Shown: positions 1 through 48,313 of the stretch, piece after piece
How positions within the stretch are numbered: position 1 is the stretch's first letter
How the letters are laid out: each line of letters opens with the position of its first letter
Assembly (NCBI GenBank): GCA_045862955.1
Contig: BTVI01000024.1
Location: 1 to 48,313 of the forward strand
DNA: 48,313 nt
Direction of reading: 5' to 3'
Source of the DNA: Fimbriimonadales bacterium
GTDB lineage: Bacteria; Armatimonadota; Fimbriimonadia; Fimbriimonadales; JABRVX01
Notes under the pieces: generated by a model
Seen by the model: only the letters and a program-made list of their open reading frames with translations
What the model was told of the DNA's origin: nothing
The model's database searches: none
Made by a program: the position numbers and the translations under genes

Positions 1-36
1 CGTATGTGCCCTTCCCTCACCGCACCCAATGGCGAC

Positions 37-791
37 GTCATGCTGAGCTTGTCGAAGCATGAGGGCGACAGAGGGGAACGTCCCTGCTGAACCGCAAGGC
101 GGGCGGCAGGCGGGGTCATGCTTCGACAAGCTCAGCATGACGGGTAGGGGTGTGGCGGGTAGGGGCCTGGCGGGCAGCCGGTGTGGCGGGTAGGGGTGCG
201 GCGGGAAAGGCTAGACGGGTAGGGGGTGTTAGATGTTGGCGTTTCGGGTACTCCATGCCGCGGCCCGCGTGCGCCGACTAGCAGCGACCGACCGAATGCC
301 TCGAACCTAAGGACCGCGCCGGGGCCAGAGTCGGGACACCCGTGTCGGTGCCACCATCCCCTCGCCGTCCGCATGATGGCGGGCTCCGGTGCAACGCCTG
401 CGGCTGGCGGTTGCATGCTTCGACAGGCTCAGCATGACGGATAGGGGTGTGACGGGTAGGGGCCTTGCGGGCAGCCGGTGTGGCGGGTAGGGGTGCGGCG
501 GGAAAGGCTAGACGGGTAGGGGGTGTTAGGTGTTGGCGTTGCTGGGTGTCGAGCCCGAACGATGTCATCGGAAGCCGTCCACCGGTCGCAACTAATACCG
601 TCCTTCTGAGCCTCGTCATGCTGAGCCTGTCGAAGCATGACGCCCCGAACCGTATGTGCCCTTCCCTCACCGCACCCAATGGCGACGTCATGCTGAGCTT
701 GTCGAAGCATGAGGGCGACAGAGGCAGACGTACCTGCTGGAGGGCAGGGCGGGCGGCAGGCGGGGTCATGCTTCGACAGGCTCAGCATGAC
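37..791. repeat. Cluster of REP-like palindromic repeats GTCATGCTGAGCYTGTCGAAGCATGA within longer direct repeats
   Basis: Copies at 37-62(+), 116-141(-), 414-438(-), 615-640(+), 687-712(+), 766-791(-). 1-143 recurs at 651-793; a G-rich block at ~132-242 recurs at ~429-540. Confidence 0.9.
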
Positions 792-1310
792 GGTTTGGGA
801 CGCTGCGGGTGCGGTACCGCCTTCCCAGTGACCCGCCCTCTCGCGCTGGTGAGTGGAGTAGGTACCGACTGCTGAGCGTTCAGGACCACCGACCCACCCG
901 CTGGCAGCGGTGAGGGTTTGCGTGCTTCGATGTCAGCGCGAAGCGGCGATGCCGAGGCTGAGCCGCGTGCTGCTCGGCCGGGGCCGGAGCGAACGCATGG
1001 AGTGGCGGCACCTCGATGCCCCGGCCCGCGTCCCGCGCACTGCGCCGCCATAGCGTACACGGCCGAGCCTAGAAGCCAAAAGTCGTGAGCCTCGGGTTGC
1101 TCCGGCGCTCCCTGGGTTCACGGCAGGTGGAGGGGCTGTTCCAGCCTACCGGGACGCGGGCCGGGGCATGGAGCACATCACCTGAAGGGCGAAATTACGG
1201 GCGGCCTAGCCGGTAAGTGTTCACCTCCGTGACGGCGAGCTGACGACGGGGTCTCTATCCCTCTCCACACGCAGAGGATGGGTTGGTGGGACACCGTCAC
1301 GCTGGAAACC

Positions 1311-1337
1311 GTCATGCTGAGCTTGTCGAATCATGAC
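1311..1337 (+). repeat. Further copy of the 26-bp REP-like palindrome
   Basis: GTCATGCTGAGCTTGTCGAATCATGAC, one mismatch to the consensus. Confidence 0.85.
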
Positions 1338-1580
1338 GCCCCGAGCCGCTGTGTCCGTCCCAAGCGTCTGTCCACCTGCTTCAGAAGCAGCAGCCCGGCG
1401 TCCGAAGACACCTTCCCGGCATCGAAAGCGAGCGCGATCTCACGATTGTCAAAAGGAAGAACGAAGTCGGCGGTCGAAGTGCTCATCTGGGGTGCCTCCT
1501 GTCGCAGGTTAGCGCTTTCAACTACCTATTCGGGAAGAAACGGTGTGCACCCCTCTTGAACCTGTCACGAATGATCCGGG
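1331..1580 (-). mobile_element. IS1380-family remnant: left end plus truncated transposase N-terminus
   Basis: ORF 1486->1331 after an AGGAGG RBS encodes MSTSTADFVLPFDNREIALAFDAGKVSSDAGLLLLKQVDRRLG, matching the IS1380 FDxGxxSSDAGLLLL..DRRLG motif. CCCGGATCATTCGTGAC at 1580->1564 resembles an IS1380 terminal IR. Confidence 0.8.
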
Positions 1581-1678
1581 CTAGACCTCTCCCATCTTGC
1601 CGAAGTTGATCAGCGCGACCCCTGCATGGAACGATGCTGCCGGGCACCGGTGAAGGCGCGAGCAATCATGAACTATGC

Positions 1679-2095
1679 TTATCTTCGGACCAGGTAGCCC
1701 TCGGGATGCGGTGCGTGGGTGTTGGCGATGGTCAGTAGGTGGAGCGGGCCGTCGTGGTCGTACCAGACGGAGCGTTCGCGGCCCCAGTAGGTGTGGAATA
1801 CGTTGGTGCCGTCGGGGTGACGGCGCCATCCGTCCTCCCCCCAGCCGGTGATCAGCGCAACGTAGGCAGACGGTGGCAATTTGATATCGTGTCGGAAGAC
1901 GTACAGTCTATCTCCGCGGGTGAGGGGGTCGCTCGAGTGGATCCCGAGATCATCGGTGATTAGGTAACCGAGGAGGGGTATGCGTCGCACTCCTTGATTC
2001 TGCAGGAGCACGAACTCCTTTTCCGGCCGCGTGGACCGCTGAACTCCGACGATACGGATCATAACTCTTGTTTGGTACCGCGATGTTAGTGCCAC
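1679..2095 (-). CDS. Small lamin-tail-domain (LTD)-like protein; start may be the ATG at 2062
   Basis: EFVLLQNQG...L.GY.ITD, yvF....l.p...v.l.TG.G and W..erSVW pattern typical of LTD domains. Confidence 0.65.
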   Translation of the reverse strand: MALTSRYQTRVMIRIVGVQRSTRPEKEFVLLQNQGVRRIPLLGYLITDDLGIHSSDPLTRGDRLYVFRHDIKLPPSAYVALITGWGEDGWRRHPDGTNVFHTYWGRERSVWYDHDGPLHLLTIANTHAPHPEGYLVRR

Positions 2096-2111
2096 TTCCC
2101 GTTCCCGCCGA

Positions 2112-2150
2112 GAAAAGAACGCGGGGAGCTCGACCTACAGAGCTCCCCGC
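2112..2150 (-). terminator. Intrinsic terminator downstream of nrdJ
   Basis: GCGGGGAGCTC-8nt-GAGCTCCCCGC stem followed by GTTCTTTTCT on the minus strand. Confidence 0.7.
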
Positions 2151-2234
2151 AATTGCAGGGAGTGGCTACGAGCAGTCGTTGCGAGCCCCGTCCTCCCGCA
2201 CGGGGTCTCGACGAAAACCTATTGTCAACGAGTC

Positions 2235-5057
2235 CTAACCGCAGCCGTAGCTCAGGCCGCAGTTCATGCATCGGTAGCAGGCCGCGTTCCGTACCATGAT
2301 CATCCCGCAGTCCGGGCATGGGGGTGCATCGGCCTGCGTCATGAACACCTGCCTCTCCTGCTCGATCAACGCCGAGCCCTTATGTTCTGGATCGCGCTGC
2401 ATGCCAATCGCAGAGACTTCCTCCAGCGATGGGCTCGGCGTCGGCAGGTCGTTCGGCAAGAACCGAAGTGCGAGCCAGCGGAACAGGTAATCCATGATGG
2501 ACTTTGCGAACGGTATCTCCTTGTTCCCCGTGTATCCGCTCGGCTCGAAGCGCGTATGACTGAACTTCTCGACCAGTGTCTTCAGTGGCACGCCGTATTG
2601 CAGTGCCAACGAGATGCTGGTAGCAAAGCAGTCCATCAGGCCGGAGATCACCGAACCTTCCTTGGACATGGTGATGAAGATCTCGCCAGGCGTTCCATCC
2701 TCGAAGAGCCCTACGGTGATATAGCCCTCGTGTCCACCCACGCTGAACTTGTGGGTCAGGCTCTGCCTCTCCGCGGGAAGCCTCCGCCTCACGGGCCGCG
2801 ATGCTTGTCCGGCGGCTTCTGCCGGTTTGCCGGTGGAAAGCGGCTGCGTTCGCTTGCATCCATCGCGGTAAATGGCGAGTGCCTTGAGCCCCATTCGCCA
2901 GCCTTCCATGTACAGGTCTTGGATGTCCTCCACCGTGGCGTCGTTGGGGACGTTCACGGTCTTGGAGATTGCTCCCGAGAGGAAGGGCTGGACGGCGGCC
3001 ATCATCCGGATGTGCCCCATCGGCGCAATGGACCGGGTGCCTTTGAGAGGGCGGAACGCGCAATCGAACACGGGAAGATGCTCTTCGCGAAGCCTAGGAG
3101 CATCCTCTATGGTGTCGTTCTTGTCTATGTGCTCGAGGATTTCTTGAACCGCGTCTTCTTCGTAGCCCAGCGTGCGCAGCGCTTCGGGGACCGTCTGGTT
3201 GACGATCTTCATCACGCCGCCGCCAACCAGGCTCTTGTATTTGACCAGCGCGATATCGGGCTCCACACCGGTGGTATCGCAATCCATCATGAAGCCGATC
3301 GTGCCGGTGGGGGCCAGTACGGTGGTCTGCGCGTTCCTGAGGCCGACGGTGGAGCAGGCATGAACGACGTCGTCCCAGATGCTCCGGGCGGCGTCCACCA
3401 TTCCTTCGGGGCAGAGGGCGGAATCGATGTCCTCCACCGCGGCTCGATGCTGCTTCATCACGCGCAGGCACGGCTCTGCGTTCTTTGCAAAACCTGGGAA
3501 CGGGCCACCGCACTTCTCGGCAATCACACCCGACTGGCGATACGCTTCGCCGGTCATGATGGCGGTGATGGCCGCTGCGTAGGCCCGTCCCCGTTCGTCG
3601 TCGTAGGGGATACCCCTTGCCATGAGGAGGGCCCCAAGGTTGGCATAGCCGAGTCCCAGGGGTCTGTAGTCATAGCTGTTCTGAGCGATAGCCTCCGTCG
3701 GATAGCTCGCGTTATCCACGAAGATCTCTTGTGCAGTGATGGTTACTCGAACTGCCGCGCGGAAACGTTCGATGTCGAAGTTCCCTCGTTCGTCGCGGAA
3801 CTTCATCAGGTTGAGGGAGGCCAGGTTGCAGGCGCTGTCGTCTAGGAAGACGTACTCGCTGCACGGGTTGCTGGCCCGGATGGGCCCGGTGTTGGCACAG
3901 GTGTGCCAGCGGTTTGTGGTGTCGTGATACTGGATTCCTGGGTCGCCGCACACCCACGCGGCCTGTGCCATCCGGTGGAACAGATCGCGAGCCCTGTACT
4001 CCTGCATAGGGCGTCCGTCGGTGACTGCGCGGGTGTGCCAAGGAAGGTCGTCCACAACCGCCTGCATGAAGTCATCCGTGACTCGAACGCTGTGGTTGGC
4101 GTTCTGGAACATGACGCTGTCGTAGGCTCCGCCCGGAACGTCGAACCCTGGGTCGTAGCCTGCCTCGATGAGAGCCCAAGCCTTGCGCTCCTCGCGCTCC
4201 TTGCACTCGATGAACTCCTCGATGTCCGGGTGGTCGATATTGAGGATGACCATCTTGGCGGCGCGACGCGTCTTTCCGCCGGACTTGATGACCCCGGCGA
4301 AGCTGTCGAACCCGCGCATGAAGCTGACTGGCCCGCTCGCCTTTCCGCCGCCGCTCAGGTCCTCCTTGCTGGAGCGAAGGGAGGAGAGATTGGTGCCGGA
4401 CCCGGACCCGAACTTGAAGATCATGCCCTCCGTCTTGGCAAGCTCCAAGATCGATTGCATGGTGTCCTTCACCGATACGATGAAGCACGCGGAAGCCTGG
4501 GGCTTCTTTTCGATGCCGATGTTGAACCAAACAGGGCTGTTGAAACTGACGTGCTGGTGAAGTAACAGGTACTTCAGCTCGTCCCCGAATGCGTCGCGGT
4601 CCTCGGGGGTGGCAAAGTAGCCGCAGTCGTCCCCCCAACGCTGAACCGTATCCACCACGCGGCCGATGAGCTGCCGGACTGACCGCTCGCGAGATGGGCT
4701 GCCTAGCGGACCGCGAAAATACTTACTGGCCACTACGTTGGTGGCAAGCTGAGACCAAGTGACGGGGACCTCGACGTCGGGCTGCTCGAACACGGTCTCG
4801 CCGCGCTCGCCGCTGATGCGTGCGGTTCGGGTCTCCCACTCGACCGTGTCGAAGGGGTCCACGCCCGCTTTGGTGAAGAACCGGGTAACGGAGAGGCCCG
4901 GGCCTCGGCCGAATGTCGGACGCTTCGCTTTCATCTCCGGACCTGCGCCAGAAGCTTGGGCTGTGCTGCCGTTCGCACCTTCGCCCTCCCTGTCTATCTT
5001 CACCACCGCGTGGGTACTGATCGTCTCAGTACCACTCGCATCGACTTTCTCCGTCAC
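2235..5057 (-). CDS. nrdJ: Adenosylcobalamin-dependent (class II) ribonucleotide reductase
   Basis: FNSPVWFN, SACF, GGKTRRAAKM, SNPCSEY and APTGTI motifs; TSCPD-type region and C-terminal CxxC...CxxC...GC. Confidence 0.97.
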   Translation of the reverse strand: MTEKVDASGTETISTHAVVKIDREGEGANGSTAQASGAGPEMKAKRPTFGRGPGLSVTRFFTKAGVDPFDTVEWETRTARISGERGETVFEQPDVEVPVTWSQLATNVVASKYFRGPLGSPSRERSVRQLIGRVVDTVQRWGDDCGYFATPEDRDAFGDELKYLLLHQHVSFNSPVWFNIGIEKKPQASACFIVSVKDTMQSILELAKTEGMIFKFGSGSGTNLSSLRSSKEDLSGGGKASGPVSFMRGFDSFAGVIKSGGKTRRAAKMVILNIDHPDIEEFIECKEREERKAWALIEAGYDPGFDVPGGAYDSVMFQNANHSVRVTDDFMQAVVDDLPWHTRAVTDGRPMQEYRARDLFHRMAQAAWVCGDPGIQYHDTTNRWHTCANTGPIRASNPCSEYVFLDDSACNLASLNLMKFRDERGNFDIERFRAAVRVTITAQEIFVDNASYPTEAIAQNSYDYRPLGLGYANLGALLMARGIPYDDERGRAYAAAITAIMTGEAYRQSGVIAEKCGGPFPGFAKNAEPCLRVMKQHRAAVEDIDSALCPEGMVDAARSIWDDVVHACSTVGLRNAQTTVLAPTGTIGFMMDCDTTGVEPDIALVKYKSLVGGGVMKIVNQTVPEALRTLGYEEDAVQEILEHIDKNDTIEDAPRLREEHLPVFDCAFRPLKGTRSIAPMGHIRMMAAVQPFLSGAISKTVNVPNDATVEDIQDLYMEGWRMGLKALAIYRDGCKRTQPLSTGKPAEAAGQASRPVRRRLPAERQSLTHKFSVGGHEGYITVGLFEDGTPGEIFITMSKEGSVISGLMDCFATSISLALQYGVPLKTLVEKFSHTRFEPSGYTGNKEIPFAKSIMDYLFRWLALRFLPNDLPTPSPSLEEVSAIGMQRDPEHKGSALIEQERQVFMTQADAPPCPDCGMIMVRNAACYRCMNCGLSYGCG

Positions 5058-5111
5058 GGTTCCCCCTTCCTTAGGTCACATGCGGCCCCGTTGGCCAGTC
5101 TTGGGCTCGGT

Positions 5112-5579
5112 CTAGGTGGCCGACCGCCTTCCCTTGCGCATATTCTCGACGATGTCTCGGAACTGCGCTGCGTCCTCGAACTGCAGGTACACCGAGGCGA
5201 ATCTCACGTATGCAACCGGGTCCATGAGGGCCAGGCGCTCCATGATCAGGTTTCCGATCTCGGTAGACGGCACTTCGGGCTCTCCGCTGTTGAACAGAGC
5301 GCTCTCGATATCGTCCACTGCCTTTTCAAGAACCGCGACCGCGATGGGCCGCTTCCTGCACGCAACCTCCATCCCGCGGAGCAGTTTGTCTCTACGGTAT
5401 GGCTCGCGGCGGCCATCTCTCTTGATGACCATGAGGCGCTTCTCTTCGATCTCCTCGAAGGTGGTGAAGCGTCGGTTGCATCCCAGACACTCCCGGCGTC
5501 TGCGTATCGCCGAGCCTTCCCTCACCGGTCTGGAGTCCAGGACGTGGTCATCGTCGTGACCACAATAGGGACATTTCAC
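5112..5579 (-). CDS. nrdR: Transcriptional repressor NrdR
   Basis: MKCPYC...RRRRECLGCNRRFTTFE zinc ribbon, ATP cone, VAYVRFASVY; directly upstream of nrdJ. Confidence 0.98.
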   Translation of the reverse strand: MKCPYCGHDDDHVLDSRPVREGSAIRRRRECLGCNRRFTTFEEIEEKRLMVIKRDGRREPYRRDKLLRGMEVACRKRPIAVAVLEKAVDDIESALFNSGEPEVPSTEIGNLIMERLALMDPVAYVRFASVYLQFEDAAQFRDIVENMRKGRRSAT

Positions 5580-5592
5580 GGTGCTAGGCCTA

Positions 5593-5644
5593 CCGCCACA
5601 TGTTGATGCTAGGCAAGCATATCACACAACGCGTGGCGTGTCAA
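5593..5644 (-). promoter_or_regulatory. Sigma70 promoter of nrdR-nrdJ overlapped by two NrdR boxes
   Basis: TTGACA (5644-5639), 17 bp, TATGCT (5621-5616) with an extended TG. Box cores CCACATGTTG (5596) and CAACGCGTGG (5627) are 31 bp apart. Confidence 0.75.
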
Positions 5645-5854
5645 GACTGCGTTAGAAAAATCTGTTGATTCTTGGCCGGTCGCTGTGTACACGGACGGGG
5701 CGGCCGTGAACGCTGCCCCAACATGCAGTAATGTCTGCGCCGCTGTCGCATCGGAGACTCGGATGGTGAGCAGTAGAGGCTGTCTCCTCCAATGCAGGAA
5801 ATGCGGAGGTTCGAATACCCGCCACGTGGGGGCAGCGGACAAACGAAGGGGGGT

Positions 5855-6946
5855 TCAGGCAAGGGACTTGCGGAAGCGGGCCGAGGCGATGGCGACGATA
5901 ATCACCGACATCGCGACAAGCGATGCCATCCAAGGCCACAGGTCACCGAACCCCGCGCCACGGATGATGATGCCGCGAAGGATCTCCAGGAAGTGCGTGA
6001 CCGGTATCAAGAAGCTGAAGTAGTACACGATGGCCGGCATCGAAGCCCGAGGAAACATGAAGCCCGAGAGCAGGATGGACGGCAGCATGATCAGTAGCGT
6101 GCCCATCAGCGCCTGTGCCTGTGTCCGCGCCACAGTGGAGATGAGCAACCCGAGACCCAGAGCGGCGCCGAGAAACGCGAGGGACATCACCAGAAGCAAC
6201 GGCACGCTGCCATGAATCGGTACTCCGAATACCAAGCGCGCGGCGACGAGCACGGTGAGCACCTCGGCAAAGCCGAGCGCCCCATAAGGCAGAAGTTTCC
6301 CGAGCATCAGCCCTACCTTGCCGACGGGGGTCACCATGAGCTGTTCCAGAGTTCCCCGCTCCCGCTCGCGTACCAACGAGAAGGCCGTGAGGGCCACTGC
6401 AACCACCTGCAAAATGATCCCGATGAGCCCGGGCACCATGAAGTTCGCGCTTCGCGAGTCGGGGTTGAACAATACGCGCGTACGAAGTTCCACCACCGGT
6501 GTCGGCACTGCCACGCCGTACCGTGAGCCGAGCTGAGAAGCCGCCGCCTGCGCTCGAAACGCAGTCTGAGAGTCGCTTCCGTCTACCAGCACGAGCAGCC
6601 GAGGGGAGCGACCCTGTCTGAGGTCTCGCCCGAAACCAGGGGGAAACATCAGCCCGATCTGCGCTTTGCCGCTTCGGATCACCTGAACCAACTCGTCCTG
6701 GGTCCTCGCTTCGTACCGAACCCGCGCGTATCGGGTGTTCTCGAGAGCCCTCGCGAAAGCCCGGCTCTCCTGCGACTGGTCGAAGTCCAGCACGGCAGTG
6801 GGGATGTTGCGAACGTCTGTGTCGATCGCATAGCCGAAGATGGTCAGCTGGACGATGGGGATGAGTAGCGCGAACACGACGGTCACGGGATCACGTCGGA
6901 GGTGGATTAGCTCCTTATAGAGGACCGCGCCGAAGCCTTCGAACAC
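5855..6946 (-). CDS. ABC-2 type exporter permease (YbhR/YbhS-like)
   Basis: KELIHLRRD N-terminus, RERERGTLEQLMVTP, multiple TM helices. Confidence 0.92.
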   Translation of the reverse strand: MFEGFGAVLYKELIHLRRDPVTVVFALLIPIVQLTIFGYAIDTDVRNIPTAVLDFDQSQESRAFARALENTRYARVRYEARTQDELVQVIRSGKAQIGLMFPPGFGRDLRQGRSPRLLVLVDGSDSQTAFRAQAAASQLGSRYGVAVPTPVVELRTRVLFNPDSRSANFMVPGLIGIILQVVAVALTAFSLVRERERGTLEQLMVTPVGKVGLMLGKLLPYGALGFAEVLTVLVAARLVFGVPIHGSVPLLLVMSLAFLGAALGLGLLISTVARTQAQALMGTLLIMLPSILLSGFMFPRASMPAIVYYFSFLIPVTHFLEILRGIIIRGAGFGDLWPWMASLVAMSVIIVAIASARFRKSLA

Positions 6947-6949
6947 GGG

Positions 6950-7897
6950 TTATGCCTCCCCCGCCAGTTGCGCAGTCAGCGTTACGAACACGTCCTCGAG
7001 GTTGGGCCCAATGTCGCGCACCTCCGGGCTCGGCAATCCGGCCGCGAGTGCGGCGCTAGTGATCTCCTCATGGGACGTTTCGGTCGGGACGAGCAGATGC
7101 ACGCCCTCGCCGAAGATCGTGGCATCCGAGACGAAGGACAGCGAACGGAGGGCTGCCAAGGCATCGGTGGCCCGGCCCGCTCGGACTTCGAGGCGCTTCG
7201 TACCCGGCGGGTTCACGGCGGGCATCGCTTTCAGCTCTTCCGGTGTCCCGAGCGCGATCAGGCGAGACATGTAGACATAGCCCACGTGAGTACAGCGCTC
7301 CGCCTCGTCCATGTAGTGCGTCGTGACGAAGAGCGTCTTGCCCGCTGCCGCAAGGCGGAAGAGCAGGTTCCACAGGTCGCGGCGGGCTACCGGATCGATC
7401 CCGGCTGTCGGCTCGTCCAGGAAGAGCGTCGGCGGATCGTGCACGAGTGCCGCTGCAAGTGCCAACCGCTGTTTCCACCCGCCAGAGAGTGTGCCCGCGC
7501 GCTGGTTGCGGCGGTCCTGAATACCCACGGTCTCCATAGCTCTCTCGCACGCGGCAGTGAGCTCTCGACCCCGCAGCCCGTACACACGGGCGAAGAATCC
7601 CACGTTCTCACCGACCGTTAGGTCGTCGTAGAGGCTGAACTTCTGGGACATGTATCCGATGGAGCGCTTGATCTTCTCCGGCTCTCGGCGAATGTCGAAG
7701 CCGTTGACATTGGCCGTACCTTCGGTAGGCTCCAGCAGGCCGCATAGCATGCGAATGCACGTGCTCTTTCCGGACCCGTTCGGCCCGAGGAAGCCGAAGA
7801 TGCTGCCCCGAGTGACCTGAAAGGTAATGTCGCGCAGGGCCGTCAGATCGCCGAACCGCTTGGAGAGCGCCCGGACGTCAATGGAGACTTCGTTCAC
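6950..7897 (-). CDS. ABC transporter ATP-binding protein
   Basis: GPNGSGKS, LSGGWKQR, LFLDEPT, TTHYMDEAE. Confidence 0.95.
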   Translation of the reverse strand: MNEVSIDVRALSKRFGDLTALRDITFQVTRGSIFGFLGPNGSGKSTCIRMLCGLLEPTEGTANVNGFDIRREPEKIKRSIGYMSQKFSLYDDLTVGENVGFFARVYGLRGRELTAACERAMETVGIQDRRNQRAGTLSGGWKQRLALAAALVHDPPTLFLDEPTAGIDPVARRDLWNLLFRLAAAGKTLFVTTHYMDEAERCTHVGYVYMSRLIALGTPEELKAMPAVNPPGTKRLEVRAGRATDALAALRSLSFVSDATIFGEGVHLLVPTETSHEEITSAALAAGLPSPEVRDIGPNLEDVFVTLTAQLAGEA

Positions 7898-9351
7898 CGT
7901 GCGGCCAACTCGGACAGGCGGACTTCCACCGACATCCCCGCTCGGAGGCGGCGAGAGCGGTCCTGAAGTCTGATCTTGACGGCGAACACCTGCAGCACAC
8001 GCTCTTCCGGGGTCTGCACGTTGCGCGGTGTGAACTCCGCCTGTGTGGAGATAGACTCGACGACCCCGCCGAAGCGCTCAGTCGGGAATGCATCCGCACG
8101 GAGCCCGACCCTGTTCCCGACCTCGACGGCTCCTAGGCGATCTTCCGGCACGTACACTTTCACCCACAGATCGTCTGCTGGTTGCAGTACGGCCACCTCG
8201 CGACCGAGCGGGATGAAGTCGCCTGGGCGCAGGTCCATCTTCTGGACTATCCCTTCCGTCGGGGCTCGGACGGTCGCCTCGTCGAGGGTCACCTTGCTCT
8301 GGTCGAGGGCTGCCTTGGCCCTTGCCACTGCGGCCCTTGCAGCTTCCAGCTCCTGGGCACGCGGGCCGTTGCGCGCCTCCGCAAGCGCGGCCCGAGCCTG
8401 GTCACGTCGCCGTTGTGCCGCCTCGATGTCTTCGCGGCGCGGACCTTCGACGGCCAACGACAGGCGTTGCTCGGCTTGCTTCACTCGTCTACGTGCCGCC
8501 TCGATGTCTTCGCGGCGGGGACCCTCTTGCGCCAGCTTCAGCGCCTGCGCCGCTTGTTCCATCCGGGCACGCGCCACTTCGATGTCCTCCTGTCGGCTGC
8601 CGTTAAGTAGCTGGGCGAGCGCCTGCCTAGCCACTTCCTCTTGCTCGCGAGCCACCGAGAATCGCGTGTCCGCAGCCTCCATCTGCTGTTTGGAGACGGC
8701 GTTCCTAGCAAACAGGTCGCGGTATCGGAGAGCATCCTGCTCCAGCCGCTCTCGTTCGGCGGTCGCAGCCTGTAGTTGGGCTCGGGCACGCTCGATCTCC
8801 TCGGCGCGGGGGCCTGCAACCACCTTTCGGTACTCGGCTTCTGCAGCCTGATAGGCCGCGCGGGCCTGGGCAATCTCCTCGGCTCGGCTGCCCGCGAGGA
8901 GCTTCTGCAGCTCGGCCTGCGCCAGCTCGAGCTCGGCTCGCGCCGCAGCGATCTCTTGCGGGCGACTGCCCGACGTCAGCTTTCGAAGGAGCGCATCCGC
9001 TTCTTGCGCCGCGGCTTCCAGGCGGGCGATCTGCTCCGGACGGGTGCCGGATTCCAACAGGTCGAGCTTGGCTCGCGCATCTGCGAGTGCAGCTTCTCGG
9101 TCGCGCACGACCGAGGCGTAGTCCTCGCTCTCGAATGTGAGTAGGACCTGGCCGCCGCGGACACTGTCGCCCTCACGGACGAACACTTCCTTCACGCGCC
9201 CAGCGACTTTGCTGCCGAGGGATATCTGCCGCGTCTCGATCACGCCGCTCAGCACGTCCCGCCTCGCGGCGTCGCTTCGCTGGGCCAGCCACCAGCCGAT
9301 GGCGACGGCGACGAGAACGAGCAGGACGATGGCAACCCGGAGGTGCCGCAT
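7894..9351 (-). CDS. HlyD-family membrane fusion protein with extended coiled coil
   Basis: N-terminal TM from MRHLRVAIVLL, lipoyl-like halves, AEFTPRNVQT motif, repeated G.R.E.I..A units; operonic with the ABC genes. Confidence 0.9.
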   Translation of the reverse strand: MRHLRVAIVLLVLVAVAIGWWLAQRSDAARRDVLSGVIETRQISLGSKVAGRVKEVFVREGDSVRGGQVLLTFESEDYASVVRDREAALADARAKLDLLESGTRPEQIARLEAAAQEADALLRKLTSGSRPQEIAAARAELELAQAELQKLLAGSRAEEIAQARAAYQAAEAEYRKVVAGPRAEEIERARAQLQAATAERERLEQDALRYRDLFARNAVSKQQMEAADTRFSVAREQEEVARQALAQLLNGSRQEDIEVARARMEQAAQALKLAQEGPRREDIEAARRRVKQAEQRLSLAVEGPRREDIEAAQRRRDQARAALAEARNGPRAQELEAARAAVARAKAALDQSKVTLDEATVRAPTEGIVQKMDLRPGDFIPLGREVAVLQPADDLWVKVYVPEDRLGAVEVGNRVGLRADAFPTERFGGVVESISTQAEFTPRNVQTPEERVLQVFAVKIRLQDRSRRLRAGMSVEVRLSELAAR

Positions 9352-9504
9352 GCTACTTCGTTCGCGCCGGGCCCTCCCGGTCCCTGTATACTGCTGTGGA
9401 GGTGTGGGTACACCTACCCGGGACCGCCAGCATGCTCCACGACGGCGCATGGCGGCGGTCGTTGCGCCGTCCCGGCGATAGCGTAGATCGGCGGAAGGCC
9501 GGAA

Positions 9505-10785
9505 CTACGTCGGTCGTCCTCCCCGGCGGCGACGCGCCAGTAGGAGCAGCGCGGGGGCTACCAGTGCCACACCCCCCGGCTCCGGGACCGGAGAGGAGAG
9601 GTAGAGGGACCACTTGAGCGTGGTGGGGTCGGCCACCGTCCAGAGGACCTCGCCACGGTCGTTGAGGTCGCACACCTGGACGCCCCAGGCGGTGCCTTGG
9701 GTCAAGCCGATCCCCGCAGTGAGATCGTAGTCGTTGACGAACAGCGACCGGCTGCCCTGGCTGCCAACGAACCTCTGCCGATACCACACGATGTCGTTGC
9801 GTTCGTTCAGCCGCTGGGGGACAGCCATGTCGTCAGGGAGCAGCTGATCCAGAAACATCGGCGTCTCGTCCAGAAAGACACGCATCCCGTTGGCGCCCGC
9901 GACGGGACCCCCGCCCCAGAGGACATGTCCCGCGGAGTTGATGCGCGCAAGGCGCTCCCACCCGATCCCGTCGGGTCCTAGCGCCGCGGCAGTGAGGTCG
10001 TAGTCACCCTTGAAGACGTGGTAGCGGTAGTACCCTCGGAGCTTGAGCACCCAGGCCACTTCGCCCGAGTCGTTCGCTTGTCAGGGCATCGAGCCGGTGG
10101 ACCAGTCGGAAGGTGTTATCTCCCAATCACCCAGGTCGTAGCGGCGCATAAGGGCTTCACCGTCGAACCACAGCTCGGGCTGTGCCTAACCGTAGCCGCG
10201 GCCCCACCAGAGAATTCTGCCCTCCGGTGTCACGTCCCAGCTCCTGTCGTACCACCCGTCGGTCCACTGATCCGAATAGTCCACCCCCTGCTTCATCACC
10301 GTGGCACGCACGTTGCTCCCGTTCGTCCACCTCATCTTGCCCTGGGGGTTGAGGTGGGCCATGATGGACTGCCACACGCCGCTATGCCAACCCTCGTTCT
10401 GGATCACACCGTTATGCAGCACACGCCATGTGTGCGGGTACTCAACCAGCTTTCCTGCAGCCAACCAGTTCCCATCGTCATCCACACCTGCAGGCCATAG
10501 GTCGGTGACACCGTTGATAGTGTCCGGCAGGAACTGGCTATTGAGCATCACCTGCGAAGGCGTGCCGACTGTGCGCACGAAGTAGTGCCCGGTGTTGCTG
10601 AGGTGTCCTGCGCCGAGGTCGTTCATCCCACCCAACAGCAGGCGGTGCGTTTATTCCATTCCATGGCACGTGCCCGCATGAGCTAACACCTGGAGTGCGG
10701 CCAGCGCCCCTCTCGGGGCGGCCGAAGCCGCCCCGAAGAGAGGCGATACCAGGCGCAGAACCCTACGTACCGCCGTATAGTGCAT
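9505..10785 (-). pseudogene. PEP-CTERM surface protein interrupted by three in-frame stops
   Basis: One frame from ATG 10785 (AGGAG RBS) to VPEPGGVALVAPALLLLARRRR. Stops: TAA 10653-10651, TAG 10188-10186, TGA 10083-10081. Repeated (I/L)N..G.(V/I).W blade-like motifs. Confidence 0.8.
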
Positions 10786-10798
10786 CTCTCAGCTCCTG

Positions 10799-11835
10799 TT
10801 AATGTCCGAAGATCGCCGTCGTATCCCATCCGCCCATCGGCATCAGACCGATGTTGCGCTTCTGCATGCGGTGGCTGAAGTAGTCGTAGAACGAGCCGTA
10901 CGGTACGGTCCAAGCAGGCGTGCTCTTCGGCCCGGCCTTCTGCGTGAACACCGGGTGCTTCCCACTGCTCCACGCCACGTGGACACCGGCAGGCTCCGAA
11001 ACCGCTCCGAACACGGGGTAGTTCGGATCAGCTCCCTCCGCGGGTCGCCCGTCGCCTCTCCAAGCGTCTCGACAAACGAGATGTCGTCAAGCAAGACGCG
11101 GTGTGTGATCTGCGGGCTATCGGCTTGCCAGTGGACGAACTTCATCGAGTGGATGCCCGACGGGTATCCGTGTCGGGCGACCAGCGTGTTGTCGAAGTAC
11201 ACCTCGATGTACCGGTGCATCCTCATATGCAGCAGCGAAGCGTCGTGCTCCACTTTCCACTTCACGGTGTGCCACTGGTTGTTCCGGGTAATGCAGGTGG
11301 CGGTGCTGTAGACGCCGCCGAATCGCACATGGTACTGGTCCGTCGGAGTCCTTCCGGCGATGGGGCCGAACATCACGCCGCCGACGTCGAGGGCCCAGTT
11401 GCCCGCGGGCGTGGTAACGGTTTCCTTGAAGCGGACGGATGCCTCCCCGACGAAGGGCTTCTCCACGTGAAAGGTGAACATGTCGCCCTCCACGTCCAGC
11501 ACACGGTTGTAGCCGCCGGGCAGGTCCGAGGTGATCCGAAAGTCGAAGTCGCCGGCTGTGATGTTCCGATCGTAGACCAGCTCGAGTTTGCCTAGCATCT
11601 GGTGCGAGGGCTGAAGGCGTGTATCAACGTACGCCTTGAACGCGTCGGGACCGGAGCCAAGCAGGTTGAACTCGCCGCTCGAGCCTTGGAAGTGCCACGT
11701 GACCTGGCGTCCGCCCTCGGGGATCGGCTCGGGGGTGGGCTCGGGGTCCTCCTGGATCTGCGCGCTAGCGGGCAGCGACACCAGAATCAGTACTAACCCT
11801 CACCTAGTAAGCAAACTCACAAACTCATGCTTCAT
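10799..11835 (-). pseudogene. Secreted hypothetical protein, disrupted
   Basis: MKHEFVSLLTR*GLVLILVSLPASAQ: TGA at 11802-11800 inside the signal peptide; probable frameshift near 11040 into the frame ending at 10799. Confidence 0.6.
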
Positions 11836-12270
11836 CTATCGCGCCTGCCTTCCTTGGAATGGTCGGCGCCCCGGCGCGCATCGCTTTCTTCACATTCGAC
11901 CACATCATACAGCAAGGCTCGTCGATCCGCAACTCTCCGCCCGGTTTTTCTCCACAAGCGGAGTTACTTAGCGAGGCTAGGTCCGTCGGGTAGTGACCCT
12001 CCGGCCCTATCAGGCGAACGGGGAGGTCTTGCGTTGCACCGCGCCCGTGGCTTCGCCGTCTCGGCGATGCTGGGGCTCCGGTGGGGCGCCGGAACTGCGA
12101 GCTGCAGGCTCTGCGTGAGGCCGCCGGCCCGGACTTTCACGCAGAGATCGCAGAGGAATGCCAGGATTCGCAAAGACGGACCAGCGTCGCGGTGCAACTG
12201 CCTCCTGAGCCCCGGCGCGGTAGTGCTGGGAGCCGGCACGGACGCGGGCCAGAGAGTGAAGCCAAAAGCG

Positions 12271-13011
12271 CTACGTCTTGTTTGGAACGTACTCCCCGGT
12301 GACTTCCATCCGCAGCTCGGTGTCGTCGCCGCCCATGTCCACCACCATCCCGCTCACTTTCCCGGTCAGCTTGACCATCTCTCCGTTCGAGAGGTCGATC
12401 CACACCGTCAGCTCGGCCTGCACCTTCCCCTTGTCCGTGCCGAACGGCTTCTCGACGTACTTGTGCTCCAGCTTGGCGCACTGCACCCCGTTCACGGTCT
12501 CGATGGCCAATAACTTGGTGTCTGCAGTGCCGCCGCGAAGGCCACCCTTCTCGTCCGCCTTCGGTTCGTACTTCCAGGCCTGGCCCACCGCCACGGGCTT
12601 CTCGGGGTAGACGACTTGGATCGCCCTACCGAGACGGAGGCCCATGTCGTCCTCCGTGTTGGAAGTCTCCATCTTCAGAATGTCGTTGCGCGGGCTGACG
12701 AGCATCTTGTCCGTGCCCGGCTCCTCCGATGGATTGGGAAGTTCCATGTCGTTGAACTTCATCGTCAACTTCAGCTCGCGCGACTCGAGCTGTGCGTTGC
12801 CGTCCGGCGTCACCTTGACGCACTTCTCGACGTCCTCACGTTCTACGACGAGGCGGTATTCCTCGCCCCGAGCGGGCAGGATTATCGCCTTCGAGGCGTA
12901 CTTCCGCTCCGTTCCCTCTTTGAACACACGCTTCAGCGTGTACGTCTCCTGGCCGAGCGCGGGAACAGCGACGAGATAGCCGAGGGCTATGCAGATAGCG
13001 ATAGTTCTCAT
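12271..13011 (-). CDS. Secreted beta-rich hypothetical protein, paralog of 13026-13796
   Basis: Signal peptide MRTIAICIALGYLVAVPALG; shares PekPV.VG..W, E.VnG..cAK and W.D...G..VK motifs with its neighbour. Confidence 0.8.
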   Translation of the reverse strand: MRTIAICIALGYLVAVPALGQETYTLKRVFKEGTERKYASKAIILPARGEEYRLVVEREDVEKCVKVTPDGNAQLESRELKLTMKFNDMELPNPSEEPGTDKMLVSPRNDILKMETSNTEDDMGLRLGRAIQVVYPEKPVAVGQAWKYEPKADEKGGLRGGTADTKLLAIETVNGVQCAKLEHKYVEKPFGTDKGKVQAELTVWIDLSNGEMVKLTGKVSGMVVDMGGDDTELRMEVTGEYVPNKT

Positions 13012-13025
13012 TGAGTTCGATCCTT

Positions 13026-13796
13026 TCACGGTGACATGGGCGTGCGGGGCGGGGCCTGTGCATCCTTCGGCTTTGCATCGAACCGAACCGTGCCGTTGAC
13101 AAGAAGGCTCTGGATGGCAAAGCCCTTGATGGTGGCCGTACCCTTCACGAGGGCACCGGTAGCCTGGTCCAGCCACATGTCGGCAGATATGGTCAAGGGG
13201 TCTTCCCCGTCACCCCGGGGCTCGCCTTTCAGCTCCATCCTCACTTTGGCGGCCTTGGCACCGGCCACTTCCTCGACACCGACCAGCTTGTACTCGATGG
13301 TGCCGGGAACCGCACCGGTCTTAGCCTCTGTAGCGGGCATCTTCCAGGACGAGTTCAGTTCGACTCCCTCCGCGGGCACGTAGACGTTCAGGACGGTTGC
13401 CACCAGCCGGGCGATCTCGGCCTCCGGACCGCCGCCTTCCACGGTCAGCGCCGCGAGGCGACCGTCGGGATGAAGCCACGTCCGCGTGTTCGGGGGCAAG
13501 CGGTCCATGTCCCCCATCGCTTGGCCATCGAGCGTGATGTCCATCTTCGTCCACTCGAGCATGTGCGCGATGGTGTCTTTGCGTTCACCATCCTTCACTA
13601 TGCCCTTGCAGGTCTGCTTGAGCGTCGCCTCCACGGTGACCGTCGAGCCTGTGAACTCCAGCTCGAAGTCGCCCTTCATAACGAAGCTCTGTTCGGTGCC
13701 CTCTTTGTGGACGCGAGTGATAACGACCTTGTCTGCAACCTGCCCTGAGACGGCGACTGGCACCAGGCTGCAGAGCGCTAGAGCGCGGATACCCAT
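13026..13796 (-). CDS. Secreted beta-rich hypothetical protein, paralog of 12271-13011
   Basis: AAGGAAAGG RBS, signal peptide, shared motifs (EEVAGAKAAKV, WLDQATGALVKG). Confidence 0.8.
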   Translation of the reverse strand: MGIRALALCSLVPVAVSGQVADKVVITRVHKEGTEQSFVMKGDFELEFTGSTVTVEATLKQTCKGIVKDGERKDTIAHMLEWTKMDITLDGQAMGDMDRLPPNTRTWLHPDGRLAALTVEGGGPEAEIARLVATVLNVYVPAEGVELNSSWKMPATEAKTGAVPGTIEYKLVGVEEVAGAKAAKVRMELKGEPRGDGEDPLTISADMWLDQATGALVKGTATIKGFAIQSLLVNGTVRFDAKPKDAQAPPRTPMSP

Positions 13797-13960
13797 TACC
13801 GATAGCCTTTCCTTCTTGAGATTGGTTCCCATCGAACGGATTGGCGCATTATGGCGCATCGTCCAGGTCGCAGCGCCTCGGTGCCTCCTCCACTGCCACC
13901 GATTCGCGCGGCAGACACCTGTGCCGAGGATGCTCGGAGACCCGCGGGTAGACTGCCGGT

Positions 13961-14569
13961 ATGGGCGGATGGGACGAGGCACTGTTCCGTTGGATCAACG
14001 AGGGGTGGGCCAACCCGTTCTTCGACCACTTCATGCCCTTCATCACTCATCTGGCCAAGAACCCATTTGGCATCGCACTGCTTGCCCTTGCCTGGCTTGC
14101 ACTCCTAATCTGGGGCGGGGCAAAGGGCCGGCGGGCGGCCCTGCTCCTCCTCCCCGCTGCTCTTATCGCGAACGAACTGGCGGACCTGGGCAAGACCCAC
14201 CTCGGATACCTGCGGCCGTGCGTGGAGCTGTCGGGCGTGAGGGTTCTGGGAGAGCCGCTCACCAGCGGGGGAATGCCCTCGGCCCACGCTGCCAACATGG
14301 CTGCGGTAGCGGCTGTGCTAGTCTCCCAACTGGGGTGGGGATGGTGGCCCGTGTGGCTGCTCCCGCTTGCCTCGGGCCTTTCCCGTGTGTATATCGGTGT
14401 ACACTATCCTTCACAGGTGGCGATGGGCTGGCTGCTAGGAGCCGTGATCGGCTTCGGCATCGCGTGGCCTTTCCGCGTGAGGGAGAAGGAGCGAGCTCCG
14501 CGACCGACCGACGCGGCCTCCACGGAGGCGAAGGAGGAGAAGGGTGAAAACTTGTCCGAAGTGCCATGA
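13961..14569 (+). CDS. PAP2-family membrane phosphatase
   Basis: K......RP, PSAHA and SRVYIGVHYPSQV motifs. Confidence 0.92.
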   Translation: MGGWDEALFRWINEGWANPFFDHFMPFITHLAKNPFGIALLALAWLALLIWGGAKGRRAALLLLPAALIANELADLGKTHLGYLRPCVELSGVRVLGEPLTSGGMPSAHAANMAAVAAVLVSQLGWGWWPVWLLPLASGLSRVYIGVHYPSQVAMGWLLGAVIGFGIAWPFRVREKERAPRPTDAASTEAKEEKGENLSEVP

Positions 14570-15056
14570 GCGATTGGAAGTCGTAGATATCCGTGGCGTT
14601 CGCGTGGACGTCTGTACGAAGTGCGCCGGCATCTGGTTCGATGCCGGCGAGCTCAAACAGCTTCAGTCATCAGGGCCATCGGCTTGGTTAGACCTCGAGT
14701 CGCGCGTTGCGCCGCGAACCGAGGAGACTGCCACATCGCCCGGCCACGTTCTGAAGACCTGCCCGCAGTGCTCGCTGCCGATGCACGCGTATCGCTTTCT
14801 GTACGACTCGAACATCACACTCGATGAGTGCAATCAGTGTGGTGGGATCTGGGTGGACGACAATGAGCTTTCAGAGATGGCGGAGTACCTCGCAAAGGTT
14901 CAGAAAGAGAGTGCGGGGCTTCCGAGAGGGATGCTGACACCGGAAGAGATGGACCGCATCGCGGCGAAGGCCCGGATGAGCGCGCGCGCAGCGAGCGGAG
15001 TCGGAGGAGTGCTGTCGGCCCTCCGGTCGATTACACGCCGTCCGCCTGGGCAGTAG
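14544..15056 (+). CDS. Tandem zf-TFIIB zinc-ribbon protein
   Basis: Two CPxC...DxCxxCxGIWxDxxEL modules. Confidence 0.88.
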   Translation: MKTCPKCHERLEVVDIRGVRVDVCTKCAGIWFDAGELKQLQSSGPSAWLDLESRVAPRTEETATSPGHVLKTCPQCSLPMHAYRFLYDSNITLDECNQCGGIWVDDNELSEMAEYLAKVQKESAGLPRGMLTPEEMDRIAAKARMSARAASGVGGVLSALRSITRRPPGQ

Positions 15057-15063
15057 CAGCCCG

Positions 15064-18000
15064 CTATTTCGCAGTCTGTTTCAAGAGTTCTTTCACTGCC
15101 TCGTGGAGCTGCCGGTCGTAGCCCGACATTGCGTCCTCGAAGCTGTTGTCCACGAAGATGTCGGGAGGCACCCCATAGTTCTCCAGGTTCCGCCCGTCCA
15201 TGTCCCACCAACCGGCTACGGGCAGGCGAAAGCCCGTCGTGCCATCTACCAGACGGATGTCATAGGTGCCGATAACGCCTCCGTACGTGGGCATACCTAA
15301 CACCTTTCCGAAGCCCAGATAGCGGAAACCCGAAGGCACGATCTCGGCATCGGAGCCAGAGAACTGGTTGATCATCATCAGCGTCGGCTTTCCCCACATC
15401 TGGAACGGCATGGTACGCTTCGGGCCACCGCGGCCCTTCTCCCACGCATGCTGCCTGCGAGCGAGCAGGGCATAGATATCATCGTGCAGCCACCCGCCAC
15501 CGTTGTAGCGAACATCTATGATCAGCGCATCCTTACCCTGGCACCACGGCCCGAACATCCATCTCTGCATCTTCTGGAACGACTCCTGCCCCATACCCTG
15601 GATGTGCAGATAGGCGACTCTACCGTTCGACCACTCTTCCACCTTCTTCGCGTTCTCGTCCACCCACTCGTCATACAGGAGCTGACCGAGGTCGCCGGTC
15701 GGCCGAATCAGAACGGTGCGCTCCTCGCCGGAAGCACCGCGAACTCGAAGCGTGATCCGCCTACCCACCGTGTCGGCTAAGGGTTCCCACATCTGCTCGT
15801 TATAGGTGATCTGCTTGCCCTCTATGGATAAGATTACGTCTCCCGGGTAGAGACGGCTGTTAGGGTTTTCCGCGGGGCTTCGCTTGATGACACGCAACAC
15901 TCTGGCGCCAGGGCCATCGTATGCTTCATCGAACTCCACTCCCAACGCGCCGGTCGCTCGCACGTTACGGTCCGTCGCGTACATACCGGTGTGGCTCGCC
16001 TTCAGCTCCCCGAGAATGCGGGCCCAAGTGTCGTAGAAGTCTTCCTTCGTTGCTACGTATGATGTCAGGGGCCGGTACTTCTCGCGAATCGCCTTCCAGT
16101 CCAAACCATGCATGTCGGGGTCGTAGAATTCGGCTCCCAGGGTGGCCCACGCTTCGTCGAACATCTCGTAGAGCTGTGCGCGTCTGTCGTACGTGATGTA
16201 GGCGGAGAATTTGAAAGCCTCGGAGGTGCCTCCACCCGCACCGATCTTCCGGATGCTACCTCTTGGACCGAGGAACCACAGCCTGTCCGACTTCGAGGGG
16301 AAGGTCAGTGCGCTCGGCTGCTCGTTGCCAGTCGTGATACGCCGGGAGTCTCCGCCATCCATCGGCACGATCCACAGGTCGCTGGCATGGCCGTCGGAGG
16401 ACTGGAAGATCACCGATCTGCCATCCGCCGTGATTGCGAAGTCGCTGACTCCTGCCGGCAGGGACGTGAGCTGCTTGGCGCGCTCCTCGATCAGATACTC
16501 GTCTATCTCCAGCGAAGTCGGGCTCTCGGCAGGCTTCATCTCCTCGTCCTTCTTGGGCTCTTCGTGCGGCTTGTCCTCCGGATCGGGCTCGGGCTCGAGT
16601 GGCAGGCGAAACACCTGTGCCGCACCTGCCCGCCCTGACAGGAACAGCAAGTTCTTGCCGTCGGGGCTGAACGTGGGGCGCCCGTTCCATCCGAAGTGCT
16701 TCGTAACGTCGAGAGTCACGGGCTTGCCGCTGCGGCCCGGGTCGAACGGCACCAAGAACACGTTGCGTGATGCCTGGATGTCGTCCGCACTGTAAGCGAG
16801 CCACTTCGAATCGGGAGACCACGTGATGTCGGCGAGATAGATGTCTTCTGCGACGATTCGTTCCGGACCACCATCGGCGGGAACCACTACCAGGTATCTG
16901 CCTCCGACTCCCCTACGAAAGGCGAGCCACCTCCCATCCGGCGAGAAGATCGGGTCGTAATGGCGCTCCTCGCCGCGAGTGACCTGGCGCGTCTCACCAC
17001 TGTCCAAATCTGCCACGTACACGTGGTAGTTTCCATAGTCGGTCGGGTCGAGCTTGCGATTGCTGATGAATGCGATGCGCTTGCCGTCGGGTGACAACGC
17101 GGGTTGCTGATCGTTGGCTGGGTTCTCGGTCACACGCTTTGCCTGTCCGCCACGCTTCGCGTCCACCCAAAATATCTCGCCAGCGATTACGAAGGCCGCC
17201 CGCGATGCATCCGGTGTTAGTGTGAACGAGGTAACACCCGACGAACGAGTCTCCGCAACGCGAGCGTCGTACGTATCGTCGCTGGGGGCTATGATGTTCA
17301 GCTTCTTCGGCTTACCATCCGGCAGGTCCAGCACGTACAAGTCGGCGTCGTGCTCGAAGGCGATACGTCTGCCGTTGCGTGACAAGCTGGGCCACGTAAC
17401 GAAATCCGTCTGGAAGTTCGTCACCTGGCGCGCGCCGGTGCCATCTGCATTCATCCGCCACAGGTTCGTCTCGCCCGCCTCGGTTTTGGCCCCGCGCGAG
17501 GACACCCAGTAGATGGTCTTGCCATCCGGCGTCGCCATCGGCCAGTCGTCGAAGCCGTCGTCGTCGGTGAGCCGGGTCGCGCTCCTGCCGTCGGGGCTCA
17601 GCAGGTAGAGGTCCCCATCCGCTGCCCCGCGATACTTCGGCCTCCACCACCTCTGTGGGCCCCTAACGAGTACAAATCGGCCCTCCCCTGGGAACCAAGC
17701 AGCCGTGCGTATCGCATCGGTGTCGTTGGTCAGCCGGCGGCTGCGCAGCGTCCGGATGTCCACCGCATAGAGCTGACTCATGCGCGTGTCGCGACCGGCT
17801 GCGAAGATCAGCCTATTGTCATCCAGCCAGTCGAACAGAGACTCGTCCGATGAGTGATAGGTGATCTGCGTTGCAGGCCCACCGTCCGCGGGGATGACGA
17901 AGAGGTTGTAGTCGCCCGTGCGGTTGCTCTCGAAAGCGATGCGGGTGCCGTCCGGCGACCAGCGGGGGTTGCGGTCGTGCGCGGGGTGGGCAGTTAGCCT

Positions 18001-18174
18001 GACCGCTCGACCGCCCTGCGCCGAGACCGACCACAGGTCACCGAGATAGGTGAAACAGAGGAGGGTGCCATCGGGTGAGAGCGCAGGATTGCGGGCACAG
18101 CGAACGCCCTCGGATGGACTTGCGGCTAACTGCGCCGAGACTGCGAGCGCGAGACTGATGAAGGTGGCGAACAT
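15064..18174 (-). CDS. Tricorn-like S41 protease (PD40 propellers, PDZ, S41 catalytic domain)
   Basis: Signal peptide, many SPDG repeats, IIDVRYNGGG, SGSDAE, ENYGVPPDI. Confidence 0.93.
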   Translation of the reverse strand: MFATFISLALAVSAQLAASPSEGVRCARNPALSPDGTLLCFTYLGDLWSVSAQGGRAVRLTAHPAHDRNPRWSPDGTRIAFESNRTGDYNLFVIPADGGPATQITYHSSDESLFDWLDDNRLIFAAGRDTRMSQLYAVDIRTLRSRRLTNDTDAIRTAAWFPGEGRFVLVRGPQRWWRPKYRGAADGDLYLLSPDGRSATRLTDDDGFDDWPMATPDGKTIYWVSSRGAKTEAGETNLWRMNADGTGARQVTNFQTDFVTWPSLSRNGRRIAFEHDADLYVLDLPDGKPKKLNIIAPSDDTYDARVAETRSSGVTSFTLTPDASRAAFVIAGEIFWVDAKRGGQAKRVTENPANDQQPALSPDGKRIAFISNRKLDPTDYGNYHVYVADLDSGETRQVTRGEERHYDPIFSPDGRWLAFRRGVGGRYLVVVPADGGPERIVAEDIYLADITWSPDSKWLAYSADDIQASRNVFLVPFDPGRSGKPVTLDVTKHFGWNGRPTFSPDGKNLLFLSGRAGAAQVFRLPLEPEPDPEDKPHEEPKKDEEMKPAESPTSLEIDEYLIEERAKQLTSLPAGVSDFAITADGRSVIFQSSDGHASDLWIVPMDGGDSRRITTGNEQPSALTFPSKSDRLWFLGPRGSIRKIGAGGGTSEAFKFSAYITYDRRAQLYEMFDEAWATLGAEFYDPDMHGLDWKAIREKYRPLTSYVATKEDFYDTWARILGELKASHTGMYATDRNVRATGALGVEFDEAYDGPGARVLRVIKRSPAENPNSRLYPGDVILSIEGKQITYNEQMWEPLADTVGRRITLRVRGASGEERTVLIRPTGDLGQLLYDEWVDENAKKVEEWSNGRVAYLHIQGMGQESFQKMQRWMFGPWCQGKDALIIDVRYNGGGWLHDDIYALLARRQHAWEKGRGGPKRTMPFQMWGKPTLMMINQFSGSDAEIVPSGFRYLGFGKVLGMPTYGGVIGTYDIRLVDGTTGFRLPVAGWWDMDGRNLENYGVPPDIFVDNSFEDAMSGYDRQLHEAVKELLKQTAK

Positions 18175-18276
18175 GCCCTTTGGATTCGGTCAACCAAGCG
18201 GCTGATCCTTCGAGGGCGGTGGTCACCGGACGCACTGACTGGATGCCTGGCTGGTGCACTGCATCGTTGCCAGGGA

Positions 18277-18969
18277 TTACCTCCCCTGCCGGAGCGACTC
18301 TTCCTCTGCCTCACGCCAGTGCTCCTCGGGCAGTTCGATAAAGCCGTAGTAACAGACGGGCGAACCAGTGCGCACCGCCCACGCCGCGTCACCGAACGAA
18401 TAGTGCCAAAACTCTTGCAAACAGTTGCTGAAGCCTGCTTCTAGCATGGTCTGCACCAGCAGCATTCGGTTTCGCTTCGCTTCCGCAGTCAGCCCTCGCA
18501 CATAGGTCGGCGCCCCTTCCCACTTGCCCTCGAACGGTGACGCGAGGTCCAGTTCGTTCCCAGCCTCGTCGTACAGTCTCGCATCCACAGCCCCTCCCGT
18601 GCAGTGACCGGGCGGCGCCTTGCGGTCGTAGGGGTGGAAAAAGCGGTTCGTCATTCTCTTCAGCGTCGCGTGGGACCACTCCGGGTGTGCGGCCCGAAGT
18701 TCCTCCATGTAGCGATCGTAACCTCGCTTCTGCCTCTGTAGCGGCCGCCACGCTTCTGTGACCCCCAGCCGAATCCCCGAAGGCAGGGAAGCAGCTGCCG
18801 AGGCGAGCATAGTCGCGACTCTCTCTCGCGCCCAGGGGATGGTAGTCGAGCGCGGGATGAGAACTCCGGGGCACGCGGTGCGCAGGTCGACCAGCGGCTC
18901 GTCGCACTCGACCAGCCGCACACGATCCAGCGCGGCGAGCGGTTCTCGCCCCCCATGCAGTCCCGTCAT
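18277..18969 (-). CDS. D-Ala-D-Ala dipeptidase-like M15 metallopeptidase (VanX/DdpX family)
   Basis: EAWRP, HCTGGAVD and EFWHYSFGD motifs. Confidence 0.88.
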   Translation of the reverse strand: MTGLHGGREPLAALDRVRLVECDEPLVDLRTACPGVLIPRSTTIPWARERVATMLASAAASLPSGIRLGVTEAWRPLQRQKRGYDRYMEELRAAHPEWSHATLKRMTNRFFHPYDRKAPPGHCTGGAVDARLYDEAGNELDLASPFEGKWEGAPTYVRGLTAEAKRNRMLLVQTMLEAGFSNCLQEFWHYSFGDAAWAVRTGSPVCYYGFIELPEEHWREAEEESLRQGR

Positions 18970-19025
18970 CCGCCGCTGTTTACCCTACCCGTGCCCGCGG
19001 GTGAGGGAAGCGGGTACCTTCGGAC

Positions 19026-20033
19026 GTGCCCACCGTGTCCGTCATCCTGCCCGTGCGAAACGGCGCCGCCACACTTAGCGAAGCGGTCGAGAGCATCCTT
19101 GCACAGCGCTTCACGGACATCGAACTGCTAATCGTGGACGACGGTAGTAGCGATGCGTCTCGCGAGATTGCCAACGCATTCATGAAGCAAGACGACCGTG
19201 TTGCGGTATTGCCGAACGATGGGCAAGGCCTGGTGGATGCGCTCAACACCGGCCTTCGGCACTCGTGGTGCCCCTATGTCGCCAGGATGGACGCAGACGA
19301 CCTCAGCTTGCCCGATCGCCTCGCACTCCAACTCGACCTGCTCCGCTCCGACCCCTACCTCGGAGTGGTGGGATGCAAGGTGGAGAGGTTCGGAGGTCAC
19401 GATGCGCCGGGAATGGACCTCTACGTCCGATGGCTCAACTCCCTGATCGATCCATCTGAGATTCGAGCCAAGAGATACGTGGAGAGCCCTATTGCCCACC
19501 CGACTGCGCTCGGCAGGCGCGAGGCTTTCGCACCCCTCTATCGCGACATGGGCTGGCCCGAAGACTACGACCTGTGGCTGCGCGTTCTGCGTGTCGGCTA
19601 CGAGATAGCCAAGGTGCCCGAGGTCTTGCTGCGATGGCGGGACGAGCCGACCCGCCTCAGCCGAACCGACCCCCGGTACTCTCCCGAGCGCTTCCGCGAG
19701 TGCAAGCTGGAACACATGGTCCCAGACCTCCGACTGAAGGAGCGGCCTATCTATCTATGGGGGCTGGGGAGGTCGGGCAAGCCGTGGTTGCGCCTGCTCG
19801 TTGACCGGGGGCTGGCACCGACGCTTGCCGCCGACCTGCACCCAGGCCGCATCGGCACCGAGGTCCATGGGGTCCCGGTAGTGCACCCCGAAGAGTTCGT
19901 GCGCCGTGTTCGCCCAGGCGACGAGGGCATCGTCTTGATCGCGGTGGCCGAGCCGGAATCCGTGCTCGAAGTCCAGCGTCTGCTCCGAGAGACCGGGTAC
20001 GTAGAGTGCCGCGACTATGTCTACATCGCCTAG
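19026..20033 (+). CDS. Glycosyltransferase family 2 with C-terminal Rossmann-like domain
   Basis: VSVILPVRN, VDDGSSD, ARMDADD, EDYDLW; C-terminal LWGLGRSGK. Confidence 0.9.
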   Translation: MPTVSVILPVRNGAATLSEAVESILAQRFTDIELLIVDDGSSDASREIANAFMKQDDRVAVLPNDGQGLVDALNTGLRHSWCPYVARMDADDLSLPDRLALQLDLLRSDPYLGVVGCKVERFGGHDAPGMDLYVRWLNSLIDPSEIRAKRYVESPIAHPTALGRREAFAPLYRDMGWPEDYDLWLRVLRVGYEIAKVPEVLLRWRDEPTRLSRTDPRYSPERFRECKLEHMVPDLRLKERPIYLWGLGRSGKPWLRLLVDRGLAPTLAADLHPGRIGTEVHGVPVVHPEEFVRRVRPGDEGIVLIAVAEPESVLEVQRLLRETGYVECRDYVYIA

Positions 20034-20195
20034 CCGCCGCGGCCACAGCGCAGCTCCGGCAGTCTCTCGCCATCCCGGCGTTCGTGGCGCGCCGCCGCCG
20101 GGCTGTCCAGGCGCAGCCTCGTTTCGCCTTCTCCGCAAAGCCTCTGGGAACTCCGATCCGACGCCGCCCTCGGGTAATCTTATCGAGCTAGACCC

Positions 20196-20281
20196 GGGCG
20201 AGTGGCGGAATTGGTAGACGCCCTGGATTTAGGTTCCAGTGTCCACGAGACGTAGGGGTTCGAGTCCCCTCTCGCCCACCA
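20196..20281 (+). tRNA. tRNA-Leu (anticodon TAG)
   Basis: GGGCGAG/CTCGCCC acceptor stem, anticodon arm CTGGA-TTTAGGT-TCCAG, long variable arm, GGTTCGAGTCC, encoded CCA. Confidence 0.97.
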
Positions 20282-20323
20282 ACGCCAACTAAAGAGTGCC
20301 CGATACGGCACCGCGTGCTATGA

Positions 20324-23300
20324 CTACCAGTCTCTGAGTACCATTTCGAGGTAGCTATCCACTGGCCCCCTTTGTAGCACTGAGTGCGCGAACTGGTTCC
20401 TATAGCTGCGAAGGCAACCGTAGCAGGACGTCATCTCGTCGCATCCGCAGGCTCCGCTAACCCTCGACTTCGCGGATTCCAAACAGGCCTTTAGGATGGT
20501 CGGGTCCTCGAGTCGAGTGACTAGCCCTGCACCGCCTGGCACGTTATCGTATATGACAATGGTCGGCGTGACTTGCTGGCTCCGCGGGTCGATCGTCGTA
20601 CTTAGGTCCGTATCAGGGACCTCAAGAACTTCAGCAGCGCCATGCAAGATAGCGTAGGCCAGTGAAAGGGCGAAACCCACACGGTCCGACGCTTCAGACG
20701 ATCCCTTAGAGAAGAGCAAACGGACCACGTCGGTAGTGAACTCGTGGCCGAGAGACACAGGGTCCAGCATTCCGTGGCACTCGCGGCCAAAGGGGCTCCG
20801 ATGAGACCTCGTCATGGTCAAGAACCCCGCGCCACAATCGCGGCACACCCAGAAACCTTGACCCTTACGACCCTCACACAAGACAACCATCGTTCCCGGT
20901 GTCGCTGGGGTGACCGTCACGTGCCCTTTCCCCGGTGGCATTTCAACGGAGCCCGGTTCAGGCCCGACAGGACCGGCGAAGAAAGGCCGGGAGCTGAACA
21001 CTCGCGGCCGACTCGCGCTTGGCACCTTAGGCTGTTCACGCGGCGCGATGAAGCCGAACCTCGGGATCAAATACGTGAACGTGCGAAGTTCGCAGCCACA
21101 AGGGCTGGCAGGCTCGCTGTCGCCGTCCTTCCACTGGCAGAACGCACCATGCTTGAAGCATCGGTAATAGTGCCTTCGTTCCCACTCTCGCTCGGCCACG
21201 CGTCTGAGGCCTGCCGAAGTCCATTCCAACTTATTGGCGACCAAGCGGCTGCCAGGTGCGAATTCCGAGATGGCCAAGGAGAGGTCCCTCGTGAGGCCTA
21301 CACCATGCCCGTCGCGAGCGGTCGGCTGTAAGTCAAGCTCAACGACGTCCACAGGGAATCCGTACTTGGGAATAACCGCCTTCCGCGAGAGGAATGAGAG
21401 CACGTCTTCAGATGCTATGGTGTTTGCACGACGCTTTGCCCATTCTGCAGTGCGGTAGTCCCTGTCTCTTGTCGCAGCTTGCTCGACATTGAGGACCTGG
21501 CGGTAGTCACTCGAGACCTCCAACTCAGATTGTCGGAGCCTTCCCTCTCTCGTTATCCGGTCGATCCAACTGCCATCAGAGAGCCCTAGTTCCCTACGCA
21601 TCTCCGCAGGGACAACTTGCTCAAGTCGCTGCTCGATCTGCGCTCGGCAACTCCTGAGAAACGACCGGAGGTCGGTCGAGAATTGCGGTGCACTAAGGTC
21701 GCCGAACATCTCGCTCACTGAGCGGAAGCGCTCTGGAAACGCCCGGAAGAATGCCGAGGCGGCAACAGCCACCAGGTGGCGCAAGACAATTCGCTCGTTC
21801 CGTATTGCGAGAGCAGGCGGGCGAACCATGCCTGACAGTATCTGCTTCGGCTCGGCGAAGTGATACAGATCGTGCGGACTTCGGCGGCAGTATGTAATTG
21901 CGAAGCCAGGATTGCCCGGTCGCCGCCCTGCACGGCCCACGCGCTGTGCGTAGTTGAACGTTTCAGGCGGTACGTTTCGCAGGAATATCGTGTCCAAATC
22001 GCCGAGATCTACGCCAAGCTCGAATGTGGTTGAGCAACTGAGCACGTGGATTTGGCCCGACCGGAACTCACGCTGGAACTTGCGAGCTTGCTCATGGTCC
22101 AGCTGTGCCGTGTGCTCCTCGACCCTAAGAGGCCCTGGCAGGCTTGCTGAGTAGAGGGTTCTGTAGTGGTTTGGCTCAAGGTCTCGCCTGAGTTTGGGCC
22201 GCGGAAAACCGGGGCACTTGTTTCTCTTGCACACACCGAGACCGGGCTCTGACTGCAGGCGGCTGCAGACATCGCACTCGTAGATCACGTCTTCGGCTCC
22301 GACGGGGCTGATCCTCCACCAATCAGGGTTGAGCTTCCGAGCCTGACCATCTGCAACTAGTAGCCGCTGGTCCTCCGAAGGGGCACCACCGTCCCAAGTC
22401 CCAAGCGCCTGCCAAACACTTCGCAGAGCATATTGCGCATGGCAGGTGGCCTCCTCGTCTGAGAATCGCTTGCTGCGCAGGTATCGTCTCAAGTAGTCGA
22501 CCCACCGTCCGCGCCCCCTGCTGCCTCCGTCCCAGCTTTGGACGTTGCTCTCTCCCCGCGGATCGCCCAATCGCACAGACTTGGGACCGCCCGACAGCCC
22601 GAGGTCCTCCCACATGAGGGGCACGCCTCGGTCCGTTCGAAGGTCGACAGCTCGAACAACTCTCAGCATATCCAGGAGCACGCACACCACGGACCACGCG
22701 GCGTTCGCGTCCAGGTTCCAGGGCTCGTGCTGGAATACGAGTTCTCTCTCCATCCAGGGGGGCCGTTTTGGATGCCAACGAACGAGGCCAACACCCTCTA
22801 GGCATATGCTCTGCTGTTCCGAGAGGAACTCCGCATACATCCGCCTCCACACATCGGAGAGCACCTCGATCTCACCAGCAGAAGGGCTCAGGACCTTGTT
22901 CTCTTGGAGCACCTCCCGGAAGATCAGCAGTAGGTCGCGTAGGGAGGAACCGGCAACGGACGTCGCTTGAGCACGCAGGACCGCCCTCAGAAGTAGATTA
23001 CGGTTCAGAACCTCCTTGTACGTGTCGTCCAGGTACCAGGCAAAAAACGCTGCTTCCTGACGTCCGTCGGCGAAGGCAAGCACCTTCCGGCGTTGTTCAG
23101 GTAGGTTCTGGTGAAGGGCCGTTGCGATCACAGCATGGGGACCGTAGGCACCGTACAGGACTTCGCGAACCGGATCTCGCCCGGTGAACTCACAGGCACC
23201 GCACTTCGCAATCCTGTCCGACCTGCCCTCATCCTCCGGACTCGGTTCAGCTACCAGGTGGATCGCAGCGTCATGGCAGCAGGAAAGCGGTGACTGATCG

Positions 23301-24973
23301 ATGTGGCCGCACTTGCCGCACAGCCACCATCGGTCTCTGCCACCGCTAAGCTCCTCGAGGCCGTCTCCATCAGTGTTTGGGATCGGCCTTAGAAAAGTGA
23401 TGCCCGACAAGGGATGCGATGGATCACGTTCGGGCTCGCGCAGCCGGCCGCTCCGCAGCGGGTTAGGGGCCAACAAGTAGTGCTGTCCACACTCCCTGCA
23501 CAGTGCAACTTCGAACGCAACGCGCTCGCCTTGAACCGACTTGCGGTCTAGGTAAACCCGCTTCTCCGGCCAATACGATACGAACGCGCCCTCAAGTGCC
23601 TTTAGAAATACGTGGTAACGGAAGGTGACGAGCGGCGAATTGCTGTTCGGGTCGTTCACCAGCGACAGAAGCCGGATCAACTTGACGAGAGCGTCGATGC
23701 GTCTCTCTGTAGGGCAGTCGTCGAAAACTGCATCTGCCACAGACTGGAGTGTTGCCGGCCCCCCTATGAGCGCTTGACGTAAGCGGCCAACGCGTCCGTC
23801 AGCCAACAGGATCCTAGCAATGAGGCGGCTGCGATCTTCGGTGTCCACAACCTTGGCACCTATGCTCGAGGCAAGTGCCGTTAGGTCCAACCCGTCGTGG
23901 GAGCCACCTTCGAGTGTCGCGAGCATGTGACCATAGCAGTCGGACTCAAGCGAGCTAGCTCCCCCAGTCGCCGGTGTCTCGGTGTCACCAAGGATGACGT
24001 CGCCCTCCTCGAATACCTCGTCGAACAACTTGCTCGCGAAGCCCGCGACCTCGCCCGAGTCGGCAGGACCTCCTGACAGGGTAGCACTGGTAGCAATGCA
24101 CCGGAGCCCGCCACGGTTTCCTCCCTCGCGGAGGCGCTGCTTCAAGCGCCGGATCAGCATTGCCATCTCAATCCCCCTCGCGCCTCTGTATTGGTGGGCC
24201 TCGTCAAGGACCAGGAACTTCCAAGTGCGAGCCCTGCCGTTATCGAACAGGGGACTGTCATCGGGCCGCATCAGGAGGTACTCGAGCATGGAGAAGTTGG
24301 TGAGCAAGATGTGCGGCGGCGACTTTCGCATAGCTGACCGAAAAACCATCTCGCTGTTCAAACAATTCCGGAGGTGGTCAGATGCATTCCGTCTTGTGTC
24401 ACTCTCGTCTTCGGGTGTTTCGCCAATGTACTGCCCGAATTTGAACCTGAACGACGATCCGCTGGCTTCCAGCTTGGCAGCAATCTCGCCCAGTCGTTCG
24501 CGCTGATCGTGCGCGAGGGCGTTCATTGGGTACAGAATTAGTGCTCTGACTCCTGGAGCTAGCTCACCGCGCAGATGCTCGGCGTACAAGTGAAGCAGTA
24601 TCGGTATGAGGAAAGCTTCGGTCTTGCCACTACCGGTTCCGGTTGCGACGATCACGTTGCGCCCGGCCGCAACCGCTCGGACTGCAGCCTCCTGATGCGA
24701 GTACAGTGGCCTATCTCCCCACACAGCGTCCAGCAGGCCCTCATCGACTGGCAGTGCGAAAACCTCAGGAATGAGACTGCGAAGCGTAAGAGTGCGCCTG
24801 AAGTTTGGGATAGCTTCTACGTAGGGGCCCTTCAGCAGCGCGTCTCTTCCCAACTCCTCGGCAAACGACCGACGGAACTCCGGATCGGCGAAGCGAAACG
24901 TGGTGGCCAGATATCGCCTATACGTCTCTGCAACATGTTGCGCTATCTTGACTGGGTCAACTGAGTGGGGCAT
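20324..24973 (-). CDS. Large SF2 DEAD/DEAH helicase with Zn-binding inserts and C-terminal DUF1998 (DruE-like)
   Basis: TGTGSGKTE, YPMNALA, DEAHQY, ATSAT, STTFELGVDLG, QRVGRAGRR, YDNVPGGAG, CGC...SCYGCL. Confidence 0.92.
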   Translation of the reverse strand: MPHSVDPVKIAQHVAETYRRYLATTFRFADPEFRRSFAEELGRDALLKGPYVEAIPNFRRTLTLRSLIPEVFALPVDEGLLDAVWGDRPLYSHQEAAVRAVAAGRNVIVATGTGSGKTEAFLIPILLHLYAEHLRGELAPGVRALILYPMNALAHDQRERLGEIAAKLEASGSSFRFKFGQYIGETPEDESDTRRNASDHLRNCLNSEMVFRSAMRKSPPHILLTNFSMLEYLLMRPDDSPLFDNGRARTWKFLVLDEAHQYRGARGIEMAMLIRRLKQRLREGGNRGGLRCIATSATLSGGPADSGEVAGFASKLFDEVFEEGDVILGDTETPATGGASSLESDCYGHMLATLEGGSHDGLDLTALASSIGAKVVDTEDRSRLIARILLADGRVGRLRQALIGGPATLQSVADAVFDDCPTERRIDALVKLIRLLSLVNDPNSNSPLVTFRYHVFLKALEGAFVSYWPEKRVYLDRKSVQGERVAFEVALCRECGQHYLLAPNPLRSGRLREPERDPSHPLSGITFLRPIPNTDGDGLEELSGGRDRWWLCGKCGHIDQSPLSCCHDAAIHLVAEPSPEDEGRSDRIAKCGACEFTGRDPVREVLYGAYGPHAVIATALHQNLPEQRRKVLAFADGRQEAAFFAWYLDDTYKEVLNRNLLLRAVLRAQATSVAGSSLRDLLLIFREVLQENKVLSPSAGEIEVLSDVWRRMYAEFLSEQQSICLEGVGLVRWHPKRPPWMERELVFQHEPWNLDANAAWSVVCVLLDMLRVVRAVDLRTDRGVPLMWEDLGLSGGPKSVRLGDPRGESNVQSWDGGSRGRGRWVDYLRRYLRSKRFSDEEATCHAQYALRSVWQALGTWDGGAPSEDQRLLVADGQARKLNPDWWRISPVGAEDVIYECDVCSRLQSEPGLGVCKRNKCPGFPRPKLRRDLEPNHYRTLYSASLPGPLRVEEHTAQLDHEQARKFQREFRSGQIHVLSCSTTFELGVDLGDLDTIFLRNVPPETFNYAQRVGRAGRRPGNPGFAITYCRRSPHDLYHFAEPKQILSGMVRPPALAIRNERIVLRHLVAVAASAFFRAFPERFRSVSEMFGDLSAPQFSTDLRSFLRSCRAQIEQRLEQVVPAEMRRELGLSDGSWIDRITREGRLRQSELEVSSDYRQVLNVEQAATRDRDYRTAEWAKRRANTIASEDVLSFLSRKAVIPKYGFPVDVVELDLQPTARDGHGVGLTRDLSLAISEFAPGSRLVANKLEWTSAGLRRVAEREWERRHYYRCFKHGAFCQWKDGDSEPASPCGCELRTFTYLIPRFGFIAPREQPKVPSASRPRVFSSRPFFAGPVGPEPGSVEMPPGKGHVTVTPATPGTMVVLCEGRKGQGFWVCRDCGAGFLTMTRSHRSPFGRECHGMLDPVSLGHEFTTDVVRLLFSKGSSEASDRVGFALSLAYAILHGAAEVLEVPDTDLSTTIDPRSQQVTPTIVIYDNVPGGAGLVTRLEDPTILKACLESAKSRVSGACGCDEMTSCYGCLRSYRNQFAHSVLQRGPVDSYLEMVLRDW

Positions 24974-24976
24974 GCT

Positions 24977-27175
24977 TCATCGAAGCTCCATAAGGTCACG
25001 ACAATGTCGGTGACGCAGGTGAGCGACGAACTCAATAGGTTTCGGATTCTCGAGGCTCTGACCGCACAGTACGCAGACGTACAGCAGAGGCACAGTCCGG
25101 CTGAAATTCTGTATTACGCTACTACGTATCTCGTCAACGTCCTTAACGATGCGAAAGCTCTCTTCTTTGTCCTGGTGCTTCTCCTGGAGATGATGTGTCA
25201 TCCTCGAAGTCATACTATCGAGAGGGTCCTGGGCGAAGTAGAGGTCGCAGTGATTGCATCTGTATATCGTTCTCGGCAATGACGGGATCCTCTTCCGCAC
25301 TTCATCGTACTCCTGCAGCTTCCGAAAAAGCTCGTCAACGTGGCATTCCTGCACATGCTGCCAGAATCCATTCTCGTCGTCAGCACTGAAGTCGTCGCAT
25401 CTTCTGCAGCAAGCCACCACCGACAGTACGCCGACGGAAACGCAGCATTTCCTCCGTGCTTCCATCAACCCGACTAGTAGCGTTTTAACCATCGGTCCAT
25501 CGATAATGGTGGGATCAAACATTTCCCGAAGTGGAGCCGAAACGACGCGTTTCCCCGCACTTGTCTGGTATCGGCGCTCTGGCAGGTCGCCTAGGGACAC
25601 TCGCACATCCCTGCACTCAGTCGCCAACGGAAGCCGTACCCACAGCGCTTGTGGAGAAGTTGCTTGGTACCAATCTAAGGGCGTGTTCACCTGTTGATCC
25701 GTCCAGGCTTGTGGTATTATGCCTTCTCGCCCGAATTGCCACCACAGCCTGTCGAGCCCAATCCGCACAACTACGTTTCCCCCGGCGTCGAAGACACGCC
25801 ACTCTGTTATGTCCAGGTCCGGGGCAGGCGGAATGCGGAATGAAGTCTCGTTTGGCCGTTGTTCTACTAGCTCGGCACGTTGCTCCTGTGGCATGATCGT
25901 CACATCTGGGTGATGGGAAAAAGTAACCACCACCGGAACGTAACCGGTGGGTCCAGGCGCCCTCGCGTCACCGTCGACACGTATGTTGGTGAGGCCTTTC
26001 GCAAACCGGAAGGCCCAGCTGTCCAATAGGTCACTGTGAGCGTCATAGAAGCGAAGGAAGTACCATCCTGTCCCTGGAACGTCATCTGATAATGCCAACT
26101 CGTTCGCATCCGGATCGGGTTGTAGTCTCTTACGCCATCGATGACTCCCTGATCCTTCTTCTCCGAGCACCACGCAGCCGATGTGACTCCATGCGCTCTG
26201 AGAGCCCACGATCTTCGGCGCTTCGCCACCGAATAACGGCCCATATTCGGAGGCGGCGTCATCCAACCTCACACCCTCCAGCCTTAGTCCTAACTCACGG
26301 ACTCGCAAAAGCACTGGCGGTCCCGAATGCCTCCGAAAGCCTATCTGGCCGTTCCGTAAGAGATCGAAGTGATGTGCGGTATAGCCAGGGACATGGACAG
26401 GCTCGACAGCCGCTGGCGGACTGCCTGAAGAGTTGATATCACGTTGCCAGGAGTCCGGGACAATAGCAAGCACCCGGCCAGTTGAGGGTCGGATTACACG
26501 CCTGCCCACGCTAAGATCTCCCGCGAGCCGGAACAGCAACAGACAATCGGACCCGAGTGGGATGTTGTACTGTGAGTCCGCGCAGACGACCGGACTCGAC
26601 AGCGACCGCAGGCGTACCAAGCGATTGTTCCCTGGGTCGGGCTCAAGTGACTTCCCGTCTTGGGAGGGGTCGAGGCCCGTGGCGTCCATCTCTGGAGGCA
26701 TCTCGAGACCGACCAGCCAAGCGCGGTCCCGGCGGAGACAGACTAGTTCCGGACGCGCAATACGATGGCTCTTGTCAAGGCTGGGGTGTGTGGTACCACG
26801 TGGCCTGCCGCCGCGTCTTTCCGGCGCACGTCTCACACGATGCTCTTCGCGTGCCGCGCCATGCTTGCCAGTTGGAATGAGGATGACCCCCTCAAATGCT
26901 TCATCGACGCTGTCCAGAGGTTCAGGCGCCGTCACGCTTCTGGCTTGCTGCAGCTCCATATCGTGGGAGACTATCAGGGGGTCTCTATCGCCGTCGTCCG
27001 AGACCTCTTCACCTAGGCGTAAGTCGACAGCTGGCAGGGAGCCACGATCCTCATCTGCGCTACTTCTGCTCGCCGTAGTGAGCGACCGCCTGCCGACTAC
27101 TTTCGCCAGCAACACACCTGCCAGCGCCCCGACGCTGACAGAAACAAGCAGTCTGGCAAACAGCTTAGCTTCCAT
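24977..27175 (-). CDS. Hypothetical protein: N-terminal TM anchor, beta-rich middle, three C-terminal C2H2-type zinc fingers
   Basis: 732-aa ORF ending 3 bp before the helicase start; CRRC..HVQECH, CNHC..HLQEKH, CVLC..HLRHRH. Confidence 0.8.
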   Translation of the reverse strand: MEAKLFARLLVSVSVGALAGVLLAKVVGRRSLTTASRSSADEDRGSLPAVDLRLGEEVSDDGDRDPLIVSHDMELQQARSVTAPEPLDSVDEAFEGVILIPTGKHGAAREEHRVRRAPERRGGRPRGTTHPSLDKSHRIARPELVCLRRDRAWLVGLEMPPEMDATGLDPSQDGKSLEPDPGNNRLVRLRSLSSPVVCADSQYNIPLGSDCLLLFRLAGDLSVGRRVIRPSTGRVLAIVPDSWQRDINSSGSPPAAVEPVHVPGYTAHHFDLLRNGQIGFRRHSGPPVLLRVRELGLRLEGVRLDDAASEYGPLFGGEAPKIVGSQSAWSHIGCVVLGEEGSGSHRWRKRLQPDPDANELALSDDVPGTGWYFLRFYDAHSDLLDSWAFRFAKGLTNIRVDGDARAPGPTGYVPVVVTFSHHPDVTIMPQEQRAELVEQRPNETSFRIPPAPDLDITEWRVFDAGGNVVVRIGLDRLWWQFGREGIIPQAWTDQQVNTPLDWYQATSPQALWVRLPLATECRDVRVSLGDLPERRYQTSAGKRVVSAPLREMFDPTIIDGPMVKTLLVGLMEARRKCCVSVGVLSVVACCRRCDDFSADDENGFWQHVQECHVDELFRKLQEYDEVRKRIPSLPRTIYRCNHCDLYFAQDPLDSMTSRMTHHLQEKHQDKEESFRIVKDVDEIRSSVIQNFSRTVPLLYVCVLCGQSLENPKPIEFVAHLRHRHCRDLMELR

Positions 27176-27269
27176 GGATACTTACGCAGCAGCCCGAAGC
27201 CTCCTCCGCGATACCGTGCTATCCTCCAGTACCGACTGCTCAGACGCTACCGACTAAGTTAACACAAGC

Positions 27270-27278
27270 ATTATACCA
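27270..27278 (-). promoter_or_regulatory. Extended -10 element of the helicase operon
   Basis: TGGTATAAT about 95 bp upstream of the ATG at 27175. Confidence 0.55.
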
Positions 27279-27325
27279 CGGAGCCTCACGTTCGGCATTC
27301 AGATGAGGGGGTTAGCATAGTTGCC

Positions 27326-27991
27326 TCAGAACTGCACGCCAGCGCTGGCGCCGAGATGCCTGCCCTTGACCAAGAGCAAGCTGAGGTTCCAGTCTTCCGC
27401 CTTATACGACAAGAGCCAATGGGTGTTGCGCCCGTCGTGCTGCAGCATCGCGTCCCACTGAGGGCGTATAGTCCAGTTCAGGCCGAAGGGAACCAGCGGC
27501 GTATCCTCCCACTCCGACCAGGAGAGCGAGGTATAAGGAGCGAGCTTGGTGCCGGGGATGCTCTTTGCCGCAGTCAAGTAGTAGCTCCGTGTCCCCTCCG
27601 GCGAGAAGATGCGGTCACTCGATGTGCCCAGACTCAGCATGGGCCTCTCGGCGTCCTCGAGCAGCAGCGTCCAGTTCGCCACGGGCAGGACCTCGCCCGC
27701 CGCAGGGTTCACCTCGATACCAACAAGCAGTCTGTCGGTCAAGCCATACGCCGCGTTCAACCGCCAGCGTGGTCGAGCCTCGCGGACGTCCACGTACCGG
27801 AGAGTCAGCTGCACCTGTCCTTGCACGATCCTCGACCTGAGGAATTGGCCTTCGCCCGGTCACCCGGTTCAGGTCGGCACGGCGGTTGGTCTCGCGGGCA
27901 CCTCGTCCTGAGCGACGCTGCCGACAACGGCCACACTGAACAGCACGAGAGCAGCCACCGCTCGTCTGCCGATGAGCGGACAGGTTCTCAT
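27326..27991 (-). CDS. Candidate secreted/outer-membrane selenoprotein with UxxU (U41-T-G-U44)
   Basis: Signal peptide in frame with the 166-aa ORF across two TGA codons (27871-27869, 27862-27860); SECIS-like hairpin downstream; amphipathic beta strands ending in GVQF. Confidence 0.75.
27829..27843 (-). promoter_or_regulatory. Putative bacterial SECIS hairpin
   Basis: UCCUC-AGGUC-GAGGA; loop begins 21 nt after the second UGA and 30 nt after the first. Confidence 0.6.
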
Positions 27992-28061
27992 CCACCTGTT
28001 CAGCGGACATCCCAGAGACATAGTGCGGCATGATACCACCTCGCTGACCTCTTCTCTTCGC

Positions 28062-28198
28062 GCCTGTTGAAAGCGGCCCTATGCCCCGGCTCCTGTCCCC
28101 CGTTGGCAGCGCCGAGGGCATGAGGTGAAGCGAAGGACCGCGCCGGGGCACGAGTTGCAGCGCCCTCGTTGGTGCTGTGATGCGCTTTTTCAAAAGGC
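28062..28198. mobile_element. Possible MITE-like element
   Basis: Imperfect terminal IR GCCTGTTGAAA / TTTCAAAAGGC and internal IR TGCCCCGGC / GCCGGGGCA. Confidence 0.35.
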
Positions 28199-28258
28199 CC
28201 CTGAGCAAGATGCGCCTGCTGTAATCTGATTTCGGGAAACTTAAGAAGAGAGACAGGG

Positions 28259-28286
28259 TATAATAAAGATAAACCTAGGTTGATCT
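28259..28286 (+). promoter_or_regulatory. -10 element and palindromic operator, probably bound by the DtxR-family regulator
   Basis: TATAAT at 28259-28264, then AGATAAACCTAGGTTGATCT (28267-28286), a 20-bp palindrome with one mismatched pair. Confidence 0.7.
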
Positions 28287-28304
28287 GTCCGCGCGGAGCA
28301 TCGA

Positions 28305-28970
28305 ATGACACCGTCCCCGGCCGTTCAGGACTACGTCAAGGCCATCTACAAACTGGAGCGCCTCGGAGGCAAGGTCTCGACCGCCAAGGTCGCCGAGCGA
28401 CTCGGCACGTCACCGGCAGCGGTCTCCAAGATGCTGAAGTCCTTGTCGCAAGCAGGCCTGGCGCACCACGAGCCTTACATGGGGGTCCGGCTTACGGCGC
28501 GCGGGGAGGCCGTGGCCCTCGAAGTCATCCGCCACCACCGACTGCTCGAGCTGTACCTGCACGATGTGTTGGGCTACTCTTGGGACGAGGTCCACGACGA
28601 GGCGGAACGCCTGGAGCACCACATCTCCGAGGAGTTCGAGGCGCGCATAGACCGCCTGCTCAACTATCCGACCACCGACCCGCACGGCTCACCCATCCCC
28701 ACGACGGACGGGCGTATGGAGCCGCCAACGGGCACGCCGCTGGCCGATGCCGAGCCGGGCGATCACGTGGTGATTCGAAGAGTCCGAGACGACGATCCGG
28801 AAATGCTACGCTTTCTCGCCTCGCTCGGCCTTCGACTCGGCACGGTCCTCCGCGTGCTGGACAAGCAGCCGTTCAATGGCCCACTCACCTTGGAGGTAGG
28901 GGAGGAGCGGATCGCTCTCGGGCGCGATCCCGCGTCGCAGGTGTACGTGGAGGCGAGCGATGGCGGATAA
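28305..28970 (+). CDS. DtxR/MntR-family metal-dependent repressor with FeoA-like SH3 domain
   Basis: DYVKAIY, RHHRLLELYL, EAERLEH, DPHGSPIP. Confidence 0.95.
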   Translation: MTPSPAVQDYVKAIYKLERLGGKVSTAKVAERLGTSPAAVSKMLKSLSQAGLAHHEPYMGVRLTARGEAVALEVIRHHRLLELYLHDVLGYSWDEVHDEAERLEHHISEEFEARIDRLLNYPTTDPHGSPIPTTDGRMEPPTGTPLADAEPGDHVVIRRVRDDDPEMLRFLASLGLRLGTVLRVLDKQPFNGPLTLEVGEERIALGRDPASQVYVEASDGG

Positions 28971-29214
28971 CCTCACGCTGGACCGGTTGGCGCCCGGCGA
29001 GTCGGCCCGTGTGGTATCGCTCGCAAGCGAAGGGCCAGAGAGGCGGCGCCTATTGGATCTCGGCTTCGTTCCTGGAGCGCAGATCAGGGCGAGCCTACGC
29101 AGCCCGCTCGGCGACCCGACCGCATACGAGGTGCGAGGTGCTCTCATCGCCCTCCGCCGGGAGCAGGCGGCGAGAATCACCGTCGAACCGCTGGAGGTGA
29201 CTGCCGATGCATGA
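28960..29214 (+). CDS. feoA: Ferrous iron transport protein A
   Basis: RRLLDLGFVPG, SPLGDP, IALRREQA. Confidence 0.93.
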   Translation: MADNLTLDRLAPGESARVVSLASEGPERRRLLDLGFVPGAQIRASLRSPLGDPTAYEVRGALIALRREQAARITVEPLEVTADA

Positions 29215-30016
29215 AGCCGCGACCTGCGGCGCGTGTCGGGCGTGCGAACCACTCGACCTACTTCGTTTCGGTCTCGATACCGTTGCCTACGACCACGTAA
29301 TCGCGCTCGCCGGCAATCCGAACACGGGCAAGAGCACGCTCTTCAACGCGCTGACCGGCCTTCGGCAGCACGTGGGCAACTGGCCGGGCAAGACGGTCGT
29401 GCGAGCCGAGGGCGCGTATCGCTATCGGGGAGCAAAGTATAAGGTCGTGGACCTGCCGGGCACCTATTCGCTATTGTCGAACAGCGTGGATGAGGAGGTG
29501 GCCCGCGACTTCATCCTTTTCGGCAGGCCGAATGTCACCGTGGTAGTGACCGACGCCACGTGCCTGGAACGCAATCTGAACCTGGTCCTGCAGGTGCTCG
29601 AGATCACGGACCGAGCGGTAGTCGCACTAAATCTGGTGGACGAGGCCGAACGGCAGGGCATTCGTGTGGATGTCTCTGTGCTCTCCGAGGAGCTCGGAGT
29701 GCCAGTAGTCCCGACGGCGGCGCGATACCGTCGCGGTCTCCCTGAGCTCTTGCAGGCGACACACGAGGTTGCAACTGGCGTGGCTCGGCTCTCGCCGAAG
29801 CGCCTGCACTACACCGACGATCGCCTGGAGGCGGCAATCGCGGAAGTCGAGCAAGAGGTCCTCCGACTTTTTCCCGGACTGCCGAATGCGAGATGGGTGG
29901 CACTGCGCCTTCTCGAAGGCGACGAAAGCGTGCTACAGGAAGTCCGAAACGGCACGCTGGGCCGCCTCACTCATTCCACAGCACCCCAGAACCGGACGGA
30001 ACTGCGAGTACTGTGA
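29207..30016 (+). CDS. feoB: FeoB N-terminal GTPase module (split FeoB)
   Basis: GNPNTGKST, VGNWPGKTV, DLPGTYS, NLVD. Confidence 0.9.
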   Translation: MHEAATCGACRACEPLDLLRFGLDTVAYDHVIALAGNPNTGKSTLFNALTGLRQHVGNWPGKTVVRAEGAYRYRGAKYKVVDLPGTYSLLSNSVDEEVARDFILFGRPNVTVVVTDATCLERNLNLVLQVLEITDRAVVALNLVDEAERQGIRVDVSVLSEELGVPVVPTAARYRRGLPELLQATHEVATGVARLSPKRLHYTDDRLEAAIAEVEQEVLRLFPGLPNARWVALRLLEGDESVLQEVRNGTLGRLTHSTAPQNRTELRVL

Positions 30017-31428
30017 GCACTGCCGAACACGAACTGCTGTTGGTGCGAGCGCGCGAAGCCCGCGAGCGGCTGGGCGACGGACTACACGACCGTGTCACCG
30101 AGTCGTTGTACTCCGAGGCACAGCGGATCGCCGCCCGAGTGGTCTCCAGTGCCGGCAAGCCCGATTTGCTCAGTCGTCGGCTGGACAAGCTCCTGACGAG
30201 CCGCCTGACCGGGTTTCCGATGATGTTCCTGCTATTCGTAGGCGTGTTCTGGATGACCATCGCGGGGTCGAACATCCCCTCATCGCTCCTCGGCAGTCTC
30301 CTCACGGACTCGCTGTATCACCTGCTGCATTCGGGGGCGGACCGAATCGGTGCACCCTGGTGGCTCAGCGGCCTCCTCATAGACGGTGTGTACTTGGCGA
30401 TCGCTTGGGTTTTCAGCGTGATGCTGCCACCGATGGCCATCTTCTTTCCGCTGTTCACGCTGCTGGAGGACTTCGGCTACCTGCCCCGCGTTGCGTTCAA
30501 CCTGGACAGGCTGTTCAAGGGTGTCGGAGCGCACGGCAAGCAGTCGCTGACGATGATGATGGGCTATGGTTGCAACGCGGCAGGCGTCGTCTCGACTCGC
30601 ATCATAGACAGCCCCAGAGAGCGCCTCATCGCCATCATCACCAACAACTTTTCGATCTGCAACGGCCGTTGGCCTCTGCTGATCCTGATGGGCACGATCT
30701 TTTTGGGTGCGGCCGCGCCACCGTCGCTCGCGTCGCTCATTGCAGCGGGGAGTGTGGTGGGGGTCTCACTACTGGGCGTGGCCTTTGCCATGGGAGTGTC
30801 GCTGTTCCTGTCTCGCACCTGGCTGAAGGGGGAAGCGTCGGCGTTCAGCCTCGAGCTTCCGCCTTACCGTCCGCCCCGCCTCTTACAGACCCTGTACACC
30901 TCTCTCATAGACCGCACGCTCATCGTCCTAAAGCGGGCGATGATCATGGCAGCACCTGCAGGTGCCGTGATCTGGCTGATCGGCAACGTCCATGTCGGGA
31001 CCGACAGCATTGCCGCCCACATGGCACGCGGCCTAGATCCCCTCGGGCTGTCCGTCGGTCTGAACGGCGTGATCCTGCTGGCCTATATTGTTGCGATTCC
31101 TGCCAACGAGATCGTCATTCCCACCGTGATGATGCTGACGCTGACACTGGCGGGCTCGTCGCTCGGCTCGGCTGGCGTGATGTCGGAGTTCGGCGAGGCG
31201 CAGACCAGGGAGATCCTGACGGGCCTAGGCGGGTGGACGGTCCTGACGGGCCTTAACCTGATGCTATTCAGCTTGCTCCACAACCCCTGCAGCACGACAC
31301 TGCTGACGATATGGAGAGAGACGGGTAGCCTGAAGTGGACTGCGGTCTCGGCGCTGCTCCCGGTCGCGCTCGGCTTCGCTGTGTGCTTCCTCACCGCATC
31401 GGTGGCGCGGTTGTTGGGCTGGGCCTAA
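30013..31428 (+). CDS. feoB: FeoB membrane (Gate) module (split FeoB)
   Basis: LEDFGYLPRVAF, GYGCNA, ELPPYR, PANE, HNPC; GTG start overlaps the upstream TGA (GTGA). Confidence 0.88.
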   Translation: MSTAEHELLLVRAREARERLGDGLHDRVTESLYSEAQRIAARVVSSAGKPDLLSRRLDKLLTSRLTGFPMMFLLFVGVFWMTIAGSNIPSSLLGSLLTDSLYHLLHSGADRIGAPWWLSGLLIDGVYLAIAWVFSVMLPPMAIFFPLFTLLEDFGYLPRVAFNLDRLFKGVGAHGKQSLTMMMGYGCNAAGVVSTRIIDSPRERLIAIITNNFSICNGRWPLLILMGTIFLGAAAPPSLASLIAAGSVVGVSLLGVAFAMGVSLFLSRTWLKGEASAFSLELPPYRPPRLLQTLYTSLIDRTLIVLKRAMIMAAPAGAVIWLIGNVHVGTDSIAAHMARGLDPLGLSVGLNGVILLAYIVAIPANEIVIPTVMMLTLTLAGSSLGSAGVMSEFGEAQTREILTGLGGWTVLTGLNLMLFSLLHNPCSTTLLTIWRETGSLKWTAVSALLPVALGFAVCFLTASVARLLGWA

Positions 31429-31470
31429 GCCGCCCGGACCCAATAGACAGCCTCGTGGCCAGCCAATGCG

Positions 31471-31497
31471 AAAGGGCCGACCGTCAAGGTCGGCCCC
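31471..31497. terminator. Hairpin terminator between convergent feoB and the paralog array
   Basis: GGGCCGACC-GTCAA-GGTCGGCCC, short T run on the minus strand. Confidence 0.6.
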
Positions 31498-31519
31498 TGA
31501 AAGCTGAACTTCGTGACTT

Positions 31520-31969
31520 CTATTCGCCCCCTCCCGGGCCGTCGCACAGGATACCCTTGGATCCGACCAGCGTTCCCCACCTGTCGTACAGCAGGTTTCC
31601 GCTGATCGGGTGGAATGCCGCGATGGAGAAGAAATCCGGACCCCAGAAGTTGTCCTCCATTGCGAAGAGGACCAAGCGCGGCGTGCCGTTGACGTAGCCG
31701 TGGCCGCCGATCAACACGCGCTGACCGTCGCACTGGAACAGGTCGAACCGGTTCATGTAAATGCGAACGGCCGGAGCCGCAGCCTCAAGGTACGCGAACT
31801 GCCCGTAGATACCGGCGTCCGTCGCCGCGACCCAGAAGTCCACGGCTGTAACATTACCTCGCGTGTTCACTCCGATGTTCCTGTCAGCCCACGCGATGCC
31901 AGTAGTGGCCTGTGCGTAGGCGGAAATCGCGAACGCCAGCACGGCGATTCCCAGAATGACCTTTCTCAT
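31520..31969 (-). CDS. Small secreted protein, array member 1
   Basis: AAGGAGG RBS, signal peptide; FWVA, GIYG, GYVNGTPR, AFHPIS, LLYDR, LCD. Confidence 0.85.
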   Translation of the reverse strand: MRKVILGIAVLAFAISAYAQATTGIAWADRNIGVNTRGNVTAVDFWVAATDAGIYGQFAYLEAAAPAVRIYMNRFDLFQCDGQRVLIGGHGYVNGTPRLVLFAMEDNFWGPDFFSIAAFHPISGNLLYDRWGTLVGSKGILCDGPGGGE

Positions 31970-32045
31970 CTCCAAACCCTCCTTCGTGTCAATCGCAAAA
32001 TGCGGGCTCGCCAGTGGGATACCCGCAATGTAACGCGCTATCATT

Positions 32046-32148
32046 CTACCACAGCTAAAAAGAATACGGGCCGGGCAAATTGCCCGGCCGCAGATATTCT
32101 GTAACCTTTGACAGCCTGCGCGAACCTACACGCTAGTTGTCGGGCCCG
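32046..32148. repeat. About 100-bp intergenic repeat, copy 1 (terminator-like hairpin plus extended -10)
   Basis: Near-identical to 32678-32780; GGCCGGGCAAATTGCCCGGCC hairpin, then TTCTTTTT and TGGTAGAAT on the minus strand. Confidence 0.85.
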
Positions 32149-32597
32149 TTGGGCAGGTCGCATAGGACAGAGACGCCGCCCCTCGTGAACACTCCCCAGC
32201 GGTCGTAGAGTAGCGTGCCGCTAATCGGGTGGAACGCGGCGATGGCAAATAGGTCCGGGTACCAGACGCCGTCCTGCGCTTGGACTAGTATGACCCGCGG
32301 CGTTCCGTTCAAGTACCCTTGTCCTGCAAAGGCAACTAACATGCCTTCGCAGGAGAACGCCTCGATGCGGTTCATGAAGATCTCCACGTCTGGCTTTGGG
32401 CTCCTCTGCCACTTCTCCGCATAAGCGAACGTGCCGTAGATGCCTGCCTCCGTGGAGGCGACCCAGAACTTCGTGATAGCGTCAGTGTCCCGGGTAGTCC
32501 TGAGCCTGCCTTCGCCGTACGCAATGCCGATCGAGTTCTGTGCAAGAGCAGCTCCCGCAAGCGCCAGGGCAGCGAGGCCGATCAGAAGCTTGTTCAT
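32133..32597 (-). CDS. Small secreted protein, array member 2
   Basis: AAGGAGG RBS, signal peptide, same motifs as member 1. Confidence 0.88.
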   Translation of the reverse strand: MNKLLIGLAALALAGAALAQNSIGIAYGEGRLRTTRDTDAITKFWVASTEAGIYGTFAYAEKWQRSPKPDVEIFMNRIEAFSCEGMLVAFAGQGYLNGTPRVILVQAQDGVWYPDLFAIAAFHPISGTLLYDRWGVFTRGGVSVLCDLPNGPDN

Positions 32598-32677
32598 CTT
32601 TGCAACCCCTCCTTTAGGGTAATAGAAACTGTGAAACCTTCTTCACAGCCGGGGGTGAAATCCCATCTCCTGTCATT

Positions 32678-32780
32678 TTACCACAGCTAATAAGAATACG
32701 GGCCGGGCAATTTGCCCGGCCTCGAATATTCTGTAACCTTTGACAGCGCGCGCGAACCTACACGCTAGTTGTCGGGCCCG
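32678..32780. repeat. About 100-bp intergenic repeat, copy 2
   Basis: Near-identical to 32046-32148. Confidence 0.85.
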
Positions 32781-33229
32781 CTGGGCAGGTCGCAGAGAAC
32801 CGAAACGCCGCCCTGCGTGAACTGGGCATACCGATCGTAAAGCAAAGTCATGCTGATCGGGTGGAAAGCTCCTACCCAGAACAGATCGGGGTACCACACG
32901 CCGTCCAGAGCCTGAACGATGATGACGCGGGGAGTGCTGTTGACGTACCCCTCGCCGTAGAAGGCAACGCCGAGGTCCTCGCAGGAGAACCCGTGGAACC
33001 GGTTGATCCGGATCTCGACATTGTCGGATCGGCCGCCCCGCTGCCTGTCTTCGTACCAGAACTTGCCGTAGACACCGGCTGGCGTCGAGGCGACCCAAAA
33101 GTCGGTCCTCACTGTGGTGCCACGCCCGGTGATCATGAAACCGGATCCGTAGGCGATCCCCTGGGAGTTCTGCGCGAAGGCAGCTACGCCGATCGTGAGT
33201 GCCAAGCAGCCCACTAGAAACTTAGTCAT
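32765..33229 (-). CDS. Small secreted protein, array member 3
   Basis: AAGGAGG RBS before MTKFLVGCL, same motifs. Confidence 0.88.
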   Translation of the reverse strand: MTKFLVGCLALTIGVAAFAQNSQGIAYGSGFMITGRGTTVRTDFWVASTPAGVYGKFWYEDRQRGGRSDNVEIRINRFHGFSCEDLGVAFYGEGYVNSTPRVIIVQALDGVWYPDLFWVGAFHPISMTLLYDRYAQFTQGGVSVLCDLPSGPDN

Positions 33230-33302
33230 ATTCCCTCCTTCAAGTAGAGCAGTGACGATACTCCCCCGCAGACGAGCGAGCACATATTTCACCTAGCTAA
33301 GT

Positions 33303-33331
33303 ATTGTACCATAGGTACCCCTTCTAGCCAA
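33303..33331 (-). promoter_or_regulatory. Sigma70-like promoter for array member 3
   Basis: TTGGCT, 17 bp, TACAAT with an extended TG. Confidence 0.55.
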
Positions 33332-33439
33332 GCCGATTCTTCACTTCTCGCCCCGCCGAAGCGGATACAGGTAGCTTTGCGATCCTTGAACCCGCCAGGT
33401 CGGTCCTGTTCTTGCCGATGAGCGGTTGTCCGCCCGCGC

Positions 33440-33904
33440 CTAGCCAAACGGCCTGCAGAGGACCGTCAGGCCGCCGGTTCGGAACACGCAGTAGCGGTCG
33501 TAAAGCAACGTCATGCTCACCGGATGGAAGGCGCCAACGAGGATCAGGTCCGGTCCAGCGCCGCCATCTAGCATCTCCGCCACGATGTAGCGGGGTGTGC
33601 CATTCAGGTATCCGGGTCCACCGAACGCCGCAGAGTTGCCATTACACCCGAACCCCGCGAATCGGTTCAGACTGATCTCAACCGCGTAGTTGTTGCTGTT
33701 CTGGCCCTGATGCCACTCGACGAACCAGAACCGACCATAGACGCCCGACTGGGATGCCGAGGCTACCCAAAAGTCCACTGCGGCGTCGGTCTTGCGATGG
33801 GTTTCTAGTCGGCCTTTGCCGTACACGATGCCGGCGTCGCTACCGAAAGCGGCAGCGCAGATGCTGAGGATGATGGCCGCACATGCGGCCCGAAGCTTGA
33901 ACAT
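33440..33904 (-). CDS. Small secreted protein, array member 4
   Basis: AAGGAGG RBS before MFKLRAACAAII, same motifs. Confidence 0.85.
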   Translation of the reverse strand: MFKLRAACAAIILSICAAAFGSDAGIVYGKGRLETHRKTDAAVDFWVASASQSGVYGRFWFVEWHQGQNSNNYAVEISLNRFAGFGCNGNSAAFGGPGYLNGTPRYIVAEMLDGGAGPDLILVGAFHPVSMTLLYDRYCVFRTGGLTVLCRPFG

Positions 33905-33921
33905 ATTCCCTCCTTCGTTTC

Positions 33922-34243
33922 TCATCGAACTCGTATGCTGTCGGTCTTGCGGCGAGCTCCGACCCACAAAGGAGTCGCCGAGCCACCGCCGGGAAGGTCG
34001 CACAGCACGCACAAGTAGCCCTCGTTCGAGATCGCCCATCGATCACAGACGAGGTTCATGCTGAACGGGTGAAAGGCTCCGATCGCGAAGAGGTGCTGAC
34101 ATCGGGGATGCGACCCAGAGCCTGAACTCCAAGTGGTTGCCGTAATGGGAGCGGGCCAGCCCTTGGCCGAAAGCGGTCTTCGTCCGACCAATCGCTGAGG
34201 CGCAGAGCGCCAGCTCGGAAAGACCGGCAGAGGTCTTGCTCAT
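33922..34243 (-). pseudogene. Array member 5, internally deleted and frameshifted
   Basis: N-terminal ...FRLWVAS in one frame joins LFAIGAFHPFSMNLVCDRW...VLCDLP in another; the central part is missing. Confidence 0.7.
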
Positions 34244-34511
34244 TCGTGTATCCCTTCCGTCGTGAGAAGCGACTCTACGCGGCGCCCAGCGTGAGCAGAG
34301 GCATAAAGTTCGCGTGGCTAAACACTATGCCACGAGTTTTGCGGTGGACCAACCGCATATCCGCAATCTGCTTGCGGACATGCGCCGAGCAGGGTAAGGA
34401 ACCGGACAGTCGAACGCGGAGCCTGCCCATTCAACACTTCGTGGCACTCGTTCTGCGGGTTCACTGTTAACTTCAATCAGGAAAAGCCTAACGTACACGG
34501 GAGGCCGTACT

Positions 34512-35837
34512 GTGAGACTACTCGCTATTGCTTGCGCTCTCGGCGTTGTCGCCGCCTACGCTGCACCCGAGGACGATATCCTCGCCGGAATCTCGACGAC
34601 CCGCATGATCGACCACATCAAGCACCTGAGCGGCGCGACATCCAACATCAAGAGCCGCTACAGCCCGGACTCCGACACCGTCATCGCGCAGAACTGGCTG
34701 GCTGCTCAGTTCCAGGCACTCGGCTACACCACCATAGTCCAAGACTGGGGCAAATGGAACGGTTACAACTGCGCCGACAACGTGATCGCGCGCAAGGTGG
34801 GAACGAAGTATCCCGGTGAGTACTATGTCATCGGCGGCCACTACGACTCCACCTCGCAGAGTCCTTGGAGTAACGCTCCAGGGGCCGATGATAACGCATC
34901 GGGCACGGTTACCGTACTGGAGGCCGCTATCCTACTGAAGGATTACCCGAGCGACTACTCCATCGAGTTCATCGCCTTCTGCGGTGAGGAGCAGGGCCTG
35001 TTAGGTAGCACCTACTACTGCAACAATCCCGCAGGCAGATTCTGGAAGGGTGCGATCATACTCGACATGACCGGCTACGAGACCACTCCTGGCACGCCAA
35101 TGTACGTCGGAGCGACGACCAACTCCACGTTCGCCAACTGGTTGAGAGATGTCGGCGCAGAAGTGAACCCGACTCGGACGATCTCGAGGTTCACCTATGC
35201 TTCGGGAGCGAGCGACAACTACCCGTTCTATCAGAAGAACGTTCCCGAAGCACTGATCATCGAGGGCACGCCATCTATGATCTGGGGTGGATCGAACCCC
35301 TACTACCACTCCACGGGTGACACATGGGACAAGATCACTCCCAGCTTCATGGAAGTGGCGGCACGGATGGGGATCGCGGGCTTGATCCGCAAGGCCGGCA
35401 TCTACAACGGTGACGCCGCCGTGCTGATGACCGAGTACTCCGGTAACCGCGCGAACGTAACCGTCGAAGTTCAACGTCGAGCTCCGGGCAGTACGGTGCC
35501 TCTGGCCACCTACTACGTGCCACTCGACTCCGCAGGGGTGTTCCGCATTCCGGACGCCGTTCCCGCAGGCACGTGGGACTTCGCCGTCAAGGCGCCGGGT
35601 TGGCTGAGGGACGTCAAGGCCTCGGTCTCCATCCCGAACGCGGCGGGCATCAGCTTTACGCTGATTCCCGGTGACGCGAATGGTACCAACTCGGTGGACG
35701 TGAGCGACTTGAACGCGATTCTCACCGTCTTCGGGGATGCGGGCACACCGCACACCGACATCGATGGCAGCGGTGCGGTAGACCTAGCAGATCTCACGCT
35801 CGTCCTCAGCCACTTCGGCGAGGTGGGGGACGAGTAA
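34512..35837 (+). CDS. Secreted M28 aminopeptidase with C-terminal dockerin-like domain
   Basis: HYDS, GADDNASG, GEEQG, SDN, NPYYH; GDANGTNSVDVSDL and DIDGSGAVD. Confidence 0.9.
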   Translation: MRLLAIACALGVVAAYAAPEDDILAGISTTRMIDHIKHLSGATSNIKSRYSPDSDTVIAQNWLAAQFQALGYTTIVQDWGKWNGYNCADNVIARKVGTKYPGEYYVIGGHYDSTSQSPWSNAPGADDNASGTVTVLEAAILLKDYPSDYSIEFIAFCGEEQGLLGSTYYCNNPAGRFWKGAIILDMTGYETTPGTPMYVGATTNSTFANWLRDVGAEVNPTRTISRFTYASGASDNYPFYQKNVPEALIIEGTPSMIWGGSNPYYHSTGDTWDKITPSFMEVAARMGIAGLIRKAGIYNGDAAVLMTEYSGNRANVTVEVQRRAPGSTVPLATYYVPLDSAGVFRIPDAVPAGTWDFAVKAPGWLRDVKASVSIPNAAGISFTLIPGDANGTNSVDVSDLNAILTVFGDAGTPHTDIDGSGAVDLADLTLVLSHFGEVGDE

Positions 35838-35901
35838 GCACCCTTCGAAATCGCACTCCGGCCGAGATGCCGGAGTGCCTGCCTGGGAAAGGGCGTCCGT
35901 C

Positions 35902-37215
35902 ATGAGAACGCTGATAGCTTTTCTGCTCGTTCTATCGCTCCGAGCCATCCATGCCGACCCGCTGACAGACATCGGAGGAAGCGTGTCCGCGACGCGACTG
36001 ATGGACACCGTGAAGTACCTGAGTGGCGCGACATCTTCCATCGCCACGCGTTACTCGCCTACGGCAGGCTCCGTTGCTGCTCAGAACTGGCTGAAGGGTC
36101 AGTTCGAAGCCCTCGGGTATCCCACCGTGCTGCAGGATTGGGGCACCTATCAGGGCTACCCGTGCTCGGACAACGTCATCGCCCGCAAACTGGGTGTCCA
36201 ACATCCGGACATCATCTACGTGATCTGCGCGCACTACGACTCCGTGTCCAACAATCCGTGGAACCTCGCACCGGGGGCAGACGATAATGCGAGTGGCACT
36301 TCCGCGGTTCTGGAAGCTGCCTATCTGCTGCGAGATTACCCGACCGACTACACCATAGAGTTCGTGGCGTTCTCTGGCGAAGAGCAAGGGCTGTACGGTA
36401 GTAAGTACTATGTGCAGAACCCCGGCGGCAGACAGTGGGCCGGGGCGATCGACCTGGACATGATAGGGTATGCGCCAGTGGCCAACCCTTCACTTTGGGT
36501 GGTTTCGTGCAAGAGCCCATCCCCCCTCGCCGATCTGGTCAAGACCATAAGCCTTTCCCTCAATCCTGGCACTCCCGTTGTTCGATACACCTATCCTTAC
36601 GGTGTTAGTGATAACTACCCCTTCTACCAGCGCAACGTCCCGGAGTGTCTGCTGATCGAGCACGACTTCGGCGACTCGAACCCCTACTACCACAAGACCA
36701 CCGACACCTGGGACAAGCTGACGGCCGAGTACCTGCGTGTGTGTGCTACGGCAGGGATCGCCTCGGTCGCTTACGCCGCCGGAGTGTCGAATGGCTACGC
36801 AGCGGTGCTGATGCCGGAGTACGCGGGCTCGCGGGCCGGGCTCGGCGTCGAGTTGCAGTTGCGAGAAGCGGGCGGCGGCCCGCTGGTGGCGACCTATGCG
36901 GCGACGCTCGATGCGGCGGGGGTGTTTCGACTGCCGGACGAGCTGCCGCGCGGCACATGGGACCTGGCGGTGAAGGCGCCAGGTTGGCTCCGCCGCGCTA
37001 ACACCAACATCTCCATCCCGAACCTCGCGGGCCTGAGCTTCACCTTGACCCCCGGTGACGTCAACGGCGACAACATGGTGGACATTACGGACATCGCGGT
37101 TCTCCTGGCCCAGTTCGGCCTCTCGAACCCCGGAGCGGACATTGACGGTAGCGGCGCTGTCGGCATCGAGGACCTGAACCTGGTCCTCCTCCACTTCGGC
37201 GAGGCGGGCGACTAG
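35902..37215 (+). CDS. Secreted M28 aminopeptidase with dockerin-like domain, tandem paralog
   Basis: Same motifs; colinear with 34512-35837. Confidence 0.9.
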   Translation: MRTLIAFLLVLSLRAIHADPLTDIGGSVSATRLMDTVKYLSGATSSIATRYSPTAGSVAAQNWLKGQFEALGYPTVLQDWGTYQGYPCSDNVIARKLGVQHPDIIYVICAHYDSVSNNPWNLAPGADDNASGTSAVLEAAYLLRDYPTDYTIEFVAFSGEEQGLYGSKYYVQNPGGRQWAGAIDLDMIGYAPVANPSLWVVSCKSPSPLADLVKTISLSLNPGTPVVRYTYPYGVSDNYPFYQRNVPECLLIEHDFGDSNPYYHKTTDTWDKLTAEYLRVCATAGIASVAYAAGVSNGYAAVLMPEYAGSRAGLGVELQLREAGGGPLVATYAATLDAAGVFRLPDELPRGTWDLAVKAPGWLRRANTNISIPNLAGLSFTLTPGDVNGDNMVDITDIAVLLAQFGLSNPGADIDGSGAVGIEDLNLVLLHFGEAGD

Positions 37216-37346
37216 GCACGAAAGACAGAGACCGGTTTCTGCGAGAGCGCCTCGCATCCCGCGCAGGTACGAGTGCTCTTGCGGCCGCACCCGAGCTGCT
37301 TGCCAGCGTTCGGAACCATGCAGAAGATGCGCGGCGTCGGCCTTCG

Positions 37347-37493
37347 CCAGAACCTAGCAATAATACGGGTAGGCGGGGGGGGGTGATCTGATACGATGCG
37401 GCTAGGAGATGGTGAGATGGACCGCGGACGTCTCACGCTTGCTGTCGTAGCGCCGGCCCTTCTGGCGCTCGCTTTCCCGTGCCCGACACAACC
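37347..37493 (+). repeat. Conserved cassette head, copy 1 (upstream region, G tract, RBS, signal-peptide codons)
   Basis: Highly similar to 40091-40237. Confidence 0.85.
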
Positions 37494-38712
37494 TTGGAAC
37501 GTCCATATCCTTGGTGACGGTCAGGTCGGAGGCCTCTACTGGGAGCCGACCCTCGAGATGGAGATGTGCGAGTTCCAGTTTATCGCAGAGGGGGTACCCT
37601 GGATACCGACCGGGTGCGGCGTGGAGTACGACTGGACATTCAGTGGCTGCGGCGCTGAGCCTTCGAGCAGCGCTGAACCCAACCCGCTCGTCCGGTTCAG
37701 CGAGCCTGGGGTATGCAGGGTCTCGGTAACTGTGCGTGCGCTCGAGGGCCCGAACTGCCAGCCGGGCGAGGGGTCAGCAAGCGGTAGGTACTACGTGATT
37801 GGCGGTCCATTCGACGTGGAGCTGCAGTTCCCCCTTCGGAACTCGCAGCACGACCGGCGGGACCCTAGCCGGGCTTGGTACCTCGCGTACTGGGGCGTAG
37901 ATCCTGCCCAGCCCTCCTGGCCCGCCTATCTGCAGCCCCCGATCTGCGCACGGATCACGGCTCGGTACCAACAGCCCCAGGGCGATGACTTCAAGACGAC
38001 CTACGAGTGGACGTATCCAGTCGACCTCCTGTTCATGATGGGAGGCGAGAACAATGGGACTGAGCTTGCACGTACGGCGGAATTCTACGCGAGAGGCCCA
38101 TCGGCGGAATCCGCGATCACGGTGACGCTGAGCTACGTCTTCTGGCTACTCCAAGACGGTATCTGGACACCCATCGGGTCGGTGGGCGACGACAGTGACT
38201 TCCTTCACGCGGCAGGCGCGAACTACCGCAAGTTCACGTCCCACAAGCCGGCCAAGACCCGTTTCGTCGAGGCCAGCCTCCTCTTGTGCACCCCTCCGCC
38301 ACCGCCGGACCAGCCGATGTACAGAGTTGAGCAGCGGTACCTGTACTGCCTCTATGATCACCTGGGCTACCGGATGCCTGACACGTGGGTGAATGAGCGG
38401 TTCCCGAACGGCGTCCCCGAGGGGTTCCGCCACAACACCCTGTCCGAGTACTGGTGGACCAGGTACGTGGGTGGGGATTGGGACGAGCCCCCGATCGGGC
38501 ACTTCTTTCGGTTTGACATACTCGGGGCAAGCTCTAGTACCTGGATACCGTTTCCATCTGACCCGCCGATCTTCGGGGGGCCCATCCTGCAGGAGTACTG
38601 GGCTGGGTCCAAGGCAGTAGAGCCGGGTTTCCCTGGTGGTTGCCAAGTAGGGGTCCGGGAGATGCGATTCTGGACGGACAAGATCTCGCACACACCTGCC
38701 GATTGGCCATAG
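37417..38712 (+). CDS. Secreted hypothetical protein A1 (PKD/Ig-like N-terminal domain)
   Basis: AGGAG RBS, signal peptide, YDWTFSG...PLVRFSEPG; paralog of 40161-41414. Confidence 0.82.
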   Translation: MDRGRLTLAVVAPALLALAFPCPTQPWNVHILGDGQVGGLYWEPTLEMEMCEFQFIAEGVPWIPTGCGVEYDWTFSGCGAEPSSSAEPNPLVRFSEPGVCRVSVTVRALEGPNCQPGEGSASGRYYVIGGPFDVELQFPLRNSQHDRRDPSRAWYLAYWGVDPAQPSWPAYLQPPICARITARYQQPQGDDFKTTYEWTYPVDLLFMMGGENNGTELARTAEFYARGPSAESAITVTLSYVFWLLQDGIWTPIGSVGDDSDFLHAAGANYRKFTSHKPAKTRFVEASLLLCTPPPPPDQPMYRVEQRYLYCLYDHLGYRMPDTWVNERFPNGVPEGFRHNTLSEYWWTRYVGGDWDEPPIGHFFRFDILGASSSTWIPFPSDPPIFGGPILQEYWAGSKAVEPGFPGGCQVGVREMRFWTDKISHTPADWP

Positions 38713-38722
38713 GAGGTTCAAT

Positions 38723-39949
38723 ATGTGGCGCATCGTCTTGGCACTACTGATACTCTCCGCGCAGTCTTCCGCGCAGTACACGCTCTCACAACTCAGAGAG
38801 GCCGATGCCATCGTTGTCGGCAAGGTGTCGTCTGCGCCGGCCGAAACCGTGCACCTCCCCCTGCGCTACGGCAAGGACAGCCGCCCTGACACCGAGTTGC
38901 CGATGGGCATCTACGAGGTCGAAGTCCTTCAGGTGATCAAAGGGGATGTCGTCGGCAGGCTGCGGATCTTGGCGACCTGCTCCGATCCGAAGCAGATCCA
39001 GCATCGCGGAGCGGAGGAAGAGGCATACGTGGGTCTGTTGCCCCCGGGAGAGAGGATGCTTTTGCTCCTGCGACGCGCGCAAGACGGCCTGATTCTGAGG
39101 GCTCAGTCGCTGGAGGGCGACTACTTCGACGCGCCGCCAGGCGTCGAGTATGCCGTTCTCGACTTCTGGGAGTGCCAACGCCGTTACGTGATCCCAGCCT
39201 CCGCGCCGGATCGGTTCCCGCTGGTTGGAGACTACGTCGCTCGTGACGTGGCTCGCGTCCTTGCGCGCTCCACGGCGCTCAAGGCCGATCCCAGGGCCCA
39301 GATTCCGGCCGAGTACGGCTTCGAGCGCCTGGTGCTCCGGCCTCCTGCCGCTCAGTTGACGCGGGTGCCCAAGGTGCCGCTTCCCGAAGACAAGGATCCG
39401 GATGTGCCGTATCGCGCGCTCGTTGGGCCCGATCCGTATCGGTTCTATCGGGAAGAGATCATCCCCGCTCTCCCTCCCGTTGGCAAGGACACATCCCCCC
39501 TCGAGATCGTCTCCCGTTGGCGCGTTGCGGGCTCCTGGGGAGACCCGGACGCAGCGAAGAAGATCGTTGACGCCGCGCTGGAGCTGGACCCCAAGACCGC
39601 CGACCCGGCCCTAGTCAGCGCGCTCGCTGGCGCAGTCGGGGGGCTGTTCGAGTACCCGAATGGGCGAGAGCAAGCGGGACGCCTCCTGAAGCCTGTCAGG
39701 ATCGAGATCCCGGCGCTGCTGATTGCCGCAATGTACAACGTTGACCTGCCGCAGTATCGTGCGGACTTCGCGAAGACGATCCAAGGCTTCCTGAGCTATG
39801 CCGATCCCGAACTCGTAAGGCGAGCAATGGCCGCGCTCGCTAACATGTACGAAGACCCTGAGCATTACCCGGTGATGACCGGCGAGTGCGGTTTTGAGGC
39901 CGGATCGCGGAACGCGCAGCTTCTGGAGTACTGGCGGAACAAGCCGTGA
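38723..39949 (+). CDS. Secreted hypothetical protein B1 (helical HEAT-like C-terminus)
   Basis: AGGAGG RBS, signal peptide, ends LEYWRNKP like B2. Confidence 0.82.
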   Translation: MWRIVLALLILSAQSSAQYTLSQLREADAIVVGKVSSAPAETVHLPLRYGKDSRPDTELPMGIYEVEVLQVIKGDVVGRLRILATCSDPKQIQHRGAEEEAYVGLLPPGERMLLLLRRAQDGLILRAQSLEGDYFDAPPGVEYAVLDFWECQRRYVIPASAPDRFPLVGDYVARDVARVLARSTALKADPRAQIPAEYGFERLVLRPPAAQLTRVPKVPLPEDKDPDVPYRALVGPDPYRFYREEIIPALPPVGKDTSPLEIVSRWRVAGSWGDPDAAKKIVDAALELDPKTADPALVSALAGAVGGLFEYPNGREQAGRLLKPVRIEIPALLIAAMYNVDLPQYRADFAKTIQGFLSYADPELVRRAMAALANMYEDPEHYPVMTGECGFEAGSRNAQLLEYWRNKP

Positions 39950-39956
39950 GCTGCGA

Positions 39957-40079
39957 CTACTCCAACAGCCGGTAGGGGCTCTCGAGGTAGTCGCGGACGA
40001 CGTTCATGAAGCGCGCGCCCACGGCGCCATCCAGTGTGCGGTGATCGAAGGAGCCCGTGAGGTTCATCCGCCAGCGCGG
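39957..40079 (-). pseudogene. Orphan duplicate of the last 40 codons plus stop of pdhC
   Basis: Encodes PRWRMNLTGSFDHRTLDGAVGARFMNVVRDYLESPYRLLE, identical to the product of 42688-42810; six synonymous differences. Confidence 0.92.
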
Positions 40080-40090
40080 CGTAAACAATC

Positions 40091-40237
40091 CCAGAACCTA
40101 GTAATATTATGGGTAGGCAGGGGGGGGTGATTTGATACGATGTGGCTAGGAGATGGTGAGATGGATCGCGGACGATTCTCGCTTGCTGTCCTAGTGCCCT
40201 TCCTTCTGGCGCTCGCTTTCCCGTGCCCGGCACAGCC
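40091..40237 (+). repeat. Conserved cassette head, copy 2
   Basis: Highly similar to 37347-37493. Confidence 0.85.
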
Positions 40238-41414
40238 CTCGAACGTCACTATCGTCGGGGATGGAGAAGTCGGCGGGCTTCGGTGGGACGCCGTCGAGGA
40301 GTCGTGGATGTGCACGTTCCAGTTCAAGACCGAGGGGATACCTCCACAAACGGTATGCGACCTGAACTTCGAGTGGTCCTTCGAGGGCTGCGGAGCTACT
40401 CCGGCGACCAGCTCTGAGCAGGAGCCTGTCGTGCGCTTCACACATACCGGGGTCTGCCAGACCACGATGCGGGCATGGCTGTCCGGCGAAGTGTGCGACC
40501 CCGAGGAGTGGACCGCGTCCGCGACCTACTACGTGATCGGCGGGCCCTTCACAGTCACTCTCCCGAACCCGAAGAACGGCTGGCTGCACGACGGCAGATT
40601 AGCTGAAGCGCCCTGGTACATCACCTACCACGGTTGGGACCCAGCAGCAGGCGCTTGGCCTGAGCACCTGCAAGAACCTGTCGCTGTGAAGGCGAGCGCC
40701 GACTTCGATCAGCCAGAGGGCACGACCTTCACTTGGACCTTTCCCACTAACTTGCTGTACATGGTGAACGCACAGCAGAACGGGACGGCCGACGCACAGA
40801 GTGCAACGCTGTATGCGAGAAGCGGCTCGGCAGCCGGCGCAATCCAGCTGGGTCTTACGTTTGGGCTCACCGTGAACGGCGTACTCCATCAGGTTGGCGA
40901 CGACACCAGAGCCTGCAAGGGGCAGAATTACCCCACCTTCACTGCACACATGCCGGCAAGTACCCAGCGTCACTCGATGTTCGAGATCTCGCGGCAGGGC
41001 CCGCCGAGGAACCCGGGCCCCTACGAGGTGTACGCGGAGTACAAGTACCGCCTAAAAGACCACCTAGGCTGTTACATGCCGGATACGCAGATCAATGAAC
41101 GCTTTACCACGCCGATCCCGCCCGGCTTCGCAGTCAACACTCCCGATGATGGGTGGTGGTTGACCAACCACCAGGGCGACCAGAGTAGTCAGTCTCTCGG
41201 CACCTTCCTGACACCGGACAGGATCTTCTCTGGCGAGCACTGGGTGTGGCAGCCCAGGCCTACGATTCCACTCGTGTGGGGGCCGTTCAGTCAGGAGTAC
41301 TGGGCAGGTTCGAGGGCCGTCGCGGACGGAGCTCCGGGTGGGTGTAAGGTGGGTGTTCGCGTCATGAGGATATGGAGCGATGCGACGGAGCACCTTCCGT
41401 CCAACTGGCCATAG
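40161..41414 (+). CDS. Secreted hypothetical protein A2
   Basis: Paralog of A1: YYVIGGPF, DHLG..MPDT..NERF, QEYWAGS, PGGC.VGVR, C-terminal WP. Confidence 0.82.
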   Translation: MDRGRFSLAVLVPFLLALAFPCPAQPSNVTIVGDGEVGGLRWDAVEESWMCTFQFKTEGIPPQTVCDLNFEWSFEGCGATPATSSEQEPVVRFTHTGVCQTTMRAWLSGEVCDPEEWTASATYYVIGGPFTVTLPNPKNGWLHDGRLAEAPWYITYHGWDPAAGAWPEHLQEPVAVKASADFDQPEGTTFTWTFPTNLLYMVNAQQNGTADAQSATLYARSGSAAGAIQLGLTFGLTVNGVLHQVGDDTRACKGQNYPTFTAHMPASTQRHSMFEISRQGPPRNPGPYEVYAEYKYRLKDHLGCYMPDTQINERFTTPIPPGFAVNTPDDGWWLTNHQGDQSSQSLGTFLTPDRIFSGEHWVWQPRPTIPLVWGPFSQEYWAGSRAVADGAPGGCKVGVRVMRIWSDATEHLPSNWP

Positions 41415-41453
41415 CCATCGCGCAGGATCGGCGGAAGATTGGGAGAAGATGTC

Positions 41454-42680
41454 ATGAGCGTTCGAACGCTGTGTGTGATACCCTTATTGATCTGGGCATC
41501 GGCCGCGAAAGCGGTCAGCCTGTGGGACTTGGCCGAATCGGACATAGTGATCGTTGGGCGTGTTAGCTCCCAACCGCCTACCCCGCTTCGACTGCAAGTT
41601 CTCACAGCCTCGCCTGCCCTTTTGGATCACCCTGCCGCCCCTGAGCCCCCCTCGTATCATGTCTTCGCGCTGTACGACGTCGACGTGCTCGCCGTGATCA
41701 AGGGCAAGCTCGACGCTACCAAGATCCGGGTGCTCGCTCATTCCAACCGTCCCGAGGACTACGGTGGCCGTGGGGACGTATCCAAAGCGAAGCTGTTCTC
41801 GCTTCCCTTGGGGGAGCGTCTCGTCCTCCCGCTGCAGGAGAAGCGGAACGGCGAGTACATTGTCGAGCGGCAGAGCTCGCGCGTAGCGGCCACATCGGTA
41901 CTAGCTCCCGCGGATTCGGACTTCGCGGTGGTCTACCTCCGCCAATTCGTGTACCACGAGTTCCTGATACCACCGAGAGCGCCCGCCGACTACGGGCTGA
42001 AGGGCGACTACCCTGCCTGGGACCTTGCGAGGGTGTTCGTGCGGTCTTGGCGGCTCACCCCTGACCCGGAGCGCGACATACACGAGACAGATGGTATCTG
42101 GCGCTTGTCTCTCGAACCTACGTCGGACCAACTCCGCCCACTTCGCGGTCGGGAGAAGGAGAATGCGGATCTACGCGCCCTCATCGGTCCGGACCCGCTG
42201 GGCTTCTATCGGAAGGAAATCCTGGCGCTGCTGCCCCCGCCGGACCCCGATGCGCCTCCTATGGAACTGCTGGCCCGAGCCGTTGTTGCCGCGAGTTACG
42301 GGGAACCGGAGGCTGCCGGCACGATCTGTGACATGGCCCTGGCCGCACCTCCGGAGATCCTGGACAAGATGGTTGATGTTGTGGGCGGACTCGCGCGTTA
42401 CCCCGGTGGCAGGGATGCGGCGGCGAGGCTCCTGTCCTCCTCGCATTCGGAAATCGTGATGGCCGCTCTCACGCAGTTGGGTGACCCCTCTGTGCGGTCG
42501 AAGTACCGCGACGCCGTCAAGCGGCTGTTGTGGCACGAGCACCCGGGTGTGCTGTGCAGGGCTATCACGACCCTGGCATTCATGGACAACGAGACCGACC
42601 GCCAGGCGACGTACGGCGAGGACTTCTCCCCCGGTTCCAAGAACGCCGAGGACTTGGAGTATTGGCGGAACAAGCCGTGA
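41454..42680 (+). CDS. Secreted hypothetical protein B2
   Basis: Paralog of B1: GDY.A.D.ARV, RAL.GPDP..FYR.EI, LEYWRNKP. Confidence 0.82.
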   Translation: MSVRTLCVIPLLIWASAAKAVSLWDLAESDIVIVGRVSSQPPTPLRLQVLTASPALLDHPAAPEPPSYHVFALYDVDVLAVIKGKLDATKIRVLAHSNRPEDYGGRGDVSKAKLFSLPLGERLVLPLQEKRNGEYIVERQSSRVAATSVLAPADSDFAVVYLRQFVYHEFLIPPRAPADYGLKGDYPAWDLARVFVRSWRLTPDPERDIHETDGIWRLSLEPTSDQLRPLRGREKENADLRALIGPDPLGFYRKEILALLPPPDPDAPPMELLARAVVAASYGEPEAAGTICDMALAAPPEILDKMVDVVGGLARYPGGRDAAARLLSSSHSEIVMAALTQLGDPSVRSKYRDAVKRLLWHEHPGVLCRAITTLAFMDNETDRQATYGEDFSPGSKNAEDLEYWRNKP

Positions 42681-42687
42681 GCTGCGA

Positions 42688-43875
42688 CTACTCCAACAGC
42701 CGGTAGGGGCTCTCGAGGTAGTCGCGGACGACGTTCATGAACCGCGCGCCGACTGCGCCATCCAGCGTGCGGTGATCGAAGGAGCCCGTAAGGTTCATCC
42801 GCCATCGCGGAGCAATCGTGTCATCCGGCATTACCACCGGAACGCGCCGCGCAGTGCTCACCGCTACGATGGCCCCGTTCGGCGTGTTGAGAATGGCGGT
42901 GAAGGTGTCCACCTTCAGCATCCCCATGTTGCTTATGCTGAAGGTGCTGCCGGTCAGCTCGTCGGGCTGCACTTTGCCATCGCGGGTGCGTCCGGCCAGG
43001 TCCTTCGCCTCGCGGGAGATGGCACGCAGGCTCTTCGCCTCGCAGCCCTTCAGCACCGGAACCAGCAGCCCCTCGTCCGTGGCTACCGCCATCCCGATGT
43101 TCACGCTCTCCCCGATGATCCACTCTCCGTCCACGAAGTTGGAGTTCACCTCGGGCATCTCGACGAGCGCCAGCGCACACGCCTTCATCACGAAATCGTT
43201 CACCGATATCTTCTCGTCGCCGTGAGCGTTGATCTTCTCTCGCAGTGCGAACAGCTCCTCGACGTCCACCTCGACCGTTACGTAGAAGTGCGGCGCCTCT
43301 CGCTTGGCCTGCTGCGTTCGCTCGGCGATGATTTGGCGCAGGCGCGACATCTTGCGCACACCACCGGCGGGCTTGGCCACTGCGGCGGCGGGTCGCTCGA
43401 CCGTGAATGCCCTCACGTCCCGCTCCACGATCCGACCGCCCGGTCCCGTGCCGGTCACACGGCGAAGGTCGATCCCCTCCGCCTCGGCGATCTTTCTAGC
43501 GAGCGGCGAGGCCTTTACCCGATCCCCAGTCGCGGGTGCCGGGACCGGCTCGGCCTTCTCCGGAGCCTTCGGCGATGGAGCCTCGGTCGGTGCACCGTTG
43601 GAGGGAGCCGCCGCCGACCAGTCCGGAGGCAGCGTCTCCCCTTCTTGCAGGATCGCGGCGATTCGCGTGCCTACCGGCACGGTTTCGTCCGCCTGCACCA
43701 GCACTCCCGCCAGCACCCCCGAACCGGGGGAGGTTAGCTCGACGACCGCCTTGTCGGTCTGAATGTTGGCAATCACCTCGTCGGCGGCAACCTTCTCGCC
43801 CTCTTTCTTGAGCCACTCGACCAGCGTGCCCTCTTCCATGCCGTCGCCCATCTTGGGCATGATGACGTCTATCAT
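42688..43875 (-). CDS. pdhC: Dihydrolipoamide acetyltransferase (2-oxoacid dehydrogenase E2)
   Basis: Lipoyl domain QTDKA, E3-binding ASPLARK...GTGPGGRI, catalytic DHRTLDG. Confidence 0.93.
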   Translation of the reverse strand: MIDVIMPKMGDGMEEGTLVEWLKKEGEKVAADEVIANIQTDKAVVELTSPGSGVLAGVLVQADETVPVGTRIAAILQEGETLPPDWSAAAPSNGAPTEAPSPKAPEKAEPVPAPATGDRVKASPLARKIAEAEGIDLRRVTGTGPGGRIVERDVRAFTVERPAAAVAKPAGGVRKMSRLRQIIAERTQQAKREAPHFYVTVEVDVEELFALREKINAHGDEKISVNDFVMKACALALVEMPEVNSNFVDGEWIIGESVNIGMAVATDEGLLVPVLKGCEAKSLRAISREAKDLAGRTRDGKVQPDELTGSTFSISNMGMLKVDTFTAILNTPNGAIVAVSTARRVPVVMPDDTIAPRWRMNLTGSFDHRTLDGAVGARFMNVVRDYLESPYRLLE

Positions 43876-43881
43876 CCGCCG

Positions 43882-44457
43882 CTACACTCCATGTGCGAGA
43901 ATGACCGCTTCGGCGATCTGCCGCATCGTCTTTCTCGTGTTCATGCTCTGTACCTGAATGCGCCGATAGGCGTCCGCCTCGCTCAGATTGTGGACGCGCA
44001 TCAGTATGCCTTTCGCCCGGTCCACCAGCTTGCGCGTCTCCAGGCGGTCTTGCAGGTCCGCGACCTCTTGTTTCAGGGCCTGCTCCTGATCGTAGCGTGC
44101 GCGGGCCACCTCGATAGCGGGCGGAATCTCCTCCGCGGTGAAGGGCTTCACGAGGTAAGCGAACGCGCCGACGCTCCTCGCCCGCTCCACCAGTTCGCGG
44201 TCCGCGTAGGCGGTGAGCAGGACGCACGGGGCGATCTCCTCCTCATAAATCCGTTCCATCGCCTCGATGCCGTCCAGAGCGGGCATCTTCACGTCCAAAA
44301 TGCACAGGTCCGGGTGATGGATGCGGGCGAGCTCCACCGCCTGAGCGCCGTCGCCCGCCTCTGCGATGACGGTGTAGCCCTGCGACTCCAGCGTCTGCCG
44401 GAGGTCCATGCGTATGATGGGTTCGTCGTCGGCGATGAGAATGCGCAAGCCGTCCAT
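43882..44457 (-). CDS. REC-ANTAR response regulator (PdtaR/NasT-like)
   Basis: IADDE, LDVKMP, YLVKP, RKLVDRAKGILM ANTAR motif. Confidence 0.93.
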   Translation of the reverse strand: MDGLRILIADDEPIIRMDLRQTLESQGYTVIAEAGDGAQAVELARIHHPDLCILDVKMPALDGIEAMERIYEEEIAPCVLLTAYADRELVERARSVGAFAYLVKPFTAEEIPPAIEVARARYDQEQALKQEVADLQDRLETRKLVDRAKGILMRVHNLSEADAYRRIQVQSMNTRKTMRQIAEAVILAHGV

Positions 44458-44501
44458 GGTGGAGAGGATTCTACCCGTCGGTCGGCTATACTTGGGCCGC
44501 A

Positions 44502-45368
44502 ATGGAACCTGCGCCTCAGAGCCCGGGAGCGCCTCTCGCCCGTTCGGCGCTAGTGCTCTTGGGGTTCGCCCTGCTTCAGTGGCTCACGCCGATGGCCAAG
44601 GTTCCCCTGGCATGGCTGCCCGCGCTGAACGTGCTCTCCACCCTGCTGTTCCTGGGCATCCCGCTCGCCTACGTGTACCAGGCCGCTAGGGTGACCCTCT
44701 CGTGGAGGGCGACGACCCTTTTGCTGTTGGGCTCTTTCGCCGTGTTCGTGGGGGCGGGCCTCTTGTTCAACCAGGTGCAAGGCGCGATCGCAGGGCTGCT
44801 ACATGGGCTGGGGCAGGGAGCGCTGCTAGCAGCAGCAGGGTCTGCCGGCATGTTAGTGGCGCGCGCCGTGAAGGAGCCGAACATGCTGGTGCCCATCGCG
44901 CCAGTACTCGCTTTGGTGGACATCGCTACGGTTCTGTCGCCGGTGGGCATAGCCAAGCAGGTAATGGACAAGGCACCCGAGGTGTTCGAGAAGGTAGCAG
45001 TGAAAGTTCCCAGCGTGGGCAGCGCAGTGCCGCTGGCGTTCATGGGTCCAGCCGACGTGCTGTTCGTGGCGATGTTCTTTGCGGTGCTGCACCGAGCGGG
45101 CTTCCACGCGAAGGCCACATTGTTGTGGCTCATACCCACGCTGGTCGGCTACATGCTATTCGTGCTACTGCTCGGCGGTGTTAGCGTAGGGGGCTTTCGG
45201 CTGAGCGGGCTGCCTGCTCTGGTACCCGTAGCGGCCGTCATCCTGATCGTAAATCGCGGCTGCTTCACGCTTTCGGCATCCGAGAAGAGAATGACATGGG
45301 TGCTCATCGGTATCACCGCACTGATAACCGTCGCTCTGCTAACCCTTCCGGCTAACAACTCCCAGTAG
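44502..45368 (+). CDS. Polytopic membrane protein, possibly a presenilin/SPP-like aspartyl protease
   Basis: About 8-9 TM segments; intramembrane LVD, GPAD and LPAL motifs in presenilin order. Confidence 0.7.
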   Translation: MEPAPQSPGAPLARSALVLLGFALLQWLTPMAKVPLAWLPALNVLSTLLFLGIPLAYVYQAARVTLSWRATTLLLLGSFAVFVGAGLLFNQVQGAIAGLLHGLGQGALLAAAGSAGMLVARAVKEPNMLVPIAPVLALVDIATVLSPVGIAKQVMDKAPEVFEKVAVKVPSVGSAVPLAFMGPADVLFVAMFFAVLHRAGFHAKATLLWLIPTLVGYMLFVLLLGGVSVGGFRLSGLPALVPVAAVILIVNRGCFTLSASEKRMTWVLIGITALITVALLTLPANNSQ

Positions 45369-45384
45369 TCCGCCGATATTGCCC

Positions 45385-46593
45385 TCAGGGATGGTGGAGG
45401 TGGCATCCCTTCGTCGGCACCGATCCTGCGCGGAACTGACGGGGTACCGCCTCCGGACAGTAAGGCGTCGCAGGCCGCTTGCTATCCGCACACACGAGCA
45501 CTGTGACCATCTTGTCGCTAGCCCCGCCGGTTCTCGGCAGCGTGGCGACCACGCCTGGCGGTGCAGTTAGGAAGTGCGGAGAATCGATCGCACGCCGATA
45601 TGCGGCCAGCACGATCGGGTCGTTCGTGACGCTATAGTCATTGAAGGCCCGATGCGGCACCGCATCCATGTTGTTCCCATTGAAGTAGTTGATAGCCTTG
45701 ACGCGTTTGTACTTCGAGGCGAGCGCCTTATACAATGTCATGATGCGGTTCTGCGCGAACTCCGATACGGGAGTCGCCATCGTCGCCGAACGGTGCGTAA
45801 CCCCGTACTCGCAGATCATGATAGGCTTGCGGGCCGAATACCGGTCGTATACGTATTGCAGCAAGTCTAGCGGACTGATGTGACCTGCAGGTTTGCTGCG
45901 GTCGTTGTTGTTATGGGTAACGTTGTATAGATTGACTCCCACCCAGTCCACCGCGTCATCGCCTGGGTAATAGGAGGGTATGTTAGAGGTGGGAGTGGCG
46001 TACGGACACCATACCATCGCAACATTCGGCGCACGCTCCCTCATCACGCGAGCGACCAGACGGAACTTCTCCACATACAGCTTCGGGTTCCCGTGGTAGC
46101 GGACCCAGTTGCCGTTCATCTCGGAGGCGAAACGCAGAAACACCTTCGCCTCCGACATACGCAGCGTATCCGCCAAGTTCCGCAGGTACTCGTCGTCTCG
46201 CACTTTGTCCAGGCCCTGATTGGGCTCCAGCGCGATGTGCACGAACTTGCCATTGTCCCGCAGGTAACACACCCAGTCGAGGGGCAGCGGCACCCCGTAG
46301 CCCATGTAGAAGAAGTACATCGCGTGAGGCTTGCCCACCACCTCCTCGAATGCGGTCGGGCACTGCCGCGTTCGGCCGTTCTGGTCCACGTACGGCCTGT
46401 CCAGGGTGAGGTCGAAGTCGATGAAGGCACCGAGATAGCAGCCGGATGCCGGCTCGAACTTGGCTAGGGCAGCTCCCCCTGCCTTGGTCGCCGCAGAGTC
46501 TTTGGTGCCCGACGCGCAGACCGCCACTGCCAGCAACACTGCGATAGCCAGAATCGGCATCCTTGTGCTCGAACCCCCTAGCCACCGGCGCAT
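45385..46593 (-). CDS. Secreted GH26-like glycoside hydrolase with a Cys/His C-terminal module
   Basis: GAGGAGG RBS; LRFASEMNGNW, YYPGDDAVDWVG, KPIMICEYG. Confidence 0.82.
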   Translation of the reverse strand: MRRWLGGSSTRMPILAIAVLLAVAVCASGTKDSAATKAGGAALAKFEPASGCYLGAFIDFDLTLDRPYVDQNGRTRQCPTAFEEVVGKPHAMYFFYMGYGVPLPLDWVCYLRDNGKFVHIALEPNQGLDKVRDDEYLRNLADTLRMSEAKVFLRFASEMNGNWVRYHGNPKLYVEKFRLVARVMRERAPNVAMVWCPYATPTSNIPSYYPGDDAVDWVGVNLYNVTHNNNDRSKPAGHISPLDLLQYVYDRYSARKPIMICEYGVTHRSATMATPVSEFAQNRIMTLYKALASKYKRVKAINYFNGNNMDAVPHRAFNDYSVTNDPIVLAAYRRAIDSPHFLTAPPGVVATLPRTGGASDKMVTVLVCADSKRPATPYCPEAVPRQFRAGSVPTKGCHLHHP

Positions 46594-46744
46594 CGAACCA
46601 GATCCTCCTCGAAAGACAGACGGACACGGCCCCGAGCTCGGCTCGGGCCGCCGAAGTACGATATACCACGCTTCGGCCCCGCAGACTAGGAATCCCCGCT
46701 CGTGAGGCGAACTTTCGTCCAACCGCACACCATGAGGAGCCGCC

Positions 46745-47746
46745 ATGACCTCGCAATCCAACGAGCCGACCGTCCAGTCCGTCCGAGATATGGCCTACGC
46801 CTTCCAAAAGAGCCGCGTGCTCCTCTCGGCCTACGAGTTGGGGCTCTTCACCGCACTGGGCGACGAGGAACTGGCAGCCGACGAAGTGGCCATGCGGGTC
46901 GGTGCACACGCCGGAGCAGTTGGACGCCTTCTGAACGCCCTCGTCGCACTGGGCCTCGTTCGCAAATCCGAGGGTCGGTTCTCGAACAGTCCGTTCGCAT
47001 CCGAGCACCTGGTCGAGGGCAAGCCGGGCTACATGGCGGGGCTGATGCACGGGGCGAACCAGTGGCACACCTGGTCCTCGCTCACCGAAGTGGTGCGGAC
47101 GGGTAAGAGCCTGGTGCCGCACCACGTAAGCCACCGCGGGGTCGAGTGGCTTCGCGCATTCATCGCCGCCATGCACTGGCGCGGCGTGCCCCAGGCACCC
47201 GAGACGCTGGCGCCGGTCGACCTGCGAGGCGTCGAGCGCATCCTGGACGTAGGCGGCGGCTCGGGCGCATACTCCATGGAAATGGTGCGGCGCGAGCCCG
47301 GTGCGCAGGCCGTGGTGTTCGATCTGCCAGAAGTCGTCGGCCTGACCCAGGAGTACGTCGCTGCGGCGGGCCTGTCGGAGCGTGTTACCACGCAGCCGGG
47401 CGACTACACACGCGACGAACTGGGCAGGGACTACGACCTCGTCTTCCTGTCCGCAATCGTTCACAGTAACTCGTATCAGGCAAATCGCTCTCTGGTGGCC
47501 AAGTGCGCGCGTGCGCTGGCGCCGGGCGGCAGGCTAGTCATAGTGGACTACGTGATGAGCGAAGACCGCACCCAGCCACCCGAGGGTGCCATGTTCTCGA
47601 TCAACATGCTGCTTGGCACCGAAGGCGGGGACAACTACACGGAAAGAGAGATGCGTGAGTGGCTGCGCGATGCGGGTCTCGAGTTCGTGTCCCGCACCGA
47701 CCTCCCTTTCGGCACGTCGGTAGTCATTGGCCGTAAGGCGAAGTGA
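46745..47746 (+). CDS. SAM-dependent O-methyltransferase (Methyltransf_2 with dimerisation domain)
   Basis: ELGLF N-terminal domain, LDVGGGSG, FDLP, GDY, LAPGGRLVIVD. Confidence 0.92.
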   Translation: MTSQSNEPTVQSVRDMAYAFQKSRVLLSAYELGLFTALGDEELAADEVAMRVGAHAGAVGRLLNALVALGLVRKSEGRFSNSPFASEHLVEGKPGYMAGLMHGANQWHTWSSLTEVVRTGKSLVPHHVSHRGVEWLRAFIAAMHWRGVPQAPETLAPVDLRGVERILDVGGGSGAYSMEMVRREPGAQAVVFDLPEVVGLTQEYVAAAGLSERVTTQPGDYTRDELGRDYDLVFLSAIVHSNSYQANRSLVAKCARALAPGGRLVIVDYVMSEDRTQPPEGAMFSINMLLGTEGGDNYTEREMREWLRDAGLEFVSRTDLPFGTSVVIGRKAK

Positions 47747-47875
47747 GCCGGCCTCTCTTCATCATGGACCGCGAGATTGTCGAACCGGTGTTCAAAGACA
47801 ACGCGAACCCCGCCGACACCCAACGTAGTGCGCTGCTGTAAACTCTTGGCACGCTCTGCGGCCCCCCTGCGTTCC

Positions 47876-48290
47876 ATGCCTAGCCCAACTTCCGCAGTTG
47901 TGGGGTCCGGCTTTCCATGCCTAGACGTTTTTGTATGCCCTCACCACTGGCGAACGCTGGGCCGCTAGCGACGTCATGCTGAGCCTGTCGAAGCATGAGA
48001 CCGCCATCCGCAAGTTTCCCTATGCCCCGGCCCGCGTTCCATGCCTAGACGTTTTTTTCATGCCTAGACGTTTTTGTATGCCCTCACCACTTGCAAAGGA
48101 TGGGTCACTAGCGACGTCATGCTGAGCCTGTCGAAGCATGAGACCGCCGGCCGCACGTTCTCGGATTCAGTCCCATGCCTAGACGTTTCGGCTGCCGTCT
48201 GCCACCACGCTCCAGCCCAGCGACTCCCCGAGCAGCCGGACGTCGAGGCACCCGACGCCAACGGCTCCATGCCCAGACGCTCAGCATGAC
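47876..48290. repeat. Repeat cluster: REP-like palindromes plus CATGCCTAGACGTTT units
   Basis: 26-mer at 47973-47998 and 48116-48141, partial inverted copy at 48279-48290. CATGCCTAGACGTTT at 47916, 48040, 48059, 48174, variants at 47876 and 48268; about 143-bp period. Confidence 0.85.
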
Positions 48291-48313
48291 GCGGCAAAGG
48301 GCATGCTGTATGC

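Follow-up and report, generated by a model that had tools for sequence, protein, structure and literature searches.

Druantia type III-B systems consist of two genes, the partner first, with a YprA-family DruE that carries an MZB domain and in most members has no C-terminal nuclease (PMC12458937; PMC13316683), and one of them, the M. smegmatis system MSMEG_1253/1254, is proven to be anti-phage (PMC13316683). In type III-A Druantia of E. coli and P. aeruginosa (structures 9tud and 9tu7), DruE has two PLD domains, which are dispensable for defence in the E. coli protein (10.64898/2026.05.13.724758), and DruH has six Ig domains between helical N- and C-terminal domains and no reported membrane anchor. 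The activities reported for these helical domains are an exonuclease, an ssDNA/ATP pocket and contact with DruE, while the role of DruH is disputed in the 2026 Druantia III papers as that of an exonuclease, an ssDNA binder, a protein sensor or a scaffold. ARMADA, DISARM, Dpd, BRIGADE as well as TALON likewise share an SF2 helicase with MZB/DUF1998, but they add methyltransferases, further helicases, modification genes or nucleases.

The 48,313-nucleotide stretch of Fimbriimonadales DNA analyzed here (the window) holds a module of two genes, again with the partner first, that has none of these additions (Table 1). It shares homology to DruE and a partner of Ig-like domains with type III-A. The helicase side is already known, as type III-B, and the partner belongs to a family with a predicted anchor and a swappable tip. 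The tested M. smegmatis partner is longer (1,132 aa), a comparison by length only.

Table 1. Features of the module and its flanks in the window.
Feature	Position	Strand	Remark
tRNA-Leu(TAG), left flank	20196..20281	plus	kept in sister species
GC-rich hairpin, possible terminator	20295..20312	minus	between helicase stop and tRNA
DruE-like YprA/SF2 helicase, 1549 aa	20324..24973	minus	ORF, type III-B architecture
MZB/DUF1998 zinc domain, aa 1438-1521	20411..20662	minus	helicase C-terminal region
Segment skipped by contig of co-occurring strain (run X6)	20600..28077		7,478 bp
Partner gene, 732 aa	24977..27175	minus	ORF
Triple zinc-finger tip, aa 590-724, exchangeable cassette	25004..25408	minus	three C2H2-pattern fingers
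Conserved all-beta core, aa 140-586	25418..26758	minus	at least 3 Ig/FN3-like sandwiches and N-terminal beta region
Predicted disordered tether, aa 28-139	26759..27094	minus	contains family motif RGGRPR, aa 121-126
Predicted single membrane anchor, aa 5-27, basic residues after	27095..27163	minus	hydrophobic N-terminus
Extended -10 promoter-like site TGGTATAAT	27270..27278	minus	95 bp upstream of partner start

The helicase and its place in type III-B

The preliminary description of this locus had named a DEAH helicase with DUF1998, and Walker A, DEAH, motifs III-VI and MZB/DUF1998 were all found intact, with Pfam DEAD, Helicase_C and MZB above cut-off. The domains run from RecA1 through Zn-binding and other insertions to RecA2 and MZB, with no C-terminal nuclease. 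In contrast with the type III-A enzyme, only 28 residues follow the MZB cysteines, with no PLD nuclease at the C-terminus, and the tail after MZB measures 27-47 residues in 26 of 27 clade members (those in which the motif was found).

The best PADLOC matches of the helicase were DruE1 (E 1e-158) and DruE3 (E 1e-142), and the closest solved structure was E. coli DruE 9tu7 (E 7e-70). A published census (Table S1 of PMC12458937) assigns three contigs with related loci (L007, L012 and L017) to III-B; their helicases are 51-55% identical to the window helicase and fall with it into one 27-row clade with a support of 100 (all trees were made with FastTree). These sequence comparisons identify the helicase as a type III-B Druantia DruE that lacks the nuclease. 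Of the two options originally put forward, a minimal Druantia III-like variant or a new system, the former fits a helicase within the III-B branch, while "new system" is too strong for it, since its close relatives are listed as III-B and a III-B system has been proven to act against phage in M. smegmatis.

A partner family with a predicted anchor and an exchangeable tip

The partner belongs to a family of 853 clusters with a predicted plan of membrane anchor, disordered tether, Ig-like chain and exchangeable C-terminal tip, in which the bulk of the protein is predicted to lie in the cytoplasm, tethered to the membrane. Its initial portrayal as a membrane-anchored triple-C2H2 protein agrees with the sequence: three fingers of the C2H2 pattern are present, and the N-terminus is predicted to be an anchor, with a Kyte-Doolittle value of 2.28 (residues 9-27) that is only moderately hydrophobic. 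A hydrophobic N-terminus was present in 85 of 135 homologs, followed by net positive charge in 75 of these 85. Anchoring is not universal, since the other 50 homologs lack this feature; some are truncated, and others have coiled-coil, SMC, Mrr_N or HTH heads.

Profile and fold searches found no catalytic domain in the partner. In the fold searches, the matches were to generic Ig/FN3 domains (Z 7-8) and DruH was not listed (the libraries may lack 9tud), Foldseek against PDB and viral models returned generic Ig arrays only (TM-scores of at most 0.25), and the ESM Atlas gave no usable partner match (for P0002, sub-0.9 zinc-finger leads only). No partner homologs were found in plasmids or in viral contigs. 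A word search of proteins longer than 1,718 aa also found none, although this was a weak test, since P0032 and P0056 (~2,200 aa) were found by another search. We found no description of the partner family in the literature, and nothing on it in the accessible portions of the BREX, programmed-inversion and CoCoNuTs papers.

The partner does not match canonical DruH; a match would have made the pair a known system. PADLOC DruH3 and NCBIfam NF038336 matched neither the partner nor 30 homologs, while a positive control matched; NF038336 found nothing in the window's own genome, and nothing in the controls either. Alignment of the partner with E. coli DruH by hhalign gave 0.5%, solved E. coli DruH 9tud was absent among the matches of the family profile search, and the two proteins have no detectable sequence similarity. 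Since three other III-B-type partners were missed as well, the DruH models do not span the III-B branch, and the failure to match is a weak test. In the model of the partner, anchor and tether are followed by beta domains and then the zinc fingers; both helical domains of DruH are missing.

A link to other III-B partners came through the homolog P0124, which carries the core of the window partner (E 1e-172) and an N-terminal domain that matches sister-clade partners (E 1e-18 and 7e-10); this domain in turn matched partners of clostridial III-B systems (hhalign 52%, E 1.4e-4). The helical N-terminal domain that P0124 shares with other III-B partners makes it probable that the family derives from such a partner by remodelling, with a predicted anchor and tether in the place of that domain and an exchangeable tip. 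Direct comparison of the core with the L106 partner covered 246 columns at a probability of 10.6%, higher than for all 30 unrelated proteins. The core did not match the clostridial profile and reached no significance against the L069 partner alone; for the N-terminal helical profile, comparison with E. coli DruH was likewise not significant (0.55%).

At least six tip cassettes occur in the family, among them the triple zinc finger, the ribosomal proteins uS9 and eL13, and a helical tip, and close relatives differ in their tip, indicating that tips have been exchanged. Zinc fingers, uS9 and eL13 are known nucleic-acid-binding folds, and the latter two are unrelated ribosomal proteins captured at one position. 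Most of the uS9 copies align with no more than positions 1-94 of 121, so the basic tail of uS9 is missing or diverged. eL13 is an archaeal and eukaryotic protein that is not otherwise known from bacteria, and all eL13 matches of placeable origin were archaeal or eukaryotic. The 19-member helical tip had no match among Pfam and PDB sequences.

Locus organization, linkage and distribution

Both ORFs of the proposed operon were found on the minus strand with the 3-bp gap that had been given, and the distance from the helicase stop to the tRNA, put at about 40 bp, measured 42 bp. A promoter-like sequence had also been ascribed to the pair, and TGGTATAAT is present as the single occurrence of TGNTATAAT in the window (0.15 expected), but it is weak evidence alone because TGNTATAAT was present in 14 of 100 shuffles. 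No complete -35/-10 pair was found, and promoter-like sites 5' of related partners showed no conservation. The possible terminator is not above chance, since 4 such sites were found against 5.3 expected. RNA runs cover little of the stretch, and run X16 is probably DNA. GC3 was lower in the pair (0.67 and 0.61) than in eight flanking genes (0.74-0.83).

The co-occurrence of homologous pairs was borne out: the helicase lies downstream of the partner in 31 of the 32 loci with room downstream (36 were fetched, and 4 end too soon for this call), and among 301 genomes from the phylum, 5 carry the helicase (at least 48% identity), with the partner found in exactly these 5. In two loci the pair was incomplete: L064 has a close helicase with an insertion sequence upstream but lacks the partner, and L036 has a partner remnant and no helicase. 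Complex prediction for helicase aa 625-945 and the partner core scored 0.00 and was counted neither way.

The module is strain-variable and not core genome. It is absent at this site in the sister species, where tRNA-Leu and the right flank are joined over 411 bp, and in the X6 strain contig the helicase is reduced to its last 91 codons and the partner is lost. Integration at the tRNA end had been raised, but no att site is marked there by a tRNA-end duplication longer than 8 bp or by an integrase; a tRNA is present in 3 of 36 related loci, so the family does not generally sit beside one. In 13 of 36 loci scanned, genes for restriction-modification, toxin-antitoxin or Thoeris systems were found within 5 kb, a raw count with no genome-wide background, and many loci, including that of the window, have housekeeping neighbours only. 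Across the related loci, the pair has no recurrent third gene. As first described, no methylase, nuclease, DruA-D or DruM lies beside the pair in the window, and neither do DruF, DruG or a second helicase.

Proposed function and alternatives

The pair is likely an anti-phage defence. The explanation we favour, and judge slightly likelier to be right than wrong, is that a nuclease-less Druantia III-B helicase and a remodelled partner form a membrane-tethered, tip-sensing anti-phage pair. The partner, predicted to be membrane-anchored, would use its zinc-finger tip to catch phage nucleic acid and would then load the helicase, which would unwind that nucleic acid. As in characterized type III systems, the helicase may load on exposed single-stranded or forked DNA, move 3' to 5' and, having no nuclease itself, block the circularization and replication of phage DNA. 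Judging by anatomy only, the tip may bind nucleic acid and set what is recognized, in keeping with the sensor role first suggested for the partner, and the tether may put the system where phage DNA enters. Such tethering would have a functional analogy in SNIPE, a membrane-associated defence acting on entering DNA, although SNIPE itself degrades that DNA and no homology is claimed (10.64898/2026.05.13.724758). The mechanisms proposed for DruH are not transferable, since neither of the helical domains that bear DruH's reported activities is present in the partner. Counting against this explanation are the 50 homologs without a hydrophobic N-terminus, the only moderate hydrophobicity of the window partner's own anchor and the incomplete L064 and L036 loci; a functional E. 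coli DruE fusion is cytosolic, which counts against tethering.

More tentatively, the module might represent a widespread, membrane-tethered Druantia branch with a plug-in sensor, a single scaffold that has changed its tip time and again (zinc fingers, uS9 or eL13), in which an RNA-binding or ribosome-mimicking module triggers the nuclease-free helicase at phage entry; we regard this as possible but doubtful. It is unlikely that the tip of the same anti-phage pair is instead a bait that mimics host targets, with binding of a phage protein releasing or activating the helicase. Such a bait would fit the capture of unrelated uS9 and eL13 at the same position, the mostly absent intact basic tail of uS9, the exchange of tips between close relatives, and the proposal of DruH as a protein sensor, with the M. 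smegmatis system being activated by a phage tail protein; however, the archaeal/eukaryotic eL13 would be a poor mimic of a bacterial target, and the identified tips share nucleic-acid binding. We give somewhat less credence still to abortive infection, with the membrane-bound partner a toxic effector that the helicase restrains until a phage infects. On its own, M. smegmatis DruH is lethal, and DruE neutralizes it (PMC13316683); in addition, the X6 strain lost its partner along with most of its helicase, but a single helix and a long tether form no pore architecture, the partner has no detected catalytic domain, and the type III systems of E. coli and P. aeruginosa work without cell killing.

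A non-defence module for DNA repair or plasmid handling, of the MrfA/YprA kind and moving among genomes, is improbable. Although some YprA helicases are repair enzymes and the housekeeping neighbours of many loci would suit such a role, the helicase clusters with Druantia enzymes, a grouping that leaves out the genome's other YprA-like match, on C2, no MrfB exonuclease is adjacent to the pair, and occurrence is sparse and strain-variable. Least probable is an ordinary Druantia III whose DruH has diverged past detection and works as in E. coli, since the shared order of the genes, the chain of Ig-like domains and the transitive link with other III-B partners are set against a partner of 732 rather than about 1,100 aa without both helical domains and a helicase without PLD.

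Taken together, the branch lacks all of the catalytic parts proposed so far, namely the PLD of DruE and the helical domains of DruH, and the pair is still intact across many phyla. It offers a natural minimal version in which to ask whether unwinding alone can clear phage, and its exchangeable tip is suited to a clean swap test of what is sensed. Ribosomal proteins as parts of defence proteins would, if true, be a new source of sensor domains.

The helicase–partner pair and its surroundings

The two-gene unit of the preliminary description is present, with the genes 3 bp apart and a tRNA-Leu(TAG) at a distance of 42 bp, while its promoter-like site, TGGTATAAT, exists but is weak alone, being found in 14 of 100 window shuffles. 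The window is a complete contig of a 3.36-Mb genome in which helicase and partner are each single-copy. Homolog pairs co-occur: across 36 related loci, some near-duplicates and four ending too soon to judge, a helicase lay downstream on the same strand in 31 of 32 judgeable cases (a few frameshifted), and when 301 genomes of the phylum were sampled without bias, both were found in the same five, adjacent each time and from five different families. Restriction-modification, toxin-antitoxin or Thoeris genes lay within 5 kb in 13 of the 36 loci by Pfam, and likely in three more, as a raw count over 148 of 173 neighbouring ORFs. At one locus, L013, ARMADA-like genes directly upstream of the pair place two YprA systems in tandem.

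The module DNA had no match in 30 close relatives and, given its distribution in the phylum, is not syntenic core genome; an empty tRNA site was found in the sister species, where 411 bp separate the tRNA from the right flank. In X6, a sequencing run with a co-occurring strain, a contig of depth 19.6 joins position 20599 to 28078 and retains the final 91 helicase codons, and pieces covering the module have a depth of 2-7, indicating that one sample holds module-bearing and module-less strains. The shorter form is the scar of a deletion whose right break lies inside a repeat found at dozens of genome sites, often clustered.

The X6 strain also lacks the 221-aa ORF beside the module. This ORF has a signal-like N-terminus, a C-terminal Phe as in outer-membrane barrels and no Pfam match in its main part; its two in-frame TGA codons, within a U-x-x-U motif, are kept in three relatives (59-62% identity), tRNA-SeC is present in the genome, and the product is likely a selenoprotein. 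Further along, feoB is either split or frameshifted.

Features in the window and in related loci
Location	Strand	Feature
20324-24973	-	helicase
24977-27175	-	partner
27326-27991	-	221-aa ORF
28056-28200		one copy of 70-130 bp repeat
29207-31428	+	feoB in overlapping ORFs of different frame, one for the GTPase part and one for the membrane part
31520-33399		small paralogous ORFs in tandem, none with a Pfam match
34512-37215		tandem paralogs: two M28 peptidases
35-800, 1308-1349, 47971-48163		second short-repeat family, several copies at both contig ends, common to sister species too
L005:344-2974		SMC-like gene immediately upstream of pair (archaeal locus)
L013:279-12100		ARMADA-like methylase and helicase
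L051:1783-4992		clostridial III-B partner
L103:3-4358		1,452-aa open frame: DUF1156 domain, then partner core

A Druantia III-B helicase

The proposed Druantia type III-like identity of the helicase was borne out. DEAD, Helicase_C and MZB (DUF1998) domains exceeded Pfam cut-offs, the top-ranked PADLOC models were DruE, the nearest solved protein was E. coli DruE, and catalytic motifs are intact. With just 28 residues left beyond the MZB cysteines, the enzyme lacks a PLD or Vsr nuclease; Bell et al. (PMC12458937) report that nucleases are absent from most of the III-B branch. Three of the first six related-locus contigs sought in their Table S1 are classed there as III-B, with helicases 51-55% identical to that of the window, and two further contigs were not among the Table S1 matches listed. 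In a FastTree tree of 51 rows, the window helicase fell within a 27-row clade of compact enzymes (support 100); sister to it are two helicases that have different partners, and then the C. butyricum III-B enzyme; the E. coli III-A helicase lies outside. M. smegmatis MSMEG_1254 is III-B as well, and that two-gene system is reported to block phage DNA circularisation and replication (PMC13316683). In E. coli, defence was reportedly kept when DruE was truncated to the MZB domain (10.64898/2026.05.13.724758). The helicase branch is already catalogued, with one member tested.

A partner family with an exchangeable tip

The partner matched no PADLOC model and no NCBIfam model above cut-off, and its sole Pfam signal was zf-BED, below cut-off; its family counts 853 relatives (50%-identity representatives). 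Models predict a helix at the N-terminus, a disordered stretch (aa 26-139) and, beyond it, a confident fold (pLDDT 91.5 for aa 112-732) in which three zinc fingers accompany an all-beta core containing no fewer than three Ig/FN3-like sandwiches. The sandwiches' VIA matches (Z 7-8, rmsd ~3 over ~80 residues) imply nothing beyond a common fold. Across 80 zinc-finger-rich rows, six cysteines are 94-100% conserved, as are H612, H662 and H724 (95-100%), with H667 at 15%. A hydrophobic N-terminal stretch occurs in 85 of 135 homologs with a usable N-terminus; net positive charge is greater after than before it in 75 of the 85, which by the positive-inside rule predicts an N-out, C-in orientation. Among the remaining 50 are truncated calls as well as proteins headed by a coiled-coil, SMC-ATPase, Mrr_N or HTH domain. 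Two proteins of ~2,200 aa (P0032, P0056) carry a complete SMC/AAA ATPase ahead of the core, the L103 frame is either a fusion or a read-through of two genes, and P0066 (1,001 aa), joining the core to the helicase middle, is probably an internal deletion spanning the gene boundary.

The C-terminal cassette, or tip, has been exchanged repeatedly, judging from comparisons of sequence. Among 154 tails, a set biased because it was drawn from the best matches to a zinc-finger query, 92 were zinc-finger, 23 uS9-like, 19 helical, 7 cysteine-rich, 3 of another helical type, 3 eL13-like and 7 singletons. All 22 uS9-type proteins scanned passed the Pfam Ribosomal_S9 cut-off, and a profile built from eight locus tails matched eL13 at E 1e-8. 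We know of no eL13 in bacteria. The 45 partner ORFs of the fetched loci carried 20 zinc-finger, 9 eL13, 8 uS9, 7 helical and 1 broken tip, with a helicase downstream of all four types. On a tree of 142 cores, six tip labels require 30 changes (minimum 5, shuffled mean 51.9), well-supported branches force at least five uS9 changes, and a single short-branched 8-row clade unites three tip types; these label changes and the mixed clade argue for the swapping.

Canonical DruH is reported to have six Ig-like domains flanked by two helical ones: an N-domain with exonuclease activity, and a C-domain with the DruE contact and an ssDNA/ATP pocket (10.64898/2026.05.13.724313, 10.64898/2026.05.12.722862, 10.64898/2026.05.12.724681). 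The window partner, in contrast, lacks both helical domains. Scored against known DruH, it had no sequence match to the E. coli protein, and DruH models likewise give no hit for the C. butyricum partner or for two partners of the sister clade. In the homolog P0124, a helical domain precedes the same core; this domain matched sister-clade partners (E 1e-18 and 7e-10), and its profile matched clostridial III-B partners at 52% probability (E 1.4e-4). When the core was compared with the L106 partner, 246 columns aligned collinearly at a score of 32.9 (probability 10.6%); none of 30 other long proteins did better than 24.6. For a two-row version the score was 28.1, compared with a maximum of 22.6 among 40 shuffles, and the L069 partner alone gave no alignment. 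The P0124 link and the L106 alignment suggest that the window partner probably descended from a III-B partner with both ends replaced, a relation traced here as far as the III-B partners. The clostridial III-B partners (L051, P0156-P0275; 374 relatives, ~1,070 aa), which start with a repeated GIIxGIxxDG domain and match no DruH model, are another undescribed partner family.

Proposed mode of action

A membrane-anchored partner, tip exchange and ribosomal-protein tips are all undescribed in the text of the literature covered, although operon drawings in Bell et al. (PMC12458937) might depict such a partner. That the module is anti-phage in some way is very probable. Protein bait is an unlikely account of it, abortive toxicity slightly less likely, and a non-defence function improbable; plain DruH is very improbable. 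We lean, by a little over even chances, towards a tethered sensor-loader with a nuclease-free helicase that unwinds phage DNA. In this scheme the partner would be anchored in the inner membrane, its Ig chain and tip facing the cytoplasm. It would capture phage nucleic acid close to where this enters the cell and then load the helicase, which would unwind 3' to 5' and may thereby, with no nuclease of its own, stall circularisation and replication.

Follow-up and report, generated by a model that had tools for sequence, protein, structure and literature searches.

A predicted outer-membrane beta-barrel family whose N-terminal arm carries two in-frame UGA codons, probably read as selenocysteine

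Proteins carrying two selenocysteines (Sec) three residues apart are few in bacteria, and none of those in a table of 119 prokaryotic selenoprotein families (PMC13188914, Table 1) is a membrane barrel. The UxxU entries of that table are a Prx-like oxidoreductase (PF00578, UxxC/UxxU), the metal-binding family NF041115, and the FmdB-family regulator TIGR02605. The family described here shares with them the spacing of the two Sec and a likely redox or metal-binding role, whereas its motif is followed by a beta-barrel and their models do not match it. The three folds we take to be thioredoxin-fold, HMA-like, and zinc-ribbon, respectively.

Sec in an exported outer-membrane barrel has also been catalogued, in two families with one Sec each: the GSU2204 family of the MtrB/PioB type (NF041027) and a TonB-dependent receptor of the FCYXU type (NF049945) (PMC13188914, Table 1). 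No YHS/TlpA module is described for either of them. The present proteins contain two Sec and have no NCBIfam match. Both barrels are presumably much larger. A YHS (seleno)protein, NF041384, likewise ties the YHS domain to Sec biology, but its Sec (GxU) lies in the YHS protein itself and not on a barrel arm, and the YHS partner found here scored 19.7 against a cut-off of 70.

No match to any of the 119 catalogued families was found in Pfam or NCBIfam, the table rows with only CDD or PANTHER identifiers, or with none, being compared by name and motif (PMC13188914, Table 1). No double-Sec barrel family appears in passages of deep-Sep (PMC12013277) and of the SAO preprint (10.1101/2022.07.06.499078), and a full-text search of largely open-access literature returned no description of one. 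The first-pass annotation had suspected an undescribed UxxU family, and the double-Sec barrel family is real and apparently undescribed. It adds a widespread selenoprotein family, the members of which are reduced in public gene calls to signal-less barrel fragments labelled hypothetical.

The gene was found in a 48,313-nt contig of a Fimbriimonadales bacterium (BTVI01000024.1; the whole of this stretch is called the window), and the coordinates of its features are collected in Table 1. The listed ORF begins at 27826, and its 166-aa product is the version present in the public protein collection. According to the first-pass annotation, the frame continues upstream through two TGA codons three codons apart and into a signal peptide, and the translation agreed: starting with MRTC and ending with GASAGVQF before the stop codon, which is itself a TGA, the frame has no internal stop apart from those two TGAs. 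The predicted protein comprises a signal peptide, the arm PTAVPT-U41-TG-U44-PGEGQF, a barrel, and the terminal F221; translation could alternatively begin at the in-frame ATG at 28021. Its nearest named relatives belong to Armatimonadota.

Table 1. Positions in the window of the selenoprotein gene, its predicted parts, and the divergent neighbours
Feature	Position	Strand	Remarks
Full gene	27326..27991	-	221 aa with both in-frame TGA codons read as Sec
Predicted signal peptide, residues 1-27	27911..27991	-	Basic start, hydrophobic core, S-V-A cleavage site by eye
TGA, predicted Sec41	27869..27871	-	TGA in 113/113 loci; Cys in CAGC, CPGU, CPLU, and CPLC relatives
TGA, predicted Sec44	27860..27862	-	TGA in 113/113 loci; Cys in CAGC, UAGC, and CPLC relatives
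SECIS-like hairpin UCCUC-AGGUC-GAGGA	27829..27843	-	5-pair stem, 5-nt AGGUC loop with G second
Predicted 12-stranded beta-barrel, residues 60-221	27329..27814	-	Ends G-x-x-x-G-x-x-F; AlphaFold2 and fold search
Divergent DtxR/MntR-type regulator, feoA, feoB	28305..31428	+	This copy only

The gene is covered in full by a contig from an independent study (X4, depth 21), which is identical in the coding region; the TGAs are therefore not an assembly error, and sequencing error, which the first-pass annotation had named as grounds for refutation, was ruled out as their source. RNA runs yielded low-depth contigs only, one of them covering 27450-27701 (X18) and another, probably of DNA origin, covering the TGAs (X15). 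A sigma-70-like promoter was looked for across 27100-28400 and none was found.

Among the 114 homologous loci examined, both TGAs were kept in all 113 that had upstream DNA. Some of these loci are near-duplicates, the 157 barrel genes collapsing into 91 clusters at 80% identity. The motif read UTGU in 49, USGU in 39, UVGU in five, UPGU in two, and USAU in one of 96 distinct loci, and every one of the 89 distinct homologs with at least 60 upstream codons had an open frame and a hydrophobic 10-mer ahead of the first TGA. A profile of the truncated proteins matched 76 of the 401 genomes sampled from the phylum, the open frame of most strong matches stopping at 176-186 aa. Relatives accounted for 544 of 600 candidate stretches in a metagenome search, the best 80 of which were retrieved. 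At the protein level, truncated named records of Acidobacteriota (Thermoanaerobaculia), Calditrichia, and Eisenbacteria were 68%-84% identical to USGU loci, and the Atlas cluster of the family has 1183 members, most commonly of Acidobacteriota. One locus labelled Methyloversatilis (L003) was left out as a proteobacterial member because its gene groups with Armatimonadota copies at 80% identity or more and its upstream translation agrees with that of genome G120.

The machinery for Sec insertion was present in the source genome (completeness 97.6%), in which selA, selB, and selD scored above their cut-offs and a tRNA-Sec was found, as the first-pass annotation had proposed to verify. The selA gene was above cut-off in 42 of the 44 other genomes with a DNA-verified UxxU motif, versus 212 of the 401 genomes sampled from the phylum; the two remaining UxxU genomes were 86% and 92% complete. 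Sites of the form TGA-N6-TGA numbered 1462 in the source genome, and six of them had a same-register 5-pair stem with the loop G. Reading of TGA as Trp was rejected, since the genome encodes a normal tRNA-Trp(CCA) along with tRNA-Sec(UCA) and the TGA pair is invariant. Taken from sequence comparison, both TGAs almost certainly encode Sec. The selD gene of the same genome (G000:C2:120031-121151) adjoins tRNA-Sec and contains an in-frame TGA of its own, followed by a strong 9-pair SECIS-like hairpin with a GAG-GUC-CUC apex.

The first-pass annotation had described a hairpin whose loop lies 30 nt downstream of the first UGA and 21 nt downstream of the second, and its position was as claimed. Most relatives have seven or eight pairs and a G-led 3-nt loop. 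To evaluate covariation, 93 sequences (92 distinct) were aligned without gaps; in this alignment the 8-pair hairpin was 95.2% paired, with two-sided changes in seven of the eight pairs. None of 500 shuffles reached this pairing, slid controls were 45%-60% paired, and RNAalifold recovered the same helix. Since the base-pair swaps in the stem alter the amino acids (QFLGSG vs. APLRGSG), RNA pairing rather than protein sequence is suggested to be kept here. The hairpin also decays with the loss of Sec: at least six of seven pairs were formed in 105 of 114 genes with two Sec (UU) versus two of 11 with two Cys (CC), with mean energies of -12.4 (the family mean) and -6.7 kcal/mol, respectively.

The window's own hairpin is among the weaker ones of the family and falls below the family mean in strength. 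Folded alone, it was within chance (z -0.45), and its energy was -6.3 kcal/mol for the 27-nt piece, weaker than the bSECIS consensus, and -11.2 kcal/mol when the 41 nt following the second UGA were folded; its significance derives from covariation in the relatives and not from single-sequence folding. The bSECIS model as given in PMC13188914 has a loop of 3-9 nt, a stem of 4-16 bp, a G in the first two loop positions, a distance of 16-37 nt from the UGA, and a consensus free energy no higher than -7.5 kcal/mol. The geometry of the hairpin lies within that model for both UGAs, so that one shared SECIS likely serves both, and the family thereby offers a natural test of one element serving two UGAs. 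The likeness of the AGGUC loop to the fdhF apex, also pointed out in the first-pass annotation, held in part: the hairpin is real, but AGGUC does not characterise the family, since among the relatives the first loop G alone is invariant.

Distant relatives carried CAGC, UAGC, or CPGU at the motif, and a second barrel subfamily (L136, L139, L144, L155-L162) with UPLU, CPLU, or CPLC has a hairpin of its own. Two barrel genes of different subfamilies lay within 2 kb of each other at three loci. Three genomes without selA (G225, G241, and G330; 97%-98% complete) had one match each, which read CAGC, CAGC, and CPLC. Homologs accordingly keep TGA at both positions or show Cys, the pattern which the first-pass annotation had proposed to look for. 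A 57-row tree rooted at its midpoint placed the CAGC/UAGC clade (support 100/100) and the CPLC gene among Sec forms, which suggests that Sec is ancestral and Cys derived in the family. With the UU, UC, CU, and CC series, the advantage of selenium over sulfur becomes measurable in one scaffold. The database protein P0004, which alone among the homologs seen reads C-V-G-W there, may come from a CxxU gene whose TGA was translated as Trp, or else be a decayed copy.

The first-pass annotation had also described an exported, beta-barrel-like protein with a terminal Phe, and structure prediction backed this description. AlphaFold2, run on residues 35-221 with an alignment of 125 rows, predicted twelve long strands at a mean pLDDT of 89.6; confidence was lowest in the arm that holds the motif (residues 35-54; pLDDT 58 and 54), and there was no thioredoxin fold around the motif. 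The best match of the fold search was the COG4313 channel (Z 16.4, rmsd 2.7, 166 aligned residues), followed by KdgM (Z 15.8), FapF (Z 15.7), and the EstA autotransporter barrel (Z 15.4). The strands alternate in hydropathy, and 93% of the family end in F. Polar residues are conserved in the barrel (R65, R77, E93, E100, D126, R127, T140, K143, D186, H191), all of these except E100 being 86%-98% conserved. The even strand number, amphipathic alternation, signal peptide, and C-terminal Phe, all of them predicted, fit an outer-membrane barrel, and the protein is very probably of this type. Neither the protein nor its relatives had a Pfam family match, no NCBIfam model matched, and a profile search of PDB sequences gave no match at E 1.

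Compared with COG4313 (4rl8), KdgM (4pr7), FapF (5o65), NanC (2wjr), and the autotransporter barrels, the model aligned over 150-166 residues with Z 13-16 and rmsd 2.4-3.0. The sequence identity to these proteins was only 6%-14%, with no PDB sequence match, and they have no known Sec/Cys arm; the barrel here spans only about 162 residues and has very short loops. Several of the structural alignments start at arm residues 1-9, and some autotransporter ones at residues 6-9, which hints that the arm, a low-confidence region of the model, may lie in the pore. YjbH (PF06082) was an Atlas neighbour by features (0.96, in a cluster that is 83% YjbH), with a TM of 0.85 by query for the predicted structure. 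Membership in that family was rejected, with PF06082 matching none of 125 family members at E 0.01, and no polysaccharide-export genes recurred beside the relatives in the neighbour ORFs scanned.

The surroundings of the relatives indicated recurrent partners. Directly downstream of 57 of the 100 loci having a flank of at least 400 nt, an exported protein was encoded that bears a YHS-type Cys domain; wherever the gene was complete, a TlpA-like thioredoxin was fused to this protein. Such neighbour counts overstate independence, as many of the loci are closely related. By clusters at 80% identity, 71 of 91 of which have full flanks, YHS and TlpA were found in 31/50 and 27/50 clusters of the UxxU-PGEG type, in 9/9 and 6/9 of the CAGC/UAGC clade, and in 2/11 and 1/11 of the xPLx subfamily; the one CPGU cluster had neither. 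Neither was nearby in 19 of the 50 UxxU-PGEG clusters, that of the window's gene included. The YHS domain was fused to the barrel N-terminus, fused to TlpA, or encoded by a separate upstream gene, and TlpA with a WATWCxxC motif followed even Cys-only barrel members. A complex prediction pairing the Cys-form barrel of L147 with the YHS protein encoded upstream of it scored 0.00 and counts neither for nor against binding.

Genes related to metals were also encountered beside the relatives. An ArsR-type regulator was upstream in six loci, a short Cys-rich, metallothionein-like peptide in 20 of 154 loci, a heavy-metal P-type ATPase was beside four loci (L048, L128, L131, L159), and a CusA/CzcA pump was beside one of these (L048). 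In the three closest tree relatives of the window's gene (L002, L020, L047), the Cys-rich peptide is encoded upstream, in two of them together with an ArsR gene, and YHS-TlpA is absent. As the pumps are of both Cu-like and Zn/Cd-like types, they do not fix the metal. The Cys-rich ORFs, of about 25-50 codons with at least seven Cys, were noted upstream of L002, L020, L026, L034, L047, L081, L131, L141, and L157, and such short ORFs are likely missed by gene callers.

Based on this material, we propose that the two-Sec arm binds a soft metal at the mouth of the barrel, within an envelope metal-handling module; we give this reading a probability of about one half. SelB would read the single shared SECIS for both UGAs, and the protein would be exported and inserted in the outer membrane. 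The N-termini of outer-membrane proteins face the periplasm, and the arm would be periplasmic or folded into the pore. A periplasmic TlpA-type thioredoxin would keep the selenium pair reduced despite the oxidising periplasm. The bis-selenolate would then take Cu, or Zn/Cd/Hg/Ag, from the YHS domain or hand the metal to it, thereby gating or loading the pore, which would represent a new control of metal traffic or redox across the outer membrane. In one enzyme, the YHS domain is described as a probable copper sensor (PMC4626032). A wider picture, in which several diderm phyla share a selenium-gated soft-metal channel with one SECIS, a dedicated TlpA, YHS metallochaperones, and Sec as the ancestral state, is put forward more tentatively.

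The same barrel may instead work as a catalytic redox relay, the main alternative though a less likely one, in which a UxxU diselenide/diselenol cycle recharged by TlpA would deliver electrons to outer-membrane or extracellular disulfides, polysulfide, or oxidised metal or chalcogen ions, with YHS in a structural or sensing role. The presence of TlpA with UxxU fits a pure redox role as well as it fits the metal model, and this thioredoxin accompanies even the Cys-only members, but a relay alone leaves unexplained the YHS fusions in every arrangement, as well as the ArsR, Cys-rich peptide, P-type ATPase, and CusA/CzcA neighbours. The x-x spacing is typical of redox motifs among the Sec/Cys pairs in Table 1 of PMC13188914, and the alignments starting at arm residues 6-9 would suit an arm threaded through the pore; the lack of a thioredoxin fold around the motif speaks against a relay.

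A role of the barrel in selenium uptake, sensing, or storage, whereby the full product would be made only when selenium is available and the barrel would traffic selenide or selenite or buffer selenium in the envelope, appears improbable. Sec is the majority state, with the Cys forms nested in Sec clades under the midpoint root, but Cys-only members with YHS partners persist in genomes without selA. One locus (L086) has a selA gene at a distance of about 1.5 kb, but it was the only one among 172 neighbour ORFs scanned, and Sel genes are therefore not regular neighbours. That the TGAs are true stops or encode another residue, with the 166-aa ORF as the real product, is very hard to maintain: public gene calls do begin after the TGAs and P0004 does show C-V-G-W, but the 166-aa product is barrel-shaped yet has no signal peptide, the TGA pair is invariant with Cys as its alternative, the covarying hairpin is lost in Cys forms, selA co-occurs, and the genome has normal tRNA-Trp(CCA) and tRNA-Sec(UCA) with the gene itself ending at TGA.

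Against the soft-metal reading, the window's copy differs from many relatives in its surroundings, having no YHS, TlpA, ArsR, Cys-rich peptide, or metal-pump neighbours. Other contigs of the source genome encode an exported YHS protein that stands alone (C19:11259-11666) as well as several TlpA-like proteins, and such partners would here act in trans. The divergence from a metal-regulated feo operon noted in the first-pass annotation is real at this locus (DtxR-feoAB), but no FeoA, FeoB, or DtxR family occurred among the 172 neighbour ORFs of relatives scanned (255 picked, 50 loci), and a conserved feo/DtxR link was rejected on that account.

A near-perfect palindrome, GATAAACCTAGGTTGATC, lies at 28267-28284 of the window, just after a TATAAT, about 20 nt before the DtxR/MntR-type gene and about 280 nt from the selenoprotein start. 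It presumably resembles DtxR boxes and is likely the autoregulatory operator of that gene. The feoB gene consists of two overlapping ORFs, with the GTPase part at 29207-30016 and the membrane part at 29893-31428 on the forward strand. On the reverse strand, positions 20324-27175 include two genes. One encodes a 1549-aa DEAD helicase with an MrfA Zn domain, which Druantia DruE profiles match with an E of 1e-158. This helicase is preceded by a 732-aa unknown gene, and both are next to a tRNA-Leu (20196-20281) in a lower-GC stretch, possibly constituting a defence island that borders the selenoprotein gene on its downstream side. At 31520-34039, also on the reverse strand, four related tandem ORFs encode proteins of 154-199 aa with signal peptides and no Pfam family.
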